From: Macrostomum lignano
Taxonomy: Eukaryota
Direction: 5' to 3'
Length of the DNA: 64,000 nucleotides
Assembly: GCA_002269645.1 (NCBI GenBank)
Contig: NIVC01000392.1
Coordinates: 372,001 to 436,000 of the forward strand
The translations under genes and the position numbers were made by a program. Shown here piece by piece: positions 1 through 64,000 of this stretch. Position 1 is the first letter of the stretch. Every line of letters begins with the position of its first letter. The notes beneath the pieces are model-generated. The model did not search any database, was not told the DNA's origin, and saw only the letters and a list, made by a program, of their open reading frames with translations.

Positions 1-284
1 TCTCCCATTGGGATATCTATATCTGACTATCAGCCGCAGCCGTTCCGCACCCCGCTGAGCTGACCAACCGACTTAGGAGAACGCCAGGACCATGGAGCTC
101 TTGATTTTTATTTCATAGAAACCAACCTGGACTTGAGTTGTTGCTTTCAAGCGATGCCTGTAAAGCAATAAGACGTTGGCAACGTCCGGCCGGCGCGTTT
201 ACAACATTCATGAACGTCGCTAGCAAATGGGTACTTTTATATTCCCCTGACTTTCGGCCAACGTATGACGTCATCATCTATGGA

Positions 285-730
285 GGGACCGGGGGGACAT
301 GCCCCCCCCCGGTAAAAGCTATGGGGGACATGCCAATGCTTTGTAATCCCCACCACATCTTGTGACCCGTTGTGGTAATCAATCATTTTTCTTTTGGGCG
401 CCAAAATAAAGCGCCTGCGGCGCCAAAATGAGTGCCTGCGGCGCTAAAAGGAATGCCTGCGGCGCCAAAATGAGTGCCTGCGGCGCTAAAAGGAATGCCT
501 ACGGCGCCAAAATGAGTGCCTGCGGCTCTAAAAGGAATGCCTACGGCGCCAAAATGAGTGCCTGCGGCGCCAAAATGAGTGCCTGCGGCGCCAAAATGAG
601 TACCTGCGGCGCCTAAATGAGCGCTGACAACACGATTTTTAAAAAATGAAAATGCAGAAATTTAGTCATGTACATTTACATGTTGAATTCTTGGCTTTGT
701 CCCCTACCATGAAATCAATGCGACGCCCTG
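285..730 (+). mobile_element. Degenerate copy of hAT-type MITE family A with internal 21-bp tandem repeat
   Basis: Co-linear with the intact copies at 1717-2184 and 9171-9511: same GGGGGACATG head, about 11 x GGCGCCAAAATGAGTGCCTGC, degenerate right TIR TGCGACGCCCTG ending at 730. Left TIR and TSD not found. Confidence 0.8.
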
Positions 731-1716
731 GGGTCAAGGACCACTGGCAGTATATTCTTATAATTCTGTTAATGGTCATTGCGTTGGGTTACGTCTGCAT
801 AGGATGCAGCAGTGTTGCATTGGATGGCGTCATCAACGTTTTAGAATCGTTACAGATCAATGCACAGTAATATCTGTTTTACAGACTTTGCACCATAAGT
901 AGTACAAATATAAATAAAGTCAGCAATGCGTTTTATTATAATAAAGCTGGTTCAAAATATTATAGAGTCCCTGTTAAATCCAGATAATAAATCTAAGAGC
1001 TCCTTGTTCCAGCTGAACCGGTCAAGCATCCCTTATTCGGGCTGGCTTTTCTCCTCCCGAGGGACTGTTTAAACTGGAACTTTTCTCCCCGATCCGGGCG
1101 TCGGCAGCGTCATCCTCTGGGAGGGTCGAACAGTTCCTGCGATACGCCGCCCCCAATGTTCTGTTTGCCAGAACCGGTTCGGCATTTTTCTTAGTGCGAG
1201 GCGACGATTCTTCGCGCCAAAAAGAAGATTGCTTGCATTGCCACTTGGAATTGACATAAGTCGGTCTTAAAATTTAATTTTCAGCAGCAATTTTCTGACT
1301 CTTTTGGCAAAAAGAAACTGCTAACAACTGCTGACGTTGGTTCGAGTTGAAATTCGATTGGCTTTGAATTATTAACTATGCATATCGGAAATCAAACCTT
1401 TTGCAACCCTCCCAGGAGGGTGATCCTGGATACAATAAATTGCTGTATCAATAAATACTGGATATAGGACTCTAAATCCGCATTCTCAGCAATATCTCGC
1501 GCATGCATCAATCTTATTCACTCTCCTCAACCAGAGATTTAAGCGTAGACAGCTAAATTAGGACGCTACACTCTCTAATTCGTGCAAATTTCTCTGGGAG
1601 TCAAGTTTTTTATCCATTTTTCTATTGCTTGGTGATGTACGTTGGACGCTGATTGAGCCAAGTTTCTCTCAGCGACTTCACGCTGGATAGCAGTGACATG
1701 AATTCTCAGCTGGATT

Positions 1717-2184
1717 CAGGCGCGTCGCCACCGGGGACAGGGGGGACATGTGCCACAGTAAAAGCTCTGGGGGGGGCATGCCAATGCTTTGTCCCGGCCC
1801 ACCCACCTTGTGAGTCGTTGTGGTAATCAATCATTTTTCTTTAGGGCGCCAAAATATAGCGCCTTCGGCGCAAAAATGAGTGCCTACGGCGCTAAAATGA
1901 GTGCCTGCGGCGCTAAAATGAGTGCCTGCGGCGCTAAAATGAGTGCCTGCGGCGCCAAAATGAGTGCCTGAGGCGCGAAAAGGTATGCCTGCGGCGCTAA
2001 AATGAGTGCATGCGGCGCCAAAAGGAGTGCCTGAGGCGCCAAAGGGAGTGCCTGCGGCGCTAAAATGAATTCCTGCGGCGCTAAAATGAATTCCTGCGGC
2101 GCCAAACTGAGTGCCCAAATTTAGTCATGTTGAATTCTTGGCTTTGTCGCCCTCCACCATAAAAATCCATGGCGACCGCCCCTG
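1717..2184 (+). mobile_element. hAT-type MITE family A, full-length copy
   Basis: Imperfect TIRs CAGGCGCGTCGCCA and TGGCGACCGCCCCTG; exact 8-bp TSD GCTGGATT at 1709-1716 and 2185-2192; about 12 internal 21-bp repeats; no coding capacity. Confidence 0.93.
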
Positions 2185-4663
2185 GCTGGATTGATAAATG
2201 GTGAATATTGGCGGCAGAAAGTGGAAGATCACAGTTTCTGACATCACAGGAACGTTGAGTTGGGCCCTCTTTTTCGACCAACTGATCAATCTCCATTTGG
2301 AATCTCGAGAACTGCTCATTGTGAAATCTAACTTCTACCGAAGTGCACAAGGCCGAGCTCTTGAGAAATTAGTCCATGGCTCAAGCCGGGGTCATATTGG
2401 GACGATAGCTTTGCGTAACTTGAAGCTAGCAAAATGGGCCAAAATCGATTAATATGACAGAAGTCAAGCGTGTGGCCATAAAGGGTCAAGTCTATGCCCA
2501 AACTTGATTGGACATCTCTGCTCAGAAATTAAGATCTGTCAGCTATTCAAATTTTGCTTGGATTCTGCTGTTGCACTTTTACACCCACCCCATTCAGAAC
2601 GTTTGTGGTCCCAACTACTTCGTTGATAAGTTGATGAGTTGATAGGCTGACTTAACAACTTATCGTCTATATGAGAAATATCCCCTCTACAGAAAGATTT
2701 ACGCTACATATCGGAGATGATTCTAGTCTCCGCTTTTGAGACTGGGTGGTTCTTATTCCATACTAATGTTGTTCGCGCGTACATAAAAATAATTAGGCAG
2801 TGACCTATTTTTTCTTTCGTTTTTCCACTCCACAGTCTCCCGTCGGTCTCTCATCTCCTTAAACTGTGTGTATGGTCAATAACTCAGCTAAGCATTGCCA
2901 AGCATTCAATCCCCTAAGCGCTAATGACATATTGATTTTCATGCAGTTTTGAAAGCGTTTCTAGCCTTAGCTTTATCGTGCAGAAAGCGGACTATTTTAT
3001 AGGCTAAGATATGGGAGATGGGCAGACGTCCCTGGTTCAATGAGATAGTGTCTGAAACTCACTGAAATTGATTATCATTTTACCCGAAAGAATTGGGCTG
3101 TTTGGTAGTAATATACCAATTCAATCTCGATCAACTTTGGCAGAAGTGACTTCGATTTTTTGCTAGCCCAAAGACAAAACATTAGAAATCCGGCAAGATG
3201 TCTATGGTTAACTGCATCATTTGAAGCGTACATTCGACTTAGGCAGAAGTGACTTCGATTTTAGCGACAGATCTTCTCCTGATTGAAGACTGATCTGAAG
3301 AGGCAAGGGACTGACCCGCGCATAGTGCAGGAGCTTCAGGACAGGCAGGCTGCAGCGCAGGTCGGTGAGACATTACAACGTCGTCGCCTTACTGTTCTGA
3401 CGTCTCAAGTTAAGGCAGCGTTCCATCACCCCTGAAAAATGTCAGAAGTGCCACGAGCACGTGCTGAGCTATGGACCCCGCTGTCTATTCCATGCTCTTA
3501 CAGTGACATTGATCACAAATGGTTTTTGAGTGACTTCAACAGGGCCATCTGGATTACTGAAGCTGAGACAGCAAAGTTGCTTTATCAAAAGTTTACGTTT
3601 TTAGCTTGCTTTTCTTCTCGTTGGTTTGTTGTAGTTTGCCTTTCAGATGACTGTGCTTTAAATTCTTCTTGCAACCAAGTCATTCATGATAGTTGATAGT
3701 TTGCAATTCTCGCAGTGTGACGCAGTGGACAACTCAGAGGAGGCGCACAGCTTAGGCTGGTGAGGAGAGAGTGGAGGAGAGTTATGGTTTGAGTTGGATC
3801 AAAGCTGCTAATTGCTGACCACCTAAAGTTACCTACCAGATAGCCTGTTGGGTCAGTAAACCGTACACTCGTATATTTGTTGTTTTTTTGGTTACTGAGA
3901 AATATTGAAAGTCCAAAAACACGCGTACTCTGTAGGAATCCAGAGAAAAGTAGAGAAAAGTACTCGTAAATGCTGTTAAAACTGATTTGATTGTGTTATA
4001 ATACCTCCTATAGCAGCTCTATAGCTGTATACGCTTAGCGTTTGGCATTTGAACTGCGATCACTTTTTCGAATATTCTGTCGCTAGACTGCCTAGACAGA
4101 CAGCCAAGGTAGACATGGGGGGAGGGGGACGCGAGAGTATCAACACTGAACGCATAAACAAAGAAAGATTTCCAACGCTACATACTACCAGATGTGAAAA
4201 GTCAGAAAAGTCATTCAAATATTTTCTATGACTTTATATTTTGTACAGTATTCGAATGAGGGTTGTTTTTGTTGGAAGGCGTCTTTTGAGCTTGAGCGCT
4301 CTGGTGGTTTTTTTAAAGGAATTCAAAGCCTGACGCGACAGTGACTGTGGGCTGCTCATTTCTGCTAATAATGAATAATAAGGAATTTTGCTGAAGCAGA
4401 CGTGACTTTCTGAAATTACACAAGCACATCAAGTACTCACTGCTGAATTTCAGCTTGACATTTAGCCAAGGCTTTTGCGTCTTTGCAGCTCTCAAATTGG
4501 CGTAGATGCGTGGCTCTTAATTTCAGGCCACTTTGTAATTGCGACCAAAATTTTGGCCACGAGGCCAATTTAGGCCTGCAAGTCCGTTTAGAACAGGAGG
4601 GGTCGAAAAACCTTTTTTACCTCAAGGGCCACTTAGAGAACCTACAGTGCATGACCGCAACCC

Positions 4664-4792
4664 AGAGGAGGGAGAGAGGAGAGAATAGAGTTGAGAGATA
4701 GGAGAAAGGAGAAAGGAGAGGCGCAAGGTAGGAGAGAGGAGAGATTAGAGATGAGAAGGAGAGTAGAGGAGAGAGGAGATAAGACAGAAGGG
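4664..4792. repeat. Purine-rich (GA) low-complexity tract
   Basis: About 130 nt made almost entirely of G and A (GAGAGGAGAG-like) with no strict period. Confidence 0.85.
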
Positions 4793-5399
4793 AGCGGACA
4801 CAAACCTTGAGCGGGCCAGATTGCTATTGGGAAGTTTCAAAGGACCCGAGGGCTGGATAGAGAGGCTTTGCGGGTCGAATTTAGCTCATCCGATAAGACG
4901 AAATTTGGGAAGCAATATACATTTTTAAATCTGTTATTAGTTACATTGCATACCAATAGAAGTCAACTCCGCAATCCAAAAGCCATTATTACCTCGCCAA
5001 AGTTATGTCAAAAATATTTCATCTTATCCTAAAACTTTGGTCCCTGGTTGTGCAGCATGAATTACCCATAAAGAACGGTGCTCTGTCACTATCTGCAAGT
5101 CGACATTATTCCTGTGACATGCACCAGCCATCCATCCATCATTGGGCTTCTTTACTGCAAGTTTCCCGGGTACAATGTAAGTTTCCACTGATTTCTCTCT
5201 TCCCTTCAGTTATTTGGTCACCATCACGTGAAACAGCAAGGTAAAGGAACGGTCTCCATCTTGACTGGCTCCACTGTCTTAAAAAATCTTCAAATCCGCT
5301 GACCAATTTAACCGACATGGTGTAGAGGAACAAAATTACTGCGAAATGGACCGTTTTCTACCATTTTTAGAATCCACCAAATGCCCCTAATAAGAATAT

Positions 5400-5694
5400 T
5401 GATAGCACTGATTACACCTGCCCCAATTGGGCCAGATGTGCAACCGACAGCTCAGCCGCGGCTATTGCGCGGCGCATCTGAAGGCTGCGTACGGCTGTTC
5501 AGTCCTACGACTTGGGGTCGCCACACACACCCTCAATTACCCCAGCTAATGCTGGCATCCATTTTACAGCTGGGTGAACTGAAGAAATGTAGAGTTAAGT
5601 GTCTTTCCCAAGGACACAAATAGTTTCGAGTGGATCGAGAATCGAACCCCAGACCTTTGCGCCGTGAGTCCGACGCTCTAACCACGAAGCTACC
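5400..5694 (-). mobile_element. tRNA-derived SINE with CORE-like central domain
   Basis: Minus strand begins with A-box-like TAGCTTCGTGGTT and B-box GGTTCGATTC, followed by GTGTCCTTGGGAAAGACACTTAAC...TTCAGTTCACCCAGCTGTAAAATGG (resembles the MIR/CORE block). Homologous copies at 12590, 32450 and 61998. Confidence 0.85.
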
Positions 5695-8600
5695 TAGAAA
5701 AAATGTTTTAGTATACCGGAAACAATCTTATCCCCATGAAGGGAGTTACAAATCAAAGAATACGGCTCGTAGAAATTACAAAACAGCACCACGCAAAAAA
5801 CATTGCAACTCAGCAAATACCCCCTTGAACTATGGCAACTCAGAACCTCCCCACTGAGCCCTAACAACTCAACATATTGGTTTTGTTTGTATCAGCTTTG
5901 GAAATTTCCTGACAAAGCTTTGAAACAGCAATCTAGCAATCATTTCATTGAGATTATTTTAAAGGAAAAAACTCAACTGCAGCTGATGCCTTCGGTTAGT
6001 GAACTGCTGACTGAAAAGGAATGGATATCAATGCTAGCAATTTGATTCATTCTCAAGCAATAATGATACGTAACAGAAAGCAGTCGGTTATGAAGTAGCC
6101 AAACATTTTGTTGGCCGGAGGGCGAAAAGATGAATAGATAAAGGTATCTGATATCCAATGCAAAATCATCATCTGCTACAATGTATTTTCAAGTTCTATT
6201 TAATGTAAAACTTCTAATTTTATCGATTCCCTTTGCGAATAGGATTCTTAGCTCTTAGCAAGAACCTAATTAGCTGATCAGCTGGTGGACTTTTTCATAT
6301 TTCAGCTCCAATCCATGACACTGATACAAGCCTTTGGTCCCTCCCTGCCAATTATAGGGTACAGAATCTGTGACGTTCGTCTGTCGCGTGAGCTGCGCAA
6401 TCAGATTTTTGCCGGCGTGGCGTGCCTCACCAACAGTGAGAGAAGGTGTGCAAAATAATAAAATACGGAAGTTGAAGGCGAGAAAGCCTAAAAAAGGGAA
6501 GTGAAGAAGAGACTCAGGTGCCAGGGAAGAGCATTTTGTCCAAAGCTCCCAGGACGTTACAAAAATATCACTAATTCAAAATGAGTCTCTTTGAAATTTT
6601 ACAGCAGTTTTGGATTGTTGTGTGCGATCAACCAAATTGGCGAGCGACTGCTGGAACCGATATTGCACATTGCACAGCGTTTGTCATTTAGCAGAAAATT
6701 TTTGCGAGTTCGTGATGCCTGAGAACTGAGAGTAGCAGCTTTAGTCCAACTCCAGGCGCAAGTATCCCCCAATTGCCCTGGGCGAACGTCTATGGTCTCA
6801 GTGTAAATTTCATTTATTTGCATCGGTGCAAATAAACGGTTTATTTCACTCGCCTCCTTCTTCTTCTAGTGGTCCTTGTTCTGAATCTGCAGAATATGGT
6901 ATAGAAATTCTGCTATAGACCATAGACATCAAATCATTTTTTTAAAATTGTCTTAACGTTCTTAAACTTATCTATCGGAAGGAATGTCATTTATCAACCG
7001 CTAACTGCAGAGTCAGTTAGCGAAGTACCAGCGAAAGAATTCATGCCTTTTGCAGTGGTATTTGGGGTGGCTTATCTGGAATTTAATCATTAAGAATCGA
7101 TAATTCTAATAAAGTTGGGTGACGCAATTATACACAGCTGCAAGACGTCACATAGATATCCTATTCGGAGGGAGTATAAAGAGAGCAGTTTACACTAGCT
7201 AGCACTGCAAAAGCATAAGGGCGTACAGCGTAAATAACACGATTACGAGCTGACAGACACCATTAGCAAGTTCAATACGAGCGTAATAAGCCGTTGACAA
7301 GCCTCGGGTGAGTAAGTGTCTAGCACTAAGAATAAGACTCAAGATTGAGTCAGCAGTGCGTGATATTAGAGTCCACGAGAATTGCCCGCAGACGAATTGT
7401 TCGCCACCGCCGAGGATTGCCCGCAATGCTTTTTTCCTGCAGCGTATTTAGTCACGTGGCAGATTTTGTCTGCGTTGCCTCCCAATGCTTAGTAAGTCTT
7501 AATAAAGAGATTTAGGGGACAAAGCTACATGACATACATGAATTTATAGCTCACAGATGTATGCGTATAGAAATGAAAACCTTTCTTTTTACTTTCTAGG
7601 CAAAGCATTGACGTCAGTTGCTAAAAATAGATCTCACGTGTTTTCTGACGTAATATCTTGCTGGGGCACTTGGCCAATGGGGCTCCCTAGGCTATAACAA
7701 GTTAGCCTAGGGAGCCCCCTCACCCGTGTTTTCGTGTTGTGTTTTCAGTCTATTGTACTGTCTCTCAGACCGACACTCGATCTTAAGTTTCCGCTAGTGC
7801 CCGAATCTAAAGTCTGACATTGTCTGAACTTAAACCCAGACTACCGAGTCTGCCTGAGGCTGACACCGCCCTCCCAACCACCCACTGAGCCCTACAGGAT
7901 CTTATTCACCTCATCGAAGACTGAGACCCCGAGGGACTGCTGACAGCTTCTACTACCGCTACTAAAAAGGCTTCCGAAAGAAGAGGCGCACAACGTGAGT
8001 TTGTACTTCCCTGGTGGCAGCGGTGGGATCTACTGAGGACCTATACCAAAGCCACACCAATAAACCCGAAATACTTTAATTGTAACACTTTGCGAACTTC
8101 GTAGGATATTACTGGTAATACCTTCAGAGCTACATTGCGTTCGCTCCCCATAAATTTACTAACAAGCCGGCAAACTTGGAAAAGACACTGGAAGGAATCT
8201 GACTCGAACTTCATCGAAACGGACGTCAGGTTGGGTTGGATAGGGTGAGGCAAGCCGCACAGACCAGAAGCAGTTAATCGGCGATGTGATGAGAAGGCTG
8301 CATCGTAAAAAGTTGTTCTTCTTTTTTTAACTGCAAACTAGAGTTTCACTGAGCTACAACTTCGCTGCCGAGAGTCGTAAAACAGTTTCCAGACAGCTGG
8401 CTGTAATTAGCGACAGGGAGTTGTCAGACAGGCAAGTACCAAGAGCCGTACTAGCCATAAAACTGTCGCCTCTGCGCCCGATCTAATTAGCAAGATATTT
8501 TTTTATTTTTAAACCTCTAGTGCTGTAATGAAACAATTCTGATATTGCGGAGAATTCCGGCAACGCCAGAGCACGTAGTAACAAACTTCTAAGAACTATT

Positions 8601-9170
8601 TTCTAATCTGTCAGTATTTTACTGAATTTTTCTAAGAACATTAATTATTTTTTTGTCTGAATTTGAACTGTTCCGTGCTGCTAGCTGATATCTAATGGAT
8701 GCTATATCCTTCCCATGTATGGCTGCTCATCTCTTACTTACACCTGAACAATATCTGAATGTACACCTACATGTAACTATAGACAAATTGGACGCGTGAA
8801 AATTCTCTAAATGTACACGTGATTAATTTTTGACAGTTATTTTTTAGTTGGAGACAAGGGGCTGCACGTGCTCCTTGGGGGTTGGCCCTTAAGACTGTTA
8901 ATTGCACGAGCAGAGCCAAGCAGAGATTCCAAATTAATCCCAAATTAATGCGACTGCACTTGAAACCGAGCCTGGGCCGCTGGAACGCAAGAGCACCGCA
9001 CTGGACTGCTGGCCTTCGCCACCCTCCGCCTGCACACCTGACTTTTTTTTAAATCTACACCTGGCTTATTTCTGAATTTACCCCTCACTGATTTCTAAAT
9101 GTACACCCGACAAAGACACAACTGCACTGTATCATTGTACACCTGAACAAAGCCGAGACAGGGTCTGATC

Positions 9171-9511
9171 CAGGGGCGTCGCCATGGATTTTATGGTGGG
9201 GGACAAAGCCAACAATTCTACATGTACATGTACATGACTAGATTCCTACATGTACATTATTTTCAGATTCGGTATGTCAGCACTCAATTTAGCGCCGCAG
9301 GCACTCATTTTAGCGCCGCAGGCACTCATGTAGGCGCCGCAGGCACTCATGTAGGCGCCGCAGGCGCTATGTTTTGTCGCCCTGCAGCAAAATTATTGAT
9401 TTCCATAACGGGTACAAGGTGGGGTTGGGGGGACAAAGCATTGGCATGTCCCTCCCAGATCTTTTACGGGGGGGAACATGTCCCCCCGCCCCCCCGTTGG
9501 CGACGCCCCTG
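9171..9511 (-). mobile_element. hAT-type MITE family A, full-length copy
   Basis: Perfect 14-bp TIRs CAGGGGCGTCGCCA (9171-9184) and TGGCGACGCCCCTG (9498-9511); exact 8-bp TSD GTCTGATC at 9163-9170 and 9512-9519; about 4 internal 21-bp repeats. Confidence 0.95.
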
Positions 9512-9786
9512 GTCTGATCATTTCAATTAAATTTGGGATGCCAATTAAACAGATGTCCTTATGCGTGTGGAAAATGCAGAATCCCAGCTAAAATTTCAAA
9601 CGGAGATCGGGTTATTCTTAAATTTTCAATTCGAGTAAAAATTCTTACCTTGAAGCGATGGAGCTTTCATTAAAAATAAATAAATTTTCCGCTTCTTGGC
9701 TGGGCAGCGAAGCATAAATTATAGACAGTAGAAAACGACACTAAAACGGTTTTTTACCCCCACAAAAGCTGTATCAGGTGACAAAG

Positions 9787-11112
9787 CTATCCTCTCCACT
9801 CAACAGCGGCAAGCCCGCAGGCAACCACACTCACCCGCATGAGACTCAGCCGGGCAGAATTGAGATCCTCAGACCACAGTTCCGGCCACATGTAGTCCGA
9901 GCTCTCGGTGTTGTACTCGGTTCGCACGCACATGGTCTGCTTCACGTGCGAGCACTCATCTCTTAGCAGCCGCTCGAATGTGGCCTCGTTGGAGAATTGC
10001 GTGTAGACCCGAGCCAAGCAGAGAGCGTTCTCCAGTATAGTGGCGTTCGGGTACTCCGTCATGTTGAAGCACAGGTGCGGGGTTAGATTGTCGAATTTGA
10101 ACACGGGCAGAAACGGTGTGTAGCAGTGGCAGGACTGATAGTACTGCTTGGCCGACACGTACAATTTGCACAGGTTGTAGTCCAGCTTCACCCGACGCGA
10201 CTGCTCCAGACTGGTGCCGTACATATCAACGTAGACTTCGGATTCGCGACAGTTTCTCTTCTCTCTGAGGTGGTGAGTGACCACGGCTTTGAAGTTGATG
10301 TGCTGGGAATGCCCGGGTACAATAAGGATGCCCTCTCCAGATGGCACAGTGTCTGGGTCGTGAAGATAAATCCGGGTGCCCTGGTGAAAGTAAGCCGAGT
10401 TAAACTTTTTATACGAGTGAAAGTCGTTCATGATGAAGAAGAACATCGACACGAGCTGGTGAGTATCGTTGGCCAGAGGGGCCAATCGTTTGATCTGGAT
10501 AGTGTGGCACGGCAGGCGGTAGCGGCCAAACCAGGTAGTCGAGGTGACATTCTCTGCAGTGAGGTGCAGCAGTTCGCTGTTGTTGTCAATTTGCACATTG
10601 AGCGCAATGGCCCTTTGACCTCGGTTGTAAGCTACGCGAAAGATCATCCGTCGAGGGTCGGTGCCTTTCTCGGCAAAGCTCATTGTGGACAGTGCAAGAG
10701 TCAAATTCACCAGCAGCCTATCGTCGTCAGTGATCGTGCTAGAGTTGACTATCTCGCTCTCGCGGAACAGACGAAAGAACTCAATCATAGCGCTGGAGTT
10801 TTGATACCTCGACGCGTTATTCAGTTTCAATTGCCAGTCTTGCAGCTGGTCAGGATCCGATAGGCTCACTGGCACCTGATTGCAGAAGGTAAAGTCCGGC
10901 CAGTCAGTGAACTCAGCGTTGCTAAAGTACGAGGTCAGCATTGGCAAGGAGTGATAGTGCTGCAGAGTGAAGGACACATTGTACAGGAATGCTAGCAGGC
11001 CGCTGAAGCAGAGCGTGGCCCAGAAGATCTCGCCCAACCTACTATGCGCGTTGGCGGCGTGCGCCAAGCCGTGTACAGTGGAACGCTGGAACACTTCTTT
11101 GAGCTGATGCAT
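9787..11112 (-). CDS. DEG/ENaC (amiloride-sensitive sodium channel/ASIC-like) subunit, large first coding exon
   Basis: 441-aa ORF with pre-TM1 STVHGL motif, hydrophobic TM1, WPDFTFCN (FPAVTICN-like) and Cys-rich thumb region (CKLYVSAKQYYQSCHCYTPFLP). Probable donor CGG|GTGAGT ends the exon at 9835. Downstream exons encoding TM2 not resolved. Confidence 0.85.
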   Translation of the reverse strand: MHQLKEVFQRSTVHGLAHAANAHSRLGEIFWATLCFSGLLAFLYNVSFTLQHYHSLPMLTSYFSNAEFTDWPDFTFCNQVPVSLSDPDQLQDWQLKLNNASRYQNSSAMIEFFRLFRESEIVNSSTITDDDRLLVNLTLALSTMSFAEKGTDPRRMIFRVAYNRGQRAIALNVQIDNNSELLHLTAENVTSTTWFGRYRLPCHTIQIKRLAPLANDTHQLVSMFFFIMNDFHSYKKFNSAYFHQGTRIYLHDPDTVPSGEGILIVPGHSQHINFKAVVTHHLREKRNCRESEVYVDMYGTSLEQSRRVKLDYNLCKLYVSAKQYYQSCHCYTPFLPVFKFDNLTPHLCFNMTEYPNATILENALCLARVYTQFSNEATFERLLRDECSHVKQTMCVRTEYNTESSDYMWPELWSEDLNSARLSLMRVSVVACGLAAVEWRG

Positions 11113-12589
11113 TCAGCCGCCTTAATTGCTATAATATAGGCTATTCTCTGGCTGCAATTATAGACCCTGAAGCTGGAAGCCTTACTGGAAAATTATCAAA
11201 CTGTACTCGTGGTTCTAACGGGAGAAATAAAGCAGCCGCCGCATCGCTGATTGGTTGAAAGGCTTTAAAGGATCTGTAGAGCTGTTTATCCAATTGTAGG
11301 AGTTCCTTTGATGTTAATTATTTGATAAGACTAATTCGAGATGGCAAAAACTCTAATCATAAATATTCTGCTCACCTTTGTTCAAAGGCTCAGAACTTTG
11401 TGGACTCCGGCCACTTATAGGCGGAAACATGAAGTGCCATTAAGCCAGAAAACAATGTACATGACAAAACCACTTGTCATGTTGGCCTTGTTGTGTGGGT
11501 TGTTGCAACAATGTTAGTATACATGAATGTTTTAGCTAGAATTAATGTGACATTTTTCTCGTCCAACATAATTTTAACAATGTCAAAAAGATCCAATTGT
11601 TTTATTTCGATTTCAGCTACAAATGTTCGAATTTACGCTACTGACAATTTGCTATACACTCTACTATAAGTAGCGAAATCAGATTTTTTGAATTATACTT
11701 TAATCAAAATTAAATTTGGGGGCTAATTAAAGCTTTTAAATTTACAGCTTTTAAATTACAAACACAATTGCAGCTAAACTGCAGTCTGCTTCAATAATTG
11801 GCTGCAGCAGGATCGAGGTATTCATATTTTGGTATGTGGCTTCAGTCTATTGACAGACATTTGTCTCCGCGCAACTAATGGATTTCTTAGGGCAGAGGAA
11901 AACCGACAATGCACAATTTCTCGATTTCCTAGAAAGAGAGAGCAGGAGAGGCCCGGCACGGAGGCAGGGAGTGAAAGCTCAGTTTTTTGGGCAGGGGCGA
12001 GCTGAGAAAAAATATTCCCTAACAAGCCCCAAGACTACGACATGCGGTAGTGCAATCGCCCACTGGGAGGATCACTCAATACCCCCTCGAAAGGCAAAGG
12101 AAAATGCATGGGCGGGAGGTCATGCACTACTGCCGGGGAGGCGAAATGAATTGCATTTCCCAGCAGGAGATGTCATTCATAACGGTGGAAAACAATGACT
12201 TAAAAGAAATACAGAATACGATGACGTGGATTTACCCGGAAATGTTTTTCTCTTGTGTTGGAAACGTGAAAAACGTAAAACAATGAGTGGGGGGGCTGGG
12301 GTGGGGAGGGACAGAGAGAGAGAAAGGAGAGGAGACACTCCCGTTCTGGTTCTGCTGATCCTCAGAACGCGCGGATGAGTACTTTACATCTATACACCTA
12401 TGCATATGTGTGTGTAAATCTGTGTGCAGTGGCTGATGAATATGTACATGTATACATGTATTACATGCATATGTACCCTTACGTGAACTTTTTAGTGCAC
12501 ACATTACTTTTGAACATCTAAAGATAAGTAAAAACCATTGGGAAGGCTCCCACTGAGACTCAAAGTCTTTGTTTTAACTTAATAAGGGA

Positions 12590-12880
12590 CATGTAGTCTA
12601 GTGGTCAGAGCGTCGAATTCGCGACTATAAGGTCAGAGGTTCGATTCCTGATCCCACGGGAACAACTTGTATTCATGAGCAAACCAGTTAACTCTGCATT
12701 GCTTCAGTTCACCCAGCTGTGGGTAATTGAGTGCCAGCATTAGCTGTGGGTAATTGAGGATGCGTGTGGCGACCCCCAGACTGAACAGCCGCACGTAGTC
12801 TTCAGATGCGCCGCGCAATAGCTGCACATCTGGCCTAATTAGGGCAGGCCCGCACGTATAATCAATTATTATTATTATTA
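12590..12880 (+). mobile_element. tRNA-derived CORE-like SINE
   Basis: A box TAGTCTAGTGGTC, B box GGTTCGATTCC (12638-12648), core TTCAGTTCACCCAGCTGT, (ATT)n tail; homologous to 5400-5694. Confidence 0.87.
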
Positions 12881-13439
12881 ATTTAATATGAAAATTTTCA
12901 TGGCAGACGAAACGACATTACTGTCAACCATTCTAGACGGAATTCCAATGAAAATTTGAGACTAGCATGTGCTTTTGGGAATGGGGGGGGTGAGCAAGCA
13001 AAATACTTCATAGCTTTTTTCTCAACTTTGCCTCAAAGACTCCCCCTATGCACCAGGAAAATGTTGTTGCGAGAGAAGAAAGAGCCAGAGAGAAGGTTAG
13101 GCGAGACATTGGGAATAATGGAAGGTTTGGGAGAAAGCGCGGGTGAGTTGAATTAATGCTTAAGAAGTGCAAAGGACTCAGTTGGTACGGGTGTAGAGAA
13201 ACAGTCGATGAATGAAAGAGACGTGAGCTCAGTTGATGGCAGAGGATTAATCATCCGTACAGAGGCTAGAAAAAATGGTCTAATTACCTATCCGTTTTAA
13301 TCAATACTGATAGCTATTCAACCTTCCTCACCAGGTGTACTAATATGAGGAATATTGCTTGTTTCAGTACCGTGTGCAGGAACCGCGAGCATGCAAAAGT
13401 GCCGTCTGCACCAGCCGGTTGATCAGGAACCGGTTGAAC

Positions 13440-13600
13440 AGGTTGTCTCTCTGTGTGATTGATTTTAGAAAAAAAACGGCTCAACCGATTTTTATGAAAC
13501 TTGCAGAAGTGTATGTGTCCTGACTAAAAAATGGATAAATTCTTAGGGTTTAAAAATCGAAAAAACATGCCTTTTGCTTATTTTTTTCAAGCATAAAAGG
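13440..13600 (+). mobile_element. Possible non-autonomous Helitron/Helentron-like fragment
   Basis: AAACGGCTCAACCGATTTTTATGAAACTT resembles a motif common in invertebrate DINE-1-like elements; related sequence AAAAGGCTCAACCAATTT near 39613. Termini not identified. Confidence 0.35.
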
Positions 13601-15587
13601 TGGTTATGTGGCATGAGATGTCGAGGTAGATAAGTTTATGTTATTCCCCACTTATTTCATTTATTTGCACCGGTGCAAATAAATAATTTATTTGCACTGG
13701 AACTGATGTCCAAATAAATGGCAACTGATGGATACATAAAATAAACCTTATGCAGGATGAAATGAATAATTGAATAGTGAGATTACCCGGAATGGAATAT
13801 ATTACCGTATGGGATATAGAAAGCTGTATGAAACAGTTCCATATATTGGTTAATATTGGTTATATAGGTGAAAACAAAGAAATGTGGGGCAGAACCGACA
13901 GACAAAAAAATCAACCGCGTTGCTTTGAGGGCTGCATAGAATACAGTTTGCCAAAATTAACGTGTATGGAGGCTGGAAACAGACTGGGAGAGGGAAAGAG
14001 GGAGAGAGAGAGAGAGAGACGGAGACTACGGGCTTAGTCAGAGTGACCGAGAGCAAGGAGGCCTAGAGCCAGACCAACTTGTAGCCTGAGTGCAGAACTT
14101 TAGAGTTTACACACAAAATATAGTCAGGTCCCTGCATCAGATTTCACTCAAGTGATAATTCCGAGCTATTTCGGTTTTATCCCTGTGAAATCCTACAGTT
14201 GTTTGAGAACGGGGGATGGGGGATCAGGGAAAAGTATAACAACTCCAAGTTCTGGGTCTGGGCCTCCTTGCCGAGAGAGAGGTTGGGAAGAGGCAGGGGG
14301 CAAACTTGAGGAAACACTGTTTGTTAGCAAGGGAGGGCCTATTGCCATGGTTACAGCAGGCTGGCTAGCAAGAGGACGGTGAACGGGAGAGAGATGGAGC
14401 ACGTGCTCCAGAGTCGCGCGCACTTGCTCTGGGGGGGAGGATGGACAGTCGACTGACTAGCGAAGGCTTAAAACCTCTCAGGTTTTCTGCGGACAAGATC
14501 AATAATTTTTAACTAAGGAACTGAAAGCTAAAGTAATTTCAATGGTTAGGCCTCAAACATGTTTCATTTGTATCCTACTGACGATCTAGCAATTTACGAG
14601 CTATTAGCAGCTTAATTCCGAATAAGATTAAACTGCGTGATAAAAAAATTGCAATTCATTTATAAACCCGTCCTTGACTGCATAGCCGCCTCTCTGTGAA
14701 GCTGGCCTAGTTGTTGCTCCACCCCTATTCAGCATGGCCTCATACAAAACTTCAGTCTACTTCCCAGCCTAAAGCACTTCTACCCTCACAATCTCGCAGA
14801 ACTGGGCTTGAAGCAAGCAGTGAAATACAGCGCTAAAAGAGGGGGAAGACAAAAGAGCGGATATTTTTATTCCCCCCCCCCTGGCTAAACTGCGATAGGT
14901 TAGCAGATGCGGGAGCTTTTTCATTGTTCATGCACGTTCAGTTTTATTATTAGATTTACAGGGGGAAGTTCAGAATAAAAAGAATTAAATCGTCAAATAC
15001 AGTAAAAGAAAGCAGTCTGAATTCTACATGTAACTACAAGTTAATACTGAACAGGAAGTTTACTCTTCACAGACTACTTTGCGACCCTGGTAACTCGTCT
15101 TCTTCAAACGGCGACGCACTGGAGATGCTTATGTCAGATTGCATGGGCTGGAAGGCTAAGATGCTCATGTTATGTCCTCTGCTTCTTCTACGATGACTAT
15201 AATTCCAGTCTCGATTGACTCTTCTAAATTAACGATATTAAAAATCGAAGTCCGTGATGTTTAATTGAAGCGAGTTACCAGCGTACTTTACATTTTATCC
15301 TGCAGCCGTGACTTGTTATTTCTTTCTCTTTTAGTCGCAGCTCAATAAGAGCACTCAAGTCAAGCACATAGACATAAGCACTGTAATGCATAAAACAAAT
15401 GAACTGATTAAAATTAACAAGCGTTGTATACGCAACAGTAAAATTAGAGCATACACAACAGCTCAGTGTTAATGCACGCTCGCAGTATTAACTAGGCTGC
15501 AAAATGGTATAGCTAACCAAAAGACTACAACACTTGCTTCAGCGTTTAGGAACGATACTACACGATCGGAAAGGAACAATGTGAACA

Positions 15588-15746
15588 ATGCGTCGACTGC
15601 TGTTTCGCTTCTCTCTGTTTCTGCTGATGAGCATCTTTGCAACCATGTGGCTGAGTAGAGAAAGAAAATCAGGCTCGTCTGCTAGATATATTAGACAGAA
15701 TCACTCCTGGACGAGGCCATCATCGAATAGTTCGAAGCTCGAGTAA
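15588..15746 (+). pseudogene. Truncated paralogue of the 5' end of the GT32 gene (52-aa ORF)
   Basis: MRRLLFRFSLFLLMSIFATMWLSRERKSGSSARYIRQNHSWTRPSSNSSKLE* aligns at DNA and protein level to RLLFRFSLLLLICIVATMWLSSGRKSASYIGQHLFWTRSSNSSKLE of 17188-18378; similarity ends at TAA 15744-15746. Confidence 0.8.
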
Positions 15747-17187
15747 ATCTTATTTCTAGAAAACATATGTTTACATTTAGAAGAGTGAATATTAAGACAA
15801 TTTAAAACGCTTAGAGAAAGATGCATTTTGCCAGACGGATCGATTGTAAGAAAAATAAACGCTGGCAATGGATTCCGGTAGCTATATTTCAAACTAAAAT
15901 ATAAGATTATTACAATCTTTGGTAGTACTATTACAAGTTGGTCTAAGACGGCGTTAAAAAGACTCTTCAGGAAAGATAGTAGGGAAGTAGCAGCATGCTG
16001 AGCTCCTTCAAAGCAGGAAGTTCAATTAGCACGAGTTCAACTAAGACCTACTCGAGTATCCGGCAAATGGAGCAATTTAAGGACAAATCGATCGATAGAT
16101 TATCGGAACCAGAAATCGGAGAGATTCGTCACACATTTCAAGGCATGTTTTCTTATATACAAGCTCGTACAAGAATAACAGGATTTAGTCACATCGACAT
16201 GTACTGGGCCGAGTGAAATTAAAGTGAGGAAGTTGAATATAAGAAATCTTCATTCCTTTAGTCAAGGCTCAGTGAAATAGAAAGCGATTTTCGCTAAAGT
16301 TTTGCTTCACAGTTGAAGAAAAGACAAACAAGAAGCAAATCTTCCCAAAGACTTGTTGTACAAGTCTATCACGACGGTCTTGAATGCTGATGAATTGATT
16401 ATTTTGTGATTATCTATCCAGAGCTAAATTGACTATAATTAACTTTTTGGGTCACTCTGCCGCTTTGATAAAAAAGCTACCCACCGGATCTCCTTGCAAA
16501 TATACTGTATAATTCCTAGCGTTTTGGTTTGCAGCCAACTAGGATCGGAGTCTGCTTTGAGATCGTAAATTTGGTTTTCCCATTCGTGTAACAATACCAA
16601 TTCTCGTGCCGTCACGCACTGCCTGCACGTGCACTGACTGAGCAGATAGACATTCCAACTGTAAACCATTATTGAAATGCGCGACTCTTTAAAAAATGCG
16701 TGGGCTAAAAACACTGCAGCTGCAAACTCCGGCTAATTTCTGGCCAATCGGTGACAAACGCGTCCACGAACGCTTTTCTGCTCTGCCTGTCACCACTTCC
16801 CTCTCTACCCACTGCCTGTCCTGTACAGTCTGCTTGCCTCATGCGTCCTCCCAAGAAGACTTAGCTAGTAAAAAGCGGCAGCCTATTCCCAAGCTCACAC
16901 CGAGAATCGAGCTCTCTCCCTCGCTGCATCGGAGGGCTGGCTTAAAGCAAACATTAAAAGCGGCGGGAGAAAGGCGACAGAGAAGTAGTAAGGAAGAAGG
17001 CGTTTGAAAGTTTTCCCAGTTCTTTGCCTCGTTTGCTCGTCAAGGATTCTGTTCAGGTGAAAATTGCCTTCTGACTCGGAGCCGAATTTTTATTCCAATT
17101 TGCTGTCTACCTTCTGCGATGGAGTGCACTTCAATCAAAGAAAAATTGTAGAGCCTAACCGTTAAAAATATGTTGCAGCTATGAGCG

Positions 17188-18378
17188 ATGACAGCTAAAA
17201 TGATGCTGGTATGTCGCGTCTTTCAAAGCATGGGCTTCTATAGCAAGCACGGTAAATTAACTCGACTGCTGTTCCGCTTCTCTCTGCTTCTGCTGATTTG
17301 CATAGTTGCTACCATGTGGCTGAGTAGCGGAAGAAAATCAGCTAGTTATATCGGACAGCATCTTTTCTGGACGAGGTCATCGAATAGTTCGAAACTCGAG
17401 CGAGTCCTGACAATGGTAAAGCTTCAACCAGACTACAAACCCGATGCTGCTAATCTGGCACTGCTGAGAAACGGAAGCGTGCGCTGTCGCGACGTCCAGT
17501 CTCTGTTCCCGAACAGGATACCGCCAGTCATCCACTGGACCAACGCCGATCAGAGAGTACTGAAGAAGCACCACAAAATGCTGCGTTCGTGGCGCAAAGT
17601 GCTAGGAGATTCCTTCGCCTACATGTACTGGGAGGACAAAGACATCAACAAGCTACTCGATATGCACTATCAGAGCCTCAGACCGTTTTACCAGAAACTA
17701 AAGGCCGGCATAATGAGGTCTGACATCGGCAGGTTGATCATCTTGCACCATGTCGGCGGCGTGTACTCCGACTTGGACGTCAATTTGCTAAGAAATATTA
17801 CCAGCTTTTTGCTACAATACTCGGCTGTGTGGTCGCAGGAGCCCATTGAGCACATTTACTACATGTACAAGCGGACTCAGCTACTGAGCAATGCGCTCTT
17901 CATGACGCAGGCCCGTCACAAGTTCTTGGAATACGTGCTCAACGCCTGGCCGCCCTGGTTCCAATCGCAATGGTCCAAGAAAACTGGGACCCTTGGTGAC
18001 CCAAACAAGGCAATTCACATAACTGGACCGCTAATGCTGAATTACTTCTTTGACAAATGTTCGAAGTCAAACTCTAGTCAAGCTGATTGCGGCGAATTGC
18101 ACCTGGCCGATCCTGACCAGTTTCAACCAATTTGGGATTCCGGGTATGCTCAAAACATCGCCAAAAATCAGTGCTCAAAGCATCGCAAGACCATGAAGCC
18201 GGTGCAAATTAAGCACTGCGATTTACTAGCGAGCAGGAAATTCGAGATGCGACCAATCAACCGGAATGTTACATACGGGGTGCACAGGTTTCTTCACACA
18301 AGCTATCGAGTGAAATACAGCTTCGACAAGTCTAAACTGGCTAAAGACATTTTGCCGCTCAGTCATTGCATTATTTAG
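17188..18378 (+). CDS. Glycosyltransferase family 32 (DXD-motif, Gly_transf_sug/OCH1-SUR1-like), type II membrane protein, single exon
   Basis: 396-aa ORF: N-terminal signal anchor, IPPVIHWT, RSDIGRLIILHHVGGVYSDLDV (GGxYxDxD signature), NALF and TGP motifs; AATAAA downstream near 18497. Confidence 0.9.
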   Translation: MTAKMMLVCRVFQSMGFYSKHGKLTRLLFRFSLLLLICIVATMWLSSGRKSASYIGQHLFWTRSSNSSKLERVLTMVKLQPDYKPDAANLALLRNGSVRCRDVQSLFPNRIPPVIHWTNADQRVLKKHHKMLRSWRKVLGDSFAYMYWEDKDINKLLDMHYQSLRPFYQKLKAGIMRSDIGRLIILHHVGGVYSDLDVNLLRNITSFLLQYSAVWSQEPIEHIYYMYKRTQLLSNALFMTQARHKFLEYVLNAWPPWFQSQWSKKTGTLGDPNKAIHITGPLMLNYFFDKCSKSNSSQADCGELHLADPDQFQPIWDSGYAQNIAKNQCSKHRKTMKPVQIKHCDLLASRKFEMRPINRNVTYGVHRFLHTSYRVKYSFDKSKLAKDILPLSHCII

Positions 18379-19020
18379 ACCCGATTGTGCCAGGTGCTGA
18401 GAAAAAATTTAACTATATAGTATCTCATAAACAGGTTGCTCATTGCTGGAAATGAACTAATTTTAGATAAAAGAGATGTAAACTTAAGCAGCGAAAAATA
18501 AAGCGTAAAAGTTCTGCTCTGGGCAAGACCGACTGCAATCGGTCGAGAATCCAGGTACGAGCGTAAGGGGACCTGGATTCTCGGGATGTCTTGGCCAACT
18601 GGCCTGACTAGTTACCGATCGCATTCGCTTTGGTCCGGAGCTCAGCTTCAGGCTTTATGTCAGTGCTTAAGTTCGCTTCTCCTTTGATGCAAATATCGGG
18701 TCATCTTTCAATCAGATCCAGTGGAATCATAGATTGTCAGTTTCCAGCAATGACTTCTTAATTAGCGTGAAATCTCTAGGTTTGATTAACCACCTTGGCA
18801 CTGCATACACAATTAACTGTATTTTACGATTATTTGATGAGCAAATTGCTTTTTTACTTTCGTGGATGCTTAAATAAAGTCTGTGACATACGGAGTGAAA
18901 GTCTGATGATGATGGGCAAACCTTCCTGCGTACGTCACAGTCTAATTTAAGCAATCCTTATTCCCTCCATTAACTATAATATGTCTGCTTTATTTTGTTT
19001 TCCTTTAGTATATATATATT

Positions 19021-19323
19021 CAGCGACAGCTAACCCCAGCCCCTTCAACGGACGCTAAGTTAAGGATGTCTGGTACTTCCAGGCATTCAGAACCGCCTGT
19101 GCAAACTGTTCAGCATTCTGCGGGGCTCCCTACTGAATTCTTCGCTTTACGAAGGTCCCGTAGACTTGCTCGATGGGGTTCATGTCTGGAGAGCATCTGA
19201 CGGCCTGTTTAAATGTGCGGATCGCTTTGCGAAACATCCCCTCTTTCAGTTCCTTTCCCGATGGCAAGAAAGTTTTGGCCCGTGTGGCAGCGTGAGTTGT
19301 GGGGGGGGGTTAAGCTGTTGCTG
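19021..19323 (-). mobile_element. Internally deleted Tc1/mariner element
   Basis: Minus-strand translation HAATRAKTFL...SPDMNPIEQVYG...AVLNAW matches the transposase C-terminal SPDLNPIE motif; imperfect terminal inverted repeats CAGCGACAGCTAACCCC and GGGGTTAAGCTGTTGCTG; one in-frame stop; no clean TA TSD. Confidence 0.75.
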
Positions 19324-20330
19324 ATTACATAAGTAAACATACATGTACACTTATGTAAGTGTACAGTGCCTTTGCAGTCAGTGTGATCTCAGAAGTTGAC
19401 TTAATCCAGGGTGGCAGAACGCTACACTCAAGACAACTGCTGCCTCTAGTCTAGTCTATGGTCGAAAGTTTTACTAAGACTTAATCTTTACAGCATTAAC
19501 TCAGCCCATTTTCCTCATTTTGGATCTCTCCTTTGAATCTGGTTAATCCAAAGTAAATTGTTTACATGGTTTACCATTGGGCCGATAAAGAAATTTTAGT
19601 TCTGACTTTTTTGCACATAGTTCTTTTGCGTGTAATTTTTTGCTTAAACCAAATGAACAGATGTAGAGATTTGATGAGTGTCTAAAAACTTTTTGACTTG
19701 CGCTAAAGTACGAATAGTAATGAGTAGGAAATTAAAATTTCTAAATTGTCTACTTTGTGCAAATTCATAATTTTTGTCAATCTAGAAATTGCGAAACAAA
19801 CACATGGACCCTCTGAGAACGTGATTTTAAAAAGTCTGTTGTCCTTCAGAATGACCTTCAAAAGCTTCGACAAAGCACATTTTTGGATAAATACTGATTT
19901 AACTTTATTCCGATATGATTATGTCTAAGCAATATTTAGTGTCTTTTACGAGTACGACAGGTACTTTTTACTGCATTATATGTTTACCCATGTTATAAAA
20001 AATAAACTAGACTTATCTCAATAATACGCGAAAAATACAAGCTACTTCAATTTTTGTTTTAAATACAACCTTAAAAGGGCTTGAACATTCTACAGTAGGA
20101 GCCAGTATACTTACTTACTGAAAAGCTAAATTCAAGACGGACTAAAGACAATCAAATAAAATAAATATTGAAGCCGAATCATAAAAGCTTTTGTTAGAGT
20201 ACAAATTCAAGCAGTTGCATCAATTGCATTTATTCATTAATATCCTGATATTTAAGCGTCTTAAAATACGCAATACGAAGTTTCATACTAAAAATGCCGA
20301 TAGTCCTAACAGTTATTGAAATGTCAAGCC

Positions 20331-22422
20331 TCAGACCACCAGCCTAACCAGACTGTTGTCACTCTCGTGCCCGGCGCCCGATGAATTCGCCGACTCAACT
20401 GACGAAGCATTGGAATCTAGTCGCTGACGTTCGCGACTTATTTGATTGCGCTTCCTCCGCTTCGAAGCGCGACTGTCTTCTTTGGCCAGTAGGCCAATTC
20501 TACTGGGCGTTTCAGCTTTGCGAGACTTTTTCTTGCGAGCTTGCCGGGGCGGCGGCATTACCCGGCCCTGCGGAACAAAAAAGTCAGCGTATACTTTAAA
20601 TTTTTGCATGACACAGTGCGTTTATTGTGTTAAATGCATCGTTGAATCTTCGAAGACACCCGAACTTGTACCATAGACTGAGCTAACTGCAAAGCTAGTG
20701 ACGTCAAAGGCGCAGTCATGTGTGCAATAATTTTAGATTGTGTCTATGGTTCTGGAGACAGACAATGGTAGATTGTGTCTGTGGTTCTGGAGACAGACAA
20801 TGGTATATTGTGTCTATGGTTCTGGAGACAGACAATGGTAGATTGTGTCTATGGTTCTGGAGACAGACAATGGTAGATTGTGTCTATGGTTCAGGAGACA
20901 GACAATGGTAGATTGTGTCTATGGTTCTGGAGACAGACAATGGTATATTGTGTCTATGGTTCTGGAGACAGACAATGGTAGATTGTGTCTATGGTTCTGG
21001 AGACAGACAATGGTAGATTGTGTCTATGGTTCAGGAGACAGACAATGGTAGATTGTGTCTATGGTTCTGGAGACAGAAAATGGTATATTGTGTTTATGGT
21101 TCTGGAGACAGACAATGTAGATTGCGTCTATGGTTCTGGAGACAGACAATGGTAGATTGTGTCTATGGTTCTGGAGACAGACAATGGTAGATTGTGTCTA
21201 TGGTTCTGGAGACAGACAATGATAGATTGTGTCTATGGTTCTGGAGACAGACAATGGTAGATTGTCTATGGTTCTGGAGACAGACAATGGTAGATTGTGT
21301 CTATGGTTCTGGAGACAGACAATGTTATTTTGTGTCCATGGTTCTGGAGACAAACAATGGTAGATTGTCTATGGTTTTGGAGGTAGACAATGGTACAAGT
21401 GGTTTTGTCACAGAAAATGATTAATTTGAGTGACTAGTGGCTCGCCACTCGTGAAAATTCAATCACTGTCCTAATTTATAATAATCTAAGGAGAGAATTT
21501 ATTAGAGATTTTAGAGATTATCTGAATAATTTAAAGAAATCATAGAAGAAATGTGCCGATTTCTTTTTGTGTGAGAACTTGTCAGAACATTCCGGACGAC
21601 GCACGTAGGTTGTTGTGCATCAAACACGTTGTGGCCATAGACAAAAAACCCGTTGTGGCCGATGTATTAAAAAGCGGCTTTACTTTTTGTCCTGATTGGC
21701 AGTCCATCCAAGGCGACCTCAATACTCTCTGAGACTAATATTCTGAAAAGATGTTTAGTAATCACCTGATCGTGCAGCGTCAAATGCAGCTTCAGTTTCT
21801 GCTGAGTGCACAGACTATAACTGCAGCCTGGCCTTGGACAAGGAAATCTGACTCCAAGATGACGCGATCGAATGTGCTGCTGCAAATTTCTAGCTAGAGT
21901 GTACGCTTTGCCGCAGCCAACGTAAGGACAAGAATGCCGAGGAGTTGACGGTCCAGCTTCAGTGGAACTATTAGAGCAATGCGCCGAGTTCAAGTGACCT
22001 TTTAGCAGGGCTTTGCAAGCCAGACGGACGCCGCACTGTGGACAGTCAATCTCTGCCGGATGCTCCAAAGCGCGATGCCGACGCAGAGCGCTGTAGCCGA
22101 CAAATTCAGCGTCGCAGTCGGGGCACCGACGAACGGCGTGCCGACGCTGATGCCGGGCCAGCTTCGACTGGCAGACGAACAGTCGATGACAGCCAGGATG
22201 AGGACACGGCAGGCACAGGCTTGACGCTTTGTGCACCACAGCTCGGTGAGCGGCCAGTTGCTTCTTCTGACGGAATCCGTTGTCGTAGGCGTTGCTGAAC
22301 GGTGGACAGTCCGGGCAGTGGTAGCGCTTGGGCGGGTGTTTTTCTTTACCAGCTCTCTTACTAGCGGTATGGCCTGCATCGAGGCTGTCACTGACTGACG
22401 ATTCGTCTGCAGATTCTGCCAT
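20331..22422 (-). CDS. GTF3A: TFIIIA (GTF3A)-like C2H2 zinc-finger protein with six fingers; exons 22422-21766 and 20567-20331, 297 aa
   Basis: Six C2H2 fingers whose sequences follow TFIIIA fingers 4-9 (FRQKKQLAAH; CPHPGC..F...SKLARH; EIDCPQC; GCGKAYT...NLQQHI..RH; last finger ending HD), then a basic tail. Phase-0 junction CAG|GTGATT ... TTTTTTGTTCCGCAG|GGC joins the exons in frame. Confidence 0.78.
20735..21395. repeat. 35-bp minisatellite in the GTF3A-like intron
   Basis: About 19 copies of AGATTGTGTCTATGGTTCTGGAGACAGACAATGGT. Confidence 0.95.
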
Positions 22423-23369
22423 AGTTTAGCCGGTCAATATGACTGAACAACTGTCTGTCTTTGATAACTCAACTCCATGCAGCAATGCTGTTGCGGTTCA
22501 TGCAATAAATGAAGTTAACTCTTCTTAATAAATTAGAGCGGCTAGGTTGTGGGACATCGGGGATAATCTGCTTAGATCGGGGCAGAGTAAAGCACTGAGA
22601 GTAGTGGGATGGGGGGTTTAGTCGCGTTGGGACAAGCCTATTTTAATTTTATATGAAATTTACAACAGGAGGCCATATTAAAGCAATAATAAAACAAAAT
22701 CGATTGATTTATTAAATGAAAAAGCGCACAGCAAATATTCGTATGTTACTACTTGTGCGTCGACAAATTTAAGTAGCATATTCGGTACATACAGGTTGGA
22801 CCAGCCGATCAATTGTAAAAAAGCAGACCTGCAATAAGTTTAGTCTTTTGCAATAAAATTATGTTGGAAATAGGGCTTTAAATGCTCTAAAAGACAAATA
22901 TTATTAAATATGTACTGTTGAATCACCCAGTGATGCAAATTTCATACATAGAGAAGCTACCTCAGACACATAAGTTTGTAATTGAAAAACATGTATTTGT
23001 AACCCGCTATGCACAGCAGCGTTTGGAATGCAATGTGTGAGATTTATTGTAATTATTTGTATTATTAATATTATAGAGTACTGCTGACGATACCTTATTA
23101 TAGTATACTACTTGTCCTTAGTAGGCTGGATACTTTCTATTCTAATGAATTACACACAAAAAGAAAATTCGCAAAAAAGCAAACAAGACAGTAGAAATAA
23201 TTGGCATTAAAAATAAGCAAAGAATGGAACGGAGGCTGTTGACATTAATGACAATAAAATTCCATTCATTATTTAATTAACTGTATTCTTTACAAACAAT
23301 TAAAACAATGAAAATGTCTACATTTAGTTAATATAGCTATTGAAATCCAATGAAGAGAACTCTATACTG

Positions 23370-23912
23370 CCATTCACTCTCCACTCAAAGCCATAGACAA
23401 TATTGCCATTCACTTTCCACTCAAAGCCATAGACAATATTGCCATTCACTCTCCACTCAAAGCCATAGACAATACTGCAATTCACTCTCCACTCAAAGCC
23501 ATAGACAATACTGCGATTCACTCTCCACTCAAAGCCATAGACAATATTGCCATTCACTCTTCACTCAAAGCCATATACAATATTGCCATTCACTTTCCAC
23601 TCAAAGCCATAGACAATATTGCCATTCACTTTCCACTCAAAGCCATAGACAATATTGCCATTCACTTTCCACTCAAAGCCATAGACAATATTGCCATTCA
23701 CTCTTCACTCAAAGCCATAGACAATATTGCCATTCACTCTTCACTCAAAGCCATAGACAATATTGCCATTCACTCTTCACTCAAGCCATAGACAATACTG
23801 CAATTCACTCTCCACTCAAAACCATAGACAATATTGCCACTCACTTTCCACTCAAAGCCATAGACAATATTGCCATTCACTTTCCACTCAAAGCCATAGA
23901 CAATATTGTCAT
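23370..23912. repeat. 36-bp minisatellite just 3' of the TBC1D31 stop codon
   Basis: About 15 copies of CCATTCACTTTCCACTCAAAGCCATAGACAATATTG. Confidence 0.95.
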
Positions 23913-23971
23913 CCATATTCGCACTTGAATATTTTTCCTACTTATTGGATCACCCCTCAAAGCTCAGCGCC

Positions 23972-26900
23972 TCAGTAGCTAGATTGACTGGTCGTGGTAG
24001 TCGCATCGTCATCGTCATGACCTTCAGCGTTAGCAGCGGCGGCCGCTACAGCGGCTTGCAGGGACGCGGCAGTGCCAGCATTAAGACCGGATTTTTGCTT
24101 CCTGACCGCGGCACTACCGCTGGTTTTCAGCCGGTCTCTAGCGGCCTGCAGCCGATCCAATAGGCGACCAACGTCGGCTTCTAGGCGACCATTGTCCTGG
24201 CAGACGCCTTCCAGCTCGGAGACCAAGCCGAAGCCGGCGCTGGCGCCGCCAGACTGCGGCATCAATCCCGGCGAGCCGTTGTCATCGTAGTCATCGTCAA
24301 GGCCGTCAGCTTCGTCGTCTATGATGTCATCTTCAAGATCAGCCGCGGTCGTCTGTCGCTGCCGACGGCCCAGCTGGTCGCCTAAGCGTTGAGCTTCAAC
24401 CTGACGATGCCGGGACTGCAGCGCTCGCAGTCGTTGTCGTTGAGCAGTGAGAGCGGCCAACTCGTCAACTCGGGCCCGACGCTGCTCTGCTGCCAGTTGG
24501 CGTCGCTGCTCGCGTAGAGTCGTCTCCTCCTGGGCGAGCATCGCTCGGCGACGCTCCTCGGCAGCCAGCAGGAGCTCCTGTTGGCGGCACCAGGCGGCCT
24601 CTTCAGCTCGTTGAGTCTCCGAACGACGCTGGGCTGTTTCCAGGGCCCTGCGCTCCTCCAGGTAGCGTCGCTCCTCTTCGCGGAGTCGGTCGCGTTCGCG
24701 CACCTGCATGAGTTCAGGGGTATTTTTTTAGGAACCAATCGGGGAATTCCTTACAAAGGCTGGAACTTTAGAAAGCTTTAATTTAAACTTTGACATATTT
24801 CTCATTTAGTTTAACTTTAAAGATGGTTTTTAATTTTGATTTCTAAAAAATTATTTAAGGTTTATTGTTAGGGGGAATTCCAGAAGGTTCACTGTTAGCA
24901 GAATTCCCCAACATTCATTTTTAGAGGAATTCCCAAGGTCCGCTGTTAATGGGAATTCTTAAAGGTTCATTGTTTAAGAGGAATTCACAAGGTTTATCGC
25001 TAAGGGGAATTCCTAAGGCTCGTATTTGCTAAGGGGAATTCCCAAGGTTTATTGCTAAGGGGAATTCCCAAGGTTTATTGCTAAGGGGAATTCTTAAGGT
25101 TTATTGCTAAGGGGAATTCCCAAGGTTTACTGCTAAGGGGAATTCCCAAGGTTTATTGCTAAGGGGAATTCTCAAGGTTTATTGCTAAGGGGAATTCTCA
25201 AGGTTTATTGCTAAGGGGAATTCTTAAGGTTTATTGCTAAGGGGAATTCTCAAGGTTTATTGCTAAGGGGAATTCCCAAGGTTTACTGCTAAGGGGAATT
25301 CTCAAGGTTTATTGCTAAGGGGAATTCCCAAGGTTTATTGCTAAGGGGAATTCCTAAGGTTTACTGCTAAGGGGAATTCCCAAGGTTTATTGCTAAGGGG
25401 AATTCTCAAGGTTTATTGCTAAGGGGAATTCCCAAGGTTTACTGCTAAGGGGAATTCCCAAGGTTTATTGCTAAGGGGAATTCTCAAGGTTTATTGCTAA
25501 GGGGAATTCCCAAGGTTTACTGCTAAGGGGAATTCCCAAGGTTTATTGCTAAGGGGAATTCTTAAGGTTTATTGCTAAGGGGAATTCTCAAGGTTTATTG
25601 CTAAGGGGAATTCTTAAGGTTTATTGCTAAGGGGAATTCTCAAGGTTTATTGCTAAGGGGAATTCTCAAGGTTTATTGCTAAGGGGAATTCCCAAGGTTT
25701 ATTGCTAAGTGGAATTCTCAAGGTTTATTGCTAAGGGGAATTCTCAAGGTTTATTGCTAAGGGGAATTCCCAAGGTTTATTGCTAAGGGGAATTCTTAAG
25801 GTTTATTGCTAAGGGGAATTCTCAAGGTTTATTGCTAAGGGGAATTCTTAAGGTTTATTGCTAAGGGGAATTCTTAAGGTTTATTGCTAAGGGGAATTCC
25901 CAAGGTTTATTGCTAAGGGGAATTCCCAAGGTTTATTGCTAAGTGGAATTCTCAAGGTTTATTGCTAAGAAGAATTCCCAAGGTTAATTGCTTTAATTTT
26001 TGTTTTAAGCCAAGATGGGAATTATATAAGTAGCACCACCAACCTGATAGTCCACAATGAACACCGGATAGCGATTGAACAGCGGGTACTGCGGCCCGCC
26101 CAGCGGTGCGAATGCGGGCAACAGACGACAGGGACAGATCTCGGCCGGAGTTCGAGTCCTGAGCTGGCGGGCCTGCTTCACCAGATCCCTGGCGCCTAGG
26201 CAACCGGGCTGGCGATAGTACAGCTCGAATTCGCGCACCTGTGCGCATTGATATCGATTTCTATTGATTAAATCCAAAAGGTACTCACTAATCTTGTACC
26301 TAAAACTTGTATCAGATAGCTAGCAAAGATTCTTTATTGCCAAATCCCGAATCAGATATTCTAAATCCTGGATCCCATATTGTAGATCCCGGATCCCGTA
26401 TTGCAGATCGCGAATCCCGAATTGCAGATCCCGAATCTCATATTGCAGATCCCGAATCTCATATTGCAGATCCCGAATCTCATATTGCAGATCCCGAATC
26501 TCATATTGTAGATCCCGAATCTCAAATTGCAGATCCCGAATCCCATATTGTAGATCCCGAATCTCAAATTGCAGATCCAGAATCTCATATTGTAGATCCC
26601 GAATCTCATATTGCAGATCCAGAATCTCATATTGCGGATCCTGAATCTCATATTGCGGATCCCGAATCTCATATTGCAGATCCAGAATCTCATTGCGGAT
26701 CCCGAATCTCATATTGCGGATCCCGAATCTCATATTGCAGATCCAGAATCTCATATTGCAGATCCCGAATCTCATATTGCAGATCCAGAATCTCATATTG
26801 CGGATCCCGAATCTCATATTGCGGATCCCGAATCTCATATTGCAGATCCAGAATCTCATATTGTAGATCCCGAATCTCATATTGCAGATCCAGAATCTCA

Positions 26901-29900
26901 TATTGCGGATCCCGAATCTCATATTGCAGATCCCGAATCTCATATTGCAGATCCAGAATCTCATATTGTAGATCCTGAATCTCATATTGCAGATCCAGAA
27001 TCTCATATTGCGGATCCCGAATCTCATATTGCAGATCCAGAATCCCATATTGCAGATGCAGAATCTCATATTGCAGATCTCGAATCTTATATTGCAGATC
27101 CCGAATCCCATTTTGGAGATCCTGAATGCCTTATTTTAGATCTCGAATCCCATATTGCAGATCCCCAATCCTTTATTTTAGATCCCGAATCTCATATTGC
27201 AGATCCCGAATCTCATATTGCAGATCCCGAATCTCATATTGCAGATCCCGAATCCCATATTGCAGATCCCGAATGCCTTATTTTAGATCTCGAATCCCAT
27301 ATTGTAGATCCCAAATCCAATTATTGCAAATGCTGAATCTCATATTGCAAATCCCGAATCCCATATTGCAGATCCCGAATCAAATTATTGCAGATCCCGA
27401 ATCCCATATTGCAGATTTCGATTCCCATATTGCAGATCCGGAATCCCATATTGCAGATCCCGAATTTACATAATTTGTATCCAAAATCCCACAGTTAAAA
27501 CAGAAATCTCTGAACAAGCATTAAGAAAACGGTTCAAACTCAAGCACACAATAGATACTACTTATTAACAAACCTCAGTAGCGCGCAGCAGCGGCCCCCT
27601 ACTCAGCAGAGTAAACCCGGCCACAAAGTACAGCAGATAGCCTGGCGGATGGCACAGCAGGCAGTCCCACACGGAAAGCCATTCTTCTCTAGTCAGTACT
27701 TCCGTAAGCAGAGTCTGCAACAGCGGCCAAGCCAGAATCTCCGAGGTGACACCCCTGGCGCACAGGTGAGCATAGAGCTCCTTATCGTGATAGGCAATTA
27801 GATTCTCAATGATTGCCAGAATATTCAATGGCGGATTGGGAAAATATTCGAACCAATGACCGCACCAGTTAGTGAGCACAGTCATGAGCACTTCCATAGA
27901 GTGCAGTTGACTATTTTGAAACAGTTTAACGAACGGAAACGCTAGCAAAGGCAGATAGTCGGCCTCGCCAAACAGAGGACTCCAGAAAGCTACGCAGCTC
28001 AGAGACCGTTGCAACACCCTGCCCAGCTTGTTGCTACGCAGAGGGAATCGGTCTTGCAGAGTGAGAAACGCGGGATGGATGCCTTTGTTATAGAGCGCAT
28101 TAAAAGCGGCGGTGTTCTCTGGCAGTTGAAGCAGAGTCTTCCAAATTAATAGGCGGTATTTTCCAGGAAACTGTCCGAATTCCTGCAGTATGGCTCGCAG
28201 CCTCTTGCGATTTAGCGGCTGGGGCTGCGGCAACTGCTGCTGCTGTTGCTGCTGCGATTGCTGCTTTGAAGACTTTGTTGGAGACACTGAAATGAAGTAA
28301 ATGCATATGTATCAGTTTGCCTACTCATGGGGGAATTGCTGAGATGCCGAAGATCATGGGGGGGAGGGGAATTGCTGAGATGTCAAGGCTCATGGGGGAA
28401 TTGCTGAGATGCCAAGGCTCATGGGGGAATTGCTGAGATGTCGAAGATCATGGGGGAATTGCTGAGATGTCAAGGATCATGGGGGAATTGCTGAGATGTC
28501 AAGGATCTTGGGGGAATTGCTGAGATGCCAAGGCTCATGGGGGAATTGCTGAGATGCCAAGGCTCATGGGGGAATTGCTGAGATGTCAAGGATCTTGGGG
28601 GAATTGCTGAGATGCCAAGGCTCATGGGGGAATTGCTGAGATGCCAAGGCTCATGGGGGGAATTGCTGAGATGCCAAGGCTCATGGGAGAATTGCTGAGA
28701 TGTCAAGGCTCATGGGGGAATTGCTGAGATGTCAAGGCTCATGGGGGAATTGCTGAGATGCCAAGGCTCATGGGGGAATTGCTGAGATGCCAAGGCTCAT
28801 GGGGGAATTGCTGAGATGCCAAGGCTCATGGGGGGAATTGCTGAGATGCCAAGGATCATGGGGGGAATTGCTGAGATGCCAAGGCTCATGGGGGAATTGC
28901 TGAGATGCCAAGGCTCATGGGGGGAATTGCTGAGATGCCAAGGCTCATGGGGGAATTGCTGAGATGTCAAGGCTCATGGGGGAATTGCTGAGATGCCAAG
29001 GCTCATGGGGGGAATTGCTGAGATGCCAAGGATCATGGGGGGAATTGCTGAGATGCCAAGGCTCATGGGGGGAATTGCTGAGATGCCAAGGCTCATGGGG
29101 GGAATTGCTGAGATGCCAAGGCTCATGGGGGGAATTGCTGAGATGTCAAGGCTAATCTCGGCTCAACTCGCACCTGAATAATGAAATTTCAGGTCACTAG
29201 CTTGCCTAGGGTAACTTATTAACTTATAACTCACAAGCTTAAAACTTGAGAAGTTTGACAATGTGAAGACACGTTCTTACCCCGCCCCCAGCAGCAGCAG
29301 CCTTGCCAGACACAATCGTATAGGTCCTGCCAGTGTCTCCGCCGGAGTCAGTAGCTGTCGCAGCAGTCCGGTCTGTCCGATCCGTCACGGGCTCAGTCGC
29401 CGGCCAGGCTGCGGCATCAGCGGCCGCCGCGGCAGCAGCTGCGGCATTGGCGGCCGCCCTGTCACTCATGGCCGCCCTGGCAGATTCGGGTCTCAGCGCG
29501 GTAGTCAGACAGTGGATCAACAGCTGCCCAGAGTTTACCAATGCTAGGCGATCTTTTGTCACGGCCAGTCTGGTCACGTGACTATCGGCCGATTGCAGCC
29601 GATTGGTCAGGGTTGCACCGGATGACCTGCCGCCGCCGGCGCCCAGGCTGACGCAGACAACGCCGCCCGAATGCGCCACGGCTAGTAGAGCAAGTGACCG
29701 CCGCTGATGCTGGGCCGAAGATGAAGAATTCAATCCAGCATCAGCTTCAGTTTCAGGCAAATTCACGGATCTGACAGCGTCAGGCGAGCTGGCAAAGGCC
29801 ACCTGACAGGTGTGGAGAAGTCAAAGTAAATTCATGTTTCACATGGAGTCTGCAAACCTAAACCTACAAAATCTGAAACCAAATCACCTGAACCTACAAA

Positions 29901-32900
29901 ATCTGAAACCAAATCACCTGAACCTACAAAATCTGAAACCAAATCACCTGAAACTACAAAATCTGAAACCAAATCACCTGAAACTACAAAATCTGAAACC
30001 AAATCACCTGAACCTACAAAATCTGAAACCAAATCACACCTGAACCTACAAAATCTGAAACCAAATCACCTGAACCTACAAAACCTGAAACCAAATCACC
30101 TGAACCTACAAAATCTGAAACCAAATCACCTGAACCTACAAAATCTGAAACCAAATCACCTGAACCTACAAAATCTGAAACCAAATCACCTGAACCTACA
30201 AAATCTGAAACCAAATCACCTGAACCTACAAAATCTGAAACCAAATCACCTGAACCTACAAAACCTGAAACCAAATCACCTGAACCTACAAAATCTGAAA
30301 CCAAATCACCTGAACCTACAAAATCTGAAACCAAATCACCAGAACCTACAAAATCTGAAACCAAATCACCTGAACCTACAAAACCTGAAACCAAATCACC
30401 TGAACCTACAAAATCTGAAACCAAATCACCTGAACCTACAAAATCTGAAACCAAATCACCTGAACCTACAAAATCTGAAACCAAATCACCTGAACCTACA
30501 AAATCTGAAACCAAATCACCTGAACCTACAAAATCTGAAACCAAATCACCTGAACCTACAAAATCTGAAACCAAATCACCTGAAACTACAAAATCTGAAA
30601 CCAAATCACCTGAAACTACAAAATCTGAAACCAAATCAACTGAACCTACAAAATCTGAAACCAAATCACCTGAACCTACAAAATCTGAAACCAAATCACC
30701 TGAACCTACAAAATCTGAAACCAAATCACCTGAACCTAAAAAATCTGATAAATGAATCCAGCTGCACTCCCTCATCACCTGTCTCAGCGGGCAGAGTTGC
30801 ATTCCCACACTAGCTGGCAGCTCCAGAACCCTGGCCATCTGCAGGCTATCCAGATCCCACACGTGCACCTGTCGAGTTTGACCGCAGGCTACTAGCTGGC
30901 GACCGTCGGGTGTGAAGTCCAGGCTGCGATAGCGAGGGCCCAGCTCGGCTGTGGATATTTTGCCAGAGGGAATGACTGGTTAGCGAGTAGCGAGTCAAAA
31001 TTGAGTGAAAATCTAAGAGAAAGCATATTGAATACATAAATGAGTGATAGGTTAAACAAAGACTGACGGATCGATTATTGCCACGTTTAAAGGAGTGACA
31101 CATAAAGGAGTACCACAACAAAGAGTTGGAATATTAGGTACCAGACCAGAGTCGGAAAAACACCAGAACAAAGAGTCGGAAAAACACCAGAACAAAGAGT
31201 CGGAAAAACACCAGAACAAAGAGTCGGAAAAACACCAGAACAAAGAGTCGGAAAAACAACAGAACAAATAGTCGGAAAAACACCAGAACAAAGAGTCGGA
31301 ATAATATCAGAACAAAGAGACGGAACAATAGGTACCAGAACAAAGAGCCTGAATAAAACAGGAACAAAGAGTCAGAATAATACCAGAACAAAGAGTTGGA
31401 ACAATAGGTATTAGAACAAAGAGCCTGAATAATACCAGAACAAAGAGTCGGACTAAGTTGGAAAAACATCAGAATAAAGAGTTGGAATAACACCAGAACA
31501 AAGAGCCTGAACAATAGGAGAACAATGGGCTGGAACATACATGCGCAACGTCCAAAATTCGGTCGGCCGTGCGACTTAGTTTTAACAAAAATGCGACGTA
31601 GTTTTTGGCCAAAAATGCGACTTACATGTAAAAAACCCTAAAGCAAAATTAACGCAACTTTGGGTAAACGGCGGGAGTAACTATAACTGTCTTATCAGGC
31701 AAAAATGCCTCGTCAGCTACTTAGTACTACTGCGTGGGTATTTTTGGGTGGGCATTTTTGCGACTTCCTTGGTTGGCTGCCAAATCAGTCGGCCGGATCG
31801 GCCGACTCGGCCGACTGTTGCGCATGTATGGGCTGGAAAATATCAAAACAAAGTCTTAGGCCTGAAATAAGAGGAAAACAATCATCAGAAAAGAACAAAG
31901 AGTCACAGGATTAAAAAAGCAAGAGCCGCACCAGAGATAATCCCGTCTGACATATTGGCATCCGGCCACTTACCCTCAGCGCCAGTGGACAATCCGGACA
32001 GCTGCAGAGGCGGCGGCGGAGTGGGCAGCTGACCCCTGCACTGCAGCGTCTCCGAGTCCCACAGAAACAGGCTGTCGTCGCGAAAGGCGGTCAAGATCAA
32101 ATTCCTAGTTGGCACAAAGCTGGCTAGCAATAACTGCACATCTTCGCGTACGCTCAAACGACGCAGTCTAGACCGAGCGTCGACATCCCACAGCAGGGTG
32201 ACGTCGGGATCTGTGGTGAGCACGTAGCGACCGCCAGAATGAGGGCTGATGCCAGTAACTGCGGCAGAGTGCCCGCTGAGAGTTGCCAGCTCGCTGGCGG
32301 GCCCCGAGCCGCTCTGCCCGATTGCCAGCAGGCGGACATCGCCGTCGGCTAAGGCGGCGAGAAATTGGCGACGATCTCGGAGGCCGAAGGAGAGCGCAGT
32401 GCACGGGTGACGGGTGTGCAGGACGTGCTCGAATCTGGGGACAGATGATATAATTATATAATAATTGATTACACCTGCCCTAATAGGCAGATGTGCAACC
32501 GACAGCTCAGCCGCAGCTATTCCAAGGACTGGGGGTCGCCACACACCCTCAATTACCCCAGCTAATGCTGGCACCCATTTTACAGCTGGGTGAACTGAAG
32601 GAATGCAGAGTTAAGTGTTCCGAGTGGGATCGGGAATCGAACCCACGGCTACAGTACAGTCCCTACAACCCCTCTCGTGGGGAGAGAGTAGAGCGCACAC
32701 ATTAACAACGGCCCTGACACAGAAGCTCCAAACTAATGTTGCTGAGCAGGGCTGTCGTGGTGCGAGCTGCTGGGGAGAGCTCACTGACCCATTAGATGAA
32801 AGAGACTAGCGAATTGTATCTGAGACTTCCAAGCAAGCATACTTTAAAAAAGTTTACACAAACCTGCCGCGTCCAAAGTCGAACAGATAAAAGTGGCCGA

Positions 32901-33022
32901 GATGATCGGCAGCCAGAAGGCGCTGCCCAGACTGATCAAAAGCTACCTGGGTGAAATGGCCAACCTGAGGATGCGCCCTTTGTCCACTGCTGTATCCACT
33001 GTTTTGCACTACAAGCTGCAGC
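23972..33022 (-). CDS. TBC1D31: TBC1 domain family member 31 (WDR67): WD40 repeats, Rab-GAP TBC domain, coiled coil. Exons 33022-32864, 32434-31974, 30975-30779, 29802-29281, ~28286-27574, 26238-26044, 24703-23972; first exon unresolved (candidate 40833-40775)
   Basis: Exons translate to recognisable TBC1D31 blocks (VAFDQSG..LLAADHLG; CTALSFGLR..FLAALAD; LLQLPENTAAF; YLPLLAFPFVKLFQN; HWFEYFPNPPLNIL; QYPLFNRYPVFIVDYQ; ERDRLREEE). GT-AG sites and phases agree except at the 29281/28286 junction. Confidence 0.93.
24990..25985. repeat. 26-bp minisatellite, TBC1D31 intron
   Basis: About 38 copies of AAGGTTTATTGCTAAGGGGAATTCCC (variants TCTC, TCTT). Confidence 0.95.
26340..27470. repeat. 21-bp minisatellite, TBC1D31 intron
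   Basis: About 50 copies of GCAGATCCCGAATCTCATATT; source of the spurious ADPESHI ORFs. Confidence 0.95.
28325..29150. repeat. 29-30-bp minisatellite, TBC1D31 intron
   Basis: About 28 copies of G(5-6)AATTGCTGAGATGCCAAGGCTCAT. Confidence 0.95.
29855..30750. repeat. 30-bp minisatellite, TBC1D31 intron
   Basis: About 30 near-perfect copies of CCAAATCACCTGAACCTACAAAATCTGAAA. Confidence 0.96.
31110..31527. repeat. Degenerate 24-bp minisatellite, TBC1D31 intron
   Basis: CCAGAACAAAGAGTCGGAAAAACA units, regular at 31140-31300 and degenerate beyond. Confidence 0.88.
31536..31830. mobile_element. hAT-type MITE family B (295 bp)
   Basis: Perfect 14-bp TIRs CATACATGCGCAAC and GTTGCGCATGTATG; exact 8-bp TSD GGCTGGAA at 31528-31535 and 31831-31838; subterminal TCGGCCGA repeats. 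Confidence 0.93.
32450..32715 (-). mobile_element. CORE-like SINE in TBC1D31 intron
   Basis: Near-identical body to 5400-5694 (GATTACACCTGCCC...CCCTCAATTACCCCAGCTAATGCTGG...CAGCTGGGTGAACTGAAG); B box present as GAATCGAACC on the plus strand; tail ends about 15 nt from the 32434 acceptor. Confidence 0.87.
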
Positions 33023-33713
33023 CTAAAAATTAATAAAAAAGAAGCCTTGTGATAAAATTAAATTAGAATCACTGGAGACACACCAGGACTAAGAGAGTGT
33101 GTTACTGGCCTAAACAATTAGCTCTAGGGAAGACATACTAGTTACTAACATATAAGCTACAATATCAATGTCAATATAAAACCAGACTTTTTGAAATAAT
33201 AAACAAGCAAAATAAGTTTAAGAAAACGATGAATACTTTAGTTCAAATGGTAAATTATAGTATAATGGGAAAAACAAAAGATTTTTTCTTTAAAAAAAAT
33301 AAAAAATTGTATTTTATTTTAGTAAATAATCAAAGTTTTTTATTTCTAGACCAATTTTTATAAAATAAATATCTTTAAAAACCTTTTAATAGGGGGCCTA
33401 AGATCCATACCATGACATATCAATGTACATTTTTATTGGAAAATTTTCTTATAACCCTTATTAAGCTAGGCTTAAGGAATCAAAAAGCAGACTAGGATGC
33501 TAAAATATTAGAGTATTAAAATGAAAAAGCATATGCATTGCAGAATATGAAGACATTGACTTAATTCCCTTTAAGTTTAGTTTAGTATAACATTATTTGT
33601 CTTTTGCCACTCTTTTATCTTTATATCTTACAATATCCATATTTTGCCTAATGGAAAATAGTATAAAATTTGAAGAAAATTGGTCAAGGCAAGTGAGCTC
33701 TAAAGCATTATGG

Positions 33714-33925
<212 letters not shown>

Positions 33926-35849
33926 ATATATAAACCTTAAAGATTTAGTATATTTAGATATAAAGAAATGGAAGTCCTAAAAAAACTAGAGGTTATGTCA
34001 CGGTAGTGAAGACATAAGTTTGTAGAACAGGATCCTTATATTTACTTTTGTTTCATAATGCCTATAATTATAGATGTTCATTGGGGTATTATATTACAAA
34101 AGTAAAGATAGAAATGTTGGATTATAGTCATTTTGGCAAAAAGACCTTTTGGCAAAGGGCATTTTGGCTTGAGTTAGATATTATTAGTCACTTCGGTGAA
34201 AGGGGTAAACAAACAGCGGGAACCTTAATCATTGATTGACCAAATTACTTTGTGTATATGGCAGTATATTTGAACTATATGTACCTAGTATTTCAAAGTT
34301 ATAACTTAGCATATTGTAATTTGTATGGTATATAAGTATATTAGTATCATTTTCTGATACTATATTTGTTTAAATGTAAACATCAAACATTAATTGCATA
34401 TAACTGTGAATGTACAATGAAGCACTATATTGTGGTGGCCAGACTGTATGCGACTGGTAGCACCAATGCAGCCACACTAGAAACCCCTCCAACCTCTATC
34501 TAGCTGAGATGGGGTGGTTGCACACTGTGCTAGCTGGCTTGCTAAGCCAGGGGATTGGCATAGCCTATCATGCCATGCCACCTATTTGCACCTCCCTAGG
34601 CCCCTCATGAATCTCGTGCAGTTTGTGTAAATATAAATATATGCACAAAGCAGCATAAAACTCTTTGCTCCCATTCTATCTATTGAAATAAAAGGGCATT
34701 CCACCTCATTATGCACTATAAATTGCAACATCATATATGCAGATATGTATTGCTAGTAGTTTTTATAATGCTTGCTTCCAATCTAAATACATGTTAAAAT
34801 CATCACATATATGTATGCTAGATATACAATATATATGTACATAGATTAAACTAGAATAATAATGTATATAGAATACATGTATTATTGTTACTGCAGTAGC
34901 TATTAAGTTTTGTGTATACTTAGCTTTACTAAATTGGCTTTGATTGAATTGGTTTTTGATTAAATTGATTCTTGATTAGACTTTTATTTACACTAGGCAC
35001 AATTTTAAATTATGATATATCAGTTCAATTGGCTTTTGCCAATGTGACCTGCACCCAAAATGTTAAGTCTAACAAATTAAGCAAAACTCTTTTAGTTTCG
35101 CATCTAGCCATTATCATAATCAATGTCAAAAAGACAGTCATTGGAACAAATAGACAAAGTCATTACAGGGTACTGCAATTGAAATTCCCAAAGAATAGCA
35201 AACTGGGTTTATTTTTTGTGCGTAGATTATGCATATGCACCCTAAATTTTAAAATTGCACCCAGAAATTGAAAAGTGGGTGCGGTTTAAGTATGGTCTCA
35301 TAACCTATTTTTTCATTAAAACCTCATTTGCACTGCCTTGAAATTAGAAAATAGAGAAATTGCACTCTGAGACCTGAAATTAAGCACAGGGTACAATTTT
35401 GCACTTTGTCTCTGGCAAAAAATAAAACCCAGATTAGCAAAGATATTAGTGCAAAATTAGTGAAAATACATTTAATAATAAGTAGAGTATACATTAGCAC
35501 ATGAAACCCTAAGTTGGTATCCCCTTACTTTTATTTTATAATATACTATTAACCTTAACAGTTAACTAACAAACTAACAAATTGATTAATAATTATACTT
35601 TTGTTTTAACAAATTGTCTATTAAGGATATTATAGGCCCTATAATAAAAGTGAATATAAGGACTATGCTTTAATAAACTATGAGTAGGATTTTTGCACCT
35701 GGCTACATCTATTTCACCTATTTCAATTCTTATTATTCTCTTTCTTACTTCTTACTTACAATTTCGTATAACAAAACTAAGCTATACAATAGGATATAGG
35801 TACTATAAGATGAAAGAATGTCATTAGGCTAACTGGGCATTTAATTATA

Positions 35850-36308
35850 GGCAGTTGTTATTTGTCCGGTGACCAGCTAAATAGCCTTTTTGCTATTTGT
35901 CCAGTTAAATTGCTAACACAAGTATCTATTTGTTTTGTGATGAATATTCTAGATTTTTAAGACCTTTTCTCATTCTTGTATACTGATTAATTTTCTTCTA
36001 TACTAGTATAAGCAAAGCAGTGTATTCAGTTTGGCATAATTTGGTGTATAAGACACACTAGTATAACAACATAATAATCAAGATATGAGTAAGAAGTCTT
36101 TGAAGTCTATGAATATTTACCCTTGTAGTTTTTATGAAATAGATATTTTAGCAATTATCTATTTTACTGGACAAATAACAAAATGCCTATTTGTCCGGTA
36201 TTAACCGGATGAATAGGAAAGCATGGTCATTATCCAGTAACTGGACAAATAAGTAATAACCACATTGCTATTTGTCCAGTCACTGGACAAATAAGCCTAA
36301 CAACTGCC
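35850..36308. mobile_element. Mutator (MULE)-type MITE
   Basis: TIRs GGCAGTTGTTA and TAACAACTGCC; exact 9-bp TSD TTAATTATA at 35841-35849 and 36309-36317; subterminal TATTTGTCC(A/G)GT motifs in both orientations; solo TIR-like copy near 37682. Confidence 0.82.
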
Positions 36309-37859
36309 TTAATTATAACATAGCAAATAAAATAACTAGACAACTAGCAGAATATAGTATAGCAAAAGCATAATTTCAAAGAACATGTAATAGGCCTAAA
36401 AAATTGATAAAAAAATTAAATATCATTAAAAAGCTTACCCAGTTTCTATTTCAAACACTTTGTTGACCTTTCCTAGTGTCCCACTTTTATGTCCAAAAAC
36501 ATTTACTTTATTCATATCAAGCTTTGGCTGTTGCTCTTTGTTCAGTAGAAAATGAAAATACTGCTGTGTTTATTTAATTACACCTATCTGCTATCAATAG
36601 GCCTACTACTAGACTAGACAGAGTAGACCTATGACTTGACTCTATTTTTTTTCTTTCTTAGTTTATCTGAACAATAGTTTCGGACTAATAAGTGCTTATA
36701 AACACTTTATCGTTCACAAAAAGTCACTCAGCCAGTGTTTTTTCTTTTGTTAAATCTACACTCTGGCCTGGCAGACTGGCACACAAGCCTTTATAAATTA
36801 TTACATAATTGATAGACCGAAAGAAAGAATAAATTATAATAGGCCCTAATTGCAACAAAAAATTAACGGCTGTAGTGGGTACTATTAACGATAAAGATTA
36901 ACGAAATGCAGCTAGCTAGCCTGCAGTCTAACCTCTGGTACTAAGATTAGGGCCTAGTAGGCACACCAAACAACACTTACTGACTTACTTTCTTCTTCAT
37001 TCAATATGGAATGACTCGAATTTGAATTGCACTGGATCCTGGAATTTAGAATTGTAACGCGTATGTACAAATCATCGTTTTTTAATTAAATGTTTTAGTA
37101 GCCCTTTTTAGAAACTGTTTAAAAAATTAAAGTTCGATTAAAAAATTAAAATTATATTACTGCTGACAAAAGTTAATGTTTGTTATACAGGCTTTTCTTG
37201 TTTACTCTTAAACGAGTATTACGAACAAATGTTTTTCATGGAAAAAAACTTCCAGCAGGCTTTTGTGGTTATTAAAGCAGTATTTTTAATACCTAGACGT
37301 GTTTTCTGTTTATGTTAAATAGAATGGTAGCAGTGACAACCACTTTTCACAAAATATTTTGATGCTAAAATTTGTTTAGTTTCCATTCACCCGATACCAT
37401 CAAGTTTTATAAACTTTTGTATTTGCTGTCATGACTCATGTCATGCTACTATGCATGCCATCGCCTGATTCATTGGCGCCGGATTGACTGGATACCTGGC
37501 ACTGGCATGACATGACAAATCAAATATAGCCCCCTCCCTAGGCACATTATAGAGAATGTAGAGGCTTAAAAATAATATATTCGATTTTTTATTTTAATTG
37601 ACATGTTGACACACTGTATTAAATTAAGCATCCAGTTTTGTCTCTTTATGGCTTTAAACTAGGCCTACCCTTTAAATACTAGGCAGTTGTTATTGCTCCA
37701 GTGGCTGTATAAATAACAAAATAGTTCTTTCTCCAATGAATACATAGAACTAATAATGCTTGCATAAGATAAGATTTTAAGCATATAGGGCCTAAATAGC
37801 AAACCCAAAGCATGTTATTTTTATAGGGCCTAGTATTACATTACATTACATTACAACAA

Positions 37860-39230
37860 TGCTAGGGTTGGGGGGGGGCGCTAGTGTGCACACGATTGCA
37901 GAAAAAAGGGGCAGGGCAGGTTGCAGCAGTCTGGGAAGTCAGTCCAATTGCTTCAAGGTTGGCAACAAGTGTCTCAAAGGGTCTGGGTCTGTCCTTAGCT
38001 GCAGGAGAACCATTTGATTGGTGGGTGCAGAACAGCCAGTCCAAGCAGGTTGTTGCCCTTGCAGGCGAACTGTTGTAGGAAGTGTCCCAATAGGGCCTAG
38101 CGATGCTGGCGAAAGGTGGCACTAAGGAATGGCAATTTTGATCTTGCCATCAACTGGGCCATCAGGAGGATTGCCAGTAGCATACGCCTAGCACCTTATG
38201 TAGCAGGTTGCAGTGCATCATGTCCAGGGCCTGCTTTCGCGTGGTTGTCATCAGGACAGCCTCCATGCCATAGAGAAGGTTTGGCTCTATGGCAGCAAGG
38301 AACAGGTGGATCTTCAGGTTGTCCCATACTCTGGAGGTAAAGATTGGCTTGAGGTGGTGCATGGTGTGCCAGGCCTGGGTCCTCCTGTCCACGATGATTG
38401 CCTCTGGGCTCATCATGAGGGTGCCTAAGTACTAGAAGTTGCTGCACATTGAGATGGCTTTGCCATTGGACAGGGTCAGCAGCGGGACATTGTCAGCACC
38501 CACATGCAGATCTCTGTCTTGCCTGCATTAATCTGCAGGCCGATCCGAATGCCTTCCTTGGAGAGTCAAGTAAGAATATGCTAGGTTGCTATAGGGTCTT
38601 GGCATAGCAGCGCAATGTTATTAGCATAGGCAAGGGCTGCGAGCGTCATAGCAGTATGACAAGAGCTACGCTGAGGTGCAAGGATAAAGCTGTTGTTGTC
38701 TCGAAGGCAGCAGTGCAGGATGTAGTCAACAGCCAGAATGAAAAGCAGGGGAGATAGCAGGTCCCCTTGCAGCACCTCGGAAGTGGTATCAAACTTGTCC
38801 ATAGGGCCATTGCTAGAGTCAACAAATGCCTTGGAGTTGTGGTATAGGTCCATAACTACCATCACTAGGGTGTTGGAGATGCCATACTGAGCTAGGAGCC
38901 AGGCTAAAGCCATCTTGCTGACAGAGTTAAAGGCCTTCCGGAAGTCAATAAAGACAATAGACATGGCTTGAAGATGAGTCTTGCAGGTTTTGACAATCTG
39001 CTCTGTGGTGGATCTGCCTGGCCTGAAGCTGCTTTGTAGCCCAAGCAGCATCAAGTTCAAGACAGGAAGGAGCCAATTGCACAACACTGCATTCAGCAGC
39101 TTTGGCAGCGTGCACTCCAGTGCAATGCTGCATTGGTTGTCAAGGCTTGTAGGCTTGTAGAGGTGCCCTTCTTCAGGATAGAGACCCTTCCAAAGTGGGG
39201 CCTAGTCATTGCCTATAAGCCTAAGAAGCA
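37860..39230 (-). mobile_element. Decayed RTE-type non-LTR retrotransposon (reverse transcriptase and C-terminal region)
   Basis: FRPGRSTTEQI, VFIDFRKAFNS, LQGDLLSPLLF, LAYANNIAL (YADD degenerate), YLG, LLYGME motifs; stops and frameshifts; 5' truncated. Confidence 0.9.
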
Positions 39231-40932
39231 GAATAGCAAAATGGCTATATTTTTTTGTCATAGGAAAAATTTTAGGCAAATTAATAGTACATTAATGTAC
39301 TATAAAATTACTGGTACATTAATAAAGATCTAATAGAAATTCCTATTGTATTAATATATTAGAAGCAATAATTCAAAAATTAAAAACCATTTATAATTTG
39401 CACTCTATTTTATTTGTCCATCCACCTATACTAAATCTTACTTGCCCTTGCCTAAGTAAAAAACAACTTACTTTATAAAAAATTGTAAACTAAAAAAAGT
39501 TACGAAACCTTTAGTTTGTATAGTTATCCCTATTTTTATTACTTTTATAATATATCCATATACTAAAAATGAAAATCTTGCTTGTTTGTTTGTAGGAAAT
39601 CAATTATCTTCTAAAAGGCTCAACCAATTTAGTTCAAATTTTGCCTAAAAACAGGTGTAGTGTGATTATTTTGCTGAAAACTAGTTTTTTGCTGAATGCT
39701 AATTTAACATACCTTTTTTATTTGACCAATTCGTTTTTATGCTTAACCTTAAAATCATTTTTTAACTTTTTTATCCTTTATATATTGAAAAAAATATCTA
39801 GCTAGGCCAAGAAGAGCCAAAACCTTTGCAACAATGCCTAAATACATACATGCACAACTGCTGGCCAACCTAGAGCCAATCCAGCCACCATAAATTGTAG
39901 TAGACTAGGGGTAACTTGCAAAAATTCCTACCCAAAGAATACAAACATAGTACTAATTAGATGATGAGGCATTTATCATTAATAAGACAGCCATTGTTAC
40001 TCCTGCCATTTACCCAAAATTGCATTCATTTGCTTTAGGGTTTCTTTCATAAGTAAGTCACATTTTTGGTCAAAAATTAAGTCACATGGCCTGTGTAAAT
40101 CAGGGGGTTGTACATATATGCCTAAATAAGTCAATTTTAGGCCTAAAATATATGGGAGACTAAAGAAAAAATTGCTATTTTTATAGGTAATTCTTAAAAA
40201 CAGATGTCAGTGATCTCATATCTAAGCTCCCTAAGTAGGTACACTATACTTTTTAAATATAGCCCCCTTCCCTCCTAGTCTTTGTCCTGTGTGCCAGGAC
40301 ATAGGCTTCTGCTAGGAGGCCTCTCACAATGTATTTAAATTAATTTTGACATTTCGGCAGCCAGATCTGGAAAGTAATGCAGATGATTGATTTTGAATTA
40401 ATAAATGTGCATTATTGCAATAGAAAACCATTGCTGCTAGGCTAGGCCTGTCAAATGTCTCTTTCACCTGTCAAATTTCTTGTAGGTAGTAGAAGATCTG
40501 TCTCTTAAACAGTTGGTTATCTGAATTGGCTTTGGGCAGTGCCTTAGCCTCATGGCTTTCCTTCATTTTTGTGGAAAACTATATTGCACTGGCTGGTTAA
40601 AGTTCAATAAGTTGCAATTTTATAGAGTGAATATTTAGAATATTTATTTATTCACCAATTATTTACCCTTAATAACTTATTCCATCAAAATGTATCTACA
40701 GTTGAGGCTACTCCAGTGTGTTTTTTCTCAATTTGTTAGATTTTTGTTTGAGTTAAGTTTGCAAGAATTGTTACTTATCCAGCCCTCTTGTCATTTTTAC
40801 TGGGACTGATAATGTATTCGAAATTAATTGCATGCAAATACGCAATGTTTTAATCTCATTTTAAAACCTGACAAGACGTCCTATTCAATAACGGCATCTA
40901 TTTGTCTAATCAATATTTGATCCGCGTTTCCC

Positions 40933-43900
40933 ATGGCAACCGATGCGCCTCCGAGCACAGCGACAGAGACGCCGGCTTCGGGACAGGCCGAGCAGCAGCC
41001 GCCGTTGCTGTCCGCGGTCGATCCGTCGGCATCTTCGTCGATAACCACGTCGCCGCCGCCTCTGGCGCCAATTCGCACTGAACGACATCCGTCCAGCTCT
41101 TCAACCGCGTCGTCGTTCGATTCAACTTGCGTCACGTCGCCGTTGACTCCCGGCGGTGCTCCCGGCGCTCCGTTTCGAAGTCCGGGCGCCGCCGGTTTTG
41201 GCGCCACCGGGGGAGGCGCCGCAGGCGTTGGAGGAAGCGGCGCCACTTCTCACGATCTCAGCGAAGAGCTGCTAGCTGCTGGCTGGAGGAAATTCTGGTC
41301 TAAGCGCGAAAATCGGCCCTACTATTTTAATAAGCTTACTAATCAGTCTCTGTGGGAACCGCCTACTGCCGCACTGCCCGGGGTGAAACGCACCCTGTCT
41401 GATCCGGCGGCTGCTGTGCCCAACCATCACCATCACCATCATCAGCAGGGACCGTCGGCTCCAAAGCGACCAAGCTTTGGCGGTCCTCAGGCGCTTGGTA
41501 AAGAGATTAAAAACTGACTGTCCCATCATTGATAAAGTGTCTGTCACATCCTAATACAGTGACTGCTAAATTATTATACAGCCTGTCACATCCTCATTTA
41601 GTGTCTGTCGCATCCTGATATAAGCTCTGTCACATCCTGATGCAGTGGCTGTCACATCCTAATATAGTGTCTGTCACATCTTGATACAGTGTCTGTCACA
41701 TCTTGATACAGTGTCTGTCACATCCTGATGCAGTGGCTGTCAAATCCTAATATAGTGGCTGTCACATCCTGATAGTGTCTGTCACATCCTTATACAGTGG
41801 CTGTCACATCCTAATAGTGTCTGTTACATCATAATACAGTGTCTGTCGCATATTAATGCAGTGTCTGTAACATCCTGATTCAGCCGACTTTCAGATTATA
41901 GTTTTTTTAGTTTAGGTTTCTCTGCTGAAAAATATCTAGCCTAAAATCAGCCTAGGCTTATGCTGCTAAACCGTTTGCGCGTGACAGTAAAACCATTTTT
42001 GGGATTAGCTAGGTACAGAAAAATCGTCTGATCTATTATACGTTTAGTAGTATTTTATCCTCTCGGATTTTGTATAGCCTAATCGGCTTAGCGTTTGGCG
42101 CAATACTTCAATATCAACTCTCCAATATCAAATTGTCACTCGGCAATTGTCACTCTTTAATATCAAATTGTCACTCTCGAATTGTCAAATTGTCACTCGT
42201 CAATTGTCACTCTTTAATATCAAATTGTCACTCCATTTGTCTGATTGTCACTCGTCAATTCTCGAATTGTCAAATTGTCACTCGTCAATTGTCACTCTTT
42301 AATATCAAATTGTCACTCCAATTGTCAAATTGTCACTCGTCAATTGTCACTCTCCAATTGTCAAATTGTCACTCGTCAATTGTCACTCTCCAATTGTCAA
42401 ACTGTCACTCGTCAATTGTCACTCTTTAATATCAAATTGTCACTCCAATTGTCAAATTGTCACTCGTCAATTGTCACTCTCCAATTGTCAAATTGTCACT
42501 CGTCAATTGTCACTCTCCAATTGTCAAACTGTCCCTCGTCAATTGTCACTCTCCAATTGTCAAACTGTCACTCGTCAATTGTCACTCTCCAATTGTCAAA
42601 CTGTCACTCGTCAAGCCTGTGCATTTCCCATAAGCTTGGCCCATTGCCCTGCTGTTGCCCCCTCAGACGCAGCCTGGAACTTCAGCGTGCACAGCAACTG
42701 CGTGACGCTGGAACGGCCACCCCGGAGACTGTTCCAGCCTCATCCGGAAACTGAGCTACTAAGGGCCCAGCTAATCGCGAAGCTGCGCCAGCACTATTCG
42801 GAGCTGTGTGTCAGTAGGGAAAACATTCAACCGCCGCCTGACAGTTTCAATCGTTGGTTAATTGAGCGATACCTGAGCGACAAAGGCTCGGATCCGCTGT
42901 TTCCTAGCGACTGCGATAACGAATTGAGCTATGCTCTGTTTAGGGAGATTATCAACGATTTGCCTGTGCGACTGTGCCGGCCTAAGCTTAGCGCCGATGC
43001 TAAGAAACAGCTTTATCGGTATGCTGAGGCGTCCAAGGTTAGTAAACTACTTCTAGTAGCACAGTGTGTGTATGTGAATATTTATTTTCTAAGATTATTT
43101 ACTTTCTTTGCTATTCATTTTTTCTTTTCTGCTCTTAATTCTCATATTAATTCTCAGATTCTCATAAGGCCTGTGGGTCAATGAGTATCATTTCTCAAGT
43201 GGAGTCAATGGGTGCCATTTCTCTCGAGGCTCAATGAGTGCCATTTCTTTAGGGGTGTCAATGGGTGCCATTTCTCTCGAGGGTCAATGAGTGCAATTTC
43301 TCTTGGGGGTTCAATCGGTGCCATTTCTCTTGGGGGTTCAATCGGTGCCATTTCTCTTAGGGGGTCAATCGGTGCCATTTCTCTTGGGGGTTCAATCGGT
43401 GCCATTTCTCTTAGGGGCTCAATCGGGGCCATTTCTTTTGGGAGGGGGGAGGTCAATCGGTGCCATTTCCTTTGGGTTAATAAGTGGCTCTTTCTTAGGT
43501 TTAGTACGAGTGCACTAGTTCTCATATTTAATCACTGTGCGCTATTTCTTATCTAATGTGTTTCCATAAGCACTGTAGTTGGTCTTGGTCTCATTTAGTA
43601 AATTCACCTGAAGCCCTGACTCAGCATACCTTGATTACCATCCACCCACTGCAGGCCATGATTGAGTCTCGCGTAGCCAACCCGGAGAGTCGCAAAATTG
43701 TCAAATGGAACGTGGAGCAGACCTATCAGTTCCTGCGGCAGGCCAAAATGCCAACCTACGAAGACTGTCTGGAGCGGTTGGCTCATCTGAAACGAACCTG
43801 CCAGCCGCATATTGAGGAGGCTGCTAAAGAGTCGGTAGAGAAAATCTGCACTAAACTCTATCACCTGTCAGTTGAGTACGCTAAAAAAGTTCGGGAACTG

Positions 43901-46900
43901 CAGGAGACTCTGTTCAAGGTTACTAATCCTACGGTGAGAGGGGCCTTTCTCGTGTTTGTTTATCATCGAGTTCTTTAGGAATGGCTCATAGTGCTTATTT
44001 GTAGGGTATCCTCAAGTTGCTGGGCCAGCCTCCCAGATCCTCAGTTGCTGGGCCAGCCTCCCAGATCCTCAGTTGCTGGGCCAGCCCATCAGATTTTCAG
44101 TTGCTGGGCTACCAGCCTCCCAGCTTCTCAGTTGCTGGGCCAGCCTGCCAGATCCTCAGTTGCTGGGCCAGCCTGCCAGATCCTCAGTTGCTGGGCCAGC
44201 CTTCCAGCTTCTCAGTTGCTGGGCCAGCCTCCCAGATCCTCAGTTGCTGGGCCAGCCTCCCAGATCCTCAGTTGCTGGACCAGCCTCCCAGATTCTCAGT
44301 TGCTGGGCCAGCCTCCCAGATTCTCAGTTGCTGGGCCAGCCTCTTAGATTCTCAGTTGCTGGACCAGCCTCCCAGAGTGTCAGTTGCTGGGCCAGCCTCT
44401 CAGATTCTCAGTTGCTGGGCCAGCCTCCCAACTTCTCAGTTGCTGGGCCAGCCTGCCAGATTCTCAGTTGCTGGACCAGCCTCCCAGATCCTCAGTTGCT
44501 GGCTAGCCTCCCAGATCCCCAGTTGCTGGGCCAGCCTCCCAGATCCTCAGTTGCTGGACCAGCCTCCCAGATTCTCAGTTGCTGGGCCAGCCTCCCAGAT
44601 TCTCAGTTGCTGGGCCAGCCTCTCAGATTCTCAGTTGCTGGGCCAGCCTCCCAGATCCTCAAGTTGCTGGGCCAGCCTCCCAGATCCTCAGTTGCTGGGC
44701 CAGCCTCCCAGATCCCCAGTTGCTAGGCCAGCCTCCCAAATCCTCAGTGGCTGGGCCAGCCTCCCAGATCCTCAGTTGCTGGGCCAGCCTCCCAGATCCC
44801 CAGTTGCTGGGCCAGCCTCCCAAATCCTCAGTGGCTGGGCCAGGCCTTCCAGAGTGTCGGTTGCTGGGCCAGCCTCCCAGATCATCAGTTGCTGGCCAGC
44901 CCACATCCTCCTAGAGTGTCAGTTGCTGAGCCAGCCTCCTATATCCTATTATAAGTAGTTGAGCAGTAGTTTGCTCAAACAATACCTTACTCAACTACTA
45001 TCGGTAGCACCCTACCCAACCACACGCCTGCCGCAGGACCCGTGGGCGGACCTGCCACCCTGGTCGGGCGATCCCAAGCGCCGAGTTCGCTGCTACCCGG
45101 TGCAGATCTGCTCGCCGGCACCGAGGCCGGCAGCTCAGCAGCAGCTGGTTGAAACCGGCTGCACTGACCGGATGCAGTTCGTCCGCTACGGTCGGGATAA
45201 TTCTAGCCAGCAGGGCATCTGCCGGTCGGTCTTTGCCAAGCTGCAGCAGCTGTACACTCTGCACTGCACTGAGGAGGATCCATCAATGGAGAAATTCTTC
45301 CCAAGGCTCTGGTGCATGCTGACTAGGTGAGGGTTGGTGGATTTGTTGTTGAATAAGTCGACAAAATAATCTACTTAGACGTCTACTCGTTATCCATAAT
45401 CCTAATTCATCCAAATCCCAATCCTAATCGCAATCCTGATCATAATCCATCCCTACCCCAATAATTCAAATCCTGATCCTAATCCGTCCTAATCCCAACC
45501 TAAATCCTAATCCATCCTAATCTCAATCCTGATCCTAATCCATGCTAATCCCAATCCTAATTCATCCTAATCCTAATCTCAATCCTGATCCTAATCCATG
45601 CTAATCCCAATCCTAATTCATCCTAACCCTAATCTCAATCCTGATCCTAATCCATGCTAATCCCAATCCTAATTCATCCTAATCCTAATCTCAATCCTGA
45701 TTCTAATTCATCCTAATCCCAATCCTAATTCATCCTAATCCTAATCTCAATCCTGATCCTAATTCATCCCAATCCTAATCTCGATCCTGATCCTAATCCA
45801 TCCTAATCCCAATCCTAATTCATCCTAATCCTAATCTCAATCCTGATCCTAATCCATCTTCATCCCAATCCTAATCCCAATCCTTATCATAATCCATCCC
45901 TACCCCAATAGTTCTAATCTTGATCCTAATCCATCCTAATCCCAATCCTAATCCAGTTTATAAAGGACCCAGATCCCTTGGGTAGAAATCCCATTGGAGT
46001 TTCTGGAAACTGATCCCCTGCTAAAAAACCCAATACCATAGTTAGCAACTCTGATCATTGGATTAAGACTGAAACCACCTGGCCATTTCCAACAGGTACC
46101 AAGCATTTCTAGGCCAGCAGTCGCAGAACACCCAGGCTGCCCTGCCTATACCCGTATTCGAAGCCATCTCTCGACTATTCGGCGTCACATTTGAACTGTT
46201 TGCTTCGCCATTGAACTGCTACTTTAAGCAGTATTGCTCGGCCTTTCCCGACACCGACTGCTACTTCGGCAGTCGTGGTCCCGTGCTGGACTTTTATCCG
46301 TTGGAGGGCTCGTTTGAAGCTAATCCGCCATTCTCCGAGGAGCTCATGGTTGCTATGGTCAACCACATGGAGGTGAGCTTGCTGTATCATCGTACGTTGT
46401 CAGATTTTACTGGAGAAAAGATTTGCATACAACAAACATTCTTGCTAATTATCAAGGCAAATAATTTTGCAACTTGTCGTCTGCGTGAGCCCGGTAAGAA
46501 GTCCTGAAAACGGCCCTTTTAGGGCACATCAACAAAACGGCCCTTTTAGGGCACATTAACAAAACGGCCCTTTTAGGTCTTTTTTTATCCTAAAAAGATC
46601 TTTTTCCGTTAGAAATTAATGTTTATGTATCAGCGTTTGCAGTGAATACATACATTTGTAATGCTTAAATCGCGCAGAATCTGCTGAAAGAGGCAACCGG
46701 CCCTCTGTCATTCATGGTGTTCCTGCCTGATTGGCGCGATCCGCCAACCGAAGCGCTGGTTCGACTGGAGGCTTCGCCGTACAATCGGCGACAGACTTGC
46801 GTGTTGCCATTTGAGCATAGCTACCGAAATGGCATGCAGCACTGCTTGGAGAGGTGGGCGACTATTTGCTATTCTGATGGTGGGTGGGAAGACAAAGGGA

Positions 46901-47572
46901 ACACGGTGGGTAGAGGGGAAGGCATTTGAGGAAAACAGGTGGGGAAGAGGGAAAGACATTTGGGTCAGAGGGGAAGACAGGTAGGTCAAAGATGAAGACA
47001 GGTGAGTCAGAGATACAGACAGGTGGGTCAGAGATGAAGACAGGTGGGTCAGAGATGAAGACAGGTTGGTCGGAGGGGAAGACAGGTGAGTCAGAGAGGA
47101 AGACAGTTGGGTCAGAGGGGAAGACAGGTGGGTCAGTGAGTAAGACAGGTGGGTCAGAAGGGAAGACAGGTGGATAAGAGGGGAAGACAGGTGGGTCAGA
47201 GAGGAAGACAGTTGGGTCAGAGGGGAAGACAGGTGGGTCAGTGAGTAAGACAGGTGGATAAGAAGGGAAGACGGGTGGGTCAGAGGGGAAGACGGGTGGG
47301 TCAGAGGGGAAGACAGTTGGGTCAGCGGGTAAGACAGGTGTATCAAAATGAAAGGATATTTAGATGACTCTGCCAGCCGATGCACTGTCTCATTCCGAAC
47401 GCGCAATCTCAGAGACGAGGACCTGTACGTGAAGTCGGCCCACGGTACTCTGATTGTGTTCCTACAAAATGACGCCGGCTTTATGAAATGGACGCCAACT
47501 TCTGAGAAGATCAAAGATCTGCTAATTGCATTTGGGCAGCAGAGTTCGCATAGGCGGCCTCAGCCTCAGTGA
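40933..47572 (+). CDS. PCIF1: PCIF1/CAPAM cap-specific adenosine N6-methyltransferase; exons 40933-41497, 42667-43037, 43655-43918, 45037-45326, 46096-46372, 46678-46853, 47413-47572 (2103 nt, 700 aa)
   Basis: WW domain [28 protein letters not shown]; SFNRWLIER; DPLFPS; [22 protein letters not shown]; catalytic EANPPF; [14 protein letters not shown]; VFLQNDAG. All junctions GT-AG with matching phase. Confidence 0.96.
41540..41880. repeat. ~22-bp minisatellite, PCIF1 intron 1
   Basis: GTGTCTGTCACATCCTGATACA-like units. Confidence 0.9.
42110..42612. repeat. ~36-bp minisatellite built from AATTGTCA/AATTGTCACTC subunits, PCIF1 intron 1
   Basis: CAAATTGTCACTCGTCAATTGTCACTCTCCAATTGT repeated. Confidence 0.9.
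43185..43470. repeat. 27-bp minisatellite, PCIF1 intron 2
   Basis: GGTGCCATTTCTCTTGGGGGTTCAATC units. Confidence 0.9.
44005..44945. repeat. 28-bp minisatellite, PCIF1 intron 3
   Basis: About 33 copies of CTCAGTTGCTGGGCCAGCCTCCCAGATC. Confidence 0.95.
45400..45955. repeat. Degenerate hexamer (AATCCT/CCTAAT)-based repeat, PCIF1 intron 4
   Basis: Higher-order units of ATCCTA, ATCCCA, ATCTCA and ATTCATCCT. Confidence 0.9.
46505..46580. repeat. Three-copy short tandem repeat, PCIF1 intron 5
   Basis: AAAACGGCCCTTTTAGGGCACAT(C/T)AAC, third copy truncated. Confidence 0.85.
46930..47345. repeat. 21-bp minisatellite, PCIF1 intron 6
   Basis: About 20 copies of AAGACAGGTGGGTCAGAGGGG. Confidence 0.93.
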
Positions 47573-48433
47573 ATTAATCAGTTTTTTTAAGTGCCCAATG
47601 TACTTTTCACAGTAACCCTGTAGTCAACGATGCAGCTTGTGTAATATGTCTGTGCGCATTGAAACTCTTCATTTTCCCAATCGTTACAGTTTTTTCTCGG
47701 CCTTCGAGCTAAATTCTTGGAATTCTTAAGCAGCAACTGTCGTGTGTTCATGTTTTTTTTATTTTCGCTACTTTTATTCGAGCCTTTCTAATATAGTTGG
47801 TACTTCTTAAGTTCTTATCAAATTCTCCTTGCATGTCGTTGTTGTGTTTTGTACTAATGAGAAATGTAATACACTATAGCACCTAACGCCTATAGCATGT
47901 CTGTCTGTCTGCAGCGGCGCCTCTTGCCTTTGCCTGTGTGCGTATTATTATTCTAGTTCAATTGCGACACTTCCTTACTACTACTGACTACTGTTAGTAG
48001 TTACTAATTTGGTCTGAAAAAAAACTTTTTTAAATCAAGATTATCAAATTTGTGTGTCGCTTTTTCTCTGGTCAAGTTGTTGTTGTGTAAATAATAAAAT
48101 TCAGGGTTCGTTGCTTTTTCTGGTGTCTGTTTGCTCTCAATATGCTTATTGTATTTTTATGTCATTTTACTCTGTTATTAGCAGGCTACAGAACAAAACT
48201 TACGCGAGATCGTTTTCGCATATTATTTTATTTTATTTATTTATTCTATTATTAGTTGCACAGATTTTCTTATTTGTAGCTTTGTATGTTTACAATAATT
48301 AAAAAATTAGAGCTTCTACTTTGTTTTTAGTAGTTTGTCTGCGCAGTGTCACTTAAATCTTATGTGGCAGTTAATTATCGAATGGACTAAATTACATATT
48401 AGGTATTTGTGATTGTGATGATGATGTGATTCA

Positions 48434-48580
48434 GCGTAGGAGGCAGGCCCAAATTAGCTCAGCCAATGAGAGAGCAGTAAGGAGAGAGATCAAAGTCAGA
48501 CGGACGAAACTCAGCCTAGGAGGCAGGCCCAATCTAGCTCAGCCAATGAGAGAGCAGTAAGGAGAGAGTCCAAAGTTAGA
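48434..48580. repeat. Two-copy 79-bp-period tandem duplication, possibly a LINE 3' remnant
   Basis: AGGAGGCAGGCCCAA(A/T)TAGCTCAGCCAATGAGAGAGCAGTAAGGAGAGAG occurs twice; adjacent minus-strand translation (RKVQG...RQLGFSLAH) weakly resembles the RTE C-terminus. The duplication is certain, the LINE origin weak. Confidence 0.6.
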
Positions 48581-49429
48581 CACAAGTGGGCAAGAGAAAA
48601 GCCCAACTGTCTGGCTGGCTGGGTGTACACAACACACTTCACTGTATATCCCTGGACTTTTCTTGCAGCCAGCAGCCACCCCTCCCCCAGATAACATCTC
48701 ACCCTTTAACTGCTGACAACTATAGATAAATGTAAATTCCTTTTAGTTTAGTTTAGAAGGTTTAGCGAAAAGGTGTGGATATGCACTGTCATAGACTATA
48801 ATAATAGACTATAAGTTATCCTCAATATGTTAAAAATTAGTTTAATATTATGAATTAGCAAGTCAGAACTACCAAAGGTCACATATTTATATAACTGATT
48901 CTTGTAAATACGTGCCGTATTTTTTATTTGTCTGTTTAAAAATCATGCTTGATATAATGTTGCCGTTAGCTACTTAAGTGCATGTTCCGTAATTGGTCTT
49001 TTGGTTGTGTTTCGTCGCCCTTTAACCGGAACTTCTTCATTCAGGCAGCTAAATTACTTGACCCAAAAGTGTTTATAAAAAAAGATTTAGGCAACTGTTC
49101 TCTTCTCAGCAGCCACTACTAATTAATGGTGAAATCGTTAGTATAGTGGCAGTGAAAAGGATTTCAGAATTGTCTCTTGTACTTTAGAATTTTCTGTTGT
49201 CTTTTTGCTTTGTTGTTTTATTTCAACTCGATCTGTTTCCTTCCGCTGGGAAGGTTTAGCTTTCACCTAGACGAATTCTGCAATTTGTCAATACTGCAAC
49301 ATGTGAAATATATAAATACTAGCTAGTATTGATTTTACTAATTTGAAACTATGCCAGAGTGTGTTTAAATAACTGCTGAATCTTTGTAAGCTATTATGTT
49401 TTGCTCTTTTTTTCTTCATTTAGTAGCGA

Positions 49430-49491
49430 CCCATGACACTTTAGCCAGTGCCTCTGACACTTTAGTCAGTGCCTCTGACACTTTAGTCAGT
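49430..49491. repeat. Three copies of a 21-bp unit of the 51640-52340 family
   Basis: GACACTTTAG(C/T)CAGTGCCTCT versus AGTCAGTGCCCCAGACACTTT. Confidence 0.85.
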
Positions 49492-50615
49492 GTGATTAGA
49501 CTGGTGACCTCACAATCTCATTGTGATTAGACTGGTGACCTCACAATCTCATTGAGATTAGACTGGTGACCTCACAATCTCATTGTGATTAGACTGGTGA
49601 CCTCGCAATCTCATTGTGATTAGACTGGTGACCTCAATCTCATTGTGATTAGACTGGTGACCTCAATCTCATTGTGATTAGACTGGTGACCTCAATCTCA
49701 TTGTGATTAGACTGGTGACCTCAATCTCATTGTGATTAGACTGGTGACCTCAATCTCATTGTGATTAGACTGGTGACCTCAATCTCATTGTGATTAGACT
49801 GGTGACCTCAATCTCATTGTGATTAGACTGGTGACCTCAATCTCATTGTGATTAGACTGGTGACCTCAATCTCATTGTGATTAGACTGGTGACCTCAATC
49901 TCATTGTGATTAGACTGGTGACCTCAATCTCATTGTGATTAGACTGGTGACCTCAATCTCATTGTGATTAGACTGGTGACCTCAATCTCATTGTGATTAG
50001 ACTGGTGACCTCAATCTCATTGTGATTAGACTGGTGACCTCAATCTCATTGTGATTAGACTGGTGACCTCACAATCTCATTGTGATTAGACTGGTGACCT
50101 CACAATCTCATTGTGATTAGACTGGTGACCTCACAATCTCATTGTGATTAGACTGGTGACCTCACAATCTCATTGTGATTAGACTGGTGACCTCACAATC
50201 TCATTGTGGTTAGACTGGTGACCTCACAATCTCATTGAGATCAGACTGGTGACCTCACAATCTCATTGAGATTAGACTGGTGACCTCACAATCTCATTGT
50301 GGTCAGACTGGTGACCTCACAATCTCATTGTGATTAGATTGGTGACCTCACAATCTCATTGGTATTAGACTGCTGACCTCACAATCTCATTGAGATTAGA
50401 CTGATGACCTCACAATCTCATTGAGATTAGACTGGTGACCTCACAATCTCATTGAGATCAGACTGGTGACCTCACAATCTCATTGAGATTAGACTGGTGA
50501 CCTCACAATCTCATTGAGATCAGACTGGTGACCTCACAATCTCATTGAGATTAGACTGGTGACCTCACAATCTCATTGAGATTAGACTGATGACCTCACA
50601 ATCTCATTGTGATGT
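49492..50615. repeat. 31/29-bp minisatellite
   Basis: TG(T/A)GATTAGACTGGTGACCTC(AC)AATCTCAT, about 37 units; central block lacks the AC. Confidence 0.96.
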
Positions 50616-50899
50616 GTAGTATGTGTAGTTGCCAGCAATTATGCAAACAGTTGTACGTACGCTTCAAGGACTACCCACTAGCAATCGGGCAAAATAAGCC
50701 GTTTCTTGAAAAAGCTAAAAAAATTGTTGGTAACCCGTAATGCTTTCGAGGCTTTAACAACAAATTAAGGCTTCATTACAGTTTGCCAAGCTCCCAGATA
50801 ATTTCGTACTTGCTATCTCGATCAGGATAATGAACTGACAACCCAAAAAATGTATTTTGCCATAAAGTCTGTAGCGGAACTCCTGAATCAGGCATCGAG

Positions 50900-51560
50900 T
50901 GCCTGAATTACCTGCCTCTTCAGTTTATTCCCCTCTAAGCCAGCAGCGACAATCCGCGTGTACAGAGCAGGCACACCTTCACCATTCCCTGCAACCCAGA
51001 AAGTAAGCTTTGCCACACAGCGATAAAGATGATGTAAGCCTCAGGGCTCAGGCTTACTGGACCTTACAATACGGCCGGTATCCGCCCCCAGCGTAGGTTT
51101 GCCTCATCGCCAGCTTCGTCGGCCGGCACCTCGATGGCGGCAGCTAAAATTAGGACGCAATGCGTTTTTAGAGATAGTAATGAGCTACCAAATGCGCAAT
51201 TGACTACTGAACTGATCGATGTCTCTCTCACATATCCAGGACGAGCATCGCGGCCACAAAGGCTTGCACTTGCTTGTAGTTCAGCATGACTGCTTTTGGG
51301 CTTGAGTTTGTTTGGCTTGCTAAGTGTGGAATGAATCGACTGAGCAGAAAGTAGTTTGACGAGTTGATAAGGGCAGGGAAGAGATGCTTCTGCAGAGCTC
51401 AGTTCACACCCATTCCCCTTCGAATCGATGGTGGCTTTCACCAGAGCAGACAGCCAAAGGCTTGTAAACTGGGGTGGACCATATTAAACAGCTAAAGCAG
51501 ATGGACGCCAGTCTTTTAGCAAACGATCCAACTCGCAAAGAAGCAAGTCTAGACTACTGT
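50900..51560 (-). mobile_element. Probable decayed Ty3/gypsy integrase fragment
   Basis: Minus-strand translation gives GPPQFTS (DNGPQFTS-like), then LVKLLSAQSIHSTL and RWGRIPAVL*GPVS resembling the integrase C-terminal region; interrupted; no LTRs seen. Confidence 0.4.
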
Positions 51561-51639
51561 CTTGTGTCTTGTCCTGTGTGTACTTGCAAGTTTATCAAGC
51601 TAGTTTTTTCATGTCACATACGAAATATAGATTCTTGCT

Positions 51640-52340
51640 TTAGTCAGTGCCCCAGACACTTAAGTCAGTGCTCCAGACACTGGAGTCAGTGCCCCAGATG
51701 CTATTTATTTAGTGCCCCAGACACTAGAGTCAGTGCCCCAGACACTTGAGTCAGTGCCCCAGACACTTGAGTCAGTGCCCCAGACACTTGAGTCAGTGCC
51801 CCAGACACTTTAGTCAGTGCCCCAGACACTTGAATCAGTGCCCCATATGCATTTTAGTCAGTGCCCCAGATGCATTTTAGTCAGTGCCCCAGATGCACTT
51901 TAGTCAGTGCCCCAGACACTTTAGTCAGTGCCTCAGACACTTTAGTCAGTGCCCCAGACACTTTAGTCAGTGTTCCAGACACTTGAATCAGTGCCCCAGA
52001 TGCATTTTAGTCAGTGCCCCAGATGCATTTTAGTCAGTGCCCCAGATGCACTTTAGTCAGTGCCCCAGACACTTGAGTCAGTGCCCCAGATGCATTTTAG
52101 TCAGTGCCTCAGACATTTGAGTCAGTGCCCCAGACACTTGAGTCAGTGCCCCAGACACTTGAGTCAGTGCCACAGACACTTGAGTCAGTGCCCCAGATGC
52201 ATTTTAGTCAGTGCCCCAGACACTTTAGTCAGTACCCCAGACACTTTAGTCAGTGCCCCAGACACTTTAGTCAGTGTCCCAGATGCACTTTAGTCAGTGC
52301 AAAAGACACATGAGTCTGTGCTCCGGACGCTTTAGTCAGT
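51640..52340. repeat. 21-bp minisatellite upstream of the sphingomyelinase gene
   Basis: About 33 copies of AGTCAGTGCCCCAGACACTT(T/G), with GATGCATTTT variants. Confidence 0.95.
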
Positions 52341-52766
52341 GAGCCTGGCATTCCAAGTTTCAATGTGGCGCTCCTTAAATTGCATGCAATCTCGATTAAT
52401 TAAGATGCACTTATTTCAATTAATTATTGTACAGCACTTTACCTGCTTGCATACCTGTACTTGTAAAATGTAACTTTGGCGCCAATGACCGTCCAATTTC
52501 TAAGAAAACTTCTCTCCACCGGTGCAAGTCTCAGAGAGTCCTACCTGTAGTGACACCAGTATTGTATCATGTATACCGATAAACTGCTAATGAAATTCTG
52601 CGCAGTTTCAAGCTTGCCAGCTACACTCTTATCGGCAAGAAATTTTGATAGCGTATGCTTTAAAAATTCTTCAAGTTGAAACCAGTTCGCTTTGCTCCGA
52701 CTGAGACAACTTTCACTTGGCTATAGCTGGAAGACTTTTGCTTTTGATTCGACAAATTTTAAAGGC

Positions 52767-55700
52767 ATGGCGACGAAAGCGTACCTTAACATCGTTTTGG
52801 TTGGTAGCATTTTACTGGCGGTGCTAATGAACGCCTCGGATGCCAGACCAGCCGCTTTCAATGCTCCATCGAACCACTATAATTGGCTATCTAGCAGTGG
52901 CAGACTGCAGGGACTTGAGTGCTCGCTGTGCAAAGACTTTGTAGCTCTGGTCAGAAAAGCCCTGGACTCCGGTGGTGAGGCCAGGATAAGCTTTTTTTAA
53001 CGAAAACTTTAAATTTTTCTCTGAGAACATTTAAATATTCCTTGAACATTGAGTTCTGAACTGTCTTCTTTGAGAACATCATTAAACATTCCTTGAACAT
53101 TGAGTTTTGAACTGTCTACTTGAGAACATCATTAAACATTCCTTTAACACCGTGTCCTGAACTGTCCTCTTTGAGAACATCATTAAACATTCCTTTAACA
53201 CCGTGTCCTGAACTGTCCTCTTTGAGAACATCATTAAACATTCCTTAAACATTGTGTTCTGAACTGTCTTCTTTGAGAACATCATTAAACATTCCTTTAA
53301 CACCGTGTCCTGAACTGTCCTCTTTGAGAACATCATTAAACATTCCTTGAACATTGAGTTTTGAATTGTCTTCTTTGAGAACATCATTAAACATTCCTTG
53401 AACATTGAGTTTTGAATTGTCTTCTTTGAGAACATCATTAAACATTCCTTGAACATTGAGTTTTGAATTGTCTTCTTTGAGAACATCATTAAACATTCCT
53501 TGAACATTGAGTTTTGAATTGTCTTCTTTGAGAACATCATGCATTCTCCAGACAGCAGCAACAAACATGTTTTGTCTTGAACATTGCAACTTTTGTTTAC
53601 ATTTGCAGAGTCAAGCTACGTCCCTGAAATAGCCAAACTAGTCTGCATCATTAAGTATAAGGAGGCTGCGCAAGTGTGCGACGGTGTTGTCACCCTGTGG
53701 CGGGTAAGGCAGTCTGTTTTGCTTTTTATTAGGTCTTTCAACACCTGGCTCAGTATGACCTTTTCATGGTAACATCTTCAAAAGCCAGTCATTTACTTAA
53801 CGCATTCCGTGCAGCCAATCTTCAAGTTCGCCATAGACAAGGTGTACCTATCGCCCGAGAATGTCTGCGGCCAGTATCTGGGCAGCGGCTGCTCAAACTC
53901 AACCATACCGGAGCTCAACTACTACTGGAATGTGACCCTGCCGAGTGTGCCTAAGCCGCCTGTGACACCCATTCAGCCACCGACTCCGGGGGCTCGACGA
54001 CTTCGAGTGGCTCACATTAGCGACGTGCACGTGGACATGCTGTACAAGGTTGGGGCCAGTGCCGACTGCGGGCTGCCGACTTGCTGCAGGGTCAGCGACG
54101 GAGATCCGAGTGAGAGCTGTTTGTGTTGGAGCTGTTCGGTAGTTTGTGTTGGAGCTGTTCTGTAGTTTGTGTTGGAGCTGTTCGGTAGTTTGTATTGGAG
54201 CTGTTCTGTAGTTTGTGTTGGAGCTGTTCTGTAGTTTGTATTGGAGCTTTACTGTAGTTTGTGTTGGAGCTGTTCGGTAGTTTGTGTTGGAGCTGTTCGG
54301 TAGTTTGTGTTGGAGCTGTTCGGTAGTTTGTGTTGGAGCTTTACTGTAGTTTGTGTTGGAGCTGTTCGGTAGTTTGTGTTAGAGCTGTTCGGTAGTTTGT
54401 GTTGGAGCTGTTCGGTAGTTTGTGTTGGAGCTGTTCGATAGTTTGTGTTGGAGCTGTCTGATAGTTTGTGTTGGAACTGTTCGGTACCTTGGGTTGGACC
54501 TGCTGAAATCAGAAAAGTACATTTAGCTTTAAAGTTATTACCATGGTAATTCCACGGTATTTCCATACTGTCTCAAATCGAATCACCCAGGCACGTCAAA
54601 GCGCAGAGCGGCTTACTGGGGTGACTACAACTGCGACCTTCCTTGGTGGTCCTTGGACCGAATCTTCAGCCAATTGAATCGCACAGAGAAGGTCTAGCAT
54701 GCAAAACTTTGTCTTTTAATGTTAACTAATGTTCTTCTAAGACACCTACCTGTCTAAAAGACGCGGCAAACTTCCTTTCTTAAGATAAACTTATTACTGA
54801 TGCAAATTTTCTCACCTACAATCCTGTCAGTTCGACGCCATCTATTTCACGGGCGACCTTCCCGACCATCACGTGTGGGAGCAGACTCGGGAGCAGCAGG
54901 TCGACATCTACCGGAATTTCACCGCCCTATTGCGCAAATATTTTCCCAACGTGGCGTTCGTTGCCGCGCTTGGCAACCATGAGAGCGTGCCGGTTAACAG
55001 GTGAGCTTATGGGATAATGAACATTGAATATTGGCCATATTGTATCGCCCAAAATTTAGCTCGCGTCCGCGTGCATGGCCGCTAACGTTTATACCGCTAA
55101 GCTGCTCTGCCCACGGTAATTTCAGCTTCCCTCCACGCTACATCAAGGGCAACGAGTCGATGGATTGGTACTATCCGGCGCTGTGGGAGTTCCTGTCGCC
55201 CTGGGTCCCGTCGGATCAGAAGGAAAATGTTCTGAAGTGAGTGCAAAGTGAACGCCAGCTGCCACAGCCAGCACCAGCAGAACAACCCTTCAGCAGCACC
55301 CACACAGTGCCCCCTACACAGTGCCCCCTACACAGTGCCCCCTACACAGTGCCCCCTACACAGTGCCCCCTACACAGTGCCCCCTACACAGTGCCCCCTA
55401 AGTGCCCCCTAAGTGCACAGTGCCCCCTACACAATGCCCACGCAGCGAAATTTGATAACACATCCAACACTGACTATTTCAGAGGTGGCTACTACACCCA
55501 ACTTCTGTACCCCGGCTTTCGAGTTGTGTCGCTAAATTTGAACTACGGCAACAATTTGAATTGGTGCGCTTTTTAACGGAATTAAAACTGATTGATTCGA
55601 TCAAAATCAGATTGCTCTAAAGTCAAGCATTTTTTTCATTCCATATTTAAATATGGTAAATAAGAAAATAACAATTTCCAGGTGGATACTACAGAACATC

Positions 55701-58039
55701 ACGGATCCAGACGATCAGCTTCAGTGGCTAATTAGCGTGCTCCAGCGAGCCGAGAGCAACGGTGAGAAGGTGCACATACTTGGCCACATACCGTCTTCCG
55801 AGTTGATTAAAGGATATTCGTGGAATTATATCAAAATTGCCGAAAGGTTTGTGACTAAATTTGTTCAGCAACTGGACATTATTCGATAGATAAGAGTTAA
55901 AAAAAGTCATATCGTCAAAGGTCAAGCCACAGAAGGTGTACATCCTGAAACCCACCCTAGCTACTAGTATTAAGACGACCTTCCGAGATCCAAAAATCGG
56001 CGAACTCGAACCCGGGAACCCTCTCGAGTCGGGTATGTTAACGAGAAGTAACTTTAGCATCTCCCGCCCCTCCAACAGATACGAGTCCACTATCACGGGT
56101 CACTTTTTTGGTCACACGCACCACGACGAACTCGGGGTGTACTTTGACCCGGCCAACACAACCAGAGCATTCGGCACTGCCTACATCGTTGGCAGTCTGA
56201 AAACTGACGACAATCCTAGCTACAGGGTTTACGAAGTGGACGGAGGCTATGCCAACGCCTCGTGGGTGAGTGCACTAATTAAGTATCGAACTATACATAT
56301 CGGCTAGCGCTCATTAGGCTTTAAAATACGTCATAAGAGATGTGAGCCTCTTTAGTTTTTTCTCAAAGTCCCATTGACATTAGAATGTCTTTTCAAAGTC
56401 TCGTTGATAATACCGCTAAACTATTGTCCTCAAAGTCCCATTGAGAACAAACTATTGTCCTCAAAGTCTCATTGAGAACAAACTATTGTCCTCAAAGTCC
56501 CATTGAGAACGAACTATTGTCCTCAAAGTCCCATTGAGAACAAACTATTGTCCTCAAAGTTCCATTGAGAACAGACTATTGTCCTCAAAGTCCCATTGAG
56601 AACAAACTATTGTCCTCAAAGTTCCATTGAGAACAGACTATTGTCCTCAAAGTCCCATTGAGAACAAACTATTGTCCTCAAAGTCCCATTGAGAACAGAC
56701 TATTGTCCTCAAAGTCCCATTGAGAACAAACTATTGTCCTCAAAGTCCCATTGAGAACAAACTATTGTCCTCAAAGTCTCATTGATAATATACTATATTG
56801 TCCTGAAAGCATCATCAATTGATAATCAAGCTAAAATCATTTTTCAGCAAGTGCTCGACTATTACAACTACATATTCAATCTGACCGACGCTAACAAAGC
56901 TGGCCAACAGCGCGATCCGACTTGGATTCTGGAGTATCAGCCTACTGTAAGTAGAAATGTCGAAAAATTGTCACAATAGTATAGGTTTTAGTAAGATTTT
57001 TAATCTATTTTATCACAGAAAGACTACGGTCTGAGATACGCGTTTCCTGCCGAGTGGGCGAAACTGATTGACAGATTTGAGCAGAGCGACGAATTATTTC
57101 AACTGTACATCAGGTCAGTTCTATTGAGACTGGTACCCTCAAAATCTTATTGAATTAGATTGTTGTCCTCAAGATCTCGTTGAGATTAGACTATTTTCCT
57201 CGAAATCTTATTGAGATTAGACTGGTTTACTCACAATTTCACTGAGATTAGATTCCATTTTGGAGGCCTCTAAATCTCATTGAGATTAGGCTGGTGTCCT
57301 CAAAATCTCATCGAGATTAGACTGGTGCCCTCAAAATCTCATTGAGATTAGACTGGTGTCTTCAAAATCTCATTGAGATTAGACTGGTGTCTTCAAAATC
57401 TCATTGAGATTAGACTGGTGTCTTGAAAATCTCATTGAGATTAGACTGGTGTCTTGAAAATCTCATTGAGATTAGACTGGTGTCTTGAAAATCTCATTGA
57501 GATTAGACTGGTGTCTTGAAAATCTCATTGAGATTAGACTGGTGTCTTGAAAATCTCATTGAGATTAGACTGGTGTCTTCAAAATCTCATTAAAACTAGG
57601 CTGGTTTCCTCAAAATCTCATTGAGATGAGGCTTGAGTCCTCACAATCTCATAGAGATTAGATGTTGGTCTCTAAATCTCATTGAGATTAGACTTGTCTC
57701 GTCAAAATATCATTGAGATTTATTTTGGTTTCCTCACAATGTCATTGAGATTAGACTAGTGTCCTTAAAATATCATTGAGATTAGACTGGTCTCATCAAA
57801 ATCTCATTAAGATTAGATTGGTTTCCTCACTATTTCATTGAGATTAGACTGGTCTCCTCAAGAGCATTCTGTATACACTGCATTCTGTCAAAAATGCTTC
57901 CTACGTCATCAACGCCCGCAGGTTCTATCACAAGTCGCACCTGCCCAGCTCTCAGCAACCGTGCACAGGTGACTGCAAGCGGCAGTTCATCTGTCGAATG
58001 CGGAACATGCGATCAGGGGACGACTCGATTCCGTGCTGA
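52767..58039 (+). CDS. SMPD1: Acid sphingomyelinase (SMPD1-like); exons 52767-52974, 53609-53703, 53815-54109, 54591-54691, 54831-55000, 55126-55236, 55483-55563, 55682-55846, 56079-56265, 56848-56946, 57019-57113, 57922-58039 (1725 nt, 574 aa)
   Basis: Signal peptide; saposin-B domain (CSLCK...C...VCDG...C); proline-rich linker; metallophosphoesterase ligands SDVHVD, TGD, GNHE, GHIP, GHTH; WGDYNCDLP; C-terminal Cys-rich tail. All junctions GT-AG and in phase. Confidence 0.95.
53030..53545. repeat. 51-bp minisatellite, sphingomyelinase intron 1
   Basis: About 10 copies of TTGAGAACATCATTAAACATTCCTTGAACATTGAGTTTTGAATTGTCTTCT, in two variant blocks. Confidence 0.95.
54115..54490. repeat. 23-bp minisatellite, sphingomyelinase intron 3
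   Basis: About 16 copies of GTAGTTTGTGTTGGAGCTGTTCG starting a few nt after the donor. Confidence 0.95.
55300..55440. repeat. 14-bp minisatellite, sphingomyelinase intron 6
   Basis: ACACAGTGCCCCCT units. Confidence 0.92.
56420..56800. repeat. 31-bp minisatellite, sphingomyelinase intron 9
   Basis: About 12 copies of CATTGAGAACAAACTATTGTCCTCAAAGTCC. Confidence 0.94.
57150..57865. repeat. 31-bp minisatellite, sphingomyelinase intron 11 (same family as 49492-50615)
   Basis: TGAGATTAGACTGGTGTCTTGAAAATCTCAT, homogeneous in the centre and degenerate at both edges. Confidence 0.94.
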
Positions 58040-58862
58040 TTCGGTGCATTTTGGGAACGTTAATTCAAATAAAATGAATCCTAAAACAAATTTAATATTT
58101 TTTCTTAATCCTAATCTTAAGTCTTCATCCTTAAATCAATAGCTGAAATATTAATTCTATTGCTATCTATCAATTATTCTAAATAAACTTTTGCTTATTT
58201 GCTTACAAACTTAATTACTAATTGCTAGGCTAATCGAATGGCGTTGGAATTTCTGTGCAGAGTCATTCTTCGAAATATAACGTATTAAAAATGAGCAATT
58301 CATAGTAGTTTTCGTGCGAATTTGAATATTGGTTCAAGTGCATCGCGGATAGTAATTTCAAATTGCAGACTCATTCGCCTGTGTAATTGTCAGAAGCTCG
58401 GTTTCTGAGCCGCAGATTCAAACCTACGAGGCTTTGCCTGGACAAATTAGGTCTTTGAGAGCGCGACATCGAGGAAATTTTACCTCCTAAGATCTTTGCG
58501 TAGGAAGCTGAGTGCAAACTCATCATGAAACAGTCAACTTTGATTAAATGCTCAGCTGCCGGCAGCGGATTTCATACTCTGCTTCTGCGATGCAGATAGC
58601 ATCCACCTTAAATGTTTGAGGGATCTGTCAATTTTGTCTTATGCCACATCAAGTAAATTGGGCTGGGCAAATAGACTGAACATGTAGCTGAGTAGTAGAA
58701 TGAGAAGGAGAAACTCGATACTTAGATTAGAATCCTGTGAACCGTCAGCTGCTCACACATTGTTCAATTTCATACAAATAAGATCTGTTTTTAACCCATA
58801 AATTCAGTAGAAGAGAGATTCTCTGCAAGATCATTGCCTAACAATTTTGGTGGCTCGAAGGC

Positions 58863-59567
58863 ATGAAAACAAAACAACTGCTTCGGCTGACCCTGGCTGC
58901 CGGGCTGGCGGCCCTCGCCTCCGGCGCCTGCGTCGCTCCGTTCATCGACAGGCTGGGCAGCTGCGTCTTCATCGGCGACAACCCCAGCGTTTCCAGCTGG
59001 TGCGACGCAGCCAGACTGTGCCTGGGCATCGGCGGAGAGCTGCTGATGGACCTGACTGCCATCCGAGCTGCCAATCACTGGATTGATGTTTATTTCATCG
59101 GAGTGACGGACCTCCTGGTTGAGGCGGGCAGGTCTCGCAGCGGCTGGAGATTCGCCAACGGCTCGCTGTTTCCGACTTTGGATGACAGCGACTGGAAGAC
59201 CGGCTTACCGAACAGCCTAACGGAAGACGATGACTTTGTAGCGGTCAGCAAAGCTGGCTTGCGAGACAGAGAAGCGAATTTGGACAAAAAATTCGTCTGC
59301 CAGCCGATCGCGACGCCGAACAGCGAGTACCTGGAGCGAGCGGAGTTCCTGAGGCTGGGCAACATCAGTCCTGTCTACTGCTACACTGACGCCTCGGTGA
59401 GCTCGGAGCTTCACTGCCTGTGGCTCTGCGTGCAGCGCTGGGAGTGCCGGGCCGTCCTGTTCAACCGGGCCAGCGGCGCCTGCCGCATGCTGGACTTCGC
59501 TGACTCGAGCGTCGGCGACGCCATCGAGACCGACCCGAGCTGGGCCAAGTTCGTCAAGAAGTATTAA
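58863..59567 (+). CDS. Secreted C-type-lectin-like + PAN/apple domain protein, copy A (234 aa, single exon)
   Basis: Signal peptide; CTLD features (SWCDAARLCLGIGGELL, YFIG, WRFANGS, DWxxGLPN, FVCQ); C-terminal apple-type Cys pattern (CYT...HCLWLCVQRWECRAVLF...C); two close paralogues nearby. Confidence 0.87.
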   Translation: MKTKQLLRLTLAAGLAALASGACVAPFIDRLGSCVFIGDNPSVSSWCDAARLCLGIGGELLMDLTAIRAANHWIDVYFIGVTDLLVEAGRSRSGWRFANGSLFPTLDDSDWKTGLPNSLTEDDDFVAVSKAGLRDREANLDKKFVCQPIATPNSEYLERAEFLRLGNISPVYCYTDASVSSELHCLWLCVQRWECRAVLFNRASGACRMLDFADSSVGDAIETDPSWAKFVKKY

Positions 59568-59620
59568 ATAATAGCGAGTGTAACTTCAACTGGACTTCAT
59601 TTGGCCTCGATCTGATTAAC

Positions 59621-59974
59621 GTCTTGGATGACTTAAAAGTCTTGGATGACTTAAAAGTCTTGGATGACTTAAAAGTCTTGGATGACTTAAAAGTCTTGGA
59701 TGACTTAAAAGTCTTGGATGACTTAAAAGTCTTGGATGACTTAAAAGTCTTGGATGACTTAAAAGTCTTGGATGACTTAAAAGTCTTGGATGACTTAAAA
59801 GTCTTGGATGACTTAAAAGTCTTGGATGACTTAAAAGTCTTGGATGACTTAAAAGTCTTGGATGACTTAAAAGTCTTGGATGACTTAAAAGTCTTGGATG
59901 ACTTAAAAGTCTTGGATGACTTAAAAGTCTTGGATGACTTAAAAGTCTTGGATGACTTAAAAGTCTTGGATGAC
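59621..59974. repeat. Perfect 18-bp tandem array
   Basis: About 19.7 identical copies of GTCTTGGATGACTTAAAA, starting 54 nt after the copy A stop codon. Confidence 0.98.
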
Positions 59975-60022
59975 ACTGATTAGAACTTTCAATTTAAAAA
60001 CATGACCAGACCAAAGTGCAGC

Positions 60023-60069
60023 CAAGGACAACTGAAGTCACGTTATATATACTACTTCAGTTGTCCTTG
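60023..60069. mobile_element. 47-bp TIR element with 8-bp TSD (minimal MITE, probably hAT-type)
   Basis: Perfect 16-bp TIRs CAAGGACAACTGAAGT and ACTTCAGTTGTCCTTG around a 15-nt spacer; direct repeat AGTGCAGC at 60015-60022 and 60070-60077. Confidence 0.8.
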
Positions 60070-61008
60070 AGTGCAGCCTATAATTATATGCTAATTTAGT
60101 TTCTCTAATTCTACCAGAAACTTGTTGATCATTGACATTAGAAGCGTATTCGAATGTTCGAGCTCTGAATCGCCGCGATCCATGCGGACTCTGAGCAACT
60201 GCAGGAGCTACCGGCAGCTCATCTCAGCCTGCAGTATCTCTAACAAAAGCCTCTCAATGTCTTTTACCATCGACTCTATCTCCTATTTTCCCACCTCAAA
60301 TACAACGACAGAGAGGATGTCAAGAAAAAAGCAAGCTTTCTCCTGACATGGAAGCTGGCAATGCAAGTATTGATTGATGCCGCGAGATAACATACAATGC
60401 CACACCTGTACTAATATCACCTGCGGCCTAAAAATTTTTCTCACAAAGCTGTTACAAAGAAAGGATGAGAAACAAGGAAAGCTCGTTAGGTTTTGGCAAA
60501 GCTAGTTAGTTATGTTTTGAGAAGTCTCTCATGGCGACAGGTGCGCTTGTTCAGACGCATGGTATACGCATGCTGAAAACTAGAGAAAAGACAGTAAAAA
60601 ACGTATCCAAAAGCAGTCTGTTTCGCTGTTTCGTAGAAGAGATGGAAAACGGAAAAAAGACCGAAAACTTAAGGAATATAACAAATAGCTGAACTTTTAA
60701 CATCAGTTTGGCAAGTTAGATGCTCGTTAGGATAGTCGGCTTTGTAAATATACTATTTGCTATCTGTGTTTCACTGCCTGCATCTAGCTCGTACTATGCA
60801 TACTAAAAGTTACTACCTAAAAACCATGGATAGCCAAGAATTCATTCATATAAAAAAACCAAGCAGCAGTCGTCATAAGACCAATCCTTTAGGGGCATCA
60901 AAATTTTATGGAATTGCCTGAACTTTGTAGCATTTGCGATTACGAAAAGCTTGTAGTATAGTCTATATAATATTACACACAGCACAAGCAGAGGAGTTTC
61001 TCAATTAG

Positions 61009-61716
61009 TCAGTACTTCTTGACGAACTTGGCCCAGCTCGGGTCGGTCTCGATGGCGTCGCCGACGCTCGAGTCAGCGAAGTCCAGCATGCGGCAGGCGC
61101 CGCTGGCCCGGTTGAACAGGACGGCCCGGCACTCCCAGCGCTGCACGCAGAGCCACAGGCAGTGAAGCTCCGAGCTCACCGAGGCGTCAGTGTAGCAGTA
61201 GACAGGACTGATGTTGCCCAGCCTCAGGAACTCCGCTCGCTCCAGGTACTTGCTGTTCGGCGTCGCGATCGGCTGGCAGACGAATTTTTTGTCATGTTTC
61301 CCGGGTCTGTCTCGCAAGCCAGCTTTGCTGACCACTACAAAGTCATCGTCTTCCGTGTGGTTGTTCGGCAAGCCAGACACCCAGTCGCTGCCATCCAAAA
61401 TCGGAAACAGCGAGCCGTTGGCGAATCTCCAGCCGCTGCGAGACCTGCCCGCCTCAACCAGGAGGTCCGTCACTCCGATGAAGTAAAAATCAATCCAGTG
61501 ATTGACGGCTCGGATGGCAGTCAGGTCCATCAGCAGCTCTCCGCCGATGCCCAGGCACAGTCTGGCTGCGTCGCACCAGCTGGAAACGCTGGTGTTGTCG
61601 CCGATGTAGACGCAGCTGCCCAGCCTGTCGATGAACGGAGCGACGCAGGCGCCAGAGACAAGGGCAGTCAGTCCGGCAGCCAGGAAGCTCAGCTGGGCAA
61701 GTCGTCTTGCTGCCAT
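61009..61716 (-). CDS. Secreted C-type-lectin-like + PAN/apple domain protein, copy B (235 aa, single exon)
   Basis: Paralogue of 58863-59567; intact ORF with signal peptide; CCAAT-type boxes upstream near 61831 and 61874. Confidence 0.87.
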   Translation of the reverse strand: MAARRLAQLSFLAAGLTALVSGACVAPFIDRLGSCVYIGDNTSVSSWCDAARLCLGIGGELLMDLTAIRAVNHWIDFYFIGVTDLLVEAGRSRSGWRFANGSLFPILDGSDWVSGLPNNHTEDDDFVVVSKAGLRDRPGKHDKKFVCQPIATPNSKYLERAEFLRLGNISPVYCYTDASVSSELHCLWLCVQRWECRAVLFNRASGACRMLDFADSSVGDAIETDPSWAKFVKKY

Positions 61717-61997
61717 TGTGCGTCAGTTCAAATATTTTAGTCAGGTAGAGTTGTTATTTAACCAAGAAATTTCTATTGCACGATTATACAATTTATCCTT
61801 ACAATGGGACCGAAAAAATGGATGCGTTGAACCAATGAAAGAAAACGTACAATTGCAGGCTGGTTGCAGCTGATTGGTTGCTGCAGCCTGATGTGAAGTG
61901 TAAGTGAGCTCACTCATTATCTCGTACTGCTAAATGATTTGGTTGAGTCGTTAAGGGAATGCTATGCACGTGATTTGTTAGATGTGCATGCGTGAGA

Positions 61998-62155
61998 GTT
62001 GCAGTCCAGTGGTCAGAGCGTCTTACACACGATGGAAAGGTCAGGGGTTCGATTCTCGTCGCACTCGGAACAATTTGCGTCCTTGAGAAAAGCACTTAAC
62101 TCGGCATTGCTTCAGTTCACCCAGCTGTAAAATGGGGTCAGATGTGCCGCGCAAT
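61998..62155 (+). mobile_element. 3'-truncated CORE-like SINE
   Basis: A box CAGTCCAGTGGTC, B box GGTTCGATTC, core GTCCTTGAGAAAAGCACTTAAC...TTCAGTTCACCCAGCTGTAAAATGGGG. Confidence 0.83.
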
Positions 62156-62879
62156 CGACTGCCCTGATGATTGAAAGATTTTTTAAAGTAGCGTTTAGTT
62201 ACCAAGGCAAGGTTCTAAATACAGTAGAGGCACCTAGTAGACAAAAAACACAAAGAAACCGTTAATAATGTTTTAATAAAAATTCACTTGCTACAGTATT
62301 TTCAGTAGCATCGAAGATTTTATTGTCGAAATCCTGCGGCGCTGAGACGAAGCAAATAGCGCTGAGGCAATTCTGTCCGTTCCACTGACTCCTGAGCATA
62401 CAAGCGCGCCAATACTGTACCACAGGCACAGCACTCACACACACGCTCACACGGGGTGTACAGCGACACTGACCTTCTAATCGTCAGGCATGTGCACTCT
62501 CAGTGCCTTGAGGGTTGGCCCTCATATCTGTGAGTATGTGACAGTATGTAACAGCGAGAGTCAGAAGCGTTCACAGCTGGGCTGCCCTGCCCCTTAAAAA
62601 TGGGTATCGATGCTAATGGCTTGATTGTTTAAACAAATGAGCTCTGTATCCAACCCACACGGAATCATTTCTGCCTCCCAACACAGGCCCGAGGACTGCG
62701 CAACCAATGAAACCCGATATGCAGATCCCACACTGGCATCTAGGAGCCAGTAAGAGTCCCTCACTATAAGCAGGGTACGCTCTTCCATCATTGGCAAAAG
62801 ATTTAAAATAAATGCAGTCCTTTTACTTTGCTGTTTCTAACTGCACCTGCATGAAGGCTAGAAAACAAATTTCGGAATA

Positions 62880-63569
62880 ATGATTCAGCCGGCTCTGGTT
62901 GCAGTGCTGATTACCACCGCCTCCGGTCACTGCGTCGCTCCCTTTATCGACAGGCTGGGCAGCTGCGTCTTCATCGGCGACAATCCCAGCGTTTCCAGCT
63001 GGTGCGACGCAGCCAGACTGTGCCTGGGCATCGGCGGAGAGCTGCTGATGGACCTGACTGCCATCCGAGCTGTCAATCACTGGAATGATACTTACTTCAT
63101 CGGAGTGACGGACCTCCTGGTTGAGGCGGGCAGGTCTCGCAGCGGCTGGAGATTCGCCAACGGCTCGCTGTTCCCGACTTTAGATGACAGCGACTGGAAA
63201 AGTGGGTTGCCGAACCGCCTAACGGAAGACGATGACTTTGTAGCTGTCAGCAAAGCTGGCTTGCGAGACAGAGCACCGCATTCGTACAAAACATTCGTCT
63301 GCCAGCCAATCGCGACGCCGAACAGCAAGTACCTGGAGCGAGCGGAGTTCCTGAGGCTGGGCAACATCAGTCCTGTCTACTGCTACACTGACGCCTCGGT
63401 GAGCTCGGAGCTTCACTGCCTGTGGCTCTGCGTGCAGCGCTGGGAGTGCCGGGCCGTCCTGTTCAACCGGGCCAGCGGCGCCTGCCGCATGCTGGACTTC
63501 GCTGACTCGAGCGTCGGCGACGCCATCGAGAAAGACCCGAGCTGGGCCAAGTTCGTCAAGAAGTACTGA
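62880..63569 (+). CDS. Secreted C-type-lectin-like + PAN/apple domain protein, copy C (229 aa, single exon)
   Basis: Paralogue of copies A and B; intact ORF with a different, shorter signal peptide. Confidence 0.87.
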   Translation: MIQPALVAVLITTASGHCVAPFIDRLGSCVFIGDNPSVSSWCDAARLCLGIGGELLMDLTAIRAVNHWNDTYFIGVTDLLVEAGRSRSGWRFANGSLFPTLDDSDWKSGLPNRLTEDDDFVAVSKAGLRDRAPHSYKTFVCQPIATPNSKYLERAEFLRLGNISPVYCYTDASVSSELHCLWLCVQRWECRAVLFNRASGACRMLDFADSSVGDAIEKDPSWAKFVKKY

Positions 63570-64000
63570 AAACTTTCAAGATAAAAATATGACCTTTTGG
63601 ATCACAGAGTTAAAAACTCAAAATGAGTACATGCATGTTTGTTAAAGAATGCCTTCAGTGGCTGTTGAAATCAGCTTCGTGCAGTAGGAGACCGATAGGG
63701 CTGATTGGTCTTGATTTTGATTTGCGTACAAGCTAATTATCCATGCAATAGTCAATACCATATTTGAGTCTGTTGCCACAGGCCTTAATGTAAAGAGGTG
63801 GGGGGTGTTGGTAGCTTGGGCGTTCATAGCAGTTTATTAAGGCTTTAATTCTGTATGCGCACATGAGCACACTTTTAGGCCAGCCTACAGGTAGGGTTGT
63901 TCGGGATGTCCATTTTTTCGGGGTTGGGGGTTAATTCCGATCCCGAACATCATTCGAGAACCCCTAAACCCGTCTCTCTTCCAAACCCGAACTCATGCAG

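What the first reader, a model, noticed from the sequence alone, without database searches (positions are those of the whole stretch)
20331..22422. TFIIIA-like gene lacking the DNA-binding fingers 1-3
Seen: six C2H2 fingers and a basic tail; an in-frame TAA lies two codons before the ATG; the ~1.5 kb up to the TBC1D31 stop (AT-rich DNA plus a minisatellite) shows no finger-coding sequence. Known: canonical TFIIIA has nine fingers; fingers 1-3 bind box C of the 5S gene and fingers 4-7 bind 5S RNA. By my recollection of the vertebrate sequences, these six match fingers 4-9 in order. Inference: an RNA-binding-only TFIIIA (5S storage/transport or dominant-negative regulator), or a lineage that transcribes 5S genes differently.
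Basis: partly seen in the sequence, partly recalled or inferred. Interest (0 to 1): 0.8.

Follow-up and report, generated by a model that had tools for sequence, protein, structure and literature searches.

The report
Six-finger TFIIIA homologue in a flatworm
The flatworm Macrostomum lignano carries a real two-exon gene for a shortened relative of the 5S-rRNA factor TFIIIA that keeps fingers 4-9 but lacks the three N-terminal fingers that normally grip the 5S gene promoter; this would matter only if the genome has no full-length copy, which I could not check.

Summary
On the minus strand, 22422..20331 is a two-exon gene: exon 1 22422-21766, a 1198-bp intron holding a minisatellite, and exon 2 20567-20331. 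It encodes 297 aa, identical to GenBank PAA83993.1, a 'hypothetical protein' of Macrostomum lignano.

The protein has five canonical C2H2 fingers, one aberrant first finger and a basic tail. An in-frame TAA sits at codon -2. The 1.55 kb up to the TBC1D31-like stop is AT-rich with a 36-bp minisatellite. No other finger-coding sequence exists anywhere in the 64 kb.

An exhaustive HMMER search, ranked by best colinear match, is led by nine-finger proteins. Most of those that carry a source name are called TFIIIA or GTF3A (molluscs, nemertean, brachiopod, crinoid, amphioxus, mosquitoes). Alignment places the six fingers on F4-F9. F6-F9 are clear, F5 rests on position only, and F4 keeps its helix motif but has lost the canonical Cys knuckle.

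Three near-identical syntenic copies in the assembly share this architecture.

Not settled:
- whether a full-length TFIIIA exists elsewhere in the genome;
- what the protein does.

The 'RNA-binding-only' reading is plausible but untested. The odd F4, the missing Pfam F6 signature and a degenerate C-terminal motif all weaken it.

Verdict: a new variant of a known kind, of moderate interest.

The parts
21766..22422 (-). Coding exon 1 (residues 1-219): 35-aa non-finger leader plus all six zinc fingers
   Evidence: ORF and splice donor CAG|GTGATT. 56.5% GC against 36-40% in the flanks. It is the only finger-coding segment in the window.
22426..22428 (-). In-frame TAA stop at codon -2, upstream of the ATG (22422-22420)
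   Evidence: Read directly. Identical in the three paralogous loci.
22231..22317 (-). Finger f1 (residues 36-64), the F4 equivalent and aberrant: CPDC-x19-HRAVVH
   Evidence: Aligns to F4 and keeps the helix motif F[KR]xxxQLxxH. The canonical second Cys is replaced. The per-finger HMM is weak, at 6.7 bits to F4. The AF2 model folds it as a finger-like unit with an extra short helix, pLDDT 77-90.
22138..22206 (-). Finger f2 (residues 73-95), F5 by position: C-x4-C-x12-H-x3-H
   Evidence: Colinear alignment and spacing signature. The per-finger HMM is ambiguous: F9 40, F3 34, F5 31 bits.
22060..22125 (-). Finger f3 (residues 100-121), the F6 equivalent: C-x2-C-x12-H-x4-H, GYSALRRHRALEH
   Evidence: Best per-finger HMM is F6 at 34 bits. 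It aligns to the F6 motif KWSxLRKHxAxxH with W replaced by Y. It does not reach Pfam PF22110.
21979..22044 (-). Finger f4 (residues 127-148), the F7 equivalent: C-x2-C-x12-H-x4-H
   Evidence: Best per-finger HMM is F7 at 18.6 bits. Alignment.
21859..21930 (-). Finger f5 (residues 165-188), the F8 equivalent: C-x4-C-x12-H-x4-H, YTLARNLQQHIRSRH
   Evidence: Best per-finger HMM is F8 at 48.9 bits. The invariant Y174, N179 and L180 are shared with TFIIIA-like proteins.
21772..21840 (-). Finger f6 (residues 195-217), the F9 equivalent: C-x4-C-x12-H-x3-H
   Evidence: Best per-finger HMM is F9 at 42.6 bits. Alignment.
20568..21765 (-). Single intron (GT..AG), 40% GC, holding a 35-bp x 19 minisatellite at 20734-21395
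   Evidence: Intron length is 1198, 1185 and 662 bp in the three copies because of repeat copy number.
20331..20567 (-). Coding exon 2 (residues 220-297 plus TGA): basic, Ser-rich tail
   Evidence: The frame is continuous across the splice. The post-F9 'HDxxRxxP' is conserved. Resemblance to the TFIIIA tail motif K[KR]SxAxxLSG is only marginal: 40 of 1000 shuffles score as well.
20229..20234 (-). Candidate AATAAA poly(A) signal, 97 nt after the stop codon
   Evidence: Pattern match only; not verified with reads.
22443..22450 (-). Candidate 3' splice or trans-splice acceptor TTGTTCAG, 20 nt upstream of the ATG
   Evidence: Sequence inspection only. The in-frame TAA lies downstream of it, so an exon joined here could not extend the ORF.
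22423..23971 (-). Intergenic spacer up to the stop of the TBC1D31-like gene: AT-rich, with a 36-bp x 15 minisatellite at 23364-23912
   Evidence: No finger-coding potential.

Best explanation
This is a genuine gene of the flatworm Macrostomum lignano, annotated from transcripts. It encodes an N-terminally shortened member of the TFIIIA (GTF3A) lineage. A 35-residue leader replaces fingers 1-3. Then come the equivalents of fingers 4-9, with F4 structurally aberrant, followed by a basic tail.

Shown:
- the gene structure;
- the absence of any further finger-coding DNA within 41 kb upstream or 20 kb downstream;
- colinearity with F4-F9 of TFIIIA-like proteins;
- the same architecture in three near-identical syntenic copies.

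Inferred:
- The protein lacks the F1-F3 module, which in Xenopus is necessary and sufficient for binding the 5S gene. So it cannot recognise box C the way canonical TFIIIA does.
- It keeps the central fingers that form the 5S-rRNA-binding module, so it most likely still binds 5S rRNA as a 7S-RNP-like chaperone or storage factor. I put this at about 0.55.
- Whether it is the animal's only TFIIIA, which would imply altered 5S promoter recognition through F4-F9 plus TFIIIC, or a specialised paralogue beside a full-length gene, is roughly even odds on present evidence.
For: Gene model:
- The spliced CDS is identical to PAA83993.1.
- The Mlig_3_7 annotation is derived from RNA-seq and transcripts, with gene boundaries set from trans-splice and poly(A) signals where such evidence was available (PMC5730564).

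Family:
- The exhaustive HMMER search of 1.84 billion representatives, ranked by best single colinear domain, puts nine-finger proteins of 350-600 aa on top.
- About 40 top hits were looked up, and about 26 carry a source name. Most of the named ones are 'transcription factor IIIA(-like)' or 'GTF3A' (Ylistrum, Tubulanus, Lingula, Haliotis, Gigantopelta, Littorina, Mactra, Anneissia, Branchiostoma, Aedes, Anopheles).
- Xenopus TFIIIA structures align query residues 48-111 to residues 114-176, which is F4-F6.

Finger map:
- MAFFT colinearity with F4-F9, with all Zn ligands of f2-f6 in invariant columns.
- Spacing signatures.
- Per-finger HMM diagonal for F6-F9.

Truncation is real:
- In-frame TAA at codon -2.
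- AT-rich upstream spacer with no GC island.
- No finger HMM hit elsewhere in the 64 kb.
- Three loci have the same 297-aa ORF, ATG context and synteny.

Constraint:
- Among the copies there are 4 synonymous and 0 nonsynonymous changes in residues 31-297. All 3 nonsynonymous changes fall in the N-terminal leader.

Finger roles (F1-3 for DNA, F4-6 as the minimal RNA domain) are as summarised in PMC2566860.
Against: - Defining TFIIIA features are missing or weak. There are six fingers rather than nine. Pfam's TFIIIA finger-6 model PF22110 does not hit even at E<=10, although it hits three reference TFIIIAs. The conserved C-terminal K[KR]SxAxxLSG motif is at best degenerate (2.9 bits; 40 of 1000 composition-matched shuffles do as well).
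- f2 scores higher against F9 and F3 than against F5.
- The reference fingers were taken from hits to this very query, which biases the matrix towards colinearity.
- f1 (F4) has lost the canonical Cys knuckle, so its zinc binding and RNA contacts are uncertain.
- PDB sequence and fold searches are not family-specific: YY1, CTCF and ZNF410 score as well as TFIIIA.
- No flatworm orthologue could be retrieved for comparison.
- No binding or expression data were available.
- The three copies are 97-100% identical, so they are not independent evolutionary evidence.
Confidence: 0.65

Rival explanations
1. Specialised paralogue. M. lignano also has a canonical nine-finger TFIIIA elsewhere that transcribes 5S genes. 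This six-finger gene would then be a duplicate that shed F1-F3. It would act only on RNA, for 5S rRNA storage or transport as with vertebrate 42Sp43, or as a competitor for 5S RNA or TFIIIC.
For: TFIIIA is essential for 5S transcription where tested, and F1-3 carry the DNA binding (PMC2566860), so losing them from the only copy looks costly. The degenerate C-terminal motif and the aberrant F4 fit relaxed or changed constraint. About 24 TFIIIA-like hits in the top 150 remain unidentified, and all hits below rank 150 were never seen. A second gene is therefore not excluded.
Against: None of the roughly 26 named hits among the 40 looked up is from M. lignano or any flatworm. The only M. lignano relatives found are the two 297-aa near-identical copies. 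F8, F9 and the tail are not needed for RNA binding in Xenopus (established knowledge), yet they are retained without amino-acid change among the copies.
Confidence: 0.45
2. Sole TFIIIA with a rewired promoter. This six-finger protein is the only TFIIIA of M. lignano and still nucleates Pol III complexes on 5S genes. It would use F4-F9 contacts (intermediate element and box A) and TFIIIC, or a different promoter arrangement, without box-C recognition by F1-F3.
For: It is the only TFIIIA-like protein of this species that I could retrieve. F7-F9 and the post-F9 HDxxRxxP segment are retained. All three copies share the architecture, so the truncation predates their duplication. Other lineages do express 5S genes by non-canonical routes, such as the Yarrowia tRNA-5S dicistrons (PMC2566860).
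Against: Documented natural variation in TFIIIA finger number affects the C-terminal fingers (8, 9, 10), not F1-F3. The searches here could not cover the M. lignano proteome. No 5S gene is present in the window to inspect.
Confidence: 0.3
3. Not a TFIIIA relative. It would be a generic or lineage-specific C2H2 transcription factor whose similarity to F4-F9 reflects the shared zinc-finger scaffold.
For: Pfam reports only generic zf-C2H2 families. The best PDB sequence hit is YY1. Foldseek is led by CTCF and designed fingers. By summed score the top HMMER hits are long poly-ZF proteins. Identity to TFIIIA-like proteins is only 25-39%.
Against: The poly-ZF hits owe their scores to many separate stretches. 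By single colinear domain they fall below about 50 TFIIIA-like proteins, and one of them (P0007) is a fusion model containing amphioxus GTF3A. The order-specific pattern of C-x2/4-C and H-x3/4-H spacings, the F6 'aromatic-S-x-L-R-[KR]-H' motif, the F8 'Y..xRNLxxHIRSxH' motif and the post-F9 'HDxxRxxP' all match TFIIIA positions.
Confidence: 0.1
4. Annotation or assembly artefact. The true gene would have nine fingers, with the 5' exons missing from the assembly or lying far upstream.
For: M. lignano's genome is repeat-rich and polyploid, and the window is full of minisatellites. Several TFIIIA-like database entries with 5-7 fingers are obvious N-terminal truncations that start in the middle of a finger.
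Against: Unlike those fragments, this ORF starts with a non-finger leader preceded by an in-frame stop. Three separately assembled contigs agree base for base around the start. There are no gaps or finger-coding segments in the 41 kb upstream, which is occupied by the TBC1D31-like gene on the same strand. The annotation is transcript-based.
Confidence: 0.05

Closest known systems
Metazoan TFIIIA / GTF3A, the nine-finger 5S gene-specific Pol III factor and 5S rRNA chaperone (closest: lophotrochozoan 'TFIIIA-like' proteins such as XP_060073338.1 of Ylistrum balloti and XP_074650698.1 of Tubulanus polymorphus)
   Same: Alignment is colinear over F4-F9, at 25-39% identity. The order of finger spacing types is the same. 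F6, F8 and F9 signature residues and the post-F9 HDxxRxxP are shared, followed by a basic tail.
   Different: It lacks F1-F3, about 100 residues. The F4 Cys knuckle is non-canonical. F6 is C-x2-C with Tyr in place of the conserved Trp, and falls below Pfam PF22110. The C-terminal K[KR]SxAxxLSG motif is degenerate.
Engineered Xenopus TFIIIA fragments zf4-7 and zf4-6 (PDB 1UN6, 2HGH)
   Same: The natural protein starts at about the point where these RNA-binding fragments start. phmmer aligns query residues 48-111 to residues 11-73 of 1UN6.
   Different: Those are laboratory truncations of a nine-finger protein. This is a genomic gene that also keeps F8, F9 and a tail. Its RNA binding is untested.
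Vertebrate 42Sp43 (p43), an oocyte 5S-rRNA storage paralogue of TFIIIA (from established knowledge; not tested here)
   Same: It would be a functional analogue if the flatworm protein binds 5S rRNA but not the 5S gene.
   Different: p43 keeps nine fingers and is a vertebrate duplication. No orthology is implied and no comparison was run.
Fungal TFIIIA variants (S. cerevisiae, S. pombe, Yarrowia; PMC2566860)
   Same: They show that finger number and integrity in TFIIIA can change in evolution, and that 5S expression can become partly TFIIIA-independent.
   Different: The changes described there affect C-terminal fingers (a lost finger 8, an extra finger 10) and extensions. None removes F1-F3.

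Membership tests
TFIIIA (GTF3A) | Nine tandem C2H2 fingers (ten in some fungi) | tested here: not met
   There are six: five canonical plus one aberrant. No further fingers occur in the 64 kb.
TFIIIA (GTF3A) | Best database relatives are TFIIIA orthologues, with a colinear multi-finger alignment | tested here: met
   (ranking by best single domain). (names). (alignment to F4-F9).
TFIIIA (GTF3A) | Position-specific finger identities (each finger most similar to its positional counterpart) | tested here: inconclusive
   Clear for F6, F7, F8 and F9. f2 is ambiguous and f1 is weak. The reference set was drawn from hits to the query, which adds circularity.
TFIIIA (GTF3A) | Finger-6 signature (Pfam PF22110, TFIIIA_zf-C2H2) | tested here: not met
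   PF22110 hits P0009, P0019 and Pongo TFIIIA at finger 6 (E 5e-9 to 3e-14). It gives no hit in the query at E<=10. Residual motif similarity is visible.
TFIIIA (GTF3A) | Conserved C-terminal motif K[KR]SxAxxLSG after finger 9 (a transcription-activating region in Xenopus, from established knowledge) | tested here: inconclusive
   The motif is evident in 20 or more reference tails. The query tail scores 2.9 bits against a shuffle mean of -2.1 +/- 2.4, and 40 of 1000 shuffles score as high.
TFIIIA (GTF3A) | F1-F3 module that binds box C of the 5S gene | tested here: not met
   Absent from the ORF, from the upstream spacer and from the rest of the window.
TFIIIA (GTF3A) | Specific binding to 5S rRNA and to the 5S gene internal control region; requirement for 5S transcription | not testable with these tools
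   Needs EMSA, ChIP or RNAi. No 5S gene is in the window.
TFIIIA (GTF3A) | Being the species' orthologue (reciprocal best hit within the M. lignano proteome; no other TFIIIA) | not testable with these tools
   No tool searches the M. lignano genome or proteome as such. Only the two near-identical 297-aa proteins were recovered, and the lists were capped at 120-150 rows.
42Sp43-type 5S RNA storage proteins | Nine-finger TFIIIA paralogue that binds 5S rRNA but not 5S DNA; oocyte-specific expression | not tested
   Considered only as a functional analogy. No sequence comparison or expression data were obtained.

The most novel reading that the evidence does not exclude
Macrostomum lignano, and perhaps macrostomid flatworms more widely, has no nine-finger TFIIIA at all. 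Its only TFIIIA is this six-finger protein without the box-C-binding module. 5S rRNA genes in this lineage would then be recognised by a different mode: F4-F9 plus TFIIIC, a changed internal control region, or an external or linked promoter.
Probability: 0.25. Interest if true: 0.75.

Novelty: new variant of a known kind. Interest (0 to 1): 0.55.

Why it matters
TFIIIA is the founding zinc-finger protein and the textbook case of one protein reading both a gene and its RNA product. F1-F3 do the DNA work and the central fingers do the RNA work.

A natural animal gene that keeps only the F4-F9 half would be an evolutionary 'domain-dissection' experiment. There are two outcomes:
- If it is the sole copy, 5S gene recognition in this flatworm must work differently from every characterised system.
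- If it is a paralogue, it is an independent invention of a 5S-RNA-only factor, analogous to vertebrate p43.

M. lignano is transgenic- and RNAi-tractable, so both outcomes can be tested directly.

In practice, three GenBank 'hypothetical proteins' (PAA83993.1, PAA48105.1, PAA53476.1) can be annotated as TFIIIA-like, N-terminally truncated.

Tried and rejected
1. The word-indexed homologue search with the protein found only itself, so it was too insensitive. The exhaustive HMMER search replaced it.
2. The profile search with 43 TFIIIA-like sequences listed only the best 120 of 1190 hits. These were TFIIIAs and poly-ZF proteins, with no flatworm entry, so the paralogue question stayed open.
3. 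I spent the last protein search on P0073, a GC-rich nine-finger hit with many C-x2-C fingers, hoping it was from M. lignano. It is an unnamed Logan contig.
4. The PDB sequence search and the Foldseek search of the AF2 model are not specific among poly-ZF proteins. I rejected them as a family test.
5. Comparing the three paralogous loci to find conserved hidden exons failed. They are 97-100% identical throughout, so there is no power.
6. The C-terminal activation-motif argument looked good by eye but was only marginal against shuffles. I downgraded it.
7. An Rfam scan for a 5S or SL RNA gene in the window gave 0 hits.
8. Searches of the literature and supplementary tables for GTF3A/TFIIIA in Macrostomum or flatworms, and for the gene IDs Mlig018582/Mlig017365, found nothing.
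9. I considered reading '.g2' in the locus tag as 'second gene of an operon with TBC1D31'. The methods text says only that the name prefix reflects 95% sequence clusters and does not explain the '.gN' suffix, so I did not use that reading.
Full report
**What is there**

The finding lies on the minus strand. Reading 22422 down to 20331 gives an ATG at 22422-22420 and a 657-nt first exon ending at 21766, with donor CAG|GTGATT. A 1198-bp intron follows, with acceptor ttttttgttccgcag|GGC. The 237-nt second exon ends in TGA at 20333-20331.

The spliced CDS is 894 nt and encodes 297 aa. It is 100% identical to GenBank PAA83993.1, 'hypothetical protein BOX15_Mlig018582g2' of the free-living flatworm Macrostomum lignano.

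That annotation was built from RNA-seq and a de novo transcriptome. Gene boundaries were set from trans-splice and poly(A) signals where such evidence was available (PMC5730564). The exons are 56.5% GC, the intron is 40% and the flanks are 36-38%. An AATAAA lies 97 nt after the stop.

**Checking the observation**

Exon 1 encodes five canonical fingers:
- f2, residues 73-95, C-x4-C/H-x3-H;
- f3, residues 100-121, C-x2-C/H-x4-H;
- f4, residues 127-148, C-x2-C/H-x4-H;
- f5, residues 165-188, C-x4-C/H-x4-H;
- f6, residues 195-217, C-x4-C/H-x3-H.

Ahead of them is a non-canonical unit f1, residues 36-64, CPDC-x19-HRAVVH. The tail encoded by exon 2 is strongly basic.

The in-frame TAA is at 22428-22426, one codon away from the ATG.

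The upstream same-strand gene ends at 23972. Its product carries WD40 and RabGAP-TBC domains, so it is TBC1D31-like. The 1549-bp spacer is 25-43% GC per 150 nt with no GC island. It contains a 36-bp x 15 minisatellite at 23364-23912.

A regex scan and nine position-specific finger HMMs, run on all six frames of the whole 64 kb, find finger-coding sequence only in exon 1. The next best segment scores 10.3 bits, E 0.07. The first 'finger' is aberrant. The interval also contains an intronic 35-bp x 19 minisatellite.

**Is it TFIIIA-like?**

Pfam sees only generic zf-C2H2 families. PDB sequence hits mix YY1, yeast and Xenopus TFIIIA, ZNF410 and others. Neither result is decisive.

An exhaustive HMMER search of 1.84 billion cluster representatives gave 4272 hits at E<=1e-3. 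By summed score the list is led by long poly-finger proteins. When re-ranked by the best single colinear domain, the top ~50 are proteins of 250-650 aa, most with eight or nine fingers at TFIIIA spacing. Query residue ~72 aligns to their residue ~140, which is F5.

I looked up sources for about 40 of these hits, and about 26 carry a name. Most of the named ones are called 'transcription factor IIIA(-like)' or 'GTF3A':
- scallop, abalone, Gigantopelta, Littorina and Mactra (molluscs);
- the nemertean Tubulanus;
- the brachiopod Lingula;
- the crinoid Anneissia;
- amphioxus;
- Aedes and Anopheles.

A few carry other automatic names ('topi-like', 'ZXDC-like', 'suppressor of hairy wing') but show the same nine-finger architecture. 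Two of these, P0022 and P0031, also show the tail motif. Xenopus TFIIIA structures align query residues 48-111 to residues 114-176, which is F4-F6.

**Finger-by-finger map**

MAFFT places f1-f6 column for column on F4-F9 of nine-finger TFIIIA-like proteins. All zinc ligands of f2-f6 fall in invariant or near-invariant columns.

The order of spacing types in f2-f6 is C4C-H3H, C2C-H4H, C2C-H4H, C4C-H4H, C4C-H3H. The consensus for F5-F9 in 30 reference proteins is C4C-H3H, C4C/C2C-H4H, C2C-H3H/H4H, C4C-H4H, C4C-H3H.

Position-specific HMMs give a clear diagonal for four fingers:
- f3 to F6, 34 bits;
- f4 to F7, 18.6 bits;
- f5 to F8, 48.9 bits;
- f6 to F9, 42.6 bits.

f2 is F5 by position only; it scores F9 40, F3 34 and F5 31 bits. 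f1 is weak by HMM, but its helix FRQKKQLAAH matches the F4 consensus FKKHxQLxxH. The canonical second Cys, four residues before the Phe, is replaced. A CPDC further upstream supplies the only Cys pair.

An AF2 model built on the 43-sequence alignment folds six beta-beta-alpha units. f1 has an extra short helix in the insertion, with pLDDT 77-90.

There is a caveat. The reference fingers came from hits to this query, so the matrix is somewhat biased towards colinearity.

**TFIIIA features that are not met**

- Pfam's TFIIIA-specific finger-6 model PF22110 hits three reference TFIIIAs at F6 but not this protein, even at E<=10. The F6 motif is recognisable by eye (GYSALRRHRALEH against KWSxLRKHxAxxH), but Trp is Tyr and the knuckle is C-x2-C.
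- The conserved tail motif K[KR]SxAxxLSG is obvious in most reference tails. It is at best degenerate here: 2.9 bits, and 40 of 1000 composition-matched shuffles score as high. Only the immediate post-F9 HDxxRxxP is clearly shared.
- Foldseek of the model against the PDB is led by CTCF and designed fingers, so it gives no family information.

**Is the truncation real?**

The M. lignano assembly holds three syntenic copies in the order TBC1D31-like, this gene, then a convergent Gly_transf_sug gene. They lie on contigs NIVC01000392.1, NIVC01004235.1 and NIVC01003082.1, and all encode 297 aa.

The copies are 97-100% identical at the DNA level. They differ mainly in minisatellite copy number, with introns of 1198, 1185 and 662 bp. 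They share the ATG context, the TAA at -2 and the splice sites.

They corroborate the assembly. They are too similar to reveal hidden conserved exons.

Codon differences among them are 4 synonymous and 0 nonsynonymous in residues 31-297. All 3 nonsynonymous changes fall in the N-terminal leader at residues 19, 29 and 30. This is weak but consistent evidence of constraint on the finger array.

Other database 'TFIIIA-like' entries with 5-7 fingers start in the middle of a finger and are plainly fragments. This ORF instead begins with a non-finger leader behind an in-frame stop. A TTGTTCAG acceptor-like site lies 20 nt upstream of the ATG, with the TAA downstream of it, so nothing spliced there could extend the frame.

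**What could not be settled**

No tool here searches the M. lignano genome or proteome directly. The capped lists (150 and 120 rows) contained no flatworm protein other than this cluster, and about 24 TFIIIA-like hits remain unnamed. I therefore cannot say whether a nine-finger TFIIIA exists elsewhere in this species, or what other flatworms have.

The window contains no 5S or SL RNA gene. Literature and supplementary-table searches found no mention of TFIIIA/GTF3A in Macrostomum or other flatworms.

**Mechanism**

Established knowledge, summarised in PMC2566860, holds for Xenopus TFIIIA. [quoted passage not shown] F4-6 are the minimal 5S-rRNA-binding domain. F1-3 and F7-9 contact the two outer promoter boxes (A and C).

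A protein consisting of F4-F9 therefore cannot dock on box C in the canonical way, but keeps the RNA-binding core. My best estimate is a truncated TFIIIA-lineage protein (about 0.85 for family affinity and about 0.9 for true absence of F1-3 from this gene) that still binds 5S rRNA (about 0.55).

It is roughly even whether it is a specialised paralogue beside a full-length TFIIIA, or the only TFIIIA working with a changed mode of 5S gene recognition. The aberrant F4, the Tyr-for-Trp F6 and the degenerate tail motif mean that neither the RNA-binding nor the transcription function can be assumed intact.

Known natural variation in TFIIIA affects the C-terminal fingers in fungi: a lost finger 8 and an extra finger 10. 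I found no described case that lacks F1-F3.

**Verdict**

The functional inference remains a hypothesis. This is a new variant of a known kind. It is currently a GenBank 'hypothetical protein'. Interest is moderate, and would rise to high if a genome-wide search shows no full-length TFIIIA.

Noticed in passing
window 1-64000 (e.g. 24926-25992, 26335-27465, 29856-30748, 44008-44901, 49487-50613): The window is crowded with minisatellites of 14-36-bp units. There are at least 25 arrays, several of them 0.8-1.1 kb long at 87-97% unit identity. The two near the zinc-finger gene vary in copy number between the three paralogous loci.
   Followed up: partly
window 17188-18378 (+): An intronless 396-aa ORF with a Pfam Gly_transf_sug (PF04488) glycosyltransferase domain lies convergent with the zinc-finger gene. 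The same neighbour is present in all three paralogous loci.
   Followed up: partly
window ~18540-18582 (+): A perfect 12-bp inverted repeat (GAGAATCCAGGT ... ACCTGGATTCTC) forms a strong hairpin about 160 nt after the glycosyltransferase stop. The RNA fold of 18505-18610 is -42.4 kcal/mol, z = -3.3 against shuffles. Its nature is unknown.
   Followed up: partly
L001, L002, L003 (NIVC01000392.1, NIVC01004235.1, NIVC01003082.1): The TBC1D31-like / TFIIIA-like / glycosyltransferase block is present three times in the assembly at 97-100% nucleotide identity. This fits the reported hidden polyploidy of M. lignano. Two copies encode identical proteins, and the third differs at three residues of the N-terminal leader.
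   Followed up: yes
P0007 (Branchiostoma lanceolatum XP_066287850.1, residues ~644-848): A 989-aa amphioxus 'zinc finger protein 420-like' model shares a 90% cluster with a 325-aa protein named GTF3A. The long model therefore looks like a fusion of a poly-ZF gene with the amphioxus TFIIIA gene.
   Followed up: no
P0137 (330 aa, source unknown): This is a TFIIIA-like protein that starts with Met and has seven fingers (F3-F9 equivalents). It could be another N-terminally shortened TFIIIA or a partial gene model.
   Followed up: no
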